This document shows, one piece after another, positions 1 through 64,000 of a stretch of DNA of 64,000 nucleotides (position 1 is its first letter; each line of letters begins with the position of its first letter). Origin of the DNA: Lachnospiraceae bacterium (GTDB lineage Bacteria > Bacillota > Clostridia > Lachnospirales > Lachnospiraceae); NCBI GenBank assembly GCA_900766915.1, contig CAAFXE010000387.1:1637-65636 (forward strand), read 5' to 3'. The position numbers and the translations under genes were made by a program. The notes beneath the pieces are model-generated. The model saw only the letters and a list, made by a program, of their open reading frames with translations, ran no database searches and had not been told where the DNA came from.

Positions 1-2797
1 GCTCCATTCTCTGATGGTTTTCGTCCTCTAAAACCACGGTATCTCCCACTGCCAGATCGTAGGTTTTTGCAATCTTATCTGTAAGGATACATTCTCCCTC
101 TCCGGGATATGGCAAGGTTTCTCCTGTATTTGCATCCGCAAGGAGCACATAAGGAGCTATCTCATCCTTTTCGTCTACTGCTACCAGACTGATACTCTTG
201 ACTCCATTTTCTGTCACCAGATCAATGGATTTTTCCATGGTATATAAAAAGCTTTCCACGCCGTCTTTCTCCAGTGCTTTCATGAGAAGATCCGTATCTT
301 CTCCGGCACTTTCATTAAGCATCACATTCACATCCATGGTCTGGATACGACCGTACTGATCGTTTGCCACATTGGCAATGGAATCCCTGATACCGAAGCC
401 GGTAACCAATAGTCCTGTACAGCCGCTGATACCGATTACCATCATAAAGAATCTCTTTTTATACCGGAACACATTTCTATAAGAAACTTTATGTAAAAAT
501 TTCAAATGATTCCAGATTAAAGGAACACGCTCCAGAAGAACACGCTTTCCGGCCTTTGGTGCCTTTGGTCTCATGAGCTCCGCTGCCACTTCTGACAATT
601 CATTTTTACAAGTGACATAAGTGGCTCCCATGGAGCACAGCATCGATACCACAAGAGAAAATACAAGGATCTTCCAGTCAAACACATAGACGATATCAGT
701 AATACTGTACATTGTCTGGTAGGCATACCAGATCACATTTGGAAAAAGCCAAATTCCCACAAAATACCCAAATAAACATCCTGAGATCGCAGCGGAACCG
801 GAATAGAATAAATATTTTCCCATAATGGAGGCTTCGCTGTAACCCAGTGCCTTCAATACACCGATCTGGGTTCTTTGTTCCTCAATCATACGGTTCATGG
901 TGGTCACACAGATCAATGCTGCTACCGCATAGAAAAATACCGGAAATACATTGGCAATGCCGTCCACGATGGCGGAATCATTTTCCATACAGACATAACC
1001 TACGTTGGTATCCCGGCCTAAAAGAAAGCTTTCCGGCTCTTCAATGTCTGCAATCTCTTTTTCCGCATCGGCAATTTTTTCCTCACCGTCAGCAATTTCG
1101 GTGAGAAATTCCTGATAACCCTCTTCATACTCTGCATAGCCGTCATTATATTCAACCCAGCCATCCGCAAGTTCTGCCTCGGTATCCGCAAGTTCCGTCT
1201 CGCCTTTTAAAATTTCTGCTTCACCTTTGGAAAACTCTGTCCAGCCTTCCCGCAGCTTCCGAAGTCCCTGTTCCAGTTCTTCATAGCCTTGGTCAACTTC
1301 CTTTTGAGCAGCTTCTAACTGGGCTTTGGCAGAAGAAATCTGAGCCTTTCCTTCCTCCAGCTGGGCTTTGTTGGCGTCGATCTCTGCCTGGGCTGCTTCG
1401 ATTTGGGTAATTGAAAATTCTAATTGTTCCACAACGGTTTCAAGCATTTGATTTTTAGCTTTTACAGCCAAAATTCCAGAAAGACCTGAACTAGGATCAA
1501 TCGGAAACATACTTCTAAAAGGCCCTATCAGAGTTTCTGCTGTTGCTGATAAATTATCCAACAAGTCTGAATTTGGATTATTATCATATTGAATTATTCC
1601 TTCACTTAATTGATTTTTTCCTATCTTTAATTGCTCAAGCTGTATTCTCGTAATTGGTATTTGTGCACTCTGCTCATCCAGCTGTGCCTGTGCCGCATCT
1701 AACTGTTCTTCTGCTTCCTCCAGCTTCGCTGATTCCGCCTCCACCTTCGCCCAATTCTCATCAATCTCCTTTTGGGCATCCGGCAAGGTCACATTTCTGG
1801 CATATCCAAGATCATACTCCGCACTATTTAAGGTCTCACGGTTTTCTTCCAGCTCTGCACGGCCATCTGCCAGCTTCTGTCTGGCATCGGCAACCTCTTT
1901 TTCTCCATCCTTCAATTCCTTCAGGGCATCATCAAGCTCCTTCTTTGCATCGGCAAGCTCTGCCTCGCCCTCTGCTTTTCCGTCGGCAAGCTCCTGCTTC
2001 GCATCGGCAAGCTCTCCTTCTGCCTCATCCATCAATCGGTCATACCGATCATTAGCCGCATCCTCTGCCAGTGATTCCCATGTCGTTTCCTTGCCATCGA
2101 TAAAGTTTTTGTATTCATCACTGTATATTTTGTAGTCCTCATCAAACTTTACCAGAATTTCCGTATAGAAATCTACGTCAAAGCCTTCCATGGAAATATA
2201 CATAAAACCGGAAATCTTTCCCTTTCCCAAAGAAGTGTTGCCTCTTTCAAACTGGATGTAATTGGAGGACTGAACAGTTCCCACGATCTCATATTCTTCA
2301 TAGGTAAAATTTCCAAGGGCATCTTCCTCATTTTCCGGGGATAAGAAGATCTTTTGTCCGATACAGTCCTTTGGGAAGGTCAGAGCATCTACCACACACT
2401 CTTTGGAGTTTTCCGGTAATCTGCCCTCCCGAAGTTCAATGCCGTTGATGTTTTCCGGCAGGCTGAAAATTTTAAGTACCTTTCCACTTTCAGATTCCGT
2501 ATCACATAACATATCCACAGAAACGATCCCTTCAGCAAATCGGACACCTTCCTGACCGGATATCTTTTCCAGATCCTGCTCTTCAAAACCAAGGGTTGAT
2601 AATACCCGGTAATCATAAAACTCTTTCTCACGAAAATAATTGTCCGTAGTCTTCACCATGGCAGTCTGAATGACTTTCAAGCCGGCAAAAAGGCTGACTC
2701 CCAAGGCAGTGATGGCAAAGATCGCCATAAATCTTCCGAAGCTTTGTTTGATCTCACGTACAGTGGATTTCCACATTCCTGACTTCATAACTTTCAT
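1..2797 (-). CDS. ABC transporter permease, MacB/FtsX type, with a long extracytoplasmic coiled-coil insert (3' end runs off the window)
   Basis: Absent from the ORF track because it has no stop inside the window. Hand translation from the ATG at 2797 (MKVMKSGMWKSTVREIKQSFGRFMAIFAITALG) is in the same frame as the translation at nt 58-2 (DLAVGDTVVLEDENHQRME) and at nt 898 (MNRMIEEQRTQIGVLKALG, an FtsX-type block). It starts 3 nt after the stop of the ATPase gene. The middle part encodes repeated ELADAK-like coiled-coil units. Confidence 0.8.
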   Translation of the reverse strand, partial: MKVMKSGMWKSTVREIKQSFGRFMAIFAITALGVSLFAGLKVIQTAMVKTTDNYFREKEFYDYRVLSTLGFEEQDLEKISGQEGVRFAEGIVSVDMLCDTESESGKVLKIFSLPENINGIELREGRLPENSKECVVDALTFPKDCIGQKIFLSPENEEDALGNFTYEEYEIVGTVQSSNYIQFERGNTSLGKGKISGFMYISMEGFDVDFYTEILVKFDEDYKIYSDEYKNFIDGKETTWESLAEDAANDRYDRLMDEAEGELADAKQELADGKAEGEAELADAKKELDDALKELKDGEKEVADARQKLADGRAELEENRETLNSAEYDLGYARNVTLPDAQKEIDENWAKVEAESAKLEEAEEQLDAAQAQLDEQSAQIPITRIQLEQLKIGKNQLSEGIIQYDNNPNSDLLDNLSATAETLIGPFRSMFPIDPSSGLSGILAVKAKNQMLETVVEQLEFSITQIEAAQAEIDANKAQLEEGKAQISSAKAQLEAAQKEVDQGYEELEQGLRKLREGWTEFSKGEAEILKGETELADTEAELADGWVEYNDGYAEYEEGYQEFLTEIADGEEKIADAEKEIADIEEPESFLLGRDTNVGYVCMENDSAIVDGIANVFPVFFYAVAALICVTTMNRMIEEQRTQIGVLKALGYSEASIMGKYLFYSGSAAISGCLFGYFVGIWLFPNVIWYAYQTMYSITDIVYVFDWKILVFSLVVSMLCSMGATYVTCKNELSEVAAELMRPKAPKAGKRVLLERVPLIWNHLKFLHKVSYRNVFRYKKRFFMMVIGISGCTGLLVTGFGIRDSIANVANDQYGRIQTMDVNVMLNESAGEDTDLLMKALEKDGVESFLYTMEKSIDLVTENGVKSISLVAVDEKDEIAPYVLLADANTGETLPYPGEGECILTDKIAKTYDLAVGDTVVLEDENHQRME

Positions 2798-2800
2798 CCT

Positions 2801-3505
2801 TTACCATTCAATCTCTGAAATATCTACGATATGATCATTTTTCACCATCTTGGTGATGGTACCGCTTTTTACGGTAATGATCCGGTCTGCCATGGCTGTC
2901 AGTGCCTGATTGTGGGTAATGACAATGACTGTTTTTCCTTCCTTGCGACAGGTATCCTGCAAGAGCTTTAAGACCGCTTTTCCTGTGTTATAGTCCAGGG
3001 CTCCTGTGGGCTCATCACAAAGAAGAATCTTTGGATTTTTTGCAAGTGCACGGGCAATGGCAACACGCTGCTGCTCACCGCCTGATAACTGAGCCGGAAA
3101 ATTCAAAAGACGCTCCCCCAGTCCTACTTTTTCCAATACTTCTTTGGCATCCAGAGGTTCCTTACAGATCTGTGCCGCCAGTTCTACATTTTCCAGTGCT
3201 GTCAGATTCGGCACCAGATTATAAAACTGGAATACGAACCCCACATCATAACGCCGGTAGGAGGTCAGCTGCCGTTTTCCATAGGCAGAAATTTCCTCTC
3301 CATCCAGATAGACGTGACCTTCCGTTAAGGTATCCATACCTCCCAGAATATTTAAGATCGTTGTCTTTCCTGCACCTGATGCACCGACAATGACGCAGAA
3401 CTCTCCTTTTTCAATTTCGAAATTAACATCATGCAGTGCCGGAATTTCCAGTTCTCCGGTTTTATATACCTTTTTCACATTCTCAAATTTAACGAATGCA
3501 CTCAT
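2801..3505 (-). CDS. ABC transporter ATP-binding protein (MacB/LolD-like)
   Basis: 234 aa with Walker [10 protein letters not shown], signature LSGGEQQR and Walker B ILLCDEPT. Immediately upstream of the FtsX-type permease. Confidence 0.93.
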
Positions 3506-3590
3506 ATACTCACCCTTTCACACGAATTGTATTGCTTCACACTAAACACATCATAGCATTATTTTCCATCAGATTCTATTAAATAACTAT

Positions 3591-3627
3591 AAAAAACTCA
3601 TGGAACACTTTTTGCTCCATGAGTTTT
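3591..3627 (-). terminator. Rho-independent terminator after the NSS transporter gene
   Basis: ACTCATGGA (3596-3604) pairs with TCCATGAGT (3615-3623). The stem is flanked by an A-run and a T-run, so the minus strand has a U-tract. Confidence 0.7.
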
Positions 3628-3644
3628 ACAGGTCATTATGTAAT

Positions 3645-4994
3645 TTAGAAAATTCCCATCAGGAAGATGCATAAGATCAGCACCGGAATGACAAATGTCA
3701 TAAGGGGGCGCATCCATTTCGTAACCTTAAGACCCTTTCCTTCATTGGCTTCTGCCATAAATTTTTCCCATCCCCATCCATAGCGGGTCACACAGAACAG
3801 GACATAGATCAGAGAGCCCAATGGGAGCAAAAGATTGCTGACCACAAAGTCTTCCAGGTCCATGATACCTTTTCCTGCAATGGCAAAACTGCTCCATACA
3901 TTGAAGCCCAATGCACAAGGAATAGAACATACAAACAGGATCACTGCATTAACCATGCAGGCTTTTTTTCTATCCCATCCGAAAAGATCGATACAGCATG
4001 CAATAATATTTTCAAACACTGCAATAATCGTGGAAAATGCTGCAAATGTCATAAAGATAAAGAAAAGGCTTCCCCATAATCTTCCAAGCGGTATATTGTT
4101 AAAAATGTTCGGCAAGGTAATAAAGATCAGGTTTGGACCGCTGTCCGGCTGTACCCCATAGGCAAAGCATGCAGGGAAAATGATCATCCCGGCACAAAGT
4201 GCTACAAAGGTATCCAGGACTGCCACATTGACAGCTTCTCCCATGAGTGCTCTTTCTTTTCCAATATAACTTCCAAAAATTGCCATAGCACCAATACCAA
4301 GACTTAAAGTAAAAAATGCCTGATTCATAGCACCAACAATTACATTTGCCACACCGATGGACTTCATGCGGCCAAAATCCGGAATCAGATAGAACTTGAC
4401 ACCCTCAGACGCTCCCGGCAAAAGCACACTGTTTACCGCAAGGACTACCATGATCAAAAGTAATGCGATCATCATCACCTTGGTGATCTTTTCTACCCCT
4501 TTTTGTACGCCAAAGGAACAAATAAAAATACCGATGGCTACTGTCAGCAGCATGTAGAACATGAGCCACCCCGGCTGACTTAACATGGTTCCAAACATAT
4601 TTCCTACTTCTTCCACAGATGCACCCACAAACTTTCCTGTGGACATATCCACAAAGTAGCGGATCATCCAGCCTGTAACGACTGTATAGAAAAACATTAA
4701 AATATAGTTACCTGCCATAGCAAAGTAACCGTGAATGTGCCACTTACTTCCCTCTGGTTCCAGCTTTTCGTAAAGCTTTACCGGGCTTTTCTGGCTGGCA
4801 CGACCCATGGCAAACTCCATGGTCATAACCGGTACTCCTAAAAGTATCAGACATAGCAAGTAAATCAATACAAAGGCACCGCCTCCATACTGTCCTGTCA
4901 TATACGGAAATTTCCATACATTCCCCACACCGATGGCACATCCTGCGCTGAGCAGAATGAAACCAAGTCGGCTTCCTAAACGCTCTCTCTCCAT
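3645..4994 (-). CDS. sodium-dependent transporter, neurotransmitter:sodium symporter (NSS/SNF) family
   Basis: 449 aa, polytopic. The N-terminus LGFILLSAGCAIGVGNVWKFPY is the NSS hallmark. Confidence 0.9.
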   Translation of the reverse strand: MERERLGSRLGFILLSAGCAIGVGNVWKFPYMTGQYGGGAFVLIYLLCLILLGVPVMTMEFAMGRASQKSPVKLYEKLEPEGSKWHIHGYFAMAGNYILMFFYTVVTGWMIRYFVDMSTGKFVGASVEEVGNMFGTMLSQPGWLMFYMLLTVAIGIFICSFGVQKGVEKITKVMMIALLLIMVVLAVNSVLLPGASEGVKFYLIPDFGRMKSIGVANVIVGAMNQAFFTLSLGIGAMAIFGSYIGKERALMGEAVNVAVLDTFVALCAGMIIFPACFAYGVQPDSGPNLIFITLPNIFNNIPLGRLWGSLFFIFMTFAAFSTIIAVFENIIACCIDLFGWDRKKACMVNAVILFVCSIPCALGFNVWSSFAIAGKGIMDLEDFVVSNLLLPLGSLIYVLFCVTRYGWGWEKFMAEANEGKGLKVTKWMRPLMTFVIPVLILCIFLMGIF

Positions 4995-5076
4995 ATTGTT
5001 TCTCCTTCACAATTTCATGGCATTATCCAAATGCCTATTCTGTTTAGTATACCATTTTCCGGATTTTAATTCAACA

Positions 5077-5106
5077 ATAAAAAAGCCCGCTATTTAAAAC
5101 GGGCTT
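5077..5106 (-). terminator. Rho-independent terminator overlapping the last pflA codons
   Basis: AAGCCCG (5083-5089) pairs with CGGGCTT (5100-5106), followed on the minus strand by a T-run. Confidence 0.65.
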
Positions 5107-5836
5107 CTCTTACACCTTCTAATATGATTCTCTTGGCTTCCGCTGCTTTCTCCTTTGGCAATGCTTCCAGTCCTTCCAGCGGATACGGGATTCCTAGCTC
5201 CTCGTACTTCTTTACTCCCATGGTATGGTATGGAAGTACATCCAAGGCCTTTAAATTTTTCAGAGAACCTATAAATCTTCCTAAATTTTTCAGGTCTTTT
5301 TTATCGTCACTGATGCCAGGCACCACCACGTGACGAATCCATAAAGGTATATTTTTTTCTTCCAAATATTTTGCAAAAGCTATAATCCCTTTATTTTCCT
5401 GTCCCGTCAGTACTTTATGCTTTGCCGGATCTATGTGTTTGATATCCAGCATCACAAGGTTGGTATATTTCATCAGCTCATCCAGTTTTTCATTATAAGC
5501 TGACTGTCCCGGATGATAGGTGATTCCGGAAGTATCCAGACAGGTATGTATCTTTTGTTCACTTGCCTTTTTGAAAAGTTCCAGAAGGAAATCGATCTGT
5601 AAAAGAGGTTCACCCCCGGTTACAGTAAGACCGCCCTTTGTGTAGAAAGAGCGGTTCTTATTGTAATTCATTAAGATTTCATCTGCGGTTACTTCTGTTC
5701 CTTTTCGCACTTCCCAGGTATCCGGATTATGACAGTACTGACATCTCATGGGACATCCCTGAAAAAACACGACATAGCGCAGTCCCGGCCCATCGACGGT
5801 ACCGAAGCTTTCCTGCGAATGAATATAACCTTTCAT
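5090..5836 (-). CDS. pflA: pyruvate formate-lyase activating enzyme (radical SAM)
   Basis: 248 aa with the CPMRCQYCHN radical-SAM cluster motif near the N-terminus. Directly downstream of the PFL genes. Confidence 0.95.
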   Translation of the reverse strand: MKGYIHSQESFGTVDGPGLRYVVFFQGCPMRCQYCHNPDTWEVRKGTEVTADEILMNYNKNRSFYTKGGLTVTGGEPLLQIDFLLELFKKASEQKIHTCLDTSGITYHPGQSAYNEKLDELMKYTNLVMLDIKHIDPAKHKVLTGQENKGIIAFAKYLEEKNIPLWIRHVVVPGISDDKKDLKNLGRFIGSLKNLKALDVLPYHTMGVKKYEELGIPYPLEGLEALPKEKAAEAKRIILEGVREARFK

Positions 5837-5845
5837 TGCTTCGAA

Positions 5846-6088
5846 TTAAATAGAGTCGTGGAATGTTCTGGAGATAACTTCGTCCTGCTGTTCTTTTGTA
5901 AGTTTTACGAAGTTAACTGCGTATCCGCTGACACGTACTGTAAGCTGTGGATATTTTTCCGGATGTGCCTGTGCATCCAGAAGTGTTTCTTTTGTAAATA
6001 CGTTGACATTTAAATGGTGTCCGCCCTTCTGAACATATCCGTCAAGAAGTCCCACCAGGTTATCGATCTGATTCTGTGTTGCTGCCAT
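5846..6088 (-). CDS. stand-alone glycyl-radical domain protein, equivalent to the C-terminal ~75 aa of PflB
   Basis: 80 aa containing GGHHLNVNV...[17 protein letters not shown], the PFL glycyl-radical fingerprint RVSGYAV. An AGGAGG box lies 7 nt upstream of the ATG. Confidence 0.9.
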
Positions 6089-6113
6089 GATTTTTCCTCC
6101 TAAATTTTTTAAA

Positions 6114-8213
6114 TTATTCTGCGTCTAAGCCTTCAAATAAGGTTGGTGATGCGCATGCACCGTTTGCGCAGTCAAGTTCTACTTCAATATCACCTGCAAA
6201 TACCTGATCATCTTTTCCAAGTGCTCCCGGAATGATGGAGAATGTATTGGAAATACCATCCTGTGCATCGATGAATGGTAATTTCGCTACAGATGCCATG
6301 GATGCTACTGCACCATGAGTATCTCTTCTATGCATTGGGTTTGCTCCCGGAGCAAATGCTTCCCCTTTCTTACGTCCGTCCGGTGTGGAGCCGGTTGCTT
6401 TACCATAAACTACGTTGGATGTGATTGTAAGGATCGATGTTGTCGGGATACCGCCTCTGTAGGTATGGTTCTTTCTTACATGCTCCATGAAGGTGTGAAC
6501 GATTTCACGGGCAATCTCATCAACTCTGTCATCATCGTTACCGAATTTCGGGAAGTCGCCTTCTACTTCGTAGTCCACTACGATACCATCTTCGTCACGG
6601 ATTGTTTTAACTTTTGCATATTTAATTGCTGATAAGGAGTCAGCTACTACGGAAAGTCCGGCAATACCTGTTGCGAACCAACGGGTAACATTCTTATCAT
6701 GAAGAGCCATCTGGATCTTTTCATAGCAGTATTTGTCATGCATATAATGAATGATGTTCAGAGTATTTACATATACTTCTGCAAGCCACTGCATCATTGC
6801 ATCGTACTTTCTCATAACTTCATCATAATCTAAGTATTCAGAAGTAATTGGTGTAAATTCAGGACCAACCTGTTTCTTGGAAACCTCGTCCTTACCACCG
6901 TTGATCGCGTAAAGCAGACATTTTGCAAGGTTTGCTCTTGCTCCGAAGAACTGCATTTCTTTACCGACTCTCATGGAAGATACACAGCATGCAATCGCAT
7001 AGTCATCACCATGGGTAAATCTCATAAGGTCGTCGTTTTCGTACTGTACAGAAGAAGATTCGATAGAAGTCTTTGCACAGAAGCGTTTGAAGTTTTCCGG
7101 TAAATGTACAGACCAGAGAACTGTTAAGTTTGGTTCCGGAGCTGCACCTAAGTTGGACAATGTATGAAGGTAACGATAAGACATCTTTGTTACCATGTGA
7201 CGTCCGTCAATACCAACACCGCCGATGGATTCTGTTACCCACTGTGGGTCACCGGAGAATAATGCATTGTATTCCGGTGTACGTGCGAATTTCACAAGAC
7301 GCAGCTTCATGATAAAATGGTCAACCATTTCCTGAATCTGTTCTTCTGTGAATACGCCGTTCTTTAAGTCTCTTTCTGCATAGATGTCAATGAATGTAGA
7401 AGTACGTCCCAAGGACATTGCTGCACCATTCTGTTCTTTGACTGCTGCAAGATAACCAAAGTACATCCACTGAATTGCTTCCTGTGTATTGGTAGCCGGA
7501 AGGGAAATATCGAATCCGTAGCTTGCTGCCATTTCTTTTAACTGATGTAATGCACGGATCTGTTCGGATAATTCTTCACGGTCACGAATCACATCAGAAT
7601 ACATTGCAGAACGTGTAGTTCTCTTCTGTTCTTCTTTATCTTCAATGAGGCGGTCTACACCGTAAAGTGCAACTCGTCTGTAGTCACCGATAATACGTCC
7701 ACGTCCATAAGCATCCGGAAGACCTGTGATGATATGGCTGGAACGGCAGGCTCTCATTTCCGGTGTATATACATCAAATACACCTGCATTGTGTGTTTTT
7801 CTGTGGACTGTAAAGAATTCACTGACTTCCGGATCTACCTTGTATCCATTATCAGCACAGGCTTTCTCTGCCATTCTGATACCGCCGTATGGCATTAATG
7901 CACGTTTGAATGGCTTGTCAGTCTGAAAGCCTACGATTTTTTCTTTGTCCTTATTTAAATATCCGGGACCATGAGAAGTGATGGTAGAAATAATCTTTGT
8001 GTCCATGTCAAGAACACCGCCCGCTTCTCTTTCCTGTCTTGTTAAATCCATTACCTGATCCCACAGATCTAAGGTATCCTGTGTAGGACCTGCAAGGAAA
8101 CTTTCATCTCCGTCATATGGAGTGTAATTGTGTCTGATAAAGCTTCTTACATTGATTTCGTTGGCCCATGTGGCTTTTTCAAAGTCATACCAACCCGGAT
8201 AGTTTCTTCCCAT
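6114..8213 (-). CDS. pflB: formate C-acetyltransferase (pyruvate formate-lyase) catalytic body lacking the glycyl-radical domain
   Basis: 699 aa with the PflB-type N-terminus and the active-site IACCVSS Cys-Cys pair. It ends ...[36 protein letters not shown] just before the position where the Gly-radical domain normally follows. Confidence 0.92.
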
Positions 8214-8269
8214 AGATGTTTTCTCCTTTATACATTATATTATAATTTTTGTTTGCCTCTCTGATTATT

Positions 8270-8299
8270 ATCATACCTTAAAATCCCCCTGAAAATCAA
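8270..8299 (-). promoter_or_regulatory. candidate sigma-A promoter of pflB
   Basis: On the minus strand, TTGATT (8299-8294), an 18-nt spacer, then TATGAT (8275-8270), about 55 nt upstream of the ATG. Confidence 0.4.
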
Positions 8300-8318
8300 T
8301 GTCTCCGGGCCTTAATCT

Positions 8319-8359
8319 TGTACTAAATCAGGTACAAAATGTGTACTAAATCAAGTACA
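8319..8359. promoter_or_regulatory. two tandem 18-nt palindromes TGTAC-N8-GTACA (candidate operator pair upstream of pflB)
   Basis: TGTACTAAATCAGGTACA (8319-8336) and TGTACTAAATCAAGTACA (8342-8359) are 17/18 identical with centres 23 nt apart. The second overlaps the niaR stop codon. Confidence 0.5.
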
Positions 8360-8855
8360 ATTCCAAGGCCTTTTCAATTTTGTCCAAAACCTCTTCTGAG
8401 GCCGCCTCCACGGTATGATAATGGATACCGCAGCCGATGATATTTAACGGACCTGATTTACTTTTCTTTAAGAGTTTACAGAATTCTTCCACTTCTTTTC
8501 TGCAGGAAAGCATAAGATTCCCCCGAATCTCTCCATAAATATCATGCTCCACCATCACATCCAGCACCTTTCCTCCCAGATCTACAATGGTGTTCAGCTC
8601 ATCCTCTACCTGTTCTGCACTATGGCGTACACAAAAAGTACGGCAAGGTTTTTTCTCTGCCAGAGGATACAGTAAATATCCTTTGGCAGTTGCAAGAACA
8701 GGATAAGCCGTTCGAAGCAGTGTAATATCCTGTACAATGACCTGACGGCTTACACCGGTAAGCTTTGCCAGTGCACTTCCCGAAACAGGCTCTGTATTTT
8801 CTTTAAGATATTCCAAAATTTTGGCTCGACGCCTCTTTCCGTCCATTTTTTCCAT
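8346..8855 (-). CDS. niaR: transcription repressor NiaR/YrxA type (HTH plus 3H domain)
   Basis: 169 aa with an N-terminal HTH (RRRAKILEYLKENTEPVSGSALAKLTGVSRQVIVQDI) and a C-terminal His-containing 3H-like region (HDIYGEI...HYHTV). Confidence 0.75.
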   Translation of the reverse strand: MEKMDGKRRRAKILEYLKENTEPVSGSALAKLTGVSRQVIVQDITLLRTAYPVLATAKGYLLYPLAEKKPCRTFCVRHSAEQVEDELNTIVDLGGKVLDVMVEHDIYGEIRGNLMLSCRKEVEEFCKLLKKSKSGPLNIIGCGIHYHTVEAASEEVLDKIEKALELYLI

Positions 8856-8879
8856 ACATGTTCCATTCCTTCTTAAACT

Positions 8880-9116
8880 TTATTCCTGAATTTCCACCCA
8901 TACGGTAAAAATTCCTTCTTCCTCAATGACTTCCGTAACCGTTCCTTCCAATACCTTTAATCTTTGCTTGGTATTATTTGACATGGCAATTGCTTCGCGG
9001 ATCGTATAATAATACATGATTCCGGCCATAGTATTTGCAACATCCTCTTTTAAAAGCACATGATCTCCGGCTTTCACAAGTCCCGGACGTTCCATTCGAA
9101 AATCCATTTTACGCAT
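8880..9116 (-). CDS. hypothetical small protein
   Basis: The ORF track gives 8880..9125 with a GTG start. The ATG at 9116 has GAGGTG 6 nt upstream, so I prefer it. I recognise no family. Confidence 0.5.
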   Translation of the reverse strand: MRKMDFRMERPGLVKAGDHVLLKEDVANTMAGIMYYYTIREAIAMSNNTKQRLKVLEGTVTEVIEEEGIFTVWVEIQE

Positions 9117-9142
9117 AATTTTCACCTCAAATAAAATATTAC

Positions 9143-9263
9143 GTATCTGTTCAGTACCTTCCAGATACGAAGCAAAAATCCATTAAAAATTGCTTCGCAA
9201 TGGGATTTTTGCTTACAAAACTCGGGATTTTCTTTCGAAAACCCTCGCGGAATAGTGGCTTCT
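9143..9263. repeat. compound palindromic, MITE-like intergenic element with ~16-nt inverted termini
   Basis: GTATCTGTTCAGTACC (9143-9158) faces GGCTTCTGAACAGTTAC (9247-9263). Two internal hairpins lie between them (9170-9214 and 9221-9249). It shares GAAAATCC and GCGAAGC strings with the 21-kb repeat family. Confidence 0.5.
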
Positions 9264-9449
9264 GAACAGTTACAATATAACATAAATGCAGCCTGTTTTT
9301 CTCATTATTTTTTAACATTTTTTACAAAATACAATTTTTTTCAGGAAAGGGATTGCAAACCCCATCATTTTTTGTTATTTTTTTATCAAACTTATTTACT
9401 ACAGTTGGAGAAAAAGTTCTCAGCTGACTATGAATTTAGGAGGTTCACT

Positions 9450-10451
9450 ATGAAAGTTGCTTTTTTCGGAACAAAAGACTATGACAGAATCTGGTTTGGT
9501 GCTCTTACGGAAGATACCGGTGAAGGGTCCTATGGAATCGATATTCATTTTATAGAAGCTAATATCAATGAAGATACTGCTGTTCTGGCAAAGGATCATG
9601 ACGCTGTGTGCGGATTTGTTAATTCTGACTTTAGCCGTCCTGTTTTAACGATTCTTCATGACCTTGGCATTAAGCTTTTACTGCTTCGCTGCGCAGGCTT
9701 TAACAATGTAGATTTACAGGCTGCCAAAGAATATGGTATCACCATCTTACGTGTGCCGGGATATTCTCCGGAAGCAGTTGCAGAGCATGCCATGGCACTT
9801 GCATTAACGACTAACCGCCGTATCCACCGTGCCTACGGAAAGGTAAGAAACAATGACTTTTCTTTAAGCGGACTTTTAGGACGTAACTTCCATAACGGCG
9901 TAGCCGGTGTTGTGGGTACCGGTAAGATTGGGGCTGCTTTTGCAAATATCTGCCGTGGCTTTGGTATGAGAGTCATTGCCTATGATAAGTACGAAAATCC
10001 TGCTTTAAAGGACTTTGTAACCTATGTTTCCTTAGACGAGCTTTTAGAGAAATCCGATTTGATTTCCCTTCACTGCCCACTGTTCCCGGAAACTTACCAT
10101 ATGATCAACAAAGACAGTATTGCCAAGATGAAAGATACTGTCACACTGGTCAATACTTCCCGAGGTGCTCTCATTGACACGGAAGATCTGATCGATGCAT
10201 TACGTGCCAAAAAATTCGCAGGTGTAGGACTGGATGTTTATGAAAACGAAGATGATCTTGTATTCGAAGACTACTCGTCCGACATTATTGCCAACGAGAC
10301 AGTGCCAAGACTTCTTGCTTTCCCAAATGTAATGATTACTTCTCACCAGGCATTCTTTACCAGAGAAGCACTGCAGTCAATTGCAATCACTACCCTGGAA
10401 AATGCCTATGCATTCGAGCATGGTCTTCCACTGGATAATATCGTACAGTAG
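9450..10451 (+). CDS. ldhA: D-lactate dehydrogenase / D-isomer-specific 2-hydroxyacid dehydrogenase
   Basis: The ORF track starts at 9255, but TAGGAGG precedes the ATG at 9450 (MKVAFFGTKDYD...). It has the NAD-binding VGTGKIG motif and is 333 aa from that start. Confidence 0.88.
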   Translation: MKVAFFGTKDYDRIWFGALTEDTGEGSYGIDIHFIEANINEDTAVLAKDHDAVCGFVNSDFSRPVLTILHDLGIKLLLLRCAGFNNVDLQAAKEYGITILRVPGYSPEAVAEHAMALALTTNRRIHRAYGKVRNNDFSLSGLLGRNFHNGVAGVVGTGKIGAAFANICRGFGMRVIAYDKYENPALKDFVTYVSLDELLEKSDLISLHCPLFPETYHMINKDSIAKMKDTVTLVNTSRGALIDTEDLIDALRAKKFAGVGLDVYENEDDLVFEDYSSDIIANETVPRLLAFPNVMITSHQAFFTREALQSIAITTLENAYAFEHGLPLDNIVQ

Positions 10452-10463
10452 GTTTTACCTTTC

Positions 10464-10499
10464 AAAAGCGTGTCTGTTTCACAACGGACACGCTTTTTG
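10464..10499 (+). terminator. Rho-independent terminator after ldhA
   Basis: AAAAGCGTGTC pairs with GACACGCTTTT and is followed by a T-run. Confidence 0.75.
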
Positions 10500-10536
10500 C
10501 ATACCATAGGATAACTTATATTTTTCGGAGTATGAT

Positions 10537-11277
10537 GTGTCACCTCTTCTGATTGTATTATGTGCCACCGGCTTCACCTTTTCCATGACTGCCGCCGGAG
10601 CTGCCATGGTCTTTTTCTTTAGAAAGGAAATCCCCGATCAGCTTCAAAGGGCTTTCTTAGGTTTTGCTGCAGGCGTGATGATCGCAGCCTCTGTCTGGTC
10701 TTTGCTTATTCCCTCCATAGAAAGAGCCAAAGAACTGGGTCTCGTAAGCTGGATTCCCGCCTCCTTTGGTTTTCTCCTTGGCGCCCTGTTTTTACTGATC
10801 TTAGAAAGGCTCATGCCTCACCTTGCAGGAGATAAGATTCAACTGCTTCCCTCCTCCCATGCCCTTCGTAAAAATATGCTGTTACTCTTTGCCATCACCC
10901 TTCACAATATTCCCGAAGGTATGGCTGTGGGGCTTGCCTGGCCTTTGGCTATAGGCATCGGAATCCAGAACTTTCCAGAGGGGGCTGCCGTTTCCCTTCC
11001 TTTACGAAAGGGTGGACTTTCCAGAACAAAAGCATTTCTTTTTGGAGCTGCCACCGGGATCGTGGAACCATTTTTCGGTATCCTGGCCTTTCTCATTGCC
11101 AGCCGCATTACCTTATTCATGCCCTGGTTTCTCTCCTTTGCCGCAGGTGCCATGATCTATGTTGTAGTTGAAGAACTGATTCCTGAAGCCCACTTAGGCG
11201 AACGTTCCACTGCGGGAACCATGGGTGTCATCGTCGGTTTTTTAATGATGATGATCCTTGACGTAGCTTTAGGATAA
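10537..11277 (+). CDS. ZIP family metal (zinc) transporter
   Basis: 246 aa, GTG start, polytopic. HNIPEGMAVG and QNFPEGAAV motifs are typical of ZupT/ZIP. Confidence 0.85.
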   Translation: MSPLLIVLCATGFTFSMTAAGAAMVFFFRKEIPDQLQRAFLGFAAGVMIAASVWSLLIPSIERAKELGLVSWIPASFGFLLGALFLLILERLMPHLAGDKIQLLPSSHALRKNMLLLFAITLHNIPEGMAVGLAWPLAIGIGIQNFPEGAAVSLPLRKGGLSRTKAFLFGAATGIVEPFFGILAFLIASRITLFMPWFLSFAAGAMIYVVVEELIPEAHLGERSTAGTMGVIVGFLMMMILDVALG

Positions 11278-11279
11278 AT

Positions 11280-11310
11280 AAAAAAGGGGTGCCACTTTTG
11301 TGACATCCCC
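11280..11310 (-). terminator. probable terminator of the NlpC/P60 gene
   Basis: An imperfect GGGG...CCCC hairpin (11286-11310) is followed on the minus strand by a T-run (A-run at 11277-11285 on plus). Confidence 0.45.
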
Positions 11311-11356
11311 AAAGTCATGACAATCGAAAGTTCGTAGAGCGTACTTTCAATATGTA

Positions 11357-12547
11357 TTACCAGTATCTTCTCACAGTGATTGGTGTTCTGTAATTATATC
11401 TGTCTGTTTTAATTCCCGTTTTCTGTGTGCTGGCATGAACCACTCTGCCATTTCCGATGTAAATAGCCACGTGGTTTCCATAGTAAATAATATCTCCCGG
11501 CAGCATGCTACTGACGGACACTTCCTTTCCGCCATTTGCCTGTGCTGTAGAAACTCTTGGAATACTGATTCCAAAATGCTGATGAACTGCCCAGGTAAAC
11601 CCGGAACAATCCGCACCATTGGTGAGACTTGTCCCGCCGGAGACGTAAGGGTTCCCCACAAACTGCAGGGCGTAGGCTGCAATCGACGCTCCCAGCGTTC
11701 CGTCTCCACCGGAAACCGAGGGCTTAGAACTGGAGCTTTCGCCTGAGGAACCTGTATTTGAGGAGGACGTTTCCTGATTTTCCTCTTCTTTTGACTCCTC
11801 TTTCTTCTGTTCTTCTTTTTTTCTTTCTTCCTCGGCCAGCTTTGCGATCAGAGCATTTTGCTCCTTAATGGTATTTTGATACTCTTTTGCCTTTGCCTGT
11901 GCATTGGCAAGCTCTGTTTCAAAATTTTTTACCTGACTTTTTGCCGAAGCAATCTGTTTGTCCAGATTTGCCTTATATACAAGCTGGTCTTCCTGCATTT
12001 CCAGAAGAGCTTCCTGCTCCTCTTCCAGCTTTTCTTTTGTTTCCTGTGCCTGATTTTTGGTTTCTTCGTACTCGTTCACTTTTTCTTCATCATACTGGGA
12101 AACCTCTCTGGCAAAATCTGCCCGGTTTATCAGGTCCGATATACTTTCCGCTTCCATAATCATGGAAATCAGATCCATGGTATCCTGTTCATACATATAG
12201 CGGATACGAAGCTTCATAGCCTCATACTGTTTCTCCTCCAATTGTTTGAGACTTTCGTATTCAGCCTGTACTTCATCGATCTCAGCCTGTTTACTTTCCA
12301 GGTCTGCCTCCAAAAGCTCCAGGCTCAGCATGGTTTCCACCAGATCTTCATTTAGATTATTGATTTGCGAGCGAACCTGCTTTCTCTTGGACTCGATGAC
12401 AGAAATACTTTTATTAATTTCATTTAATTGATTTTGCGTCTCTGTCTGCTGCTGTTTTACATCACTGACAGAAGCTGCCGCTGACGAAAACACATTTCCA
12501 AAAAGCAGGCTTCCTGCAAGAAGCAGACACAGGATTTTTTTCTTCAT
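11357..12547 (-). CDS. secreted peptidoglycan endopeptidase with an N-terminal coiled-coil and a C-terminal NlpC/P60 domain (CwlO/PcsB-like architecture)
   Basis: 396 aa with a signal peptide (MKKKILCLLLAGSLLFG), a long E/K/Q-rich coiled coil, a Ser-rich linker, and NlpC/P60 signatures (DCSGFTW...H). Confidence 0.88.
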   Translation of the reverse strand: MKKKILCLLLAGSLLFGNVFSSAAASVSDVKQQQTETQNQLNEINKSISVIESKRKQVRSQINNLNEDLVETMLSLELLEADLESKQAEIDEVQAEYESLKQLEEKQYEAMKLRIRYMYEQDTMDLISMIMEAESISDLINRADFAREVSQYDEEKVNEYEETKNQAQETKEKLEEEQEALLEMQEDQLVYKANLDKQIASAKSQVKNFETELANAQAKAKEYQNTIKEQNALIAKLAEEERKKEEQKKEESKEEENQETSSSNTGSSGESSSSKPSVSGGDGTLGASIAAYALQFVGNPYVSGGTSLTNGADCSGFTWAVHQHFGISIPRVSTAQANGGKEVSVSSMLPGDIIYYGNHVAIYIGNGRVVHASTQKTGIKTDRYNYRTPITVRRYW

Positions 12548-12566
12548 ATGTAATACTTCTCCTTAA

Positions 12567-12592
12567 GTATCTGTTCAGTACTTTTCAGATAC
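12567..12592. promoter_or_regulatory. 26-nt palindrome GTATCTG-N12-CAGATAC abutting the -10 box (candidate operator)
   Basis: On the minus strand it reads GTATCTGAAAAGTACTGAACAGATAC, 24/26 identical to 9143-9168. Confidence 0.45.
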
Positions 12593-12593
12593 A

Positions 12594-12622
12594 AGTATAG
12601 GGCAACCCAGGACAAATGTAAA
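12594..12622 (-). promoter_or_regulatory. candidate sigma-A promoter of the NlpC/P60 gene
   Basis: On the minus strand, TTTACA (12622-12617), a 17-nt spacer, then TATACT (12599-12594). Confidence 0.55.
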
Positions 12623-12629
12623 CCAATAA

Positions 12630-13499
12630 CTAGATTTCTTTGACGTACTTTTTAATGACCTCAATCATTTTGGCCACTGCCGGAGAAATTGTCTGAAAAT
12701 TATTGACTGCAAGTCCGATCTCCCGATAACAGTCCTCCTCCATGGGATACCATTTTACATTTCCGCCTTTATTCATCAAAAGCTCGGGCAGAATACAGAT
12801 GCCCATGCCTGCTTCCACCATGGCAATGGTAGACATATCATCTACCACATGACAATAGGTAGAAGGCTCAATATCATGCATTTTCAGCACTCTCTGAACA
12901 TCTGCATCACAGCTTTGCCACTGGGTCACAAATCTGTGATTACGCATTTCCTCAAAGGTGATGTATTTTTCATGAACAGGTTTAAAACTTTTTGGTACCA
13001 CACAAAGTAACCGGTCACAATAAAGAGGTGTATAATCAAACCCTTCTGAATCCACACCGGAAAGGATACTAAGATCAATGGTTCCGTTTTTGAGCCACTC
13101 CACAAGATCGGCATAGGTTCCCTGAAAGATTTCAATGCGGATATTTGGAAAGGTGCTCTGAAACCGTTTCACAATTTGGGGAATCCAGGTGCTGCAGGCA
13201 CTGTTAAATCCTCCAAGCTTCACAGTTCCTTTTTCCAGGCCCTGAATGGAGGCAACCATCTGATGAAGTGCTTCCTCGCTTCTAAGTACTCCACGAACAT
13301 AAGGCAATAAAAGCTCTCCGTGACTGGTCAGCACAGTCTCCTGTTTTCCCCTGACAAACAAAGAAAAACCAATCTCTTTTTCCATAGCGGATATGGCATG
13401 ACTGACTGCAGAAGGCGTCATATTTAAACATCCGGAAGCCTTCTGAAAGCTTTTCTCCCGTACAACAGTTTCAAAAATCTCATAGGTAAATAAAGTCAT
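12630..13499 (-). CDS. LysR family transcriptional regulator
   Basis: 289 aa with an N-terminal wHTH (SFQKASGCLNMTPSAVSHAISAMEKEIG) and a LysR substrate-binding domain. Confidence 0.9.
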   Translation of the reverse strand: MTLFTYEIFETVVREKSFQKASGCLNMTPSAVSHAISAMEKEIGFSLFVRGKQETVLTSHGELLLPYVRGVLRSEEALHQMVASIQGLEKGTVKLGGFNSACSTWIPQIVKRFQSTFPNIRIEIFQGTYADLVEWLKNGTIDLSILSGVDSEGFDYTPLYCDRLLCVVPKSFKPVHEKYITFEEMRNHRFVTQWQSCDADVQRVLKMHDIEPSTYCHVVDDMSTIAMVEAGMGICILPELLMNKGGNVKWYPMEEDCYREIGLAVNNFQTISPAVAKMIEVIKKYVKEI

Positions 13500-13694
13500 G
13501 GCCTTCTCCTTAGATGATTTTTTTTCATGTATAACATGAAAATATTGAGTTTTACTTCATCTCAAGTTTACTATATAATACAAACATAAGCAAGACAAAG
13601 TTCTTCCTCAGGGGGCAATGGTCTTCGACGATTGTCCCCGCTTCACATAATTAGCGTTTTATTCACAATTTCATTTATCCTAAAAGTATTCAGA

Positions 13695-13730
13695 GAAAAA
13701 GCACTTCCTTTTACAGAAGTGCTTTTTTTC
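13695..13730. terminator. bidirectional-looking Rho-independent terminator ending the spoIIIA operon
   Basis: AGCACTTC (13700-13707) pairs with GAAGTGCT (13716-13723), flanked by an A-run and a T-run. Confidence 0.75.
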
Positions 13731-13769
13731 CTGCCTTTCAGGCTTTAAAAAATCACGCAAAACTGCTCT

Positions 13770-14405
13770 CTACTCTGCGGTTGCGATAGGGGTAATGACG
13801 ATATTCTCCGGCAGCACACCGGTCTTTCTGACGATCACATCCTCGATCTGAGCACGTTCCACATCAGAAACCTCCGATTGATTGATAACCACATCTGCCT
13901 TGCTGTCAGAAATACTGACTACAACATCTTCAAATCCTTTTGCCATAAGCAGCGTCTCCGCACCGGTCTCCCGTTCAGAAATATCTGTAATTTCCAGCAT
14001 ACGGTCAATGGCCGCCTGTTTCTGTTCCTCTGATACCACCTCACTGTTAATGATCTGAAGCAAAGATTCCGTATTTTTTGTCCTGGTCTGGTCACGTTCA
14101 AGCTTTGCTTCCGAAGCAAAGGAATAAGTAGCTGAATCTGTACTGGTAAGTACGGCCTCTCCCGGTTCTGTATCTGACACCTCCTCTGATGCCTCCTCCG
14201 TCATTCCCGTAGAAGCATAAATATCCTCCGCCGAGATATCGGCGTCAAGCTCGTCGGATGACAGAATATCTTCTGTAGAAACGCTGGTAGCTGCCAATTG
14301 CTCTGAATCAATCATACTGTCAGAATATTTCAAGTATCCGGCAATGGCAATCATGACTGCAAGTGCTGTGATAATCAATTGATTTTTCTTAAAACCTGTT
14401 TTCAC
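13770..14405 (-). CDS. spoIIIAH: stage III sporulation protein AH
   Basis: 211 aa with an N-terminal TM (KKNQLIITALAVMIAIAGYL) and an acidic linker. It is the last gene of the spoIIIA operon. Confidence 0.85.
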   Translation of the reverse strand: MKTGFKKNQLIITALAVMIAIAGYLKYSDSMIDSEQLAATSVSTEDILSSDELDADISAEDIYASTGMTEEASEEVSDTEPGEAVLTSTDSATYSFASEAKLERDQTRTKNTESLLQIINSEVVSEEQKQAAIDRMLEITDISERETGAETLLMAKGFEDVVVSISDSKADVVINQSEVSDVERAQIEDVIVRKTGVLPENIVITPIATAE

Positions 14406-14920
14406 CTTGAAACCTCCATTTTCATTATACTAATTTTATGACTGTCCAGTCCGAATAATGCTTCGATTGTCTGTTGAATTTGCTTTTTCACTGTGGGGTC
14501 ATCGCCGCCTTGTGCAACTACTAAAATCCCCTTCACTGTGGGGGAGATCTCCTGTATCACATAGGGAGACTCCTTCTCATCATAAACCGTTTTGTCTTCA
14601 TTTCGGTTCGTGGTCGTTGTACGGGTTCCACCGTTGCTGTCCATCTCCTGTACCAGCTCCTCGGAAACCGACCTGTCCTTTTCCACCACCAGCTTTCCCT
14701 GATCCTCATAGGTTACAAAAACCTTTGTTTTTCCAACCCCGGCGATTTTTTCCAGCACAGCCTCCAGCTGGGTTTCCAGATCATCCTGCACCTTTTCAGG
14801 GATTGTCTCTACGGTCACTTCCTTCTGCTTTTCCCTGGGCAGGGGAAAGAAAATGATTACCAGTAATACCACTGCCAGAACCCCCATCCATATATGCTCC
14901 TTCGAAGGCTTTTTCATCAT
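14402..14920 (-). CDS. spoIIIAG: stage III sporulation protein AG
   Basis: 172 aa with an N-terminal TM and a C-terminal GILVVAQGGDDP block typical of AG. GGAGG lies upstream of the ATG. Confidence 0.85.
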   Translation of the reverse strand: MMKKPSKEHIWMGVLAVVLLVIIFFPLPREKQKEVTVETIPEKVQDDLETQLEAVLEKIAGVGKTKVFVTYEDQGKLVVEKDRSVSEELVQEMDSNGGTRTTTTNRNEDKTVYDEKESPYVIQEISPTVKGILVVAQGGDDPTVKKQIQQTIEALFGLDSHKISIMKMEVSR

Positions 14921-15233
14921 CCTTCCCTACCTCCACTCTGATTTTTTCAATTTCTGTTACGTCGATTTCCTCTACCGTAGCTTCTTCAGGCCAAAGGGAC
15001 TCCTTTTCTATGGCCGCCTCCATTTTTTCCTGTTCCTCCAAAAAGGTATCCACATGCTCTTTTAAATAGGATTCTAAAGAACCAATCTTCCACAGCGGAT
15101 GAAACAAAAGAATGAGCAGAAAAAAACCGATAAATAACCGCAGATACTGCTCATATTTCTGATTCGGGAGCATTTGAAGTGCCACACTTGCAATCAGCCA
15201 GAATCCTACCAGATTCCTGATCCAGTCATTCAT
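14796..15233 (-). CDS. spoIIIAF: stage III sporulation protein AF
   Basis: The ORF track starts at 15410. The ATG at 15233 (MNDWIRNLVGFWLIASV...) overlaps the spoIIIAE stop as ATGA. The 3' end overlaps spoIIIAG by 125 nt. Confidence 0.75.
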   Translation of the reverse strand: MNDWIRNLVGFWLIASVALQMLPNQKYEQYLRLFIGFFLLILLFHPLWKIGSLESYLKEHVDTFLEEQEKMEAAIEKESLWPEEATVEEIDVTEIEKIRVEVGKDDEKAFEGAYMDGGSGSGITGNHFLSPAQGKAEGSDRRDNP

Positions 15234-16270
15234 ACGATTCCTCCTGTAGTCACGCAGACAATGGCAATGGTGAGCAAAAACATGGCACAGACTGTAAACA
15301 TCAGCTTCATCAAAAGCCCCAGCCCTTCCCCCATCTGGCTTAAAACGCCTACGATTCTTCCATCGGAGACCGGCTCTGCCACCGCAGCCATAAACTGGTA
15401 GAAGATACAATAACAGGCTATTTTAGCAGCCGGAACGAGACAGATGGAGATCAACAGCAGTGCTGCCACAACTCCAATTCCGTTTTTTAGTAACTCTGCA
15501 GATCCTAAAATCACATCTGTTACATTTTGTGCCACATTTCCAATATTTCCCAGACTGGAAATACCTTTGGAAACGGCTGTATGCTTCATCTCATCTATGG
15601 CAGGAGAAAGCATTCCCTGAATCATCTGTAAGCCTGCCGATACCCCGATCATGGCCTTTAATGCCCACAAAATCAGTTTTTTTAAGCTTTCTCTCCCTTT
15701 TTGAAACATTTCATCTTTTCCAAGGAAGCTGAGCATGGACAAAAGCACATAGGCACGGATTCCGGGAAGAAGGACATATGCCACCAGTTTCTGCAGGAAA
15801 TACATCAGCATCAGAAAACCTTCGTAATAGACAACTGCAGTGGTTTTGTAAGCTCCTGCTGCCGCAGCAGCGAGATAAGCAGGCATCAGCACTTTCATAA
15901 AGTCTGTCAGATCATAGATAAGCTCTTCTGTCATCACATAACAGTTTCCAAAGGTTCCCATTAACATGACCATCAAAAGCAAAAAAAGGATATAAAAACC
16001 CATATCAGAAATCTGCCGGTTTCGAAAAGCCCTGGTGATGGCTGCCAGTACCGCCGAGGAAACCAAAAGAAGAAGTAGCTGCAGCATTGCCTGTCCGTTA
16101 CATTGAAGCTGTTCCAAAAAGACTGTCCCAAGGGTTTTGATCCAATGTTGTAAGGACAGAAGGCTTCCTCCGTTTGTAGCATCCTCTACAAGCTCGCCAA
16201 AGCCCACCGATTCTCCGGTAATCTGTCTTAATATCTCTTCAATCTCGCCATAATCTATTTCCATTGCCAT
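15230..16270 (-). CDS. spoIIIAE: stage III sporulation protein AE
   Basis: 346 aa polytopic membrane protein in the conserved operon position. Confidence 0.88.
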   Translation of the reverse strand: MAMEIDYGEIEEILRQITGESVGFGELVEDATNGGSLLSLQHWIKTLGTVFLEQLQCNGQAMLQLLLLLVSSAVLAAITRAFRNRQISDMGFYILFLLLMVMLMGTFGNCYVMTEELIYDLTDFMKVLMPAYLAAAAAGAYKTTAVVYYEGFLMLMYFLQKLVAYVLLPGIRAYVLLSMLSFLGKDEMFQKGRESLKKLILWALKAMIGVSAGLQMIQGMLSPAIDEMKHTAVSKGISSLGNIGNVAQNVTDVILGSAELLKNGIGVVAALLLISICLVPAAKIACYCIFYQFMAAVAEPVSDGRIVGVLSQMGEGLGLLMKLMFTVCAMFLLTIAIVCVTTGGIV

Positions 16271-16654
16271 TTAGCCTCCCAGAAAATAATCAATGGTCTT
16301 TAAAAGCGTGGTCATCACCGGCATGCAAAGCACCAGAATACTCAATTTCCCCAGCAGTTCAATTTGGGATGCCAGTGATGTGGCACCTGCATCCTTACAT
16401 AAATCCGAGGAAAACTCTGCAAGATAGGTAATCCCAATGATCTTTAGCAAAAGCTTAAAGTAAGATCCATATCCTGAGAAAAAGTTTCTCAAAAACTCCA
16501 ACTCCTGAACTATTACCTCCAGCTTCATCAGCACCGCAAGTCCCAGGAAGATACCGGAACCTGAGATGATCCACAGGCTATACTCCGACTTCAATGTTTT
16601 GACCCAGGCTGCCAGAAGTGCTGAAGCAGCAGCAAATAATGCAATTTTAATCAT
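16271..16654 (-). CDS. spoIIIAD: stage III sporulation protein AD
   Basis: 127 aa, 4-TM, in the conserved operon position. Confidence 0.85.
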   Translation of the reverse strand: MIKIALFAAASALLAAWVKTLKSEYSLWIISGSGIFLGLAVLMKLEVIVQELEFLRNFFSGYGSYFKLLLKIIGITYLAEFSSDLCKDAGATSLASQIELLGKLSILVLCMPVMTTLLKTIDYFLGG

Positions 16655-16663
16655 AATATCCCC

Positions 16664-16858
16664 TTAAAACTCAAAGAGCCTCTGCATCGTTTCAAAAAGT
16701 TCCAGCACATAGGGAAGTACCCAGAAAAGTACCACCAATAATCCCGAAAGACTGACCAGATGCCCCAAATCATCCCTGCCACTGTTTTTCAAAAGCTGGC
16801 AAAGCACCGATACTAAAATTCCTACCGCTGCAATTTTAAATATGATCCCAATACTCAT
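16664..16858 (-). CDS. spoIIIAC: stage III sporulation protein AC
   Basis: 64 aa, 2-TM, in the conserved operon position. Confidence 0.85.
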   Translation of the reverse strand: MSIGIIFKIAAVGILVSVLCQLLKNSGRDDLGHLVSLSGLLVVLFWVLPYVLELFETMQRLFEF

Positions 16859-16867
16859 ACTCCCACC

Positions 16868-17389
16868 TTAAATGACCAGCAGGACCAAAAGCATTCCCAC
16901 TGTGGCCCCCATGGTCTGATAAAGTTTTCCCTTTTGCTCCTTTTGTTCTCTTGCCTGCCGAAGATTCTCATCTGTCTGAAGAAGCACAAGTTCCAGCTGA
17001 TCCATCTGCATGGTCAGATCAAGATGTCCCAGACTTTCTCCCAGAAGTTCTAAAAGCGGCGCATCCTCCTTTGCAAAATTGCCGGTACCTATCAATTCCT
17101 TCGACTGTTCTTCCCAAATATGGTAAAGCCCTCCCTCCTCCTTTTTTTGAAGTCTTTCTGATACTTTCCCAAAAAATGATGCAAAGGGCTCCTGGGCTCT
17201 TTCTGATACCTCCTCAAAACATTCCCACAGGGCAGCTCTATGGAATCTCAAGCTCCCCTGTACAAGCATAAGACATCTTTTCCACTGGCAGAGTCTGGTA
17301 ACTCTTTGTTCCAGGAGCCTCGCTTTTGTAAAACCGATCATGGTAGAAGCGGCAAGAAACCCTGCACAGACAAAGATTTTTATGTACAC
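16868..17389 (-). CDS. spoIIIAB: stage III sporulation protein AB
   Basis: 173 aa with TM segments at both ends and a GspF-like soluble core. Conserved operon position. Confidence 0.85.
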   Translation of the reverse strand: MYIKIFVCAGFLAASTMIGFTKARLLEQRVTRLCQWKRCLMLVQGSLRFHRAALWECFEEVSERAQEPFASFFGKVSERLQKKEEGGLYHIWEEQSKELIGTGNFAKEDAPLLELLGESLGHLDLTMQMDQLELVLLQTDENLRQAREQKEQKGKLYQTMGATVGMLLVLLVI

Positions 17390-18339
17390 ATTTTTCCCTC
17401 CTTCAGCACCTCAAAGTTCTTCTCATAGATACACCTGATCTTTCCGGGAGTTTGTCCTGACTCCAGAAAAATGTATCGGTCAAACACCCTTTCCTCCACC
17501 AGTCTTTGAAACCCCGGCTTTTCTTTATAATCAGAAAGTTCATCTCCATGAAGGGTAGCAAGCACCTTGCATCCACATCGAAGTGCCTGTTCCAGCGAAG
17601 GCACATCCTCCGTCCCAATCTCATCTACTGCCAACACCTTCGGTGACATAGACCGAAGAAGCATTTCCACTCCAAAAGCTTTCGGACACCCATCCAGCAC
17701 ATCCGTGCGGATGCCCAAATCACAGGTTTGTCTTTCCCGGTAGGTTCCGCCAATCTCTGAGCGCTCATCTACCACCCCTACAGTGACTCCCGGATAATTT
17801 GTGGTACCGTTAGAATACATTCGGATCATGTCCCTAAGAAGCGTGGTCTTTCCGCACCCCGGTGGAGAAATGATCAGTACGTGACAGGGTCTTCCGTGAA
17901 TATAGACATAGGCTCTGAGCTTCTCTGCACATCCCTCTATTCCATGGGCAATCCTTATATTTAAGGCCGAAATATATTTTACCGTCTGGATACATCCGTT
18001 TCCCAGAACTGCCCTTCCTGCCAGTCCAATCCTGTGACCTCCGGCAATGGTAACATATCCCCGTTTGATCTCCTCCTCAAAGGCATAACCGGAATAGTCG
18101 CAGGCGCGCTCCATGATTTTTCGAAGTTCCCCCGGTTCTGCCCGATATGCCTTTCTTTCACTGGTATCCAACTCCCCTTTTTCTGTCAAAAACCATTCCT
18201 TTCCATCTAAAACAACCAAAACCGGCTGGCCGCATCGAAGTCTGATCTCCTGCAGCTTTTCAAATTCCAGATTTCCTGCATCCACGGCGGCTTTTAAGGT
18301 TCCCTCAAAAAGCCAGCTGATTTCTTCCATCCCTTTCAT
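17380..18339 (-). CDS. spoIIIAA: stage III sporulation protein AA (secretion-type ATPase)
   Basis: Walker A PPGCGKTT. The ORF track uses a TTG at 18381; the ATG at 18339 has AGGGGTGAG upstream, so I prefer it. Confidence 0.85.
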   Translation of the reverse strand: MKGMEEISWLFEGTLKAAVDAGNLEFEKLQEIRLRCGQPVLVVLDGKEWFLTEKGELDTSERKAYRAEPGELRKIMERACDYSGYAFEEEIKRGYVTIAGGHRIGLAGRAVLGNGCIQTVKYISALNIRIAHGIEGCAEKLRAYVYIHGRPCHVLIISPPGCGKTTLLRDMIRMYSNGTTNYPGVTVGVVDERSEIGGTYRERQTCDLGIRTDVLDGCPKAFGVEMLLRSMSPKVLAVDEIGTEDVPSLEQALRCGCKVLATLHGDELSDYKEKPGFQRLVEERVFDRYIFLESGQTPGKIRCIYEKNFEVLKEGKMCT

Positions 18340-18412
18340 ACTCTCACCCCTTTGGTCAAATATATGAACCGGAACAGACAAGTATGAGTTTAAAATCCGG
18401 ATTTTTTGTAAT

Positions 18413-18446
18413 CAAAAAAAGGACCCACAGCTTTCACTGTGAGCCC
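18413..18446 (-). terminator. Rho-independent terminator after pnp
   Basis: On the minus strand, GGGCTCACAG-TGAAAG-CTGTGGGTCC is followed by TTTTTTT. Confidence 0.8.
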
Positions 18447-18458
18447 CTATAGCTTTTC

Positions 18459-20555
18459 TTATTTATCTTCTTTTTTCACGTCTTTCATAGAGAAGCTGAT
18501 TCTGCCCATCTTGTCTTTTCCAAGACAAACAACGGTGACATTGTCACCTAAAGTAAGGACATCTTCTACACGGTTGATTCTTTCCTTGGAAATCTTGGAA
18601 ATGTGAACCATACCTTCTTTGCCCGGAGCAAATTCAACAAATGCACCGAACTCTTTGATGCTGACAACTTTACCCTTGAAGATCATGCCTTCTTCGAAGT
18701 CAGTCGCAATGATTCTGATCATTTCTGCAGCCTTGTCCATATTTTGCTGATTTACGCCGCAGATAGATACTGCACCATCATCTGTAATGTCGATCTTCAC
18801 GCCGGTCTGTTCAATGATTGCATTGATGGTCTTACCTCTCTGTCCAACAACATCACCAATCTTCTGCGGATCGATCTGAATCTGGATGATCTTCGGAGCA
18901 AACTCACCTACAGTTGGTCTCGGCTCTGCAATAGCCGGTTTCATACAGTTTTCCATGATGAAAAGTCTTGCTTCACGGCATCTTGCAATGGCACCTTCTA
19001 CGATCGGTCTTGTTAAACCATGGATCTTGATATCCATCTGGATCGCTGTGATACCTTCGGTAGTACCTGTTACCTTAAAGTCCATATCCCCAAAGAAATC
19101 TTCCAGACCCTGGATATCTGTTAATAATACATAGTCATCATCTGTTTCCCCTGTTACAAGACCACAGGAAATACCTGCTACCATCTTCTTGATCGGCACA
19201 CCTGCTGCCATTAAGGACATACAGGAAGCACAGGTAGAAGCCATAGATGTAGAACCGTTAGATTCAAAGGTTTCTGATACGGATCTGATTGCATATGGGA
19301 ATTCTTCTTCTGAAGGAAGTACCGGTACCAGAGCCTTTTCAGCCAGTGCACCATGTCCGATTTCACGACGTCCCGGTCCTCTGGATGGCTTTGTTTCACC
19401 TACAGAATATGCCGGGAAGTTATAGTGATGCATGTAACGCTTGCTTACTTCATTTTCATCTAATCCGTCGATCTTCTGAGCTTCGGACAATGGAGCCAGT
19501 GTTGTCACGTTACAGATCTGTGTCTGTCCACGGGTGAACATTGCAGAACCGTGTACTCTCGGGATAATATCTACTTCTGCTGCCAGTGGACGGATCTGTG
19601 TGATTTCACGGCCGTCAGGACGCTTGTGATCCTTTAAGATCATCTTACGTACAGTCTTTTTCTGATACTGGTATACTGCTTCACCAAGGACTGCGAGCCA
19701 ATCCTCTTTATCAGCAAATGCTTCCTCAAGTTTTGCTGTAATATTTTTGATGTTTTCTTCACGAACCTGTTTTTCATCTGTGAAAACAGCTGTTTCCATT
19801 TCTTCCGGTGTTACGATTGCTTTGATTGCATCAAACATTTCTTCCGGAATTGCACAGCTTGTATACTCGTGTTTTGGTTTACCCACTTCAGCAACCATCT
19901 TGTTAATGAACTCAATGATGGTCTGGTTTACTTCGTGTGCTTTGTAGATTGCTTCGATCATTTTTGCTTCCGGAATCTCATTTGCACCGGCTTCGATCAT
20001 GATTACTTTTTCAGAAGTAGAAGCAACTGTTAAGTTTAAATCTCCGTTTTTCCACTGATCCTGGGATGGGTTGATGATGAGTTCTCCATCGATCATACCA
20101 ACCTGTGTCGTTGCACATGGTCCGCAGAAAGGAATGTCAGAAATGCTGGTTGCAATGGCAGCGCCAAGCATTGCTACTAATTCCGGACGACACTGAGGAT
20201 CTACAGACATTACCATATTATTTAATGTAACATCATTTCTGTAGTCCTTCGGGAATAACGGACGCATTGGTCTGTCGATTACACGGGATGTAAGGATGGC
20301 ATTTTCAGATGCTTTTCCTTCACGTTTGTTAAAGCCTCCCGGAATTTTTCCTACGGCATATAATTTTTCTTCATATTCTACACTGAGAGGGAAAAAGTCG
20401 ATTCCTTCTCTTGGCTTGTCTGATGCAGTTGCTGTAGAAAGTACCACTGTATCGCCATAGTGCATAAATGCACAGCCATTTGCCTGCTTACCAACTCTGC
20501 CCACATCTACGCGGAGAGTTCTTCCTGCAAGTTCCATTGTAAAACTCTTGTACAT
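18459..20555 (-). CDS. pnp: polyribonucleotide nucleotidyltransferase (PNPase)
   Basis: 698 aa with two RNase PH domains and KH plus S1 domains at the C-terminus. Downstream of rpsO. Confidence 0.96.
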   Translation of the reverse strand: MYKSFTMELAGRTLRVDVGRVGKQANGCAFMHYGDTVVLSTATASDKPREGIDFFPLSVEYEEKLYAVGKIPGGFNKREGKASENAILTSRVIDRPMRPLFPKDYRNDVTLNNMVMSVDPQCRPELVAMLGAAIATSISDIPFCGPCATTQVGMIDGELIINPSQDQWKNGDLNLTVASTSEKVIMIEAGANEIPEAKMIEAIYKAHEVNQTIIEFINKMVAEVGKPKHEYTSCAIPEEMFDAIKAIVTPEEMETAVFTDEKQVREENIKNITAKLEEAFADKEDWLAVLGEAVYQYQKKTVRKMILKDHKRPDGREITQIRPLAAEVDIIPRVHGSAMFTRGQTQICNVTTLAPLSEAQKIDGLDENEVSKRYMHHYNFPAYSVGETKPSRGPGRREIGHGALAEKALVPVLPSEEEFPYAIRSVSETFESNGSTSMASTCASCMSLMAAGVPIKKMVAGISCGLVTGETDDDYVLLTDIQGLEDFFGDMDFKVTGTTEGITAIQMDIKIHGLTRPIVEGAIARCREARLFIMENCMKPAIAEPRPTVGEFAPKIIQIQIDPQKIGDVVGQRGKTINAIIEQTGVKIDITDDGAVSICGVNQQNMDKAAEMIRIIATDFEEGMIFKGKVVSIKEFGAFVEFAPGKEGMVHISKISKERINRVEDVLTLGDNVTVVCLGKDKMGRISFSMKDVKKEDK

Positions 20556-20588
20556 GTTTCAATCTCCTTTTCTTTAAATTGATAAAGC

Positions 20589-20665
20589 AGAAGATTTGCT
20601 TCCGAAACCACTGAAAAAACGAAAAGATTTTTTCGGCTTTTCAGTTGTCTCGGGAATACTCTTCT
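20589..20665 (-). promoter_or_regulatory. long imperfect hairpin in the rpsO-pnp intergenic leader
   Basis: AGAAGA (20589-20594) through CTGAAAA pairs with TTTTCAG through TCTTCT (20660-20665), giving arms of about 30 nt. Confidence 0.5.
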
Positions 20666-20696
20666 ACTTTGTTTTAAACATTTTAACGTCTTCTCA

Positions 20697-20723
20697 CGAA
20701 AAAAGGGCGGATATTCCCGCCCT
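20697..20723 (-). terminator. Rho-independent terminator/attenuator after rpsO
   Basis: GGGCGG (20705-20710) pairs with CCGCCC (20717-20722), with a T-run on the minus strand. Confidence 0.8.
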
Positions 20724-20730
20724 GTTTTTA

Positions 20731-20997
20731 TTATTTTCTGAGTCCTAAACGTTCAATTAAAGCACGATATCTGTTGATATCTTTTTTCTTTAAGTATGCT
20801 AATAAACCACGTCTCTGACCTACCATCTTCAGAAGACCTCTGTTAGAGTGGAAATCCTTTGGGTTTTCTTTCATGTGCTGTGTCAGTTCCTGAATTCTTG
20901 CTGTTAAAACTGCAACCTGAACTTCCGGTGAACCTGTATCGTTTGCACATGTAGCATATTCAGCCATGATCGCTGCTTTCTTTTCCTTTGAAATCAT
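20731..20997 (-). CDS. rpsO: 30S ribosomal protein S15
   Basis: 88 aa with the ...[16 protein letters not shown]...[22 protein letters not shown] signature. AGGAGG RBS. Confidence 0.97.
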
Positions 20998-21090
20998 TTT
21001 GACTTCCTCCTTTTTCTTTATAACCGCCTGATACTAAGAACCGGTCGGAGTGTCCAAATCCTGAATATCGGCTAAATCTCATACCCCAAT

Positions 21091-21119
21091 ACAATACCAC
21101 AAGCCCGCTTCTTTGTAAA
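21091..21119 (-). promoter_or_regulatory. candidate rpsO promoter with an extended -10
   Basis: On the minus strand, TTTACA (21119-21114), a 17-nt spacer ending in TGG, then TATTGT (21096-21091). Confidence 0.45.
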
Positions 21120-21175
21120 CATCTTTTTCCACTTTTTTAATTGCTTTTTTCAATCATTATTTCAAATTTACGCCG

Positions 21176-21327
21176 AAAAAACTGCAGTTACCCCACATCG
21201 CAGGCTTCATCCTCCTCAACTAACTCCAAGAACTGCTAATCACTTGCGTGAGAGCACGCTTCGTGAAGCAGTTCTAAGAGTGGATTTTCGGACTCTTCCG
21301 CTTAACGCGACGTGGTGCAACCGCAGT
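21176..21327 (-). repeat. structured rod-like repeat, copy A (RNA-sense strand minus)
   Basis: 21-nt outer arms (21181-21201 and 21307-21327) have 3 A.C mismatches on plus that become G.U on minus. The central domain (21229-21275) matches copies B and C with compensatory changes. A U-tract follows on the minus strand. Confidence 0.75.
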
Positions 21328-21371
21328 CCTTCCGGCTGTGAATCAAAAAATATTTATTCACAAAATTTTCT

Positions 21372-21578
21372 CAAGGAACAGCTGGGACAACCTCTGTCTG
21401 CGTGCCGCATTTAGCCAAACACGATGGAAGTTTTATCAAAACTTCCATCAAGGCCGGAAAATCCGCCTTAGAATTTCTAGGCGAAGCAGGCTCTCCTGCA
21501 AGCCTTTAGAAATTCTTAGGCTAGTTGGAGGCGACGACGCCTGCGGAACGTGGATAGAGGTTGTCTTAGCGTCCCTTG
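21372..21578 (+). repeat. structured rod-like repeat, copy B (RNA-sense strand plus)
   Basis: Outer arms 21386-21408 and 21543-21565 have 3 G.U pairs on plus. An extra perfect 12-bp hairpin lies at 21423-21449, and the central domain at 21470-21516. Confidence 0.75.
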
Positions 21579-21628
21579 AAATAACATGTTTCCGGAATAA
21601 AAAGCAGCTACCGGGAGATACTATCCCC

Positions 21629-22024
21629 ATGAAGCACAAATTTATTATATGCGGCGCCATCGGCTGGTGTGTGGAAGTCTTCTGGACCGGACTTCATTCC
21701 CTGATAAACGGGCAGTGGAAGCTCATGGGACAGTCCTCCCTCTGGATGTTTCCCATCTACGGATGTGCCGCCATCATCGAACCCTTATCCCGCCTCTACA
21801 AAAAGTGTAATGTATTCTTCAGAGGAATCATTTATATGCTCCATATTTTCGCCGGAGAATTTCTTTCAGGGATGCTCTTAAAAAAGCTCGGCATCTGTCC
21901 CTGGGATTATTCTGCCAGTCCCTATAATATTCAGGGAGTCATCCGGTTGGATTACGCTCCTCTCTGGTTTGGGCTGGGGCTTTTTTATGAATTTTTATTC
22001 CGACGCAAAAAGCAGGCCCCTTAG
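21629..22024 (+). CDS. small polytopic membrane protein (resembles the putative ABC-transporter type IV / CmpB-like family)
   Basis: The ORF track starts at 21338, but the first 97 codons read through repeat B. The ATG at 21629 (MKHKFIICGAIGWCVEVFWTG...) has GGGAGA upstream. 131 aa. Confidence 0.6.
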   Translation: MKHKFIICGAIGWCVEVFWTGLHSLINGQWKLMGQSSLWMFPIYGCAAIIEPLSRLYKKCNVFFRGIIYMLHIFAGEFLSGMLLKKLGICPWDYSASPYNIQGVIRLDYAPLWFGLGLFYEFLFRRKKQAP

Positions 22025-22039
22025 GACCTGCCGGACTGT

Positions 22040-22486
22040 TTACTGTTTTTCCTTACGCAATCTGCCGCGGTATTTTTCTTCACACCATTTACATCTGTAA
22101 GTCTCCTTGCGCGGATCAGTGAGCACAAATACCTGCTCCAATTCCTGCTCGATGGAGGTAATACATCTTGGGTTTTTACATTTTACCACGTTGACAACTT
22201 CCTTCGGAAGCTCCAGAGCCATCTTATCTACAATTTCGGAATCCTTGATGATATTAATGGTAATATTGTGGTCGATAAATCCCAGCACATTCATATCAAT
22301 AAAATCGATAGGACATTCGATCTTCATAATATCTTTTCTGCCCATTTTATTGCTTCGTGCATTTTTAATAATGGCAACACAGCAGTCCAACTCATCCAGA
22401 TGAAGATATTTATAAATATCCATGCTTTTACCGGCCTGAATATGGTCCAGAACAAAGCCTTCCTGAATCATTCCTACATTTAACAT
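22040..22486 (-). CDS. pyrI: aspartate carbamoyltransferase regulatory subunit
   Basis: 148 aa with a C-terminal zinc motif CKNPRC...CKWC. Directly downstream of pyrB. Confidence 0.93.
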   Translation of the reverse strand: MLNVGMIQEGFVLDHIQAGKSMDIYKYLHLDELDCCVAIIKNARSNKMGRKDIMKIECPIDFIDMNVLGFIDHNITINIIKDSEIVDKMALELPKEVVNVVKCKNPRCITSIEQELEQVFVLTDPRKETYRCKWCEEKYRGRLRKEKQ

Positions 22487-22487
22487 C

Positions 22488-23405
22488 CTACACCTCGATT
22501 CCCAGTAATGTGAGGATCAGTGCCATTCGCACATACACTCCATACTGTACCTGTCTGAAATACGCCGCCCTTGGATCATCATCTACTTCCACTGAGATTT
22601 CATTGACTCTCGGCAGCGGATGAAGAACCAGCATGTCCTCTTTTGCCAGGGACATTTTCTTCTTATCCAGAATATAGAAATCCTTTAAACGGATATAATC
22701 TTCTTCGTTGAAGAAGCGTTCTCTCTGAACGCGAGTCATATAAAGAATGTCCAGATCTCCCATAACATCTTCCAGATGCTCCACTTCCCTGTAAGGAACA
22801 TTTCCTGCATCCAATACATCCTCGCGAATATATTCCGGGATTCTTAATTCTTCCGGAGAAATCAGTACAAACGAAACACCTTCATAGCGAACCAGCGCTT
22901 TAATGAGAGAATGAACGGTACGTCCAAATTTTAGGTCTCCGCAAAGGCCAATCACAAGATGATCAAGACGTCCTTTTAAGGAACGGATCGTCAAAAGGTC
23001 TGTCAATGTCTGTGTCGGGTGCTGATGTCCTCCATCGCCTGCATTGATCACAGGAATGGATGATACACGGGCTGCGACCATGGGTGCACCTTCCTTCGGA
23101 TGACGCATTGCACAGATATCTGCATAGCAGGAAATCATACGAATCGTATCAGATACGCTTTCCCCTTTTGCCGCAGAACTGCTGGCTGCCGAAGAAAACC
23201 CAAGCACGTTTCCGCCAAGATTCATCATGGCAGCTTCAAAGCTCAGTCTTGTTCTTGTACTTGGCTCATAAAAAAGTGTAGCCAGTTTTTTCCCTGCACA
23301 GGCATGTGCATATTTCTCAGGATTCTTTTCGATATCATTTCCCAGATCCAAAAGGTGATCCAGCTCTTCTACCGAAAAATCCAAAGGAGTCATTAAATGT
23401 CTCAT
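22488..23405 (-). CDS. pyrB: aspartate carbamoyltransferase catalytic subunit
   Basis: 305 aa with STRTR, HPTQ and HPLPR motifs. Confidence 0.96.
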
Positions 23406-23474
23406 TGGTACCTCCTAATATTTAATCATATTGTCAATTATTCAGCATACACGAATCTTCATATTTTTTCAAGA

Positions 23475-24374
23475 TTAAGAATTTGATAAATGCACATCTA
23501 ACTGGTTAAATGGGATTTCGATGCCTTCTGCATCAAAGGAAAGCTTCACATTCTCTGTGAGGCGGAATTTCACATCCCAGTACCTTTCTGTTGGAACCCA
23601 TACACGAAGGATCATATTAACAGAGCTTTCTCCCAGATCGGATACCATAGCCACCGGTGCCTTTGCACATGCTTCGTCCTGTTTTACCACATCCTGATCC
23701 TTCATAGCTGTCTCAAGGAGAATCTCTTTTGCTTTTTTAATATCTCCGTTGTAGGAAATTCCTACCGGAATATCAAGACGGCGCTGTGTCTGTGCAGTCA
23801 CATTGATAAGACTGTTATCCGCCAGCTGACCGTTGGGGATGATGACTCTTCTGTTATCTGCGGTAAGTAAGGCTGTGTAAAACAGCTGGATCTCACTGAC
23901 TGTTCCTTCCAGGCCGCCCTGGATAATGTAATCTCCAACCTTAAATGGTTTGATTAAAAGAATGATCACACCACCCGCAAAATTGGAAAGGCTCCCCTGA
24001 AGCGCAAGACCAATGGCAACGCCTACAGAACCAATGGCAGCTACAATGGATGTAGTCTGCACACCGAATTTTTGCAGAATGCTTAATGCAAGCAATATGT
24101 ATAAGCCATATTTTACAAGGGAATCCAGAAACTGGATCAGACCCGTATCTGCATTATTTCGCTCCAGGGAGCGTCTAAGAAGCTTTCGAATCCATCCAAT
24201 CAGCTTTAAGCCGATAATGATGATCACAAAGGCAGCCGCTACCTGGAGTATAAAATCCAATAATTTTGGGAAAAATTCATCCAGCCAGCGTCCAAACCTG
24301 CTGATTTCTTCTTTTACTTCTGTTACATCTGTGATATCTATCACATTATCTGCAACTGCTAATAATTTGTTCAT
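23475..24374 (-). CDS. mechanosensitive ion channel (MscS family)
   Basis: 299 aa with N-terminal TMs followed by an MscS beta-domain block (PFKVGDYI...G.V..I....T.L...DNRRVIIPN). Confidence 0.9.
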   Translation of the reverse strand: MNKLLAVADNVIDITDVTEVKEEISRFGRWLDEFFPKLLDFILQVAAAFVIIIIGLKLIGWIRKLLRRSLERNNADTGLIQFLDSLVKYGLYILLALSILQKFGVQTTSIVAAIGSVGVAIGLALQGSLSNFAGGVIILLIKPFKVGDYIIQGGLEGTVSEIQLFYTALLTADNRRVIIPNGQLADNSLINVTAQTQRRLDIPVGISYNGDIKKAKEILLETAMKDQDVVKQDEACAKAPVAMVSDLGESSVNMILRVWVPTERYWDVKFRLTENVKLSFDAEGIEIPFNQLDVHLSNS

Positions 24375-24383
24375 AACTTCCTC

Positions 24384-26348
24384 CTATGCTTCCAGCATTT
24401 TTATAAATTCTTCCTCCGAAATGATCGGAATGCCAAGCTCTTTGGCCTTTTTATTTTTTGATGAATTTGAGGTGGTATCATTATTGATCAGGTAATTTGT
24501 TTTGGAGGTTACACTTCCGGTTACCTTGCCTCCTCTTTCTTCAATCACAGCTTTTACTTCATTGCGGTTTGCGAAATGTTCCACACTTCCGGTGATACAA
24601 AAGGTAATCCCCTCAAAAATCTGTGTCCGGTTATTTTCTTCCGGTTTTTCCAACGTAATCTGTGCCAGAAGATGATCCAGGATCTTTTGATTTTTTTCAT
24701 TCCGGAAATATTCTGCAATTGCTTTTGCAATAACTTCTCCGATGCCGTCAATGGATGATAGTTCCTCCACAGAGGCTCCCCGCAATGCATCCAGATCATA
24801 ATGATACTGCTTTGCCAGCACTTTTGCATTGGCAACTCCGATGTTCGGAATGCCAAGGGCATAAATAAGCCGTGGCAGGGTGGTATTTCTTGCTTTTTCC
24901 ACACTGGCCAGAAGATTTTTACAGGACTTTTCCCCAAAACCTTCCAGGTTTTCAATCTCTTTCTGATAACGGGACAGGCAGAAGATATCTGCAAATTCAT
25001 GAATAAAGCCCCTGGCAATAAATTTTTCCAGCGTTGCTTCCGATAAGCCTTCCATATTCATGGCATCCCTGCTTACAAAAAGCGTGAAGGACTTGATCTT
25101 TTTTGCCTCACATTCCGGATTGGTACAATACAGAGCCTTTGCATCCGCCACCTGTCTTACCATAGTCTCTCCGCCACAGGTAGGACAATATTTTGGCGGC
25201 TTAACCATACCGCTTCTTGTCTTATTTTCGGCAATCTGCGGAATGATCATATTCGCCTTATAGACCTCAATGGTATCTCCGATTCCAAGCTCCAGCCCTT
25301 CCATCACACTGAGATTGTGTACCGAAGCGCGGGATACGGTAGTGCCCTCCAGCTCCACCGGTTCAAAAATGGCAACCGGATTGATAAGCCCCGTTCTGGA
25401 AGGACTCCATTCAATTCCCAGCAAAGTAGTTTCCCGAATCTCATCTGCCCATTTAAAGGCAATGGAGTTCCTTGGAAATTTTGCAGTTCTTCCCAGACTG
25501 TCTCCATAGGCAATATCATCATAGACTGCCACCAGACCATCGGAAGGAAAATCATTGGATGTAATCCGACCTGCAAAACCCAAAACGCTCTCCTCCAGGG
25601 TATCCTTTGTGACTACTTCATATTCAACAATGTCAAATCCCTGATTTTTCAGCCATAAAAGCTGCTGCTCTCTGGAATTATGAAACTCTGCACCTTCTGC
25701 TTTCACAAGAGAAAATGCAAAAAAGTTTACATTTCTTCTGGCTGTGATCTCGTTGTTCAGCTGACGAACAGAGCCACTGCACAGATTTCGCGGATTTTTG
25801 TATTTTGCATCCACATCTTCAATAGTCTCATTGATCTTATAAAAATCGGAATAGGTAATGACTGCTTCTCCGCGAAGCACCACCTGACCCCTGTGGGGAA
25901 TCGTAAGCGGTACATTTTTAAAAACTCTGGCATTGTTGGTAATGACCTCACCAACCTCTCCGTTTCCTCTTGTAACTGCCTTGGCAAGTTTTCCATCCTC
26001 ATAGGTCAGTACAATGGTAAGTCCGTCAAGCTTCCAGGAAAGCAGGGTCTTTTGATCTCCCACCCATTCCTTTAAAGCCTGCACATCTTTTGTCTTATCC
26101 AGAGAAAGCATGGGGCTTTCATGCCGCTCCTTGGGAAGCTCTGTAAGCACCTCGTATCCAACATTGACGGTAGGACTGGATGCCAGCACCACACCGGTTT
26201 CTTTTTCCAGTGCCAAAAGCTCATCATAAAGGGCATCATACTCAAAATTGCTCATGATTTCCGATGCATCCTGATAGTAAGCTTTGGAAGCTTCATTTAA
26301 TTTTTTTACAAGATCATTCATCTTTTCAAGTTTCTGATTCATGGACAT
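24384..26348 (-). CDS. ligA: NAD-dependent DNA ligase
   Basis: 654 aa with the adenylation motif KLDG, a Zn finger CPTCG...C.NPEC, HhH repeats and a C-terminal BRCT domain. Confidence 0.96.
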   Translation of the reverse strand: MSMNQKLEKMNDLVKKLNEASKAYYQDASEIMSNFEYDALYDELLALEKETGVVLASSPTVNVGYEVLTELPKERHESPMLSLDKTKDVQALKEWVGDQKTLLSWKLDGLTIVLTYEDGKLAKAVTRGNGEVGEVITNNARVFKNVPLTIPHRGQVVLRGEAVITYSDFYKINETIEDVDAKYKNPRNLCSGSVRQLNNEITARRNVNFFAFSLVKAEGAEFHNSREQQLLWLKNQGFDIVEYEVVTKDTLEESVLGFAGRITSNDFPSDGLVAVYDDIAYGDSLGRTAKFPRNSIAFKWADEIRETTLLGIEWSPSRTGLINPVAIFEPVELEGTTVSRASVHNLSVMEGLELGIGDTIEVYKANMIIPQIAENKTRSGMVKPPKYCPTCGGETMVRQVADAKALYCTNPECEAKKIKSFTLFVSRDAMNMEGLSEATLEKFIARGFIHEFADIFCLSRYQKEIENLEGFGEKSCKNLLASVEKARNTTLPRLIYALGIPNIGVANAKVLAKQYHYDLDALRGASVEELSSIDGIGEVIAKAIAEYFRNEKNQKILDHLLAQITLEKPEENNRTQIFEGITFCITGSVEHFANRNEVKAVIEERGGKVTGSVTSKTNYLINNDTTSNSSKNKKAKELGIPIISEEEFIKMLEA

Positions 26349-27066
26349 TCCTCACAGTCTCGCTGGATGAATCCTTCAAAAGTTCCAGCAGTTCTTTCAT
26401 TTCCTTCGGTGTCACTTCCCGGTAAGCACCCACTTTCAGGTCATCCAGTCTGATATTTAAGATTCTGACACGCTTTAGCCTTTGCACCTGAAATCCAAAG
26501 ACCTCACACATTCTTCGGATCTGGCGGTTATACCCCTGGGTCAATATGATTCTGAAGCTGCATTTCCCTGTCTGCTCCACCTGACAGGGTCTGGTCGTTA
26601 CTTCCAGCTCCTTTAAATAAACAGGTTCCGACATCCCTTTTAGAAAGTTTTCATTTACCGGCCTGTTCACCGTTACCAGATATTCCTTCTCATGACGATT
26701 CCCTGCCCGCATGATCTTATTGACAAGGTCTCCCTGATTCGTCAAAAGGATCAGGCCTTCGGAATCCTTATCCAGCCTTCCTACAGGGTACACCCTGCTG
26801 GAATAATTGACAAAGTCCACAATATTGTGTTTCACGGCTTTGCTGGCTGTACATTCGATCCCCCGGGGCTTGTTTAATGCAAGAAGTACCGGCCGGTCCT
26901 TCTTTGTAAGCACTTTTTTGCCGACTCGCACCTCCTGCCCTTCTTCCACCAAGGCTCCAAGACCGGCCCTGACACCATCTACATAGACCTTACCGGCAGC
27001 TATCAACCGGTCAGCTTCTCTTCTGGAGCAATAGCCCATCTCACTTAAGCATTTATTTAACCTCAT
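26326..27066 (-). CDS. rRNA pseudouridine synthase (RsuA/RluB/RluF family)
   Basis: 246 aa with an N-terminal S4 domain and the catalytic GRLDKDSEGL motif. Overlaps the ligA start by 23 nt. Confidence 0.9.
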   Translation of the reverse strand: MRLNKCLSEMGYCSRREADRLIAAGKVYVDGVRAGLGALVEEGQEVRVGKKVLTKKDRPVLLALNKPRGIECTASKAVKHNIVDFVNYSSRVYPVGRLDKDSEGLILLTNQGDLVNKIMRAGNRHEKEYLVTVNRPVNENFLKGMSEPVYLKELEVTTRPCQVEQTGKCSFRIILTQGYNRQIRRMCEVFGFQVQRLKRVRILNIRLDDLKVGAYREVTPKEMKELLELLKDSSSETVRNVHESET

Positions 27067-27089
27067 GTTTTACATTCCTTTTGATATTC

Positions 27090-27123
27090 CAAAATAGCTG
27101 TCCGGAATTTACCGGGCAGCTAT
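27090..27123 (-). terminator. Rho-independent terminator after the SH3-domain protein gene
   Basis: ATAGCTGTCCGG (27094-27105) pairs with CCGGGCAGCTAT (27112-27123), one G.U pair, with a T-run on the minus strand. Confidence 0.65.
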
Positions 27124-27126
27124 TCT

Positions 27127-28395
27127 TTAATGTACATCTACTAAAAATTCTGTTTTGCAGTATCCAACAACTCCATTGTAGTTAATCTTACTCCAGCCAT
27201 CGCTGTAATTTTCAATCACCTCTACAAGCTCTCTTGTGTAGCCGGTTGCAAGTCTTTCACTGTCTGTAGAACGCTCAGCTCTGATTCGCACGCTTTCCTT
27301 AAACTGCATCTTTTTATTGACAGCCGTAACGGAAGCATCATTGTTGGCAGGCTCTTCCCCGTCCTGAGTTTCCTGTGCAGGCTCTTCTGTCTGTGTTTCC
27401 ACCGGAAGCATTGGAACACCTTCGGTACTTGTTAAAAACTCTGTTTTACAGAATCCTACGGTACCGCTGTACTCAATCTTACTCCAGCCATCTTCATAGC
27501 TTGCATAAACCTTCACTTCTGTTCCGCTGATAATGGTAGCAAGCATTCTGCTGTCGGTAGAATGTCCTTCTCTGATACGAATACCGTCATTTACCGTAGT
27601 CTTAACCGGTTCGGAGAGTTCCTTCGTATTGTCCACCTCAGCTGCTGTATCTGTTTCCTGGGTTTCTGAAGAGCTTTCTGCTTCCTTCTGGGCTTCTAAC
27701 ATTGCCTGGGCAAATTTACCCAAATCTTCATTCTCTTCTACAAGCTGCTGGTATCTGGCATCTACATCAGCAATCACAGAGGCAACGTCATCCTCAGCAG
27801 CAAGCTGCAGCACATAATCTGTCAGCTCTTCCGAAGCGTCTCCATTAAAGATACGGTAATCTCCGTCCTCGCCCCGGAATACATAAAGTGCCATAATACC
27901 CGGAGCCGGTGTGGCAATGTTGTAAAATTTCATCTCGTAGGAAGCAAATACCACAAAGGTGTTGTCCTCCAGACCCTTTTTGGTATAGCAAACAATATCA
28001 TTATAGGATTCTACATAATCCTTCTTTTTTTCAATGACTTTGATTTCTTCATCAGTTAAGACATCCACCACATCCTCTACCAATGGAATATCTCCTGTAG
28101 AAAGTCCGTGAAAATACTTTAAAATCAGTGTATTGATTTCCTCATAAGCATCTGTTTCCAGTGGATTTTCCTCTACCGGTTCCTGCTGCTGTTCAACCTT
28201 TACTTCTGTTCCTTCTTCAGTTGCCGGCTTCTTTGAAGCTCCTTTAACGATCAGTGTGATCACCAGTGCAAGAACCACAATCAGGATCACAACGGCTAAA
28301 AATATTTTTCTATGGTCAAGGTCCTTCCAATGGATATCGGAAACATCCCCAATAATGCTCTTTTTCAGCTTCTCAAATACTTTCTTTAAATTCAT
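27127..28395 (-). CDS. membrane-anchored protein with two C-terminal bacterial SH3-like domains
   Basis: 422 aa with a single TM (IFLAVVILIVVLALVITLIV). Two repeats end ...GWSKIEYSGTVGFCKTEFL and ...GWSKINYNGVVGYCKTEFL. Confidence 0.7.
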   Translation of the reverse strand: MNLKKVFEKLKKSIIGDVSDIHWKDLDHRKIFLAVVILIVVLALVITLIVKGASKKPATEEGTEVKVEQQQEPVEENPLETDAYEEINTLILKYFHGLSTGDIPLVEDVVDVLTDEEIKVIEKKKDYVESYNDIVCYTKKGLEDNTFVVFASYEMKFYNIATPAPGIMALYVFRGEDGDYRIFNGDASEELTDYVLQLAAEDDVASVIADVDARYQQLVEENEDLGKFAQAMLEAQKEAESSSETQETDTAAEVDNTKELSEPVKTTVNDGIRIREGHSTDSRMLATIISGTEVKVYASYEDGWSKIEYSGTVGFCKTEFLTSTEGVPMLPVETQTEEPAQETQDGEEPANNDASVTAVNKKMQFKESVRIRAERSTDSERLATGYTRELVEVIENYSDGWSKINYNGVVGYCKTEFLVDVH

Positions 28396-28476
28396 GAAAT
28401 CCTCCCTTTTTTTATTTTACAAATGCTTCTAAACAAAGATTTTTTAGCAAACTCCCCATATTATGCTCAAAAAAAA

Positions 28477-28550
28477 TGCACCTGACTGGATTCGAACCAG
28501 CGACACCTGGCGTCGGAGGCCAGTGCTCTATCCAACTGAGCTACAAGTGC
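28477..28550 (-). tRNA. tRNA-Arg (anticodon CCG)
   Basis: The minus strand reads GCACTTGTAGCTCAGTTGGATAGAGCACTGGCCTCCGACGCCAGGTGTCGCTGGTTCGAATCCAGTCAGGTGCA. It has a 7-bp acceptor stem, anticodon loop CUCCGAC and a GTTCGAATC T-loop. CCA is not encoded. Confidence 0.93.
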
Positions 28551-28580
28551 ATACCTTTTACAAGGACTTCCTTATCATAC

Positions 28581-28612
28581 ACCAAAAGAGCGGGACTTTC
28601 AAGTCCCACTCT
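28581..28612 (-). terminator. Rho-independent terminator after the 288-aa hypothetical gene
   Basis: On the minus strand, AGAGTGGGACT pairs with AGTCCCGCTCT and is followed by TTTTGG. Confidence 0.7.
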
Positions 28613-28674
28613 GAAATTTGTTACAATTATTTTTATTTTGTAACTTTTTTGTCACATTTTCGTCATATTAAAAG

Positions 28675-29541
28675 TTATAAAACAGATAACTGTTCACCGT
28701 CAAAAAAATATACATTGTCCGAGAGAACCTCATCCTTTGCCACATGATTTTCATTCACCTCGTGAACAATTTCTTTCATATTTTCAACAGAAAGAAACGG
28801 TTCCCAGGGCACGATCAGAAATTCATGGATGCTTGATGGAATGAGATAATATTTTCCTCCCACATATCCATAGATTTTCTCCGGCATCCGGTCATACAGG
28901 ATCACTCCGGCTCCATTCATCCCCCTGGAATTGCTAAGAACGATCAGAGGGCTGGGAGCTACCATTCCTCCGGCGTATTTGCGTGCATAAGTATCCATAG
29001 GCATCAATACATGAGGAAACAATCGCGGTGTATTCTGTCTGGCACATTCATAAAGAACGGATATGGGAATCTTCCAATAATCCATATGGGAATTTTTAAT
29101 CAGAACAGAGCATCTCCCCACATCGCTTTCGGAAATCAACAGATAGAATACAATGGACAGGTCGTAAATGGGAAGATTTGGCACATCCTTTAAAAGCTCC
29201 TGATTCTGTTTCGCATTGATGAGGCGGTAAACAATTTTTGATTTTACCCTGTTAAAATCAAGAATTTCTTCATAATTCCATTCAGGCACAAACTCTGCCT
29301 CTCTGCTCTTCTTTACAATTTGTGCCGCCAGTTCCTCCAAAGGTTTCCCTGCCAGAAATTTTTCATAAAATTCCTGAAGATAAATCACCGGTGCAATTTT
29401 TTCTCCATTTTTTCTGATGGAGATTCCTCTGGCAATCACACCATTAATTTTGAGAATCTCCTGCATTTCCACAGATTCCGATTCATCAATCTGCTCTTCA
29501 ATATACCTCGTCACTGACAAAATAAATTGATCGTAATTCAT
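28675..29541 (-). CDS. hypothetical protein (resembles the DUF5688 family)
   Basis: 288 aa and soluble. The N-terminus MNYDQFILSVTRYIEEQ... resembles that family from memory only. Confidence 0.55.
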   Translation of the reverse strand: MNYDQFILSVTRYIEEQIDESESVEMQEILKINGVIARGISIRKNGEKIAPVIYLQEFYEKFLAGKPLEELAAQIVKKSREAEFVPEWNYEEILDFNRVKSKIVYRLINAKQNQELLKDVPNLPIYDLSIVFYLLISESDVGRCSVLIKNSHMDYWKIPISVLYECARQNTPRLFPHVLMPMDTYARKYAGGMVAPSPLIVLSNSRGMNGAGVILYDRMPEKIYGYVGGKYYLIPSSIHEFLIVPWEPFLSVENMKEIVHEVNENHVAKDEVLSDNVYFFDGEQLSVL

Positions 29542-29755
29542 AAAAATACCTCTCGTATAAATTTATTTAAAAATGCGAACCCCTCAACGCACTTTTATTC
29601 CAGTATGTTGTGTACTAATTACAGTGGCTTTTAAGTTTTGTCGTATAATTGGAAAACATGATGCGAACGCATCAAAAAACAGATATATAATAAGATGACT
29701 CATAGAGTATACAGATTCCGCCCCGAAGCGCGGAACCTGTAGTTTCTTACAAAAA

Positions 29756-30313
29756 TTAAGCTCTGGAGAGATATTCTCCTGTTCTTGTATCGATTTTGAT
29801 TTTTTCACCCTGTTCGATAAATAATGGTACGTATACAACAGCACCTGTTTCTACAGTTGCAGGTTTTGTAGCACCTGTTGCTGTATCGCCTTTAAATCCA
29901 GGTTCTGTATCTGTGATCTCAAGTTCTACAAATAATGGTGGTTCTACTGCGAATACTTTTCCATTGTGAGAACATACTTTTACCATTTCATTTTCTTTCA
30001 CGAATTTTAAGGAATCTCCGATATCTTCGCTGTTTAATGCGATCTGATCATAAGTTTCCACATTCATGAAATGGAATAAATCCCCATCAGAATACAGATA
30101 CTGCATATCCACACGGTCAATACGAGCCTGTGGGAATTTTTCTGTAGGTCTGAAAGTTTTTTCAATAACACCACCGCTGATGATGTTTTTTAATTTTGTT
30201 CTAACGAAAGCAGCACCTTTACCTGGTTTTACGTGCTGAAATTCTAAAATCTGAACAACATTACCCTCAATTTCCAGTGTAACGCCGTTTCTGAAATCGC
30301 CTGCTGAAATCAT
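29756..30313 (-). CDS. efp: elongation factor P
   Basis: 185 aa starting [10 protein letters not shown]..........[17 protein letters not shown], the canonical EF-P sequence. Confidence 0.97.
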
Positions 30314-30597
30314 ATTTCTATTTCCTCCTTAAGAATGCTGTGTGAGGCTTTTCCTTCGATTTTCCTCATACCTTTTTACATTTTATAATAATATGTTACA
30401 GATTTCAACTATTTTCCGTTTTTCTGACTCATTTTTTTCATGAAGCCCGAATCAATACACGATTGAGACCTGTAATAACCCCAAAAATGTGCTGCTCAAA
30501 TTAGAATTCAACAGGAAAGATATGCAATAGATGTTTGCAAATCCCCTGCACTTTCGATATACTGAAACTATATTGCAACAGAAAAGAGGTTACACTT

Positions 30598-31245
30598 ATG
30601 CCATTTAAATTTACAGGAAAGTTTTTCTCTATTATGGGATATCTTGCCAGCTTTATTACCATAAATCTACTCTGTATCCTTTGCTGTATTCCTGTGGTTA
30701 CCGCGGGACCGTCCATTTGCGCCATGTATTACTGTATGTTTAAAATTTTCCGCAAAGACGAGATACGTCCCTTCAATGAATTTTTTCACAGCTTCAAAAG
30801 CAATTTCAGGCAAGGCTGTATTTTACAGATCATTGTGCTGTTTGTCGGCTCTGTCCTCTATTTTGATTTGAAGCTTTCCCTCTACGCCTTCAAGACAGGC
30901 ATGCTCTTCAAAATAACCACCATCCTTCTTATGATCGTTGCCTTTGTATTTCTTCTGATGCTTACCATGCTCTATCCGGTGCAGGCACAATTTACGAATA
31001 CATTAAAAAACACCTTTAAAAATGCGTTGTTTTTAGCACTTTCCCATCTGCCCTATGCATTGATCATGCTGATTCTCAACGCACTGCCTGTTATTCTTCT
31101 GGTGGTATGGATGAATGCCTTCCTCTTTATGATACCGTTCTACGTATTTTTAGGATTTTCCACGGTATGCTTCCTGAACTGCTTTTTCCTGAAAAAGATA
31201 TTCCGCCCGTATTTGCCGGAAGAAAAAACAATCGAAGAATCATAA
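30598..31245 (+). CDS. YesL-like membrane protein (DUF624)
   Basis: The ORF track starts at 30535. The ATG at 30598 (MPFKFTGKFFSIMGYLASFITINLLCILCCIPVVTAGPS) follows AAGAGG. This is the typical DUF624 N-terminus. Confidence 0.7.
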   Translation: MPFKFTGKFFSIMGYLASFITINLLCILCCIPVVTAGPSICAMYYCMFKIFRKDEIRPFNEFFHSFKSNFRQGCILQIIVLFVGSVLYFDLKLSLYAFKTGMLFKITTILLMIVAFVFLLMLTMLYPVQAQFTNTLKNTFKNALFLALSHLPYALIMLILNALPVILLVVWMNAFLFMIPFYVFLGFSTVCFLNCFFLKKIFRPYLPEEKTIEES

Positions 31246-31286
31246 TAAAAAACCCTCTGCCTGTCTCTTGACGGCAGAGGGTTTTC
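31246..31286. terminator. bidirectional terminator between the convergent yesL-like gene and nanA
   Basis: CCCTCTGCC (31252-31260) pairs with GGCAGAGGG (31272-31280), flanked by an A-run and a T-run. Confidence 0.8.
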
Positions 31287-31296
31287 TAAAAAAGCC

Positions 31297-32214
31297 TTAT
31301 AAATATTTCGCCTTTGCATCTCTGATCATTTTTGCTGCTTCTTCCACGATTACCATATCTTCCGGAATCAAAGCGGCCAGCGGTTTACGCACACCACCCA
31401 AATCGAGACCTTCATTCATCTTCAAAATTTCTTTAATCACGCCATACATATTTCCATGAGCAGAACACATCTTATAAATAATGGCATCTACATCATACTG
31501 GATCTCACACGCTTCCTCTAACTTTCCTGCCTTTACAAGCTCATCCATTTTCAGGAAAAGCTCCGGCATTACACCGTAGGTTCCGCCGATGCCCGCATCT
31601 GCACCGATCACACGTCCGCTGATGAACTGCTCGTCAGGACCATTAAATACTATGTAATCTTCTCCTGCTGCCTGTTTAAACATCTGAATATCCTGTACCG
31701 GCATAGAGGAATTCTTAACACCAATGACTCTCGGATTCTTTCTCATTTCCGCAAAGAGACTCTGAGTCAATGCAACGCCTGCCAGCTGTGGAATATTGTA
31801 GATTACAAAATCCGTATTCGGTGCTGCCGCACTCATATCATTCCAATATTCAGCAATGGCATACTCCGGTAAATGAAAATAAATCGGAGGGATTGCTGCA
31901 ATCGCATCTACACCAAGGCTTTCTGCATGTGCTGCAAGTTCCTGACTGTCCTTTGTATTGTTGCATGCCACATGTGCGATCACAGTCAGTTTGCCTTTTC
32001 CAACCTTCATGACATTTTCAAGTACAATCTTTCGATCTTCTACGCTCTGATAAATACATTCACCGGAAGAACCATTTACATAAACACCCTTCACACCCTT
32101 ATCAATAAAATAACGGGTCAGTGCCTGAACGCCTTCCGGGCTAATGTTTCCGTCCTGATCATAACATGCATAAAATGCCGGGATGATTCCCTTATACTTC
32201 TCTAAATTTCTCAT
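31297..32214 (-). CDS. nanA: N-acetylneuraminate lyase (DapA/NAL family)
   Basis: 305 aa with the DHDPS-family fold motif GVYVNGSSGE. Context: nanE, nanK and a sialic-acid-type transporter. Confidence 0.85.
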   Translation of the reverse strand: MRNLEKYKGIIPAFYACYDQDGNISPEGVQALTRYFIDKGVKGVYVNGSSGECIYQSVEDRKIVLENVMKVGKGKLTVIAHVACNNTKDSQELAAHAESLGVDAIAAIPPIYFHLPEYAIAEYWNDMSAAAPNTDFVIYNIPQLAGVALTQSLFAEMRKNPRVIGVKNSSMPVQDIQMFKQAAGEDYIVFNGPDEQFISGRVIGADAGIGGTYGVMPELFLKMDELVKAGKLEEACEIQYDVDAIIYKMCSAHGNMYGVIKEILKMNEGLDLGGVRKPLAALIPEDMVIVEEAAKMIRDAKAKYL

Positions 32215-32240
32215 TTTGGTTTACTCCTTTGATAGCTATC

Positions 32241-33098
32241 TTAAAATAACTTCTCCACAACAGCCTTTGAGGTTTTCCGATTGTTCATCTTGGAATCCTC
32301 ATGATTTCTCCGATAAAATTCGTGAAACAAAACATCTATCACAAACATCTGGCTCATTTTTGTGCCCATGGATCCCCCCTCCAATGGTCCTTCATTAGAG
32401 CCACATAACAGCAAGACATCTGTGTAGCTGGTTAAAGGTGATTTCAAAAATCTGCTGATTGCCACAACCCTTGCTCCCGATTCCCTCGCAATTTTAGCCA
32501 CATAGATATTATCCTTTGTAGAACCCGAGTAGGATAAAAATATGATCAGATCCTCTTCGGTCGCCATAGAGGCCGTCATCGCCTGCATATGAGGATCCTG
32601 AATACAGGTTACCTTATTGGTAATTCTAAGAAATACATTTCGTGCGGCCTGAGCAACCAGTAAGCTGTCACCTACACCAAAAAAGTAAATCCTTTTTGCT
32701 TCTTCCATCATGGTAACCGTTTGGGAAATGGCATCATAATCTATCAGTCTTCTCGTTTCCCTTAAAGCGTCGATGTTATGTTCAAGAAGTTCATCCAGTA
32801 TATTATCTGCCCCCAAATACCTGGATGGAGCTGCTCCTTTGATCTTTTCCGACGTATCATCCCCGGAAAGACTTAAAGAGAGCTTCATTTTAAACTCCTG
32901 ATATCCTTTCACTCCAACAGTCCTGCAGAACCTGTGGACACTGGCATCAGCCACCTTACATGCGTCTGACAGATCGCTGATAGACATAAACAGCACCTTT
33001 TCAGAATTGCGAATTACATAATCGGCAATCTTTTTTTCCGTTTTCGTAAACTGATTGTAGGACAGCTGAATATCTGTCAAAAAATTTGATGCTGCCAT
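32241..33098 (-). CDS. MurR/RpiR family transcriptional regulator (HTH plus SIS domain)
   Basis: 285 aa with an HTH_6-like N-terminus and a SIS domain (GVGDS...). Confidence 0.88.
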   Translation of the reverse strand: MAASNFLTDIQLSYNQFTKTEKKIADYVIRNSEKVLFMSISDLSDACKVADASVHRFCRTVGVKGYQEFKMKLSLSLSGDDTSEKIKGAAPSRYLGADNILDELLEHNIDALRETRRLIDYDAISQTVTMMEEAKRIYFFGVGDSLLVAQAARNVFLRITNKVTCIQDPHMQAMTASMATEEDLIIFLSYSGSTKDNIYVAKIARESGARVVAISRFLKSPLTSYTDVLLLCGSNEGPLEGGSMGTKMSQMFVIDVLFHEFYRRNHEDSKMNNRKTSKAVVEKLF

Positions 33099-33129
33099 AA
33101 AACCTCTTTAACCTTCCTGTTTCTAAGAT

Positions 33130-33975
33130 TTAGCCCTTGACTGCTCCCATGGTAATACCCTGTGTAAAGTATTTCTGGAACATCAGGAATACTGCAATGA
33201 TCGGAACAGCGCCTAATGCCGCACCGGCCATAATCAGACCAAAGTCGTTTGACATTTCTGCCTGCAGCTTTGCAATACCGAGAGAAATGGTAAGTACATC
33301 GCTGGAGTTTAACATAATTAACTGTAAAAAGTAATCATTCCAGGTACTGATAAAGGTAAAAATTGCCAATGCTCCGATTCCCGGCTGAATAATGGGCATT
33401 ACGATTGTAGAAAAAATCTTAAGTTCTCCGGCACCGTCAATTTTGGCAGCCTCTATCATTTCTGACGGAATCGTTTCAGAGAACTGCTTCATCAAAAACA
33501 CACCAAAAGGCCATCCAACGGTAGGAAGGATTACTGCCCATACCTTATCATGCAGGCCAAGAAAAGCCATTTCTTTTAACAACGGAACTAAAACCACCTG
33601 TTTTGGCAGTGCCATAGCACAGATAAACAGGGAAAATACAACTGCCTGACCGATAAAACGTTTCTTTGCCAGTGCATATCCGGCCATTGCCGCGGTAAGA
33701 CAGGTAAGGATCATCGCCATAACAGCAATAAATACAGTATTCCACAGCCATTTAAATGCCGGCTTTGCAAACAGTCTGATGTAGTTATCCGTTGTAGGAT
33801 TTTTCGGAAACCATTCAGGGTTTACTGCATTGATCGCTGCAGCATCCTTAAAGGAACCTGTAAGAATCCAGTATAACGGGAAAATCATCAAAATTGCCAG
33901 GATAATCATGACAACAAAAACAAAAATATCATATCCTGTTTTTTGTTTTAATTTACTTTTCGCCACTGTTGCCAC
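33130..33975 (-). CDS. carbohydrate ABC transporter permease (CUT1, MalG-like)
   Basis: 281 aa, 6 TM, with an EAA loop (IEAAKIDGAGELKIFSTIVMP). Confidence 0.9.
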   Translation of the reverse strand: MATVAKSKLKQKTGYDIFVFVVMIILAILMIFPLYWILTGSFKDAAAINAVNPEWFPKNPTTDNYIRLFAKPAFKWLWNTVFIAVMAMILTCLTAAMAGYALAKKRFIGQAVVFSLFICAMALPKQVVLVPLLKEMAFLGLHDKVWAVILPTVGWPFGVFLMKQFSETIPSEMIEAAKIDGAGELKIFSTIVMPIIQPGIGALAIFTFISTWNDYFLQLIMLNSSDVLTISLGIAKLQAEMSNDFGLIMAGAALGAVPIIAVFLMFQKYFTQGITMGAVKG

Positions 33976-33978
33976 CTC

Positions 33979-34887
33979 CTAATCATTTGCCCCGTTATTT
34001 GCAAACTTCAACTGTAGGACAGAGAAGAATGCGATAACGATTGCAAGGAAGATACCCATCGCATTACCGTAACCATAGCGGTTCAGCTTAAATGCCTGAT
34101 AGTAAATATAATACATAATTGTATCAGTTGCGTGGTTTGGTCCACCTGATGTTAATAACTGGATCAATGCATAACACTGGAAAGAGTTAATGGTTGTAAT
34201 AATTAAAATATAAAGTGTGGTAGGCATAATAGACGGCCATTTAATCTTCCAGAAAGTCTGAAGCTTTGTAGCACCGTCAACCTCAGATGCTTCAATTAAA
34301 GTTGTATCTACATTTCCAAGAGCAGCCACATAAAGTACAATTGGCTGACCGATAGAAGTTGTAAAAAGAATTAAAATAATACATGCCAACGCTGTTCTTT
34401 CATCACCCAGCCAGCTGATTTTTTCATCAAGAATACCAACATTATTTAATACATAATTAAATAAGCCTGTGTATTTGTTAAACATCCATTTCCATACAAC
34501 GGAAACTGCTACTGTACCGGTAACTACCGGAAGATAAAATACACATCGGAAGAACGATCTTGAAAACGCATTCATCTTATAAATGGATGCTGCAACCCAA
34601 AGAGAAAATACAGTAACACTGGGTACTGCCACAGCTACGATAATTACGGTATTAACCAGAGCTTTTCTAAAGATCGGGTCATTAAACATTTCAATATAGT
34701 TCTGAATTCCAACGAACGTAAAATCATTCATTGTGTAGTTAAAAAAACTGGTAAACAGACATAAAAACATCGGCACGATTACAAAGCCTACAAAGAAAAA
34801 CAATGCCGGCAGTAAGAACAAATAGGCCGCTTTTGTTTCTCTCCAGACCAACACTCTGCTCTGTTTCAGGGATTTACTTCTACCCAC
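33979..34887 (-). CDS. carbohydrate ABC transporter permease (CUT1, MalF-like)
   Basis: 302 aa with an EAA loop (EASEVDGATKLQTFWKIKWP). Confidence 0.9.
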   Translation of the reverse strand: MGRSKSLKQSRVLVWRETKAAYLFLLPALFFFVGFVIVPMFLCLFTSFFNYTMNDFTFVGIQNYIEMFNDPIFRKALVNTVIIVAVAVPSVTVFSLWVAASIYKMNAFSRSFFRCVFYLPVVTGTVAVSVVWKWMFNKYTGLFNYVLNNVGILDEKISWLGDERTALACIILILFTTSIGQPIVLYVAALGNVDTTLIEASEVDGATKLQTFWKIKWPSIMPTTLYILIITTINSFQCYALIQLLTSGGPNHATDTIMYYIYYQAFKLNRYGYGNAMGIFLAIVIAFFSVLQLKFANNGAND

Positions 34888-34910
34888 TGATTCACCCTCC
34901 TATTTCAAAA

Positions 34911-34940
34911 GAAGCACCCACCTCAAAAGGCAGGTGCTTC
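34911..34940 (-). promoter_or_regulatory. intercistronic hairpin between the binding-protein and permease genes
   Basis: GAAGCACC (34911-34918) pairs with GGTGCTTC (34933-34940), followed on the minus strand by TTTTGAAA. Confidence 0.55.
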
Positions 34941-34964
34941 ATATTTGTGTCAGCGATATGTTAA

Positions 34965-36308
34965 TTACTTGGAAGCCGCTGCAGTTGCATCGTTACATGA
35001 TGCCACATAAGCATCAGCTGCTGTCTGAACATCATTACCGGATACTAAAATCTGCTGAAGAAGGTTCCACCATGCTGTTCTCTGCTCTGCCCAGCCAAGT
35101 GTTACGTTGTAGTAATCACCTAACCACTGCTGGAAGCTTGCAAATGTAGCCATTCTTTCTTCATTTTCTGTTCCTTCATAAGGATTGCCGAAAGAAGATC
35201 TTACCGGGAAGAATCCTGTACATGTAACACTGAGAGGTCCCTGTACTTCATCATCACAGATAAACTCGATAAATGTTTTAGCTGCTGCAATCTTGTTAGC
35301 ATCGCCGTTATCAAAGATACCGAATCCCCAGATACCGCCACATAATTCAGGTACTCCGTCATCGGATGGGAATGCTACTGCATAAGGTGTGAATGTAACC
35401 TGCTCTGCATAGTTCATCTGGTTAGCAGCGTTCCAGCAGAAGCTCATTGCGATTGTTCCGTTAGCAAATAACTGAAGTTCATCAGCTGCTGCCATACCGG
35501 CATCAGCGCTTAATAATCCGCCGTCAACCCAGGTCTTTAACTGTGTTAAGCCTTTCACGCCTGCTTCGTTGTTCATTGTCCATTCTGTATGCTCAGCATT
35601 TGTGAATTTTCCGCTGTAAAGGTTCATTGCCAAAGCACGTGTACCCTGGTCACCACCCTGACCGCCGCAGTAAACAATACCTGTTGTATCTACGCCGCTG
35701 TCTTTCAGAGCTTTTAAAGCTTTTTCAAAGTTTTCTGTTGTCCATGTACGGTCTTCGTTGATGTACTGAAGCGCACCGGCTTTTTCAAACATTTCATAGT
35801 TGATAGCCATTGTATGTGTTGTCATAACAAGTGGATATTCATAGTAAGCACCGTCTGCGGATTTACAAGCTGCTACAACTGCTTCACTTGTTGCAGAGAT
35901 ATCAGCTAATGCTTCATCATCCCAAAGGTCTGCAAGGTCAACCATTTTGCCCTTAGCACCCCAGTTGCTTACGAGACGTTCCGGTCCTTCTAAAATAATA
36001 TCAGGAGTTGTGCCGGCTTCGATAGCTGCTGTTACCTGATCATCACCTGATGTGTAGTCAAGGTATTCAACGGTTACATGGATGTCCGGATATTTTTCAT
36101 TGAATGATGCAATAAATCCTTCTACAGTAGCTGCATCCTGGAATTTACCTACCGGATATGTCCATAATGTAATGTCAGAAGCTGCGCCTTCTGCATTTTC
36201 TGTTACTTCTGCAGGTGTTTCTGCAGGAGCTTCTGTTTCTTTAGCACCGCATGCCACCAGTGAAAGTGTCATAACACCTGCTAAAGCCAACGCGATTAAC
36301 TTTTTCAT
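34965..36308 (-). CDS. ABC transporter extracellular solute-binding lipoprotein (CUT1; sialic-acid-type by context)
   Basis: 447 aa with a lipoprotein signal and lipobox (LSLVAC). Confidence 0.88.
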   Translation of the reverse strand: MKKLIALALAGVMTLSLVACGAKETEAPAETPAEVTENAEGAASDITLWTYPVGKFQDAATVEGFIASFNEKYPDIHVTVEYLDYTSGDDQVTAAIEAGTTPDIILEGPERLVSNWGAKGKMVDLADLWDDEALADISATSEAVVAACKSADGAYYEYPLVMTTHTMAINYEMFEKAGALQYINEDRTWTTENFEKALKALKDSGVDTTGIVYCGGQGGDQGTRALAMNLYSGKFTNAEHTEWTMNNEAGVKGLTQLKTWVDGGLLSADAGMAAADELQLFANGTIAMSFCWNAANQMNYAEQVTFTPYAVAFPSDDGVPELCGGIWGFGIFDNGDANKIAAAKTFIEFICDDEVQGPLSVTCTGFFPVRSSFGNPYEGTENEERMATFASFQQWLGDYYNVTLGWAEQRTAWWNLLQQILVSGNDVQTAADAYVASCNDATAAASK

Positions 36309-36538
36309 TTGATTTTCCTCCTTATTAAGTTATCGTTCATGGTTATGTTGAAATTGTATATGAACAAGGAGTTTTTGTCAATAGTTTTTTATCAATATTA
36401 AACAATTTTTGAAATTTCTTTTTTCGGTATATTTTTATGAAAAAAATTTTCACTTTATTTATAATGACATTACACAGAAAACATGTTATAATACTACAAA
36501 AGTTTTTACCTTAAATATATGATAGAAAGGACATGGCT

Positions 36539-37240
36539 ATGAAAAGAACTTTAAACGAAGTATTAGAAGCTACCAAGGGCAGCATTATTGTTTCCTGTCA
36601 GGCATTACCGGGTGAACCTTTATACTGTGAAGAAATGTCCCTGATGTCTTTCATGGCAAAGGCAGCACAGATGGCCGGAAGCAAATGTATTCGCACCAGC
36701 AGTGTCCGGGATGTGGCAGCAATTAAAGAAGCTACCGGTCTTCCGGTCATTGGTCTGATCAAGCGCAATTATGATGGGTATGAGCCTTACATCACTCCTA
36801 CCATGAGAGAAATCGATGAACTGGTTGCAGCGGAATCTGATATCATTGCTTTGGATTGTACTTATATGAAAAGACCCAATGGTGCCACCATCAATGACTT
36901 TTTAAAGGAGATCCGTGAAAAATATCCGGATATTTCTTTAATGGCTGACATTTCTACCTTTGAAGAAGGTGTCAACGCATGGAAATGCGGTGTCAATCTG
37001 GTGGGAACTACCATGAGCGGCTATACCCCTTATTCACCAAAGACAGACGGTCCCGACTACGAGCTTGTTTCCGGATTAGTGGAAGCACTGCCGATTCCTG
37101 TCATTGCGGAAGGCAGGGTTCATTACCCCGATCAGGCGAAGAAGATGCTGTCTTTAGGTGTCCATGCAGTTGTTGTAGGCGGTGCAATCACCAGACCTCT
37201 GGAAATCGCACAGCGCTTTTATAAAGCAATTGAAGAGTAA
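36539..37240 (+). CDS. nanE: N-acetylmannosamine-6-phosphate 2-epimerase
   Basis: The ORF track starts at 36533. The second ATG at 36539 is better spaced from GAAAGG. The sequence GSIIVSCQALPGEPL... is typical of NanE. Confidence 0.88.
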   Translation: MKRTLNEVLEATKGSIIVSCQALPGEPLYCEEMSLMSFMAKAAQMAGSKCIRTSSVRDVAAIKEATGLPVIGLIKRNYDGYEPYITPTMREIDELVAAESDIIALDCTYMKRPNGATINDFLKEIREKYPDISLMADISTFEEGVNAWKCGVNLVGTTMSGYTPYSPKTDGPDYELVSGLVEALPIPVIAEGRVHYPDQAKKMLSLGVHAVVVGGAITRPLEIAQRFYKAIEE

Positions 37241-37273
37241 ACCGTAATTGTCTTGCCAAAAGGGAGTGAATTT

Positions 37274-37723
37274 ATGATTTTTGACAGCTTGGCAAATATT
37301 GCAATTTATAAGGGTATGAATCCTAATTTAGATACTGCTATCGACTTTCTTTTGTCTCACGATCTGGAAAGCCTTCCTTTCGGAAGGACGCAAATCGATG
37401 GCGATCTTGTCTTCCTTAACAAAATGGAAGCAACTGCAGCTTTGGCACATACGAAACAATTTGAAGTTCATAAGCAATATCTGGATGTCCAGATTGATTT
37501 ATCCGGTGTTGAACGGATAGATACCGGTGAACAGCTTTCCTTTGATACCTTTGATTTCAGCGAGGAAAAGGATATAGGGTTTGCAGACTGTGGTACCTTT
37601 GCATCCTGTATTCTCGGACCCGGAAATTTTACTGTATGCATGGCCGGAGAGTTTCATAAACCGGGGATTGCCGTTACCAAAGATACGTCCCTGGTAAAAT
37701 GTGTTTTAAAGGTTCATATTTAG
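37274..37723 (+). CDS. YhcH/YjgK/YiaL family protein (sialic-acid anomerase/mutarotase-like)
   Basis: The ORF track uses a TTG at 37253. The ATG at 37274 follows AGGGAG. The sequence MIFDSLANIAIYKGMNPNLDTAIDFL is typical of the family. Confidence 0.75.
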   Translation: MIFDSLANIAIYKGMNPNLDTAIDFLLSHDLESLPFGRTQIDGDLVFLNKMEATAALAHTKQFEVHKQYLDVQIDLSGVERIDTGEQLSFDTFDFSEEKDIGFADCGTFASCILGPGNFTVCMAGEFHKPGIAVTKDTSLVKCVLKVHI

Positions 37724-37732
37724 GAGGACTTC

Positions 37733-38635
37733 ATGAAAATACTTGTATTTGATATCGGCGGAACATCGATCAAACATGGTGTATGCACGGATGACCGGCT
37801 CCTTTCTGTTAAGGAAACTCCTACCAACGCAAAGCTGGGCGGAAGACACATTATAGATACGGTGATTTCCCTGATTGAAAAAGAAACTGATTATGATGCC
37901 ATTGGAATCAGCACTGCAGGGCAGGTGAATGCGGATACAGGCTCCATCATCTATGCCAACAGCAACATCCCAAACTATACCGGAATGCAGATTCGAAAAG
38001 AGCTAGAAGAACGCTTTCATGTTCCGGTCATGGTAGAAAATGATGTGAACTCTGCTGCCATGGGCGAAGCCATCTTTGGTGCCGGAAAAGAATACGACGA
38101 CTTTCTTTGTCTCACCTACGGAACCGGTGTAGGCGGTGCAATCATTCAGAACAAGCAGATCTTCCACGGTTCCAGCTTTTCCGCAGCGGAATTTGGTGCA
38201 CTCGTAACTCACAGCGAAGAAAAAATCCATCAAAAGGATTTCTTTGACGGATGCTATGAACGCTATGCCTCCACTACCGCTCTGGTGCAAAAAGCAAAAG
38301 CCTACGATTCCTGCTTAGATAGCGGCAGAAAGATTTTTGAACATCTTGATGATCCCCAGGTTCAGAAAATTCTGGATAACTGGATTGATGAGATTATGTT
38401 AGGTTTATCATCCCTGACACATATTTTTAATCCATCGTGTATGATTCTTGGAGGAGGCATCATGGTTCAGCCTCTGATCATGGAAAAAATTCAGGAAAAA
38501 ATTCCAAAGTACATTATGCCAAGCTTCAGACATGTGGCATTGAAACCCGCTGCCTTAGGAAATACGGCAGGACTTTTTGGCATCAACCATCTTGCAAAGG
38601 AATATTATCACATCACAAAGAATGCCTGTCGTTAA
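37733..38635 (+). CDS. nanK: ROK family sugar kinase (N-acetylmannosamine kinase by context)
   Basis: 300 aa with the N-terminal ATP-binding motif FDIGGTSIKHG and ROK motifs. Confidence 0.8.
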   Translation: MKILVFDIGGTSIKHGVCTDDRLLSVKETPTNAKLGGRHIIDTVISLIEKETDYDAIGISTAGQVNADTGSIIYANSNIPNYTGMQIRKELEERFHVPVMVENDVNSAAMGEAIFGAGKEYDDFLCLTYGTGVGGAIIQNKQIFHGSSFSAAEFGALVTHSEEKIHQKDFFDGCYERYASTTALVQKAKAYDSCLDSGRKIFEHLDDPQVQKILDNWIDEIMLGLSSLTHIFNPSCMILGGGIMVQPLIMEKIQEKIPKYIMPSFRHVALKPAALGNTAGLFGINHLAKEYYHITKNACR

Positions 38636-38654
38636 ACCGACAGGCACTTTTTTG
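38624..38654 (+). terminator. Rho-independent terminator of nanE-yhcH-nanK
   Basis: GCCTGTCG (38624-38631) pairs with CGACAGGC (38638-38645), followed by ACTTTTTTG. Confidence 0.75.
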
Positions 38655-38659
38655 TGATG

Positions 38660-39301
38660 TTACGCTAAAATTTCCGGAATCAGCTCAGCCAGCTTTTTAG
38701 CCAGCTTTTCATGAGCAGCGGGACTTAAATGCATATAGTCATATGGGTACATTTCTATTCCTTTAACAGCTCCGGCATCCAGAAAACAGCACCGGTTTCT
38801 TTCGGCTACTTCCCGATATAAAGGTGCCAGTGCACGGGTTTTATCCACGCATCCCTGTCCCATTTCACCGATTACAAAGGTTTTTTCATATCCAGGCTCA
38901 ATGGGTGGCGGTGCAATTACCAGGATACGTGCTCCCTGTGCATAGGCCTCCTTTGCATTCTGTGCCTTCTGCACCAGTCTTTCCAGACCTTTTGCGATAT
39001 TCTCCGGTGTGGCATGAAAGCGCTGCTTCACATCATTGGTTCCAAGCATAATAATAAGCAGATCCACAGGCTCATGGCACATCAACGTGGTATAAATACT
39101 TGAAAAGCCATTAAGCCCTTCTGTCAAAGGGTCATCAAACACTGTTGTTCTTCCGCTTATCCCCTCTTCCTTGACATCATATTCCTCTCCCAGATATTCC
39201 TGCAAAAGACCTGTCCATCGTTCTTTTTTGGTAAAACGTCCCATATTTTTTGAATTATATCCGTGGGTATTGGAATCCCCAAAACATACAATTGTTTTCA
39301 T
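38660..39301 (-). CDS. SGNH/GDSL hydrolase (possible sialate O-acetylesterase by context)
   Basis: CFGDSNTHGY Ser block, GTND block and DxxH (DYMHL). The ATG at 39301 follows GGAGAA. An alternative ATG at 39328 overlaps the folC stop as ATGA. Confidence 0.8.
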   Translation of the reverse strand: MKTIVCFGDSNTHGYNSKNMGRFTKKERWTGLLQEYLGEEYDVKEEGISGRTTVFDDPLTEGLNGFSSIYTTLMCHEPVDLLIIMLGTNDVKQRFHATPENIAKGLERLVQKAQNAKEAYAQGARILVIAPPPIEPGYEKTFVIGEMGQGCVDKTRALAPLYREVAERNRCCFLDAGAVKGIEMYPYDYMHLSPAAHEKLAKKLAELIPEILA

Positions 39302-39324
39302 AACTTCATTCTCCGTTTTGTGAC

Positions 39325-40623
39325 TCATTTTTTTAAAGATGCAAGAACTCCTTTGATCTCACCGATCAGATACAGAGAACCCACACAAAATACCATGCCA
39401 TCTTCCTGAAGGGAAAGTGCTTCCTTCAAGGCTTCCTCTACTACCGGTCTTGCTGATACATTCTCCATTCCATAGCTTTTAAATAACCCGGCCAGTTCTT
39501 CTGCAGGAATTTCCCGCATTCCTCCCACCTGAGTCGTCACTACCGCATCCGGATGAATCTTTTCACAGATAAGCTGTATCATTTTTTTGTAATCTTTATC
39601 TGATACGGCAGAAAACAGCAGGATGATACGGTTGTCTGCCCGGAACTGCTCCACAGTTTTTATAAACTGGGCCACTCCATCCTCATTGTGGGCACCGTCT
39701 ACGATGACACCCGGAAGAATCGTCTCCATACGTCCCGGCCAGTTTACCTTCCGAATTCCTTCCTGAAGCTTTTCATCGCTGATTCCATGAACGCTCTGCA
39801 GCTTTTTCATCGTAAAATAGGCAAGGGAGGCATTCATCATCTGGTACTGTGCAATATAAGGGATGTGAAGCTCTGTCCCCTGAAACCGGAAGGTGATACC
39901 ATCCCGGTTCTGCTCTTCCATCACATACTGATCCGGCATCAGCACATAGGCGGGACTTTGAAGCTCCTTTGCACGTGCTTCGATCACAGCAGAAGCTTCC
40001 TTTACATGACCGTCATAAATGACAGGAACACCCGGCTTAATGATTCCGGCCTTTTCCCCAGCAATTGCGGCTTTGGTATCTCCAAGATACTGCACATGAT
40101 CGATACTGATGGAAGTAATAATACAGGCTAACGGCTTCTTTACACAGTTTGTCGGATCCTTCCCTCCTCCAAGGCCGGTTTCCAGCACCAGATAATCCAC
40201 CTTGCTTCTGCTAAAATAATCTGCACCCATAAGGAGCAGGGTTTCAAAATAGCTTGGATGGTCATAACCATCATCCATTGCCTCATCAATAATCTTCTTT
40301 ACCCGAAGAAAACTCTCCAGAAAATCCTCATCGGACATGATTTCTCCATTGATACGGAAACGGTCATTGATCGTTACCAGATGGGGAGAGGTAAACAGAC
40401 CGGTACGGCATCCTCCTTCCGCCAGCATGGATGCCAGATAGGCACAGGTACTTCCCTTCCCGTTGGTACCTGCCACATGAATGACCTTCATGTTATCCTG
40501 GGGATCTCCCAGACGTCTTAACAGCTCCTTTGTATGCTCCAATGGATGCTTCGTTGTAAATTTGGGTATTTCTTCTATATATGCTACTGCTTCTATGTAA
40601 TTCACACTCTTCACCTCAGTCAA
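39325..40623 (-). CDS. folC: bifunctional folylpolyglutamate synthase / dihydrofolate synthase
   Basis: 432 aa with the P-loop VAGTNGKGST and a Mur-ligase fold. Confidence 0.92.
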   Translation of the reverse strand: MTEVKSVNYIEAVAYIEEIPKFTTKHPLEHTKELLRRLGDPQDNMKVIHVAGTNGKGSTCAYLASMLAEGGCRTGLFTSPHLVTINDRFRINGEIMSDEDFLESFLRVKKIIDEAMDDGYDHPSYFETLLLMGADYFSRSKVDYLVLETGLGGGKDPTNCVKKPLACIITSISIDHVQYLGDTKAAIAGEKAGIIKPGVPVIYDGHVKEASAVIEARAKELQSPAYVLMPDQYVMEEQNRDGITFRFQGTELHIPYIAQYQMMNASLAYFTMKKLQSVHGISDEKLQEGIRKVNWPGRMETILPGVIVDGAHNEDGVAQFIKTVEQFRADNRIILLFSAVSDKDYKKMIQLICEKIHPDAVVTTQVGGMREIPAEELAGLFKSYGMENVSARPVVEEALKEALSLQEDGMVFCVGSLYLIGEIKGVLASLKK

Positions 40624-40676
40624 GTACTTTCCATTTTTTACAATCTTACAAGAATGGCACTTCTTTGTAAAGCCTT

Positions 40677-41417
40677 TTATCGGTTTGCCGGAAAGACATA
40701 GCCTTTCATTCCTTCCAGAGAACGAAAATCGTATCCTGCCTCTTCAAATTTTTCCAGAATCCCCGGCAAAGCCTCCACGGTGGCATCTGCGATGACAGAA
40801 TCATGTAAAAGCACAATGGTGGTGTTATATTTCATTCCGTTGGAAAACACATTTTTCCGAATAGACTGTACCGTAGGATGCCCTACAGAATCCTCCCCGG
40901 TACATTTCCAGTCGAAAATCACATATCCTCTTTTTTCCAGTTCCTGAACATAGGTCTTTCCCTGGCCGTGCAGCAGACTGCATGCACTTCCTCCCGGAAG
41001 GCGGCACAGGTTTGTCTTAATGCCGCATTCTTCCTCAAGTTTTTTGGAAAGTGTCTCATAATCCTTCAAAAATCCATCAAGGCTTTCGTAGAGTGTTTCA
41101 TAATTATGTACATTGGCATGAATTCCAATACTGTGCCCCTCATGCATCATTCTCTGAAGAAGGGGCTTTGTCTCTTCATTGATCTCGCTTCCGATGACAA
41201 AAAAGGTTGCCTGTGCCTGATGTTCCTTTAAAATATCCAGGATTTTTTCCGTATTCTTACTTGGCCCATCGTCAAAGGTGAGGTAACAGATCTTTTCCTC
41301 CTCTCCAAAAGCCTCCCGGACCAGGCCCTTGCCCATGTTACAAAAGGACAGGATCACTACCAGGAGCATGAGAACAAAAACTGCATTTTTAAGAGTCTTT
41401 CCCGATATTTTCAGCAT
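40677..41417 (-). CDS. polysaccharide deacetylase (NodB homology domain), membrane-anchored
   Basis: 246 aa with an N-terminal TM and the YLTFDDGPS motif plus His motifs. Confidence 0.88.
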   Translation of the reverse strand: MLKISGKTLKNAVFVLMLLVVILSFCNMGKGLVREAFGEEEKICYLTFDDGPSKNTEKILDILKEHQAQATFFVIGSEINEETKPLLQRMMHEGHSIGIHANVHNYETLYESLDGFLKDYETLSKKLEEECGIKTNLCRLPGGSACSLLHGQGKTYVQELEKRGYVIFDWKCTGEDSVGHPTVQSIRKNVFSNGMKYNTTIVLLHDSVIADATVEALPGILEKFEEAGYDFRSLEGMKGYVFPANR

Positions 41418-41467
41418 AAAAAAATCCTTTTTCTCTATTCTATGCAGTCATAGGGAAAAAGGATTTT
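41418..41467 (-). terminator. strong terminator of the mrp-like operon whose 3' arm contains the deacetylase Shine-Dalgarno
   Basis: Perfect 13-bp stem: 41455-41467 pairs with 41421-41433. On the minus strand a run of U residues is followed directly by the ATG at 41417. Confidence 0.7.
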
Positions 41468-41471
41468 ATTA

Positions 41472-43256
41472 TTAATGCATTAAAAGATAAATGATCGTTA
41501 AGGTCAGTCCGATACAGGCAAGTAAAAGTCCAAAGGACAGACTTGAGGAAATGACACGAACCGCATCCACCTTTCTGTCATACTGGGCATGAAGCCTGTT
41601 GACCAGCTCGTTTTCCGGCCGTTCGGTGGTCTCTGTAAAAACGTGTTTTCCAAAGAATGCAACAACTGCTTCCGGAATGGAATCCAATACCTTACAGATT
41701 CCGCCAAGCAGAGCCAAAATACCATAAAGGATTGCGCTAAATACCTTTTCCAGATCCAGTTTTTCCGGCCAAAGATCAAGGTATCTGCCGTCTTTCATCA
41801 GCACCTTACGAATAAACAGGAAGTAGACTAAAACACCGATGATGATGGAGATCAGTCCGCCCTTTAAGTTGCTCCAGGTAAAATAATGTACCTGATGAGC
41901 CAGCTCCCCGCTTCTCATAAATCCCATGACCCCGTCTGCCATTTTATCCATGGTCAATGCCGGAAGCATTCCGAGAATTGGAAGGATCAGCGCTGCGGCA
42001 CCGATGACGATCTTGCTAAGCAGGGACATGTAGGAAGTTTTTGCTTCATAATTTTCCTGTTTTTCCGGATGTTTATCCACAAACAGACAGATAAACAGCT
42101 TTAACATATAGGCAACCGTAAGTCCGCCACTAAACAGGAATATCCATTCCACTGCTCTAAAGAGCATTGCACTCTCACCTAAATGGGTCAGATGTGCAAT
42201 ATATTCCACAATTCCTTCATGGAGAAGCGTCTTGCTGACATAACCGTTCCACAGTGGCATACCGCCGATTCCAAGAGCCCCCATTAAGAAACAGAACATC
42301 AGAAACGGCTTTTTACGTCCAAACCCTTTTACAGAGTTAAAATCCAGTGCATGAAGGTTCATATAAACTACACCGGCACAGTTAAACAGCAAAAGCTTGA
42401 TCAGAGAATGATTGACCATATGAAGAAAGGTTCCTCTCACGGCCAGTGCATTCTCTTCTCCCAGGAAGCACTGCATTCCCACACCCACGAGAATAAATCC
42501 AATCTGGGATACAGAAGAGCAGGCAAGAGTTCTTTTCAGATTCACGGAAAATACTGCTAAAACTGCACCCACAACCATACCAATCACACCAAGGGTTAAG
42601 ATCACACTTCCCCAGGTCAGGTCATGGACGAATACCTCCGCTGTCAATATCAGGATTCCAAATACACCGCATTTGGTCAGGATACCTGAAAGCAGCGCAC
42701 TGGCCGGTGCAGGAGCTACCGGATGGGCCTTGGGAAGCCAGAAATGTAACGGGAACATTCCGGCCTTTGCACCCAGACCAAAGAGCATCAAAAAGCCTGC
42801 TGTATAAATCTGTCCGGATTTTTCGTTCCAGACTTTCTGAACACTTCCATAAAGTTCGTCCATACGAAGAGTTCCAAGAGCGTCCTTTAATAAGAATAAT
42901 CCCATAAGCATGACCATACCACCGATGACTGCAATGGCAAGGTAGGTGACTCCTGCCTTTAAAGCTTCCGGTGTTTCTTCCTGAGCTACCCAGACATAGG
43001 AGCTTAAGGACATGATCTCAAAAAAGATAAACATGGTAAAGAAGTCTGCTGATAAAAATACACCCAGGGTTGCAAACATGGTGATCAGCAGGAAGCTGTA
43101 ATATCTTGCCTTATGGCTGTAATGGGCAAAATATTCCTTAGAAAACAGAATACTCACAGCCCACATGAATAACGCAATGCAACTGTAGATCAGGCGGAAT
43201 CCGTCCAGCTTCAGAAAAAGCCCCTGACCGCAGATATTTAAGATTTCATAAGTCAC
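41472..43256 (-). CDS. antiporter-like subunit, NuoL/MrpA-N type, with a C-terminal lateral-helix-like extension
   Basis: 594 aa, GTG start, with a proton-antiporter M domain (WLPKAHPVAPAPASALLSG). The last ~180 aa are amphipathic segments ending in a TM anchor. Confidence 0.8.
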   Translation of the reverse strand: MTYEILNICGQGLFLKLDGFRLIYSCIALFMWAVSILFSKEYFAHYSHKARYYSFLLITMFATLGVFLSADFFTMFIFFEIMSLSSYVWVAQEETPEALKAGVTYLAIAVIGGMVMLMGLFLLKDALGTLRMDELYGSVQKVWNEKSGQIYTAGFLMLFGLGAKAGMFPLHFWLPKAHPVAPAPASALLSGILTKCGVFGILILTAEVFVHDLTWGSVILTLGVIGMVVGAVLAVFSVNLKRTLACSSVSQIGFILVGVGMQCFLGEENALAVRGTFLHMVNHSLIKLLLFNCAGVVYMNLHALDFNSVKGFGRKKPFLMFCFLMGALGIGGMPLWNGYVSKTLLHEGIVEYIAHLTHLGESAMLFRAVEWIFLFSGGLTVAYMLKLFICLFVDKHPEKQENYEAKTSYMSLLSKIVIGAAALILPILGMLPALTMDKMADGVMGFMRSGELAHQVHYFTWSNLKGGLISIIIGVLVYFLFIRKVLMKDGRYLDLWPEKLDLEKVFSAILYGILALLGGICKVLDSIPEAVVAFFGKHVFTETTERPENELVNRLHAQYDRKVDAVRVISSSLSFGLLLACIGLTLTIIYLLMH

Positions 43257-43272
43257 AAACGGTTCCCCCTTT

Positions 43273-44751
43273 CTAAAATGTTCCTAACGCAACTGCCTCA
43301 ATCAGATGAAGCAATGGTCTGGCAAATAATCCGAGTCCAACGATGATCACGGCAAAGATCATAAGCGGCAGCTTCATTCTCCAACCCGGGTCCCGATCAT
43401 TTTCGTTAAACCTTAATACCTGTTCTTTTCCAGGGAACCATGCCTTTAAGATCATCTGTCCCATATAGATCGCAGTCATAAAGGCAGAGTATAAGAGCAC
43501 TCCGATAGCTACGATTCCCAAAGGATTTTCAGATAGCAATGCTGCTGTGGCAATGTTCCATTTACTGATAAACCCGGCAAAGGGCGGGATTCCCGCAAGG
43601 GAGATTCCGGCAATGGTAAAGCAGCCGAATACTACCGGCATTTTTTCTCCAAGCCCTTCGATTTCCTTTATATAATTTCTTCCTGTCATATGCATCACCG
43701 CGCCTACACAGAAGAATCCACAGATTTTCATAAATGCATGGATCACCAGATGGGAAATCGCTGCGATCATTCCCAAAGGTGTCATCATCGTTGCTGCCAG
43801 CAGAATATAGGAGAGATTACTGATGGTAGAGTAGGCAAGCCTTCTCTTTAAATGAATCTCTCTGACTGCCATGGATGATCCATAAACAATGGTAAGCATT
43901 GCCATGATCATCACAACACTCTGCGCCCAGGTACCTCTTAAAAAATCTGTTCCATAGCTGTAGTAAATGATACGGATGATCGCAAAGGCTCCGGATTTCA
44001 CCACCGCTACCGCATGAAGCAGGGCTGTCACCGGTGTTGGTGCCACACTGGCTCTCGGAAGCCATCCGTGGAACGGAAATAAAGCCGCCTTTACACCAAA
44101 TCCGCAGAATGCCAGCAAAAACATGGCCAGTACCCAGTTCGGATGGGCAGCCACCTTTGTCATATCCAGCACGCCGCCAAGTACAAAGTTGGTAGTATCT
44201 CCAAATACCATCAGACAGATGATGGAAAGAAAGGCAAAAGCTGCACCACCCAAAGAATAGTAAAGGTACATTCTGCTGGCACGGATCGCCTTTTTGTTCA
44301 TCGGATGCATGACAAGGTATACAGTAGCAAGAGTCAAAAGCTCATAGAAGAAATACAGGGTCAGGATATTTCCTGCAAAGGCGATGCCCAATGTCACCCC
44401 GTAAGTCATGGTATAGAAGCCGAAAAATACATTTCTTCTTTCTTTGTCATGAGCCATATATTCAAATGCGTAAAGATTTGCCAGCGGCCATAAAAAAGCT
44501 ACCAGCCCTGCAAAGATCGTTCCCAGACCATCCAGTTTTAAAACGACTTTCAGGTTACCTGCAAAGGAAAACAGGACTCTGCTCTCCTCCGGTCTTTGAA
44601 ACAGTGCCGTAAATACCAGAATACTGGTCAGGATTACAACTGTTTCACTGAAAACTTTAATTGTTTTGTATTCCGGTCCTTTGGAAAAAATCAGCACTGC
44701 ACCGCCAAGGAGTGGGAGCAGAACTGCAATTAATAATATGATTGAATTCAT
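43273..44751 (-). CDS. mrpD: antiporter-like subunit (MrpD/NuoN type), copy 3
   Basis: 492 aa with WLPRASVAPTPVTALLHA and about 14 TM. Confidence 0.85.
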   Translation of the reverse strand: MNSIILLIAVLLPLLGGAVLIFSKGPEYKTIKVFSETVVILTSILVFTALFQRPEESRVLFSFAGNLKVVLKLDGLGTIFAGLVAFLWPLANLYAFEYMAHDKERRNVFFGFYTMTYGVTLGIAFAGNILTLYFFYELLTLATVYLVMHPMNKKAIRASRMYLYYSLGGAAFAFLSIICLMVFGDTTNFVLGGVLDMTKVAAHPNWVLAMFLLAFCGFGVKAALFPFHGWLPRASVAPTPVTALLHAVAVVKSGAFAIIRIIYYSYGTDFLRGTWAQSVVMIMAMLTIVYGSSMAVREIHLKRRLAYSTISNLSYILLAATMMTPLGMIAAISHLVIHAFMKICGFFCVGAVMHMTGRNYIKEIEGLGEKMPVVFGCFTIAGISLAGIPPFAGFISKWNIATAALLSENPLGIVAIGVLLYSAFMTAIYMGQMILKAWFPGKEQVLRFNENDRDPGWRMKLPLMIFAVIIVGLGLFARPLLHLIEAVALGTF

Positions 44752-44765
44752 CTTTGGCTCCCTCC

Positions 44766-46073
44766 TTACATCAAGCTTTGTGCTAACAGCTCTAACCAGC
44801 CAATCAAAGAATTGGAGAATATTCCAAGGAATAATGAAGCCAAAGCTAAGATCATCATTGGAATAGTCATGTTAAGACCTGCTTCACATTTTTTCAAAGG
44901 TGTTTTATCAAATTCTTTTCCCGGTAAAAATCCCTGTACTGCAATTGGAAATAAGTAACCCGCAGTCAGCAGGGCACTTACCAGTAAAATTACCGGACCC
45001 ATCCATGAAAATCCTGCCATACCACTCTGCAGGGACCCCAGGGCAAGATACCATTTGCTAAAGAAACCCGCAAACGGGGGAATTCCCACCAAGGACAGAG
45101 ATGCAAAGGCAAAGCATCCGATGGTAACAGGCATCTTGCGTCCGATACCACGAAGCTCTGTGACTCTCGTATATCCGGCCTGATGGATGATGGAACCAGC
45201 TCCCATAAACAGAAGGTTCTTAGCAACGCTGTGAAAGATTACCTGAAGCAGCGCACCAGCCACTCCCACAGGATGAAGGGTCGACAGACCAAACAATACA
45301 TAGGATACCTGGCTGACCGTTGAGTAAGCCAGACGCTTCTTTAATACTTTTTCGTCAAAAGCTCTCATAGAGCCCATAAGAACGGTCACAAGTGTAAGAA
45401 CCATCCAGGAGATCTGTACCCAGCTTCCACGGATCATATCCGCACCTGCCAGATAAAAGACAATCCTGATGATTGCCAGCACACCGGATTTTGTAATGAC
45501 ACCTGATAACACCGCACTGGCCGGAGCCGGAGCTACAGGATGGGCAATTGGTAACCACGCATGAAGCGGGAACATACCTGCTTTTGCACCAAACCCTAGG
45601 ATCATGCAGAACACGGCTGCAAGGATCAGTCCTCTGTGCGCCACCATGTCAGCAAAAGAGCATCCCCCTGCCACAAATTCCATCGTCGGAGCATACTGTG
45701 ACAGTACAAAAATTCCAAACAGTGCTAGAAAAGCTCCTGCAATGGAGTAATACAGATATTTCATTGCCGCCGAAATGGATTCTGCCTTCATCTCATGAAG
45801 GATCAGCGGCAGGCTGCTTAAAGTCATCAATTCATAAAAAAGATACATGGTAATGAGGTTCGCGGAAAAATCCAGTCCCAGGAGTACCACATATACCAGA
45901 ACATAAAAGAATGCATAGCGCGCCTTTCGTTCCTCATGTGCCATATATCCAAAGGAATAGATTCCCACAAGAATCCACATGACCGTAGTCAATGCTGCAA
46001 ATAACAGTGAAAGTTCATCTGCACGGAAGGATATTTTCAGCACATCTGTTAGTTGTAATAACGTCAATTCCAT
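44766..46073 (-). CDS. mrpD: antiporter-like subunit (MrpD/NuoM type), copy 2
   Basis: The ATG at 46073 (MELTLLQL) follows GGAGGG; the ORF track start at 46091 overlaps the upstream gene. Contains WLPIAHPVAPAPASAVLSG. Confidence 0.85.
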   Translation of the reverse strand: MELTLLQLTDVLKISFRADELSLLFAALTTVMWILVGIYSFGYMAHEERKARYAFFYVLVYVVLLGLDFSANLITMYLFYELMTLSSLPLILHEMKAESISAAMKYLYYSIAGAFLALFGIFVLSQYAPTMEFVAGGCSFADMVAHRGLILAAVFCMILGFGAKAGMFPLHAWLPIAHPVAPAPASAVLSGVITKSGVLAIIRIVFYLAGADMIRGSWVQISWMVLTLVTVLMGSMRAFDEKVLKKRLAYSTVSQVSYVLFGLSTLHPVGVAGALLQVIFHSVAKNLLFMGAGSIIHQAGYTRVTELRGIGRKMPVTIGCFAFASLSLVGIPPFAGFFSKWYLALGSLQSGMAGFSWMGPVILLVSALLTAGYLFPIAVQGFLPGKEFDKTPLKKCEAGLNMTIPMMILALASLFLGIFSNSLIGWLELLAQSLM

Positions 46074-46083
46074 AACTTCCCTC

Positions 46084-47586
46084 CTAACCAAACATATGAA
46101 GTCCGCGAATAATCAATTCTACAACGATCTGAGATCGAAGTCCTAAGAAAAAGTTCAGTCCGATGAATAAACAAAGACTCACAGTCACCCATGGCTTTTC
46201 CTTCCAGCTGCGGCTTTCCGGTTTTTCAGAGTTCTCTTCCTTAGGTGTATAGATCGTTACCACTGTATGAAGAAAATAGATGGCATTTAAGATCGTACTG
46301 ATTCCCAGAACGATCAGTGTTAAAAATACCTTTTTCGGGCTTGCTGACATAGCTGCCGTAGCAAACAGGTATTTTGAAATAAATCCGGAGAACATGGGAA
46401 GTCCTACCATGGAAAGGCTTCCTACAGTAAAGGCAACTCCGGCCACCTTATGTCTGTAGGCAGCTCCCCGAAGATCCGGGAAAAGCTTACTTCCGCCGGA
46501 CACATTGGAAAGACCCACAACAGAAATAAACAGCAATGCCTTTGTAGCTGCATGATGAAGAATATGATAAACTGCAGCCACATATCCTGCCTCTATTCCA
46601 AGACCGATGCCCATGTAAATGTATCCAATCTGCGCTACGGAAGAAAAGGCGATCATTCTGCGGATATCCTTTTCCAGAATTGCATCTACAGATCCCATGA
46701 CCATTCCAACAAGACCAAATACAAACAGTACGTTCATCATTTCACTGTCAACGATAAAATCAATCTCTACCACACGGTAAAAGATCTTGATCAGTAAGAT
46801 GATATAAGCCTTAGATACCAGACCGGAAAGAATGGCACTGGCTGAGGCTGTGGAAAATCCATAGGCATCCGGCATCCAGGAATGGAAGGGATAAAGTCCG
46901 CTCTTAATGGCAAGCCCAACAGACATCAGTACTAAAACGGCTAAGACCGGCAGATGATATTGATCTGCTGCTACCAGATTTGCCAAAGCTTCCTTCGCCG
47001 GGCTCATTAAAAGCTGTCCTGTCAGTGTATAGAGCAGGGAAAGACCGATGAGGAAAAGACCTGATCCAACCAGGCTCATAACCATATACTTCATGGCTGC
47101 CCCGAAGGTACGTCCGATCTGTCTGATCATAATCAGACCACAGGCTGCGATGGTATTGATCTCTACGAATACGTAAGCAGTAAATAAGTCATTGGTGTAA
47201 ATGATTGCTAACAGAGAGCTCAACAGAAGATCTGCCAGCAGGTAAAACAAATTCAATTTGCTGCTTTCGATATCCTCACTTGTTCTGTGATAAGCGGAAA
47301 CAAGGGATAACAAAAGTACAAAAGAAAAGGTCGTAGCTAAAAGTCCCTCTAAAATACCTGCGCGAATCTCATTACCCCAGGGTGCCGGGTAATGGCCCAT
47401 CATATAGGTAAAGGAACTGTCAGTTTTTACTGTATAAAACAGCACACAGGCAGACAGCATAGTTACGATACTTACTGCACCGATACAAAGATTTCTGGCT
47501 TTTTTACCATCCAGTACAGAGCTTAAGATACCTGAAAACATACAGATGATAATGCTGAAGAAAGGGAAATTGCGAATAAAATCCAT
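46084..47586 (-). CDS. mrpD: antiporter-like subunit (MrpD/NuoN type), copy 1
   Basis: 500 aa with SWMPDAYGFSTASASAILSG, polytopic. Confidence 0.85.
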   Translation of the reverse strand: MDFIRNFPFFSIIICMFSGILSSVLDGKKARNLCIGAVSIVTMLSACVLFYTVKTDSSFTYMMGHYPAPWGNEIRAGILEGLLATTFSFVLLLSLVSAYHRTSEDIESSKLNLFYLLADLLLSSLLAIIYTNDLFTAYVFVEINTIAACGLIMIRQIGRTFGAAMKYMVMSLVGSGLFLIGLSLLYTLTGQLLMSPAKEALANLVAADQYHLPVLAVLVLMSVGLAIKSGLYPFHSWMPDAYGFSTASASAILSGLVSKAYIILLIKIFYRVVEIDFIVDSEMMNVLFVFGLVGMVMGSVDAILEKDIRRMIAFSSVAQIGYIYMGIGLGIEAGYVAAVYHILHHAATKALLFISVVGLSNVSGGSKLFPDLRGAAYRHKVAGVAFTVGSLSMVGLPMFSGFISKYLFATAAMSASPKKVFLTLIVLGISTILNAIYFLHTVVTIYTPKEENSEKPESRSWKEKPWVTVSLCLFIGLNFFLGLRSQIVVELIIRGLHMFG

Positions 47587-47587
47587 C

Positions 47588-47962
47588 CTAGTGTCCCTCC
47601 TTCTGAATATGCATCAGAATCTCATCCAGATTCAATGTGTGATATCTTTTATATAACCGGATAGTCAATGCCAGCATCAGAGCAGATACACTGACAGAAA
47701 CAACGATACCGGTAAGTACCAGTCCGCTTGGTACCGGATTGATATAAAGCTTCGGATCCGTATTTCCGTTGACAATGATCGGAGCCATGCGTCCTTCAAT
47801 ATAGCCCTGGGTAGCCAAAAGAAGATACACTGCCGTATCCATAATATTTAACCCGATGATCTTCTTGATCAGATTTTTATGAAGTAAAAGATTGGTAAGG
47901 CCAATGCCGAAAAGAAGGACTGCTACCACAGATTCGTAATTTACCAGTAAATTATTTCCCAT
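47588..47962 (-). CDS. mrpC: Mrp subunit C (NuoK-like)
   Basis: The ATG at 47962 (MGNNLLVNYESVVAVLLFGIGL) lies just after the mrpB stop. 3 TM. Confidence 0.85.
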   Translation of the reverse strand: MGNNLLVNYESVVAVLLFGIGLTNLLLHKNLIKKIIGLNIMDTAVYLLLATQGYIEGRMAPIIVNGNTDPKLYINPVPSGLVLTGIVVSVSVSALMLALTIRLYKRYHTLNLDEILMHIQKEGH

Positions 47963-47963
47963 G

Positions 47964-49004
47964 TTACATACCTCCCTTTTTGAATAATGTATAAAAAGCA
48001 TACATGGTACATGCCACCACCAGCCCGACGCAGATATTCAGCGGCAGAATCAGACCACTGCTTAAGATAGCCCCCGGTGTACCGGTAGGAATACCGCTTG
48101 GGATATGGTTTGCTCCTGTAAAGAAGGAATAGCTTTTTGCAATACAGTAAAAGCTTAAGGCTCCTACGGTAACCCTCTTATAGGTCTTCTCATTAAAGAA
48201 TTTCTGGGTCTTTTTATATCCGAAAGCATTGACATGCAAAATAAGTCCTGCACCCATAATAGCTCCACCGGAGAAACCGCCTCCCGGAGAGAGATGTCCG
48301 TTTAATAAAATATAGATTCCGAAAATTATAATTGCCGGGAAAATGATTCTTGTGGAGGCCTGCAGGATCGTATCACTGACCGGCTCAAATCTTTCGTCAA
48401 TGAGTGCTTTTGCTGTGGTATCTGACTTGTCATCACGAAGAAGGATCAGTACACAGGCTGCTGCAATAAAGAGCACGCAGGATTCACCAAAGGTATCGAA
48501 GGCACGGTAATCAAGGATCATACCTGTCACAGCATTTACAGCACCGGTCTCTTCCAGACCTTTTTCCAGGTATCTTTCCGATACCTCATTGTTATAAGGA
48601 TTATGTTCATCTCCAAATGCAGGTGTATTGGAAGCTGTTAATAATAAGGCAAAGATGATTGCAGCACCTAAGACCACTACAGCACCTTTGTAAAATCTGT
48701 CAAATCGCTTCACACTGGGTCTTGCATTGATCTCTTTGGTCACCTCGTCCTGCTCATCTAAATGTTCCTTTCCGATGGCACCGATTCTTTTCAGGGTAAT
48801 GAAAAAGAGCACACTGGTAACTCCGGCTCCTACAGCTGCTTCCGTAATGGCAAGGTCCGGGGATTCCAAAAGGACCCACACCACAGACATCACAAGACTG
48901 TAGGACATAAAGATCACCACAGATACCAGAAGATTTTTGGAAACCGTAACAAACAGGGCACATAATAAAAGGAAGATCAATAACAGTATTCTAAAGTTCT
49001 CCAT
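47964..49004 (-). CDS. mrpB: fused DUF4040 (MrpA C-terminal/MbhD-like) plus MrpB domain subunit
   Basis: 346 aa. The N-terminus resembles DUF4040 (SPDLAITEAAVGAGVTSVLF). The middle has the MnhB motif (NAVTGMILDYRAFDTFGE) and HLSPGGGFSGG. Confidence 0.8.
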   Translation of the reverse strand: MENFRILLLIFLLLCALFVTVSKNLLVSVVIFMSYSLVMSVVWVLLESPDLAITEAAVGAGVTSVLFFITLKRIGAIGKEHLDEQDEVTKEINARPSVKRFDRFYKGAVVVLGAAIIFALLLTASNTPAFGDEHNPYNNEVSERYLEKGLEETGAVNAVTGMILDYRAFDTFGESCVLFIAAACVLILLRDDKSDTTAKALIDERFEPVSDTILQASTRIIFPAIIIFGIYILLNGHLSPGGGFSGGAIMGAGLILHVNAFGYKKTQKFFNEKTYKRVTVGALSFYCIAKSYSFFTGANHIPSGIPTGTPGAILSSGLILPLNICVGLVVACTMYAFYTLFKKGGM

Positions 49005-49320
49005 ACTTCTTTACCTCACATTCTTCTTCCAGTTTTTCATTGGTGGAAACCTCCATCCGGGCTATCAGATGACTGGAAACCGGTCCTGAGATCCAGAAAA
49101 ATCCAATGATAATGATCATTTTCAGAGCTTCAAACCCAAAGCCTTTCCAGATGATCAGTCCAATCATGGAAAGCAGCAGGCCAAAGGTATCTGCCGTGGC
49201 TGCCGTATGCATTCTGTTTAAGACAAATTTAAACCTGAACATTCCAAAGACCGCTGAAGCCATAATGAGTACTCCACAGATTAAAAAAGCTGCTGCGAAA
49301 GCAAAACGAATCCATTCCAT
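48991..49320 (-). CDS. mrpG: Mrp subunit G
   Basis: 109 aa, 3 TM, with the MnhG-like NRMHTAATADTFG. Confidence 0.85.
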   Translation of the reverse strand: MEWIRFAFAAAFLICGVLIMASAVFGMFRFKFVLNRMHTAATADTFGLLLSMIGLIIWKGFGFEALKMIIIIGFFWISGPVSSHLIARMEVSTNEKLEEECEVKKYGEL

Positions 49321-49321
49321 C

Positions 49322-49633
49322 TTATTTTTCCTCCTCTTCCCCGGAATGCTCCTCCCGATAAACTCCTGTATAAATCTTGGTCAGTACGATGACTGCCACA
49401 AAGCTGAGCATGGCATAAATCAGACATACATCCAGAAGATAAGCTTCATCTAAAAGAACTGCCAGGATCGCAATGATCACAATGACCATGGTTCCAATGG
49501 AGTTGACTGCCACGATCCTGTCGGTAACCCTTGGTCCTATGACTGAACGGATCAGACATGCTACAACTAAAACTGCAATGGCGATGATGGCACCAATGGC
49601 AAGTGTTCCATAAGCATTTGATAAATCTGTCAT
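49322..49633 (-). CDS. mrpF: Mrp subunit F
   Basis: 103 aa with the MnhF-like GPRVTDRIVAVNSIG. Confidence 0.85.
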   Translation of the reverse strand: MTDLSNAYGTLAIGAIIAIAVLVVACLIRSVIGPRVTDRIVAVNSIGTMVIVIIAILAVLLDEAYLLDVCLIYAMLSFVAVIVLTKIYTGVYREEHSGEEEEK

Positions 49634-49634
49634 A

Positions 49635-50096
49635 TTATGCTTCCTCCCATTTCTTTAACATTTTTACGAATATACTGTCATTTAAGCCTGCTGCCAGAGA
49701 CTCATCAAGACAATGTACCTCAAATTTCTCTTCATATAATCTCACGGTAATGGTGCCCGGTGTCAGTGTAATGGAGTCCGCTAAAATCACCTGTAAAAGA
49801 TGGCTTTTTAAAGGTGCATCAAAGCTTACGATCACCGGGTGGATCTCAGATTTCGGAGACAGTACAATTTTTAACACGGTAACATTTGCAATGACAATTT
49901 CCTTTATCAGAATCAACAAATACCGGATTCCCCATCCGAAATGTTTCCAAAAAGATTTCTCTTTCTGCCAGGTAAGTCCCATAAATTTCAGGGCAAATGC
50001 ATAGACCACCGCTGCAAAGACCAGCCCCATCAGGACGATTTCCGTCGTAATCCTTCCATTTAATATTAACCAAAAAGCGAACAGTAATAAGTACAT
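49635..50096 (-). CDS. mrpE: Mrp subunit E
   Basis: The ATG at 50096 (MYLLLFAFWLILNG) follows GAGGAGG. Contains the MnhE motif ADSITLTPGT. Confidence 0.85.
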   Translation of the reverse strand: MYLLLFAFWLILNGRITTEIVLMGLVFAAVVYAFALKFMGLTWQKEKSFWKHFGWGIRYLLILIKEIVIANVTVLKIVLSPKSEIHPVIVSFDAPLKSHLLQVILADSITLTPGTITVRLYEEKFEVHCLDESLAAGLNDSIFVKMLKKWEEA

Positions 50097-50190
50097 TTTT
50101 CTGCCTCCTCTATTACATAACAAATCTTTGTCCATTTTATTACTTTCTTGTCCAAAAGTAATTATTCGATTTCACGATTTTTTAATTATT

Positions 50191-50219
50191 TTTATATATT
50201 TTTAAGTGATTTTCTACAA
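50191..50219 (-). promoter_or_regulatory. possible promoter of the mrp-like operon
   Basis: On the minus strand, TTGTAG, a 17-nt spacer, then TATAAA. The region is AT-rich, so a chance match is possible. Confidence 0.3.
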
Positions 50220-50265
50220 AATTACCGATAGAGGAGTGTATCGTTACCTGTTTTCTCTCTTTTCT

Positions 50266-50311
50266 ACACAAAAATCCCGCCACAAATCTCCTTAGAACTG
50301 CTGCGGGATTT
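50266..50311 (-). terminator. Rho-independent terminator after the histidine kinase gene
   Basis: AAATCCCGC (50272-50280) pairs with GCGGGATTT (50303-50311), with a T-run on the minus strand. Confidence 0.7.
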
Positions 50312-50329
50312 CTATCATTATTCTGTTGC

Positions 50330-51655
50330 TCAATTTCGATCCGGAAACAACACTTCCATGGTTGTTCCCACACCTTCTTCACTCTCTAATGTAAGCTTTG
50401 CCCCATGTTCCGCAACGATATGCTTTACAATGGCAAGGCCAAGGCCGGTACCGCCTCTTTCTTTGGAACGGCTCTTGTCTACACGGTAAAATCTTTCAAA
50501 AATTCGCTCCTGATGCTCCTTCGGGATGCCGATTCCGGTATCTTTGACCCTTAGAAGAACACCTTCCTGCCGGCTTTCCACCAAAACCTCCACCATACCG
50601 CCGGGCTTGTTATACCGGATGGCATTGGAACAAAGATTGTATAAAAGTTCTTCGATCATGCCGCGATTACCGAAGATACGGCAGGCACTTCCCTTCATTT
50701 GAAGCTCAATTCCAAGTGGTTCTGCATGAATCCTTAGCATTTCCAGACAGGTGGATGCCAGACCATAAAGGTTCAGCCACTCCTTTTCCGGTGCCGATTC
50801 TCTCGTATCCAATTCTGACAGCTGCAGGATATCATTGATGAGCCGGATCAGCCGGTTGGCATTGTGATGGATCTCCTTTGCAAATCGTCTCGTATCCTTC
50901 TCATCAGTCATGCCGTTTTCAATCAGCTCCGCATAACCGGAAATAGAAGTCAGAGGGGTCTTTAGTTCATGGGTAACATTGGCAGTAAAGTCCTGCCGCA
51001 TCTTGGCACTTTTTACAATGTTCTGATGCTGTTCTTTAATGGTCTCCAGAAAAGGGGCGAGCTCCTTATAGGAACCCACCTCCACCTGTCCGTCCAAATT
51101 TTTTGCCACCCGCTCAATGGGTGCAATAAAGCTTTTGGTCAGAAAATGTGCCAGAAGGGCACAGAATACAAACAGCAATAAAGTCACCAGACCCAGAGAT
51201 GGCAGGGCATCAAAAAAAATACTGTAAATACTGCCTGTTTCCTTTGCCACACGAAGAACATTCCCATTTTCCATACGCATGGCATAATAAAAGGTGCTTT
51301 TTTCCAATGTCTGGGATTTGCGGATATCGCATCCCTCTCCTTTGGTAAAGGCCTCCCTGATTTCCGGACGTCCTCCATGATTTCCCATGCCTCCGATATC
51401 TGCATTGGTATCGGAAAGGACGGCCCCTTCTGAATCGATCAGCGTGATCCGAAGGTCTCCGTCTGTCAGCTTTGCCGGCTGCGTCCCGGATTCATCCTCC
51501 ACAATGCCTGCTGCCAGCACATTAGCACAGGTTTTTAAGCTGCCAAACACTTCCGTCTGAAAGATCTTATAATAGGTAAAGGTCACCAGGATACTGGTCA
51601 GAATGATGGCCACTGCGGCAATCAGCACCAGCTCCGTATTGATTCTTTTTCTCAT
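50330..51655 (-). CDS. sensor histidine kinase (PhoR-like)
   Basis: 441 aa with two TMs flanking an extracytoplasmic domain, the H-box HELKTPLTSI, and N, G1 and G2 boxes. Confidence 0.9.
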   Translation of the reverse strand: MRKRINTELVLIAAVAIILTSILVTFTYYKIFQTEVFGSLKTCANVLAAGIVEDESGTQPAKLTDGDLRITLIDSEGAVLSDTNADIGGMGNHGGRPEIREAFTKGEGCDIRKSQTLEKSTFYYAMRMENGNVLRVAKETGSIYSIFFDALPSLGLVTLLLFVFCALLAHFLTKSFIAPIERVAKNLDGQVEVGSYKELAPFLETIKEQHQNIVKSAKMRQDFTANVTHELKTPLTSISGYAELIENGMTDEKDTRRFAKEIHHNANRLIRLINDILQLSELDTRESAPEKEWLNLYGLASTCLEMLRIHAEPLGIELQMKGSACRIFGNRGMIEELLYNLCSNAIRYNKPGGMVEVLVESRQEGVLLRVKDTGIGIPKEHQERIFERFYRVDKSRSKERGGTGLGLAIVKHIVAEHGAKLTLESEEGVGTTMEVLFPDRN

Positions 51656-51661
51656 CCTTCG

Positions 51662-52333
51662 TTACTCCATACGATATCCCACGTTACGGATCGTTTTGAT
51701 ATGACCTGCACTGTCTCCTAGCTTTGAGCGAAGGGTCTTTAAATGCACATCCAGGGTTCTTGATTCCACATCACAGTTCATATCCCAGATGCGATCCATG
51801 ATCACATCCCTGGTCAGAACGATTCCACGGTTTTGCATAAACAGACGCAAAAGCTCATATTCCTTAAAGGTCAGATCACAGGGCACATCAGAGACAAACA
51901 CCTGATGGCGTTCATCGTCCATGAAAATTTCATCTACCTTCCATACTTTCTCCTGCTCCTTATCCATACTCCTTCGAAGAACAGCTTTCACCCGGGAAAT
52001 CAGTTCCATGACGCCAAAGGGCTTTACAATGTAATCATCTGCTCCCCCATCCAGTCCCTTGACCCGGTCAAGCTCCGTGGACTTTGCCGTCACCATGATT
52101 ACAGGAAGCCTCCTGGTATCCGGATTTTTCCGAAGCTTCTGTAAAATTTCCATGCCGTCTTCTTCCGGAAGCATGATATCCAGCAGTACAAGATCCGGTC
52201 TGATTACCTTCATTGCCTGATAAAACTCTGCTGCATTGGAAAAATCCCGGATCTGATAACCACTGTTTTTCAGGGCAAAGCTCTCAATCTCCCTGATATT
52301 CTGGTCATCTTCTACTATATATATGAGTGCCAT
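51662..52333 (-). CDS. response regulator, OmpR/PhoB family
   Basis: 223 aa with a receiver domain (DLVLLDIMLP) and a winged-helix effector domain. Confidence 0.92.
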   Translation of the reverse strand: MALIYIVEDDQNIREIESFALKNSGYQIRDFSNAAEFYQAMKVIRPDLVLLDIMLPEEDGMEILQKLRKNPDTRRLPVIMVTAKSTELDRVKGLDGGADDYIVKPFGVMELISRVKAVLRRSMDKEQEKVWKVDEIFMDDERHQVFVSDVPCDLTFKEYELLRLFMQNRGIVLTRDVIMDRIWDMNCDVESRTLDVHLKTLRSKLGDSAGHIKTIRNVGYRME

Positions 52334-52345
52334 AAAGCACCTCCT

Positions 52346-54010
52346 TTATCGATAACTGATCACTGTTTCTGCCACATTAGAGCAATGGTCTACAATACTC
52401 TCCATACTGGTCAGAAGGTCTGACTGGATAAATCCCATCTCAATGGTACATTTTCCTTCCCGCAGGCGCCTGATATGATTTTTCTTAGCTGCCGCACTCT
52501 GTTGTTCCGCCACATCTTCCATAGGGAAAATGCTTCCTGCCACCACCAGGTCCTTGTTTCTGAAACAATTTAAGGTGGCATTCATGATCTTCTGTACCTG
52601 AACCATGTATTCATCAATTTCCTGCTGCGCATGCTCGGAGAATTTTGTTCCTTTGGAATACATCTCCTTCGCCGCATTCCGGATGGTTACCGCATGGTCG
52701 GAAAGACGTTCAAAATCTCCCAGACTGTGAAGCATCATGGAAAGAAGCTGGCTTTCATGCACCGGAAGGTCCTTTCTACTTAGGTTCACCATATAGGCAC
52801 CCAACTCTTCCTCGTAAGAGTCCACCTCTTCTTCCAGATCAATGACCTTATTTGCAGTATCCTCATCATATTTATTTAACAGGGACATAGCTTCCACCAC
52901 AGCCTTTACACTAAGATAAGCCATCTTCTCTGTAGCTTCCATACAGATTTCTGTGGCATAGGCGGGCATTTCCAGAAAACGGGGCTCCAGAGTTTTTACA
53001 ACACGGCCCTGATTGTCCGGTGCTGCTCCTGCTGCATCATCCCGGATCGTCAGACAGGCAAGCTTCACAAGCAACCTGGAAAACGGAAGGAGAAGCACTG
53101 TGGCTGTCACATTAAAAATCGTATGGATGGTGGCAATTCCTGCCGCATTTGCCGGTGCATTCAGGAAAGAAAAATCAAACACTGCATTTAAGGCATAGAA
53201 TGCCAGCATAAAAATGATGGTACCGATCAGGTTAAAATATAGATGGATCAATGCGGTTCTTCTTGCATTTTTGCTGGCACCGATACCGGAAATCATGGCA
53301 GTCACACAGGTACCGATATTCTGTCCCATAATGATGGGAAGGGCGGTGCTAAAGGATACTGCTCCTGTCATACAAAGTGCCTGTAAAATACCGACAGATG
53401 CAGACGAACTCTGGATGATTGCCGTAAGCAGTGCACCTGCCACCATACCCAAAATGGGATTTCGAAACATCAAAAGGATATTTGTAAATTCCGGCACATC
53501 TGCCAGAGGCTTTACAGCAGCACTCATGGTCTCCATCCCTGTCATCAGGATTGCAAAGCCTACCATGATCATACCGATGTTTTTCTTCCTGTCACTTTTT
53601 AAAAACTGCAGGAAGACTACACCCACCATGGCAAGCACCGGAGAAAAAGAAGACGGCTTCAAAAGATTCATAAAGAAATTGCCGCTTTCAATTCCTGTTA
53701 AGCTCAAAAGCCAGGAGGTCATGGTGGTACCGATATTGGCACCCATGATCACACCTACTGCCTGGGAAAGCTTCATGATCCCGGAGTTTACGAAACCTAC
53801 CACAATGACCGTCGTCGCCGAAGAACTCTGGATCACTGCCGTAACCACTGCACCTAAGGCCACAGCCTTGAATGTATTGGAGGTCAATGTTTCTAACATT
53901 TTCTCCATTTTACCACCAGATGCCTTTGCAAGTCCATCTCCCATTAAGTCCATTCCGTAAAGAAAGAGAGCAAGGCCTCCTACCATTCTCAAAATTCCAA
54001 AAAAATCCAT
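52346..54010 (-). CDS. Na/Pi cotransporter family protein with C-terminal PhoU-like repeats
   Basis: 554 aa with a duplicated Na_Pi_cotrans core (QSSSATT and QSSSASV) and a PhoU-like C-terminal helical domain. Confidence 0.9.
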   Translation of the reverse strand: MDFFGILRMVGGLALFLYGMDLMGDGLAKASGGKMEKMLETLTSNTFKAVALGAVVTAVIQSSSATTVIVVGFVNSGIMKLSQAVGVIMGANIGTTMTSWLLSLTGIESGNFFMNLLKPSSFSPVLAMVGVVFLQFLKSDRKKNIGMIMVGFAILMTGMETMSAAVKPLADVPEFTNILLMFRNPILGMVAGALLTAIIQSSSASVGILQALCMTGAVSFSTALPIIMGQNIGTCVTAMISGIGASKNARRTALIHLYFNLIGTIIFMLAFYALNAVFDFSFLNAPANAAGIATIHTIFNVTATVLLLPFSRLLVKLACLTIRDDAAGAAPDNQGRVVKTLEPRFLEMPAYATEICMEATEKMAYLSVKAVVEAMSLLNKYDEDTANKVIDLEEEVDSYEEELGAYMVNLSRKDLPVHESQLLSMMLHSLGDFERLSDHAVTIRNAAKEMYSKGTKFSEHAQQEIDEYMVQVQKIMNATLNCFRNKDLVVAGSIFPMEDVAEQQSAAAKKNHIRRLREGKCTIEMGFIQSDLLTSMESIVDHCSNVAETVISYR

Positions 54011-54140
54011 AAAATCTACCTCTTATTTCTACATCCTGTGTAATAAAATTTTACCCAAAACTGTTGGCTGTTTAAAATGCACAGCCACAATTTTACTCCT
54101 ATAGGCTAGCGCGTCAAAGTTAAGGGCATCAGGTATTCTA

Positions 54141-54157
54141 TGTAAAGTCTATGTAAA
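54141..54157 (-). promoter_or_regulatory. Pho-box-like direct repeat TTTACA-N5-TTTACA
   Basis: The minus strand reads TTTACATAGACTTTACA, an 11-nt periodic repeat about 130 nt upstream of the Na/Pi transporter ATG. Confidence 0.5.
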
Positions 54158-54267
54158 ATTTAGGATGTTATGAAATTTGCACACTTTAGGCTGATTTATG
54201 TGGACTTTTTCCTAAGATTTCAATATAATGAAATTATCGAAATTCTATTCATAAAGGAGAAGGTACC

Positions 54268-54501
54268 ATGAAGATTCAGAACATTTCAGACATCGACAAA
54301 TTTTTCAAAGTTGTTGACAGCTGCTCCGGCAAGGTTGAGCTTGTAACAGGTGAAGGAGACAGATTAAACTTAAAATCCAAATTATGCCAGTATGTTTCCA
54401 TGGCAAATATTTTCTCAAACGGTGAAATTCCGGAACTGGAAATCATCGCTTACGAAAAAGAAGATATTGACAAATTAATCGCATTCATGTTAGGAAACTA
54501 A
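54268..54501 (+). CDS. hypothetical small cytoplasmic protein
   Basis: 77 aa. AAGGAGAAGG precedes the ATG and a terminator follows. I recognise no family. Confidence 0.6.
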   Translation: MKIQNISDIDKFFKVVDSCSGKVELVTGEGDRLNLKSKLCQYVSMANIFSNGEIPELEIIAYEKEDIDKLIAFMLGN

Positions 54502-54504
54502 TTT

Positions 54505-54541
54505 TAAAAAAGGAGCCCTGCAGCTGCAGAGCTCCTTTTTA
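54505..54541. terminator. bidirectional terminator between the 77-aa ORF and truA
   Basis: AGGAGCCCTGCAG pairs with CTGCAGAGCTCCT, flanked by an A-run and a T-run. Confidence 0.8.
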
Positions 54542-55279
54542 TCATTCATACATGACTTTCACCAGAAACAGTCCCTGGGCCGGTGCAGTAAAGCCTGCCG
54601 CTCCCCGGTCTTTAGCCTCCAGAATATCCTTCATCTCTTCCGGTGAACGCAATCCCCGTCCCACTTCAATAAGAGTTCCGGTGAGGATCCGGACCATATT
54701 ATAGAGGAAGCCGTTGCCGGTGTACCTTATGGATACGATTCCATCCTTTTCCTCTATGGTGATGGACGTGATGGTACGGACTGTTGATTTTTTCATCTTT
54801 TTGTTGGCACAAAAGGACTTAAAGTCATGGGTTCCCAGAAAAAGTACCGCCGCACTTCGCATTGCTTCCAGATCAAGCGGTCTTTCCTCCCGCATGGTAT
54901 ATTTTCGCCGGAATACATCGGCTACTTCTCCGTTGTCGATGCGGTATTCATAGGTTTTGCCCCTGGCAGACAACCTGGCATGAAAACGCTCATCAGCTTT
55001 GGAAACCTCTAACACACGGATATCTTTGGATAGATATTCGTTGAGGTATTTTTTGATTTCTTCCTCAGAAAACTTCTCCGGGGCATGAAAATTGGCCACC
55101 TGTCCACAGGCGTGAACTCCTGCATCCGTTCTTCCCGAGCCATGGATCTCCATGTACTCTCCATACATTTTTTCCAGAATGGCTTCTAACTTTCCCTGTA
55201 TGGTGTTATCTGTATTTCCCTGCTTCTGCCAGCCGTTTAATTTTGTGCCGTCATACTGCAGTATCATTTTGTAATTCAT
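54542..55279 (-). CDS. truA: tRNA pseudouridine(38-40) synthase
   Basis: 245 aa with the catalytic GSGRTDAGVHA motif. Confidence 0.95.
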   Translation of the reverse strand: MNYKMILQYDGTKLNGWQKQGNTDNTIQGKLEAILEKMYGEYMEIHGSGRTDAGVHACGQVANFHAPEKFSEEEIKKYLNEYLSKDIRVLEVSKADERFHARLSARGKTYEYRIDNGEVADVFRRKYTMREERPLDLEAMRSAAVLFLGTHDFKSFCANKKMKKSTVRTITSITIEEKDGIVSIRYTGNGFLYNMVRILTGTLIEVGRGLRSPEEMKDILEAKDRGAAGFTAPAQGLFLVKVMYE

Positions 55280-56124
55280 GATTTCTGATGATTTTCCACT
55301 GCTTCTCTTGCAGCTTCCAGATATTCCACGTTTGCTTTTGCAAATTCCCCTGCATCAGAAAGCTCTGCCAAAGAAAGATCGATCGGAAGCTTTCCAAGCA
55401 CCGGTAAGGATACTTCTTTTGCAACTTCGTCAATGTTGCTCTTTCCAAAGACTGAGAATTCTTTTCCGCAGTCCGGACATTTGATATAGCTATAGTTTTC
55501 CACCAGACCTAATACCGGGATCTTCATCATATTTGCCATATTGATGGCTTTTTTCACGATCATTTTTACCAGATCCTGAGGAGAGGTTACCACAACGATT
55601 CCGTCTACCGGTAAGGACTGAAATACAGTCAACGGTACGTCACCGGTTCCCGGAGGCATATCTACCAGAAGGTAATCTACCTCGCCCCACATTACCTCAC
55701 TCCAGAATTGCTTTACCATATTGGCAAGCACCGGACCTCTCCAGATCACAGGACTTTCCTCATCCGGGAGCAAAAGATTGATGGACATTAAACGGATACC
55801 GTTGTCTGTCAGCAATGGTTCGATGCCGTCGTCAGTAGCCTCTGCCGGTCCGTGAACACCGTACATTTTAGGGATAGACGGACCTGTAATATCTGCATCC
55901 AGAATTCCTACTGTATAGCCCTGTTTTGCCAGAAGGTTTGCTAAAGATGCGGTCACCATGGATTTACCCACACCGCCTTTACCACTGACAACTCCGATTA
56001 CGTGTTTTACATTGGAATAAATGTTTTGTTCTACCAGAAAACTCTGTGGATTGTTCTTGCTTGGACAGCCTTCACAGCTTTCTCTGGAACAGGTACTTTT
56101 GCTTGCGCATTCTTTTTCTGCCAT
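55276..56124 (-). CDS. Mrp/NBP35 family iron-sulfur cluster carrier ATPase (ApbC-like)
   Basis: 282 aa with the deviant Walker A SGKGGVGKS, a CPDCG motif and an N-terminal Cys-rich tail. Confidence 0.88.
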   Translation of the reverse strand: MAEKECASKSTCSRESCEGCPSKNNPQSFLVEQNIYSNVKHVIGVVSGKGGVGKSMVTASLANLLAKQGYTVGILDADITGPSIPKMYGVHGPAEATDDGIEPLLTDNGIRLMSINLLLPDEESPVIWRGPVLANMVKQFWSEVMWGEVDYLLVDMPPGTGDVPLTVFQSLPVDGIVVVTSPQDLVKMIVKKAINMANMMKIPVLGLVENYSYIKCPDCGKEFSVFGKSNIDEVAKEVSLPVLGKLPIDLSLAELSDAGEFAKANVEYLEAAREAVENHQKS

Positions 56125-56142
56125 GTTTATTTCCTCACTTTT

Positions 56143-57576
56143 CTATTCTTCCATTTGGGTGATACAATGTACCTTCAGAAGGTTGGTCGTACCGGAAATA
56201 CCGATGGGCACCCCGGCAGTCAGTACAAGAATATCCCCTGTAGTTGCCATTGAAGCCTTTTGTACAGCCAGAATCGCTTCCTCAAATTGCTGATTTAAAT
56301 CCTCCCGCTCCTTAATCAGCAGCGGGATCACACCCCAGCTTAAGGCAAGCTGACGGTAAGTCTGCTCCCTGGTAGTGCACGCAATCACAGGACAAACCGG
56401 CCGGTATCTGGAAATCATATAGGCTGTTCTGCCCGATTCCGTAACGGTGACGATCGCCTTCGCATTTAACTCAATGGCTGCATTGACCGTCGCTTTAGAA
56501 ATCGCATTGGTAATGCTCCCTTCCGTGGGAAGATTGCTCTGATAAAACCGCTTTCTGTAATCAATATCCTGCTCCGTGCGCCCTGCGATCCGAACCATGG
56601 TCCGGACACATTCCAGAGGGTATTTTCCGGAAGCAGTTTCCCCGGAAAGCATGATGGCACTGGTGCCGTCATAGACCGCATTGGCCACATCATTTGCCTC
56701 CGCTCTGGTGGGTCTTGGATACTGCATCATGGAGTCCAGCATCTGGGTAGCCGTGATGACCTGTTTACCGACACCATACACCTTTTTGATGATCTCCTTT
56801 TGAATGACCGGAACTTCCTCTAAAGGGATTTCCACGCCCATATCACCTCTGGCAACCATAATTCCGTCTGCCAGCGCAAGGATCTCATCCAGATTTTCCA
56901 CACCCTGACTGTTTTCAATTTTTGCAATGACTTTGATTTTTTCCCCGCCGAGCTCTTTTAAGACATTTTTCAGTTCCCGCACATCCGACGCACTGCGTGT
57001 AAAGGATGCGGCAACAAAATCATATTCCTGCTCTACGGCAAATCTCAGGTCATTATAATCCTTTTCGTTGATAAATGGAAGACTTAAAACAACACCGGGA
57101 ACATTTACGCCTTTTCTGGCTGAAATGACCCCGGTATTTTTCACCAGGCAGCGGATCTCCTCCCCTGCCACACTTTCTACTTCCATCTCTACCAATCCAT
57201 CGTCAATGAGGATCCGGTTTCCCGGGGTCACATCATAGGGCAGACCCGGATAGGTAATGTATGCACTTTCTTTATTTCCCAGAATTTCATCTGTGGTCAG
57301 TGTAAAAAGCTGCCCCTGCTTTAACACGATCTGCTTTTGTTCAAAATCTCCCAACCTGATCTCAGGTCCCTTGGTATCCAACAGGGCAGCCACCGGAAGA
57401 TTTAATTCCTTCCGAAGCCGCTTTAACATGGCAAGGCGCCTTCCATGCTCCTCATGATCTCCGTGAGACATATTGAATCTGGCAATGTTCATGCCCTCCA
57501 GCATCATCTGACGCATGATATTTTCGTCTTCCACTGCAGGACCCAATGTACATACGATTTTGGTTTTTTTGTTCAT
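56143..57576 (-). CDS. pyk: pyruvate kinase
   Basis: 477 aa starting MNKKTKIVCTLGP and containing MVARGDMGVEIP. Confidence 0.96.
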   Translation of the reverse strand: MNKKTKIVCTLGPAVEDENIMRQMMLEGMNIARFNMSHGDHEEHGRRLAMLKRLRKELNLPVAALLDTKGPEIRLGDFEQKQIVLKQGQLFTLTTDEILGNKESAYITYPGLPYDVTPGNRILIDDGLVEMEVESVAGEEIRCLVKNTGVISARKGVNVPGVVLSLPFINEKDYNDLRFAVEQEYDFVAASFTRSASDVRELKNVLKELGGEKIKVIAKIENSQGVENLDEILALADGIMVARGDMGVEIPLEEVPVIQKEIIKKVYGVGKQVITATQMLDSMMQYPRPTRAEANDVANAVYDGTSAIMLSGETASGKYPLECVRTMVRIAGRTEQDIDYRKRFYQSNLPTEGSITNAISKATVNAAIELNAKAIVTVTESGRTAYMISRYRPVCPVIACTTREQTYRQLALSWGVIPLLIKEREDLNQQFEEAILAVQKASMATTGDILVLTAGVPIGISGTTNLLKVHCITQMEE

Positions 57577-57589
57577 TTCGAAGCTCCTT

Positions 57590-58093
57590 CTACCGGAAGC
57601 GATTGCATTCGAAATGCTCCATCGTTTCCAGACAGTTTAATACTTCCTGATATTTCTGCGGAAGAGGTGCATCCTCTACCACAATATCCAAAGAAGCAGC
57701 AATGCTGTCCAGAAGATGGTCATCTATTCTCTTTCTTAAATCTTTGAACATTTCCAGCTTTTCTGCCAGAGTTTCAAGCTCTAAAAATGCCAACAGTTCC
57801 GGATTCACTTCTGCCTCTTCCTCTTTTTCAGGTTCAACATCAGTATTTCCATTTCTTTCCGCATTTATAAGCTCAAAACGATATTTTTGTGTAACCTCAG
57901 GATATTTTTCCCGGTCAACCTCACTAATAAACATCTCATAAGGTCTTACATAGACACTGTAATCTCCATACAGAGCCTGATAGACCACCATTTTTTCTCC
58001 TGTCTCAGAATGTTTTGCAACTGCTACGATCTGATACAGTTTATCTTTAAAATGTCTGTAAACCTGCCCCGGCTGTACGATTCTCTCCATCAT
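57590..58093 (-). CDS. DUF1653 domain protein with an extra C-terminal helical region
   Basis: The block YRHFKDKLYQIVAVAKHSETGEKMVVYQALYGD is the DUF1653 type. The ATG at 58093 overlaps the purF stop (TAATG). Confidence 0.7.
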   Translation of the reverse strand: MMERIVQPGQVYRHFKDKLYQIVAVAKHSETGEKMVVYQALYGDYSVYVRPYEMFISEVDREKYPEVTQKYRFELINAERNGNTDVEPEKEEEAEVNPELLAFLELETLAEKLEMFKDLRKRIDDHLLDSIAASLDIVVEDAPLPQKYQEVLNCLETMEHFECNRFR

Positions 58094-59511
58094 TACTCTT
58101 TTCCATTCCAGCAGTAAGTACAAAGCTTATCCGGCTCCAGTCCTACCGCCTCAATCATGTCATCAAGTCTTAAAAATTCCAGTGTTGTGAAGTTCAGCTG
58201 CTTACGGATCTCCTCCACCATTGCTTTATATTTCTCACTGTCCGGATCCGCATACTGTGCCAGTACTTCCTCTGATACATCCTCAGTTCCTTCAAAATCA
58301 CGGATGATTCTTCTGGTGATCAGATCCATAACGGATTTGGAACGGGAGAAATTCAGGTATTTACAGCCAAAAAGCAGTGGTGGACAGGCAGGTCTTACGT
58401 GAACCTCTTTGGCACCGTTTCTGTAAAGGAACTCTGTTGTTTCACGAAGCTGTGTACCACGCACGATGGAGTCATCGATCAGCAGCAGTTTCTTATCCTT
58501 GATCATTTTATGCACCGGAATCAGTTTCATACGTGCTACCAGATTTCTCTGTTTCTGGTTTGTTGGCATAAAGGAACGTGACCAGGTCGGTGTATATTTG
58601 ATAAATGGTCTTGCATATGGTATCTTCGTGGCATTGGAGTAACCGATGGCATGGGCAAGTCCGGAATCCGGTACACCTGCGGCATAGTCCGGGAATACCT
58701 TACCGGCATCACGTTTCGATAACATTTCTCCGCAGCGGTAGCGCATATCCTCTACATTGACACCCTCATAGGTAGCAGTTGGATATCCATAGTATACCCA
58801 GAGGAAGGTACAGATCTTCATCTCTTCTCCACGTTCTCCGATGGTTTTTCCACCGTCTGCATTAAAGAAATATACCTCTGCAGGTCCTAATTCGTAATAG
58901 TCTTCATAATCAAGATTCATGTAAGCAAAGCTTTCAAAGGTCGCACACATGGCACCTTCTCTTCTTCCGATCATCACCGGAGTTCTTCCCAGACGGTCTC
59001 TGGCGACATAGATTCCTTCCTGTGTCATGATCATAATGGAAAGAGATCCCTGCACCAGTCCCTGTACATAACGGATGCCTGCCAGAATGCTGTGTTTGGT
59101 ACAAAGAAGTGCTGCAACCAGCTCCGTAGCGTTAATCATACCACCGCTCATTTCCTGAAAATGGCTGGTACCTTCTTCGTATACTTTTTGCACCAGTTCA
59201 TCGTGGTTGTTGATCTTACCTACGGTTGCAATGGCAAAGCTGCCCAGATGGGACTGGATCAGAAGTGGCTGCGGTTCATAATCTGAAATACAGCCGATAC
59301 CGATATTTCCGTGCATCTCGTCGGCATCTTTATCAAATTTTGTACGGAATGGTGCATTTTCAATATTATGAATGGCACGGCTGAATCCGGTTTCTTCGTT
59401 ATAAACTGCCATACCGGCACGTCTGGTTCCCAGATGGGAATGATAATCTACACCATAAAATAAATCTGTTACGCAGTCTTCTTTTGAAGCTACTCCAAAA
59501 AATCCACTCAT
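58093..59511 (-). CDS. purF: amidophosphoribosyltransferase homologue lacking the N-terminal Cys nucleophile
   Basis: 472 aa with GAGGAGG 7 nt upstream of the ATG. The N-terminus is MSGFFGV. It has the PRPP loop LLLIDDSIVRGTQ and a C-terminal CTYC. Confidence 0.85.
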   Translation of the reverse strand: MSGFFGVASKEDCVTDLFYGVDYHSHLGTRRAGMAVYNEETGFSRAIHNIENAPFRTKFDKDADEMHGNIGIGCISDYEPQPLLIQSHLGSFAIATVGKINNHDELVQKVYEEGTSHFQEMSGGMINATELVAALLCTKHSILAGIRYVQGLVQGSLSIMIMTQEGIYVARDRLGRTPVMIGRREGAMCATFESFAYMNLDYEDYYELGPAEVYFFNADGGKTIGERGEEMKICTFLWVYYGYPTATYEGVNVEDMRYRCGEMLSKRDAGKVFPDYAAGVPDSGLAHAIGYSNATKIPYARPFIKYTPTWSRSFMPTNQKQRNLVARMKLIPVHKMIKDKKLLLIDDSIVRGTQLRETTEFLYRNGAKEVHVRPACPPLLFGCKYLNFSRSKSVMDLITRRIIRDFEGTEDVSEEVLAQYADPDSEKYKAMVEEIRKQLNFTTLEFLRLDDMIEAVGLEPDKLCTYCWNGKE

Positions 59512-59559
59512 GTTTCTTCCTCCTCTATCTGCACTCTTTCGTGCAAAACAAGTTAGCTT

Positions 59560-60048
59560 TTACGCAAACTTATTCATAACTTCCTGATTTGTCTTCATAG
59601 CAGCTTCTTCCATCTCTGCTCTGTGAGCAAGAAGCTTTTCTCTGATTTCAGGATGCTTTACTGCCATGATCTGCAGTGCAAGATAAGCTGCATTTTTTCC
59701 GCCATTGACGGCTACGGTAGCTACCGGAATTCCAGGCGGCATCTGTACGATGGACATCAGTGCATCCATGCCATCCAGTACGGAGCCTGACAAAGGCACG
59801 CCGATGACCGGTGTCACAGTCTGGGATGCTACGACTCCCGGAAGTGCAGCTGCCATACCTGCTGCTGTAATAAACACTTCTGTTCCATTCTGATCTGCTT
59901 CCTCAATAAATGCAGAAAGGCCTGCATGGGCACGGTGTGCAGATAAGCATCTGACATCTACCACTACTCCATAGGATTTTAAGATTTCCACTGCCGGTTC
60001 CATCTTTGGAAGATCGGAGGTGGATCCCATAATAATCGCTACTCTCAT
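59560..60048 (-). CDS. purE: 5-(carboxyamino)imidazole ribonucleotide mutase
   Basis: 162 aa containing IIMGSTSD...SAHR... Confidence 0.95.
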   Translation of the reverse strand: MRVAIIMGSTSDLPKMEPAVEILKSYGVVVDVRCLSAHRAHAGLSAFIEEADQNGTEVFITAAGMAAALPGVVASQTVTPVIGVPLSGSVLDGMDALMSIVQMPPGIPVATVAVNGGKNAAYLALQIMAVKHPEIREKLLAHRAEMEEAAMKTNQEVMNKFA

Positions 60049-60155
60049 GTTTCATTCTCCTTCAAACTTACACAGCTTGCAGCCTACTGCAAGCTGATGG
60101 ATACTCGTCTCATAAAAGTATGTGCAAGCACACTTTTATGATCCTCGTTATTTAC

Positions 60156-60197
60156 ACAAAAAGTGACCTGGTTTCGGGATTACCCAAAACCAAGTCC
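60156..60197 (-). terminator. Rho-independent terminator after guaB
   Basis: 14-bp stem: on the minus strand GGACTTGGTTTTGGG-TAAT-CCCGAAACCAGGTC, followed by ACTTTTTG. Confidence 0.7.
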
Positions 60198-60204
60198 GCC
60201 AATT

Positions 60205-61713
60205 TTACTGATTACGTGATGCTGTAGAATCTTTTAATACAACGTCGTGTGCGCCGCCTTCTACGATACTTACAGAAGATACCAATGTAATCTTTGCTTT
60301 CTGCTGTAATTCCGGAATGGTAAGTGCACCACAGTTGCACATGGTAGATTTTACCTTTGCAAGAGATAAGTTTACGTTATCCTTTAAAGAACCTGCATAT
60401 GGTACGTAAGAGTCTACACCTTCTTCAAAGCTTAACTTCTTATCTCCACCCAGGTCATATCTCTGCCAGTTTCTGGCACGGGCTGAACCTTCGCCCCAGT
60501 ACTCTTTCATGTACTGTCCATTGATCATCACCTTATTTGTGGGTGATTCATCAAAACGGGAGAAGTATCTGCCAAGCATGATGAAATCACTTCCCATAGC
60601 AAGGGCAAGGGTCATATGGTAGTCATGAACGATACCTCCGTCACTGCAGATTGGTACATAAATGCCTGTTTCTTTATAGTATTCATCTCTTGCTTTTGCT
60701 ACTTCGATGGTTGCTGTTGCCTGTCCTCTTCCGATACCCTTTGTTTCACGGGTGATACAGATAGAGCCTCCGCCGATACCGACTTTTACAAAGTCTGCAC
60801 CACATTCCGCAAGGAATCTGAAGCCGTCAGCGTCTACGACATTGCCTGCACCAACTTTGACTGTGTCGCCGTAATGCTCTCTGATCCATGCGATGGTGAT
60901 CTTCTGCCATTCGCTGAAGCCTTCGCTGGAGTCGATACATAAAATGTCAACACCTGCGTCAACCAGTGCAGGAACACGTTCTGCATAGTCTCTTGTATTG
61001 ATTCCGGCACCAACTACATATCTCTTTTTCGCATCCAGAAGCTCATTCTGGTTTGCTTTTTTAGATTCGTAGTCTTTTCTGAATACGATGGAGTCCAAGT
61101 GCTGGTTTTCATCGATCACCGGAAGGGAATTTAATTTATGATCCCAGATCAGATTGTTTGCGTCTTTTAAGGACATGCCGACTTTTGCAGTGATCAGCTT
61201 TTCAAATGGAGTCATGAATTCTTCCACTTTTGTTTCCATAGACATACGGGAAATACGATAATCTCTGCTGGTAACGATTCCCAGTAATTTTCCGTGAGCT
61301 GTACCGTCATCAGTGACTGCCATGGTGGAATGTCCTGTCTTTTCCTTTAATGCAAGAACCTCTGCCAGGGTATTGCCCGGAACCAGGTTAGAGTCACTCA
61401 CTACAAATCCTGCTTTATATGCTTTTACTTTTCTTACCATTTCAGCCTGTGCTTCGATGGTCTGAGAACCGTAAATAAAAGAAACACCGCCTTCTCTTGC
61501 CAATGCTACCGCCATGGTATCATTAGATACAGACTGCATAACTGCGGAAACTAATGGAATATTTAAAGATAAAGCAGGTTCCTCACCTTTTTTGAATTTC
61601 ACTAATGGAGTTTTTAAACTAACGTTAGCCGGAATGCATTCGCTGCTGGAATACCCCGGAACTAACAGATATTCACTAAATGTATGGGATGGTTCACTAT
61701 AATAGTAGGCCAT
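60205..61713 (-). CDS. guaB: IMP dehydrogenase
   Basis: The ATG at 61713 ([20 protein letters not shown]) follows AAAGGAGA; the ORF track starts at 61788. It has a CBS pair and the catalytic loop [11 protein letters not shown]. Confidence 0.92.
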
Positions 61714-61759
61714 GATAAAATCTCCTTTCTGACAAACACATAATCTTTCGTTTCTATTT

Positions 61760-61788
61760 ATAATAAAGATTTCCCCACGGAACGTCAA
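61760..61788 (-). promoter_or_regulatory. candidate sigma-A promoter of guaB
   Basis: On the minus strand, TTGACG (61788-61783), a 17-nt spacer, then TATTAT (61765-61760). Confidence 0.55.
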
Positions 61789-61802
61789 TCCATTTTTATT
61801 AA

Positions 61803-62696
61803 TTAATTCTTATAATAATTTTGAATATAATTTATAAATTTGCTTATAAATGGCTGAAGGACGTAATCTTTCTTAAATATGATATAAAATTTACGGCCAA
61901 AGGTATCTTCTGAAAATTCAAAAGACAGTAATCTCTTCTCCATCACAAGATTTTGTGCTGCTTTTTTTGAAACAATAGAAATGCCAAGACCGGCAGCCAC
62001 GGAGTTTTTAATGGCTTCCGGATCATTCATGTAAGCTACCACCTTCAGCTCTTTTTCTGAGATTCCCTCTTTTTCCAGAAACAGATCGGCGGCCTTTTTG
62101 GTGCCGCTTCCTTTTTCCCGCAGGATCACCGGTTCTTTTAATAATTCACCCATGTATGCATTTCTTTTTTTCAATTCAAAAAAATGTTCGTTGACCGGTG
62201 TGATCACTACCAGCTCATCCTGATAAAAAGGGATACAGGCAAGCCGATCATCCTCACATTTCATACCCACCAGTCCTACATCCATCTTATCCTCCATAAC
62301 GCCCTCGATGATCCCCTGGCTGTCACTTTGGGTGGAATGAAAGAAAATACCCGGATGTGTCTTACAAAAATCCGGCAAAAGCTCCGGCAGAATATATGCC
62401 GACGGAATCGTAGACACACCGATACGGATGATCTTTTCCTCCTCACTTTTCCATTTTTGCAGCAGATTATCTCTAAGCTCCAGCATTTTTACGGCACATT
62501 CGTAGGTTTCCACACCTCTCGGAGTCAGCTCAATGCTTTTGGTGGTCCGAAGGATCAGCTTGGACTGTAATTCCTTTTCCAGTGCCTGAATATGGGTACT
62601 GATGGTGGGCTGGGAAATATAGAGCTGTCTTGCTGCCTCCGTAAAACTCTTATGCTCCACCACTGTCACAAAGGATTCCAACTGTTTTAATTCCAT
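61803..62696 (-). CDS. LysR family transcriptional regulator
   Basis: 297 aa with a wHTH ([27 protein letters not shown]). Overlaps the upstream gene by 10 nt. Confidence 0.9.
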
Positions 62697-63850
62697 AAGA
62701 TTTCCTCCAATGCTTTTACAGTGAAAGACACCTCTTCCTCCGTATTAAAATATCCAAAAGAAAAACGGATGGTCCCTTCCGGATAGGTTTCCAGCGTTTT
62801 ATGGGCGTTGGGGGCACAGTGAAGCCCCACTCTGGTCATGATTCCATAACTGGCATCCAAAAGATAGGCCACCTCTGCCGCATCCCTTCCCGGTGTCATA
62901 ACCGATACGACGGATGTTCGACCTTCTGTCGTCCTTTTTCCCACCAGCCGGATTTTTTCACCCTTTGGATCCAACATTTCTACCTTATTTATAAAGAGCT
63001 TCGTTAATTCCATCTCCTTCTGATGAATTTCTTCCATGCCGATACCTGTAAGCCACTGCAATGCTGCGTGCAATCCGAAAATTCCCGGTAAGTTTAGAGT
63101 TCCCGGCTCAAATCTGTCCGGCATAAATGTGGGGACTTCTTCTGTGTGACTAATACTGCCGGTTCCCCCTGAGAGAAGAGGTTGTATTTTATCTGTCATT
63201 TCCTCCCGAAGAAGGAATCCGCCAATGCCCTGGGGACCATAGAGTCCTTTATGCCCCGTAAAGCACAGGACATCAATCTGCATTTCCCTCATGGAGATTG
63301 GCAGGACTCCTGCTGTCTGGGCACAGTCTACGATGAATTTAAGACCACGCTCCTTGCAGAGTTTTCCCACCTCTTTGATTGGAAGAATGGTACCGCACAC
63401 GTTGCTGGCATGCAGCATGATGACAGCCTTTGTATTTTTTCTAATCAGAGGCGGAATCTCTTTTAGAAGAAGCTCTCCCTGTTCATTACAGGGCAATCTG
63501 TCAAAAACAATTCCCTCTTCTTCTAATTGACGTACAGGTCTCATTACCGCATTATGCTCCATGGCAGATACCAGCACATGGTCTCCCGGTTTCAGGAAGC
63601 CTTTCAGCACAATGTTTAAACTCTCCGTCACATTTTTGGTGAATACCACGTTTTTACAATCCGGTCCGTCGAAAAGTTCTGTTAACAGTTCCCTTGTGTC
63701 TATCACCACTTCTTCGGCTTCGTAGGCCTGCTCGTAGCTACTGCGGCTGCAGTTGCAGCCGTTTCCTGTCATGTATTCATATACGGCCTTTGCCACACAT
63801 TCCGGCTTGGGGTAGGTGGTGCTGGCCTGGTCTAAGTAGATTTTTTTCAC
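62687..63850 (-). CDS. aminotransferase class V (cysteine desulfurase / selenocysteine lyase-like)
   Basis: 387 aa, GTG start after AAGGAGG, with a PLP-Lys region (FTGHKGLYGPQGIG). Confidence 0.85.
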   Translation of the reverse strand: MKKIYLDQASTTYPKPECVAKAVYEYMTGNGCNCSRSSYEQAYEAEEVVIDTRELLTELFDGPDCKNVVFTKNVTESLNIVLKGFLKPGDHVLVSAMEHNAVMRPVRQLEEEGIVFDRLPCNEQGELLLKEIPPLIRKNTKAVIMLHASNVCGTILPIKEVGKLCKERGLKFIVDCAQTAGVLPISMREMQIDVLCFTGHKGLYGPQGIGGFLLREEMTDKIQPLLSGGTGSISHTEEVPTFMPDRFEPGTLNLPGIFGLHAALQWLTGIGMEEIHQKEMELTKLFINKVEMLDPKGEKIRLVGKRTTEGRTSVVSVMTPGRDAAEVAYLLDASYGIMTRVGLHCAPNAHKTLETYPEGTIRFSFGYFNTEEEVSFTVKALEEILWN

Positions 63851-63884
63851 TGCTTCTCCTCCTTATTGTGCTTTTGCATCATTT

Positions 63885-64000
63885 TCTTTCAGGGGACGCC
63901 TGTGGAACCGGGATACCCTCACTTCGCAGGCTCCATCCTCCTCGACTAATTCAAGAAACACTAACCGCTCACAGGAGAGCCTGTTTCGCGGAGTGTTTCT
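63885..64000 (-). repeat. structured rod-like repeat, copy C (RNA-sense minus; 5' half beyond the window)
   Basis: The central domain (63954-64000) and the 3' arm align with copies A and B. The window ends at the 5' edge of the central domain, so the upstream 5' half of the element is not visible. Confidence 0.7.

Follow-up and report, generated by a model that had tools for sequence, protein, structure and literature searches.

T1, a previously undescribed family of REPIN/MITE-like interspersed repeats with a strand-specific, rod-shaped fold in Lachnospiraceae

Much is known about interspersed structured repeats of Proteobacteria (REP/REPIN, ERIC and Correia elements) and of streptococci (BOX and RUP). 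REPs are imperfect palindromes of 20–40 nt that carry a GTAG (or CGTC) tag and are linked to RAYTs (PMC3116915, PMC3733652, PMC6006769), and they have been reported mainly in Proteobacteria, Cyanobacteria, Chloroflexi and PVC bacteria (PMC3733652). The definition of a MITE includes a duplication (PMC3049150), and BOX, RUP and SPRITE have been described as further repeats, from pneumococci (PMC3049150, PMC3184786). Elements of the IS200/IS605 group target the lagging-strand template (PMC6006769), while MRSC is a working category of the genome surveys of the Breaker laboratory and not a family (PMC11109978). Lachnospiraceae are a dominant gut family, and no description of such repeats from them was found in Rfam 15 or in the literature searched.

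The window analyzed here, a stretch of 64,000 nt from a Lachnospiraceae bacterium, carries two copies of a repeat, here named T1, between rpsO (20731–20997, minus strand; Pfam Ribosomal_S15) and the gene of a 131-aa membrane protein (21629–22024, plus strand; PF06541 by Pfam), and a third copy near position 64000. All three had been pointed out in a sequence-only reading of the window, and all were recovered with a covariance model. Copy A is full length and of the alpha arm type (21160–21347, minus strand; cmsearch 169.9 bits, model positions 1–186), comprising a closing stem of ~25 bp, the conserved internal loops and a central hairpin at 21229–21275 on the minus strand (AGAACUGCU-UCAC-GAA-GCGUG-CUCU-CACGC-AA-GUGA-UU-AGCAGUUCU), where 18 of 18 pairs are Watson–Crick or G.U. 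Copy B, likewise full length, is of the beta arm type (21370–21582, plus strand; cmsearch 180.8 bits) and has its central hairpin at 21470–21516 on the plus strand. An insertion in a variable loop of copy B forms the extra perfect 12-bp hairpin noted earlier at 21423–21449, which was found by repeat search (arms 21423–21434 and 21438–21449, plus strand) and recurs in a second copy (L028:6976–7187). Copy C (63886–64000, minus strand; cmsearch 97.9 bits, model positions 71–186) retains only the 3' two-thirds, i.e. the central hairpin (63954–64000) and the 3' arm, the 5' end being lost at the end of the window, and it is located upstream of a class-V aminotransferase gene (Pfam). A 19-mer common to the copies, GAGGAGGATGRAGCCTGCG, occurs twice against 0.02 occurrences expected by chance. 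The central-domain sequences originally quoted for A, B and C are exact; the span given for the pair, 21176–21578, was slightly too short at both ends, as the covariance model gives 21160–21582. The pair had also been described as back to back, and two adjoining divergent copies are indeed present, but the wording is loose: the copies are arranged head-to-head, with their 3' ends pointing outward and their 5' ends separated by an AT-rich spacer of 22 nt (21348–21369, no strand assigned). This spacer contains a weak promoter-like match, TTGAGA-16-TATTTT, pointing into copy A. Between copy A and rpsO lies a promoter-like site for the latter (TTTACA-17-TATTGT with TG, 21091–21119), which is conserved across haplotypes and sits where haplotype homology resumes; copy A is upstream of this site and therefore not the leader of rpsO.

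An HMM and a covariance model of T1 were built from 15 full copies. In a census covering part of the genome, 28 strong copies were found in 178 kb of the same species (CALZFY, the GTDB representative, 'uncultured Lachnoclostridium sp.' SRR3176534_bin.24), plus one pair in another Lachnospiraceae MAG (L029); the unbiased 64-kb window itself holds three. The window and CALZFY are considered the same species because contig L086 of the latter matches the window locus nearly base for base, the two being identical apart from a few substitutions. A central-hairpin pattern fixing the unpaired positions only was scanned against 185,579 species-representative genomes and returned 93 stretches, almost all from Lachnospiraceae MAGs, many of them from mouse gut, with ~20 of the 93 from CALZFY alone. 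As helix lengths and loop letters were fixed in the pattern, conservation of loop letters among its matches is circular, and the HMM and covariance-model matches relax this circularity only partly. T1 copies are 182–213 nt long (about 190) and share a mean identity of 60%. None of the 28 copies falls within a predicted gene and all are intergenic, according to a home-made codon-usage gene finder. This finder overlooked one or more small genes for membrane proteins, among them the Pfam-confirmed 131-aa gene, for which the tally of gene orientations given below was corrected by hand. Assemblies tend to break inside T1 copies, and contig L001, which is related to the copy C locus, also ends within T1.

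Outside these genomes, the hairpin pattern had no matches in viral contigs, a distant blastn search of a plasmid database with T1 and T2 (a related repeat, described below) gave no match, and a T1-specific pattern gave 10 chance matches in JGI metagenomes, a collection seemingly without this species, all in coding DNA of unrelated organisms. The sequence-only reading could not place the element in a named RNA family, and Rfam 15 bears this out: at gathering score the whole window matched tRNA only, the region 21000–21700 at E<10 matched miRNA/IRES noise of at most 19.5 bits, twelve related T1 loci gave an S4 leader elsewhere only, and one T2 array gave noise only. T1 is a previously undescribed repeat family of the REPIN/MITE-like mobile or repeat kind.

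Each T1 copy is one long imperfect hairpin, or rod. The ends are terminal inverted repeats, with (T)TCAAGGrACAGCC (also TCAAGGrACrGCC) on the 5' side and GGCGTCCCTTGA(AAG) on the 3' side, and the closing stem of ~25 bp is highly variable in sequence, with 5' arms ~47% identical between copies and two main arm types, alpha and beta, plus a third. Further in, the rod comprises an outer internal loop (5' side with conserved GCGUUAAGC, 3' side with conserved GCCUGCG), a long-range helix that is short and covaries (GUCC/GGAC, GGC/GCC or GGGGGC/GCCCCC), a second internal loop (conserved GAAAAUCC on the 5' side, UAGUUGRAG on the 3' side) and the 47-nt central hairpin, UU-AG(N7)-N4-GAA-N5-CUCU-N5-RA-N4-UU-AG(N7), whose foot carries UUAG on both strands. 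A local hairpin might form in competition with the long-range helix. Among copies recovered independently of the pattern, AGAA/UUCU of the central hairpin, constant in the three window copies, also covaries (AGUAUCACU/AGUGAUACU), and the central loop takes a second form, CACA. The earlier proposal that selection acts on the fold and not on primary sequence is supported, with the caveat that primary sequence is strongly conserved as well in the internal loops (GCGUUAAGC, GAAAAUCC, UUAG, GAA, CUCU, UAGUUGRAG and GCCUGCG). Most copies have purine-rich, SD-like or GGA loops (AAGGAGG, GGAGG), the outer flanks are AT-rich, and several copies have an A/T-rich -10-like hexamer (TATATT/TATAAT) 12–16 nt upstream of the conserved ACAGCC.

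Several simple assignments were rejected. A promoter carried by T1 was discarded since the -10-like box is mirrored at the other end, as part of the inverted repeat, and no conserved -35 was seen; a role as terminator was discarded as no terminator-like site was found after T1, and coding of a small peptide because indels and compensatory changes keep no frame. Likenesses to the k-turn and to the hammerhead, twister and pistol ribozymes were considered and dropped: a k-turn would need a longer loop than GAA/RA, and none of the ribozyme models in Rfam gave a score.

Compensatory change was assessed in two alignments, one of 15 copies (MAFFT/RNAalifold) and one of 31 matches that is model-based, being fitted to the structure and hence leaning towards it. 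In the MAFFT set, 93.6% of cells pair compared to 76.5% in shuffles, and the covariation is 0.518, reached by none of 500 shuffles, compared to 0.206; sliding the partner by 1–3 columns gave at most 0.18. The model-based set gave a similar picture, with 94.3% of cells pairing (73.7% in shuffles), 32 of 44 pairs changing on both sides and a covariation of 0.513 against 0.171 (0 of 500 shuffles reaching it; slid controls at most 0.114). The compensatory change first noticed in three copies therefore lies, across the family, far above shuffled controls. Independently of any alignment, 21 of 25 copies have a 5' arm whose best pairing partner is the 3' arm of the same copy, with an arm-pairing score of 32.2 within copies and 13.8 between copies (none of 10,000 permutations reaching the observed mean). 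The single-strand folds of copies A and B have energies of -83.8 kcal/mol (z -8.4) and -108.7 kcal/mol (z -10.8), respectively, and for neither was any of 200 dinucleotide shuffles as good (RNAfold).

The pairing is also strand-specific. The T1 central hairpins are Watson–Crick in 191 of 198 cells, the remainder being 7 G.U and 0 A.C. The arms of 26 copies contain 648 Watson–Crick pairs, 90 that are G.U on the sense strand and 12 A.C, i.e. G.U on the other strand (binomial p = 6e-16 for 90 against 12, which overstates independence because some G.U positions are common within arm subfamilies). G.U exceeds A.C in 24 copies and the reverse is seen in none, and the direction is the same across all arm types. 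In 14 of 15 copies the sense strand has a lower minimum free energy than its complement, the mean difference being 12.5 kcal/mol, and the covariance model scored the reverse strand of one copy at 29 bits as compared to 185 bits for the sense strand. For the window pair, an orientation-specific wobble of three pairs per copy had been described; its direction is correct, and the counts in the arm alignment are 25 Watson–Crick, 7 G.U and 0 A.C in copy A and 25 Watson–Crick, 5 G.U and 0 A.C in copy B, each on its sense strand. The bias holds in both gene-orientation classes, e.g. in the L013 copies, which are antisense to their operon. Covariation above shuffled and slid controls, together with G.U on one strand, supports the sequence-only reading, which placed selection on the fold of a single strand, be it RNA or ssDNA, and the substitution pattern strongly indicates that one strand of T1 acts as a folded single strand kept by compensatory change.

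The genomic context of T1 is varied in its orientation and neighbors. The gene at the 3' side is on the same strand in 14 copies and on the opposite strand in 12 (26 copies), and by GC skew the sense strand is the G-rich one in 7 copies and the C-rich one in 8, i.e. there is no replication-strand bias. The neighboring genes are unrelated, with no consistent gene association. Head-to-head pairs (a minus copy, then a plus copy) are the usual arrangement and occur at nine loci, with 5' ends 22 nt apart in the window pair and 25–200 nt apart in the 8 other loci, and the two members are usually of different arm types. T1 also occurs commonly as single copies and as pairs flanked by convergent genes, and the copies fill intergenic spaces tightly. 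No consistent target-site duplication was found: using two end definitions, the best direct repeats of 24 of 25 copies were only 4–7 nt long and at inconsistent offsets, the one exception being a copy on contig L095 flanked by the 12-bp direct repeat AATAACATGTTT. Nor was a conserved flanking tetranucleotide found, the 5' flanks being AT-rich and not conserved beyond the inverted repeat. Internally deleted 'mini' forms keep only the ends and a short stem (L095:2281–2313, L025:1648–1672), and a further one (L025:4095–4134) is joined at a GCCTG microhomology.

Closely related strains differ at these sites. The identical S15 protein is encoded by 23 contigs, most of which have the arrangement of L095. 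In L095 and L097, whose flanks are ~99% identical to the window, an alpha copy occupies the site of copy B, with its outer junction unchanged. This copy and window copy A are reciprocal best matches (80% identity), but it lies on the other side and in the other orientation; the site of copy A holds an arms-only beta 'mini', and the spacer resembles the reverse complement of the window spacer (~20 of 26 positions by eye). At the site of copy C, contig L001 agrees with the window in the 3' arm and flank but not in the core; this difference could in principle be an assembly chimera, and MAG contigs may carry assembly errors at repeats, but the 7-nt junction is too short for a path switch at k=119. 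Since strain haplotypes differ despite flanks that are ~99% identical, copies are replaced, inverted or converted much faster than the genes around them change. No empty T1 site was recovered in the strain comparison, and transposition itself was therefore not seen; the turnover could be ectopic recombination among old copies.

In its behavior, T1 resembles selfish mobile DNA and not a regulator of genes. We lean towards the explanation that it is a non-coding, non-autonomous interspersed mobile or repeat sequence of the REPIN/MITE/BOX kind with a strand-specific fold, and a mobile repeat is preferred over a dedicated RNA gene because the element is multicopy, lacks orientation bias, occurs in pairs, has deletion derivatives and is polymorphic between strains. 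It also fits the published definition of an MRSC, being multicopy and of inconsistent orientation (PMC11109978). Under such a scheme, selection would act on the propagation of T1 itself: only copies whose sense strand folds correctly would be recognized and propagated by a trans-acting enzyme, most likely one acting on an ssDNA intermediate, by analogy with the HUH/Y1 transposases of REPs and IS200/IS605 ends, and the conserved central hairpin and loops would be its putative binding site. A crude motif scan of all ORFs in ~0.9 Mb of DNA, part of the genome, found no HUH motif of the IS200/RAYT type, and all-against-all clustering of 674 predicted proteins gave no multicopy transposase, only orthologous housekeeping genes. 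Against the mobile reading stand the lack of a transposase in the DNA scanned, of an empty site, of a consistent duplication, of a conserved flanking tetranucleotide and of a replication-strand bias. An RNA could likewise account for the complexity of the fold and for its conserved, purine-rich SD-like loops (AAGGAGG, GGAGG).

Function at the RNA level is the main rival. Here, T1 copies would be functional structured RNAs whose fold is selected as RNA, either as independently transcribed multicopy sRNA genes or as modules acting once transcribed, e.g. as sites of mRNA stabilization or processing, or by titrating a protein or the ribosome through the GGAGG/AAGGAG loops. The strong strand-specific covariation with its tolerance of G.U, the conserved single-stranded motifs in the internal loops and the SD-like or GGA loops of most copies are all consistent with this, as are the -10-like hexamer upstream of ACAGCC in several copies and the promoter-like match into copy A, and the Firmicutes repeats BOX, RUP and SPRITE are transcribed and affect their neighbors (PMC3049150). 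However, the hexamer belongs to the terminal inverted repeat and is accompanied by neither a conserved -35 nor a terminator-like site, copies lie at random with respect to host transcription (14:12) although both orientation classes show the strand bias, no gene is consistently associated, and the deletion derivatives and the replacement between strains suggest that single copies are dispensable. We regard an RNA-level function as possible but on balance improbable.

A broader question is raised by T2, the different and commoner repeat, known here from dozens of Lachnospiraceae species, to which most of the 93 genome matches belong. Its modular unit comprises three or four hairpins and is often found in tandem, with the layout ...CUAACCYCCAUG-hp1-CUCAAAUC-hp2-GUGAGA-CUU-[central hairpin as in T1]-UCUCACRCUA. 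In its behavior T2 differs from T1. The strand with the hairpin in T1 sense orientation is antisense to both neighboring genes in 72 of 81 cases and lies on the C-rich strand in 76 of 81; in gene sense, T2 begins TAGCGTGAG..., and the end of the unit coincides with the stop codon of the preceding gene in ~45 of 67 cases. The T2 hairpin shows no wobble asymmetry (13 G.U vs 11 A.C). In five species, rpsK and rpsD are separated by a T2-like module, in one copy or two. It is conceivable, although we consider it doubtful, that a putative Lachnospiraceae-wide single-strand-specific enzyme or RNA-binding protein recognizes the shared 47-nt hairpin (UUAG-helix-GAA/RA loop-helix-CUCU) and drives both T1 and T2, in which case T1 would represent either a new class of single-strand mobile element (ssDNA or RNA-intermediate) without the hallmarks of the IS200 type or a mobile structured-RNA family with SD-like/GGA loops. 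If true, one factor would drive the T1 rods in this species as well as T2 arrays locked to stop codons inside operons.

It is unlikely that T1 is an ordinary MITE of a DDE transposase, with the rod a by-product of terminal inverted repeats and internal palindromy and no selection on a single strand. The TIR-like ends (TCAAGGrACrGCC / GGCGTCCCTTGA), the AT-rich flanks, the length of ~190 bp, the lack of coding capacity and the 12-bp direct repeat AATAACATGTTT of the L095 copy would all fit such an element. Target-site duplications are nevertheless missing in 24 of 25 copies, and no IS with matching ends was found among plasmids or the loci analyzed. The arms, moreover, differ between copies and are complementary within each copy, where a site recognized as double strand would conserve its sequence, and a ratio of 90:12 for G.U vs A.C on one strand is not expected under constraint on duplex DNA.

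Still less probable is that the head-to-head pair forms an inverton, in which T1 copies serve as inverted repeats for flipping the short promoter-bearing spacer, or the whole pair, between rpsO and the membrane-protein gene. Pairs are the commonest T1 arrangement, and in L095/L097 the alpha copy has changed side and orientation with a spacer resembling the reverse complement of that in the window, all of which speaks for this reading. The haplotypes differ by ~20% within the elements and by a deletion, however, arguing against a recent reversible flip, and the pair members belong to different arm subfamilies. In addition, the promoter-like site of rpsO itself lies outside the pair, T1 often occurs singly or in pairs flanked by convergent genes, and no recombinase gene adjoins. 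The reading of T1 as a leader that regulates rpsO and other downstream genes in cis, be it a riboswitch or a ribosomal-protein leader, suggested by all three window copies lying in sense orientation upstream of a gene (rpsO, the PF06541 membrane protein and the class-V aminotransferase), is effectively refuted by the 14:12 split of 26 copies, by unrelated downstream genes, by copy A lying upstream of the rpsO promoter-like site and by strains with an identical S15 protein that carry a different element or only a 'mini' there.

As a mobile or repeat element, T1 is an unusually clean case, combining a large fold, near-perfect compensatory evolution, a 90:12 wobble asymmetry and no orientation bias. 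It separates the strand that folds from the strand that the host transcribes, making the question of RNA or ssDNA directly testable, and the hairpin module shared with T2 offers a handle for finding the responsible protein. T1 also has practical consequences, as it breaks metagenomic assemblies, with contigs ending in T1, creates hypervariable intergenic haplotypes between near-identical strains, and could pass for riboswitches or sRNAs in comparative screens.

Among described systems, the closest named counterparts of T1 are REP/REPIN elements and the MITE-like repeats of Firmicutes. T1 departs from REPs, MITEs and IS200/IS605 derivatives in features that define each of them. Like REPs and REPIN/BIME elements, it is multicopy, strictly extragenic, found in inverted pairs and variable in copies between strains, and it is an imperfect palindrome with conserved unpaired bases that is relevant as a single strand and has a tetranucleotide at the 5' foot of the helix (UUAG in T1, GTAG in REPs). 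Unlike REPs of 20–40 nt, T1 has a multi-part fold of 182–213 nt with a central hairpin of 47 nt; its tag is TTAG, with CGTC occurring only inside the terminal GGCGTC, in the base of the stem and not as an end tag. The members of a T1 pair are from different subfamilies and do not form one REPIN hairpin, and no RAYT, the cognate Y1 HUH transposase whose gene is usually flanked by REPs, was found (crude motif scan, part of the genome). Integron attC sites are characterized by R''/R' boxes (RYYYAAC ... GTTRRRY) and follow cassette ORFs in co-oriented arrays adjacent to intI; T1 was rejected as an attC site since its ends lack the R-box consensus and its copies are dispersed in both orientations.

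With MITEs and the BOX, RUP and SPRITE repeats, T1 shares a Firmicutes host, the 100–200-bp size class, a non-coding intergenic nature, terminal inverted repeats and a highly paired predicted structure. As in BOX, RUP and SPRITE, insertion and deletion variants are present, and T1 is modular like BOX (boxA/B/C) in that one hairpin module is common to T1 and T2. In contrast to these elements, it has no target-site duplication and no known IS with matching ends, its arms covary instead of being conserved, and G.U is strongly biased to one strand. The strand-specific imperfect hairpins with bulges and the absence of target-site duplication resemble the ends of IS200/IS605 elements, which are recognized as ssDNA, and of their miniature derivatives, the PATEs. 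T1 differs from these in its terminal inverted repeats and closure into one rod, in showing no replication-strand bias (7:8) with pairs that hold both orientations, and in having no conserved flanking target tetra- or pentanucleotide and no TnpA found. Although it matches no Rfam 15 model and no transposase association has been seen so far, the best-fitting category for T1 is the MRSC, with which it shares a structured nature, many copies per genome, an inconsistent orientation and a fold that is drawn as RNA but may matter as DNA.

The region upstream of rpsO was compared between the window (20990-21640) and two strains whose flanks are about 99% identical to it (L095:2000-2510 and L097:2000-2510), the latter two carrying the majority haplotype. 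In these strains, a T1 copy of the alpha type occupies the site of window copy B, with a 12-bp direct repeat (AATAACATGTTT) on either side of it, the site of window copy A holds an arms-only "mini" element, and the intervening spacer is similar to the reverse complement of the window spacer. The entire T1 pair looks to be inverted between the haplotypes. Two features on the rpsO side are kept across haplotypes: a promoter-like site for rpsO on the minus strand (window 21091-21119; TTTACA, a 17-nt spacer, and TG-TATTGT) and, downstream of it, a leader of about 90 nt (window 20998-21090, minus strand), which gave no match to any Rfam S15 leader model.

Mini elements, in which the T1 ends (ACAGCC...GGCGTC) are retained around a short stem, were found at L095:2281-2313, L025:1648-1672 and L025:4095-4134, and two of the three lie head-to-head with a full T1 copy. 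One of them clearly arose by deletion between a pair of GCCTG repeats. Two further copies (L071:7765-7990 and L023:1-205) are normal as far as the central hairpin, beyond which unrelated sequence follows, the 3' GCCTGC motif returning about 90 nt further on in the former; they look like either truncations of T1 or insertions into it. The copy C locus (window 63886-64000) is also represented by L001:1-164, where the neighbouring 387-aa protein, the 3' arm and the flank are all identical. The T1 core is nevertheless a distinct variant, with 57% identity over the shared part, and both contigs terminate within the repeat. The core difference reflects either gene conversion between T1 copies confined to the core or an assembly chimera.

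The central hairpin of T1 is shared with T2, a modular repeat of 3-4 hairpins per unit, frequently in tandem (loci among L002-L094, e.g. L021:5150-5500 and L007:7480-7700). T2 is much commoner than T1, occurring across dozens of Lachnospiraceae species, with Acetatifactor, Roseburia and Kineothrix among them. Its orientation bias is extreme: of 81 cases, 72 are antisense to the genes on both sides and 76 lie on the C-rich strand. In approximately 45 of 67 cases, the stop codon of the neighbouring gene falls within the final 20 nt of the unit, whose 3' end reads ..TTCTCACGCTA, and most commonly it coincides exactly with the CTA (TAG) at the very end. In the gene sense, the unit supplies TAG, TGA and TAA across the three frames. 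At the far end, GGAGG directly precedes the predicted start of the next gene, although the choice of start codons is itself biased towards sites of this kind. The T2 unit looks like a cassette substituting for intercistronic spacers. In each of five species (L008:1483-1793, L030:5498-5659, L011:7666-8000, L038:2620-2944 and L090:5204-5441), one or two copies of a T2-like module occupy the same position, between rpsK (S11) and rpsD (S4). The module there is either a functional part of the alpha operon or an old insertion that has persisted across speciation.

Within T1, two copies from different species (L071:2969-3156 and L029:1856-2037) have a terminal loop of CACA in place of CUCU, in both cases closed by C...C ("CCACAC"). 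This is not random decay but a second "allele" of the loop. Some 20-35 nt past the 3' end of about eight T1 copies, a small conserved motif, TAGTRAnCTAAAG-N3-5-CTTTAG, forms a short hairpin (e.g. L019:3480-3500, L005:2215-2240 and L028:4650-4670) and may be an optional 3' module. Most T1 copies also carry, in or beside the internal loops, two purine-rich motifs that are Shine-Dalgarno-like or contain GGA (AAGGAGG, UUGGAGG, GAGGAGGAUG; for example minus-strand 21186-21218 and plus-strand 21523-21541 of the window). As pure speculation, these could bind CsrA or another protein that recognises GGA, or else the 3' end of 16S rRNA.
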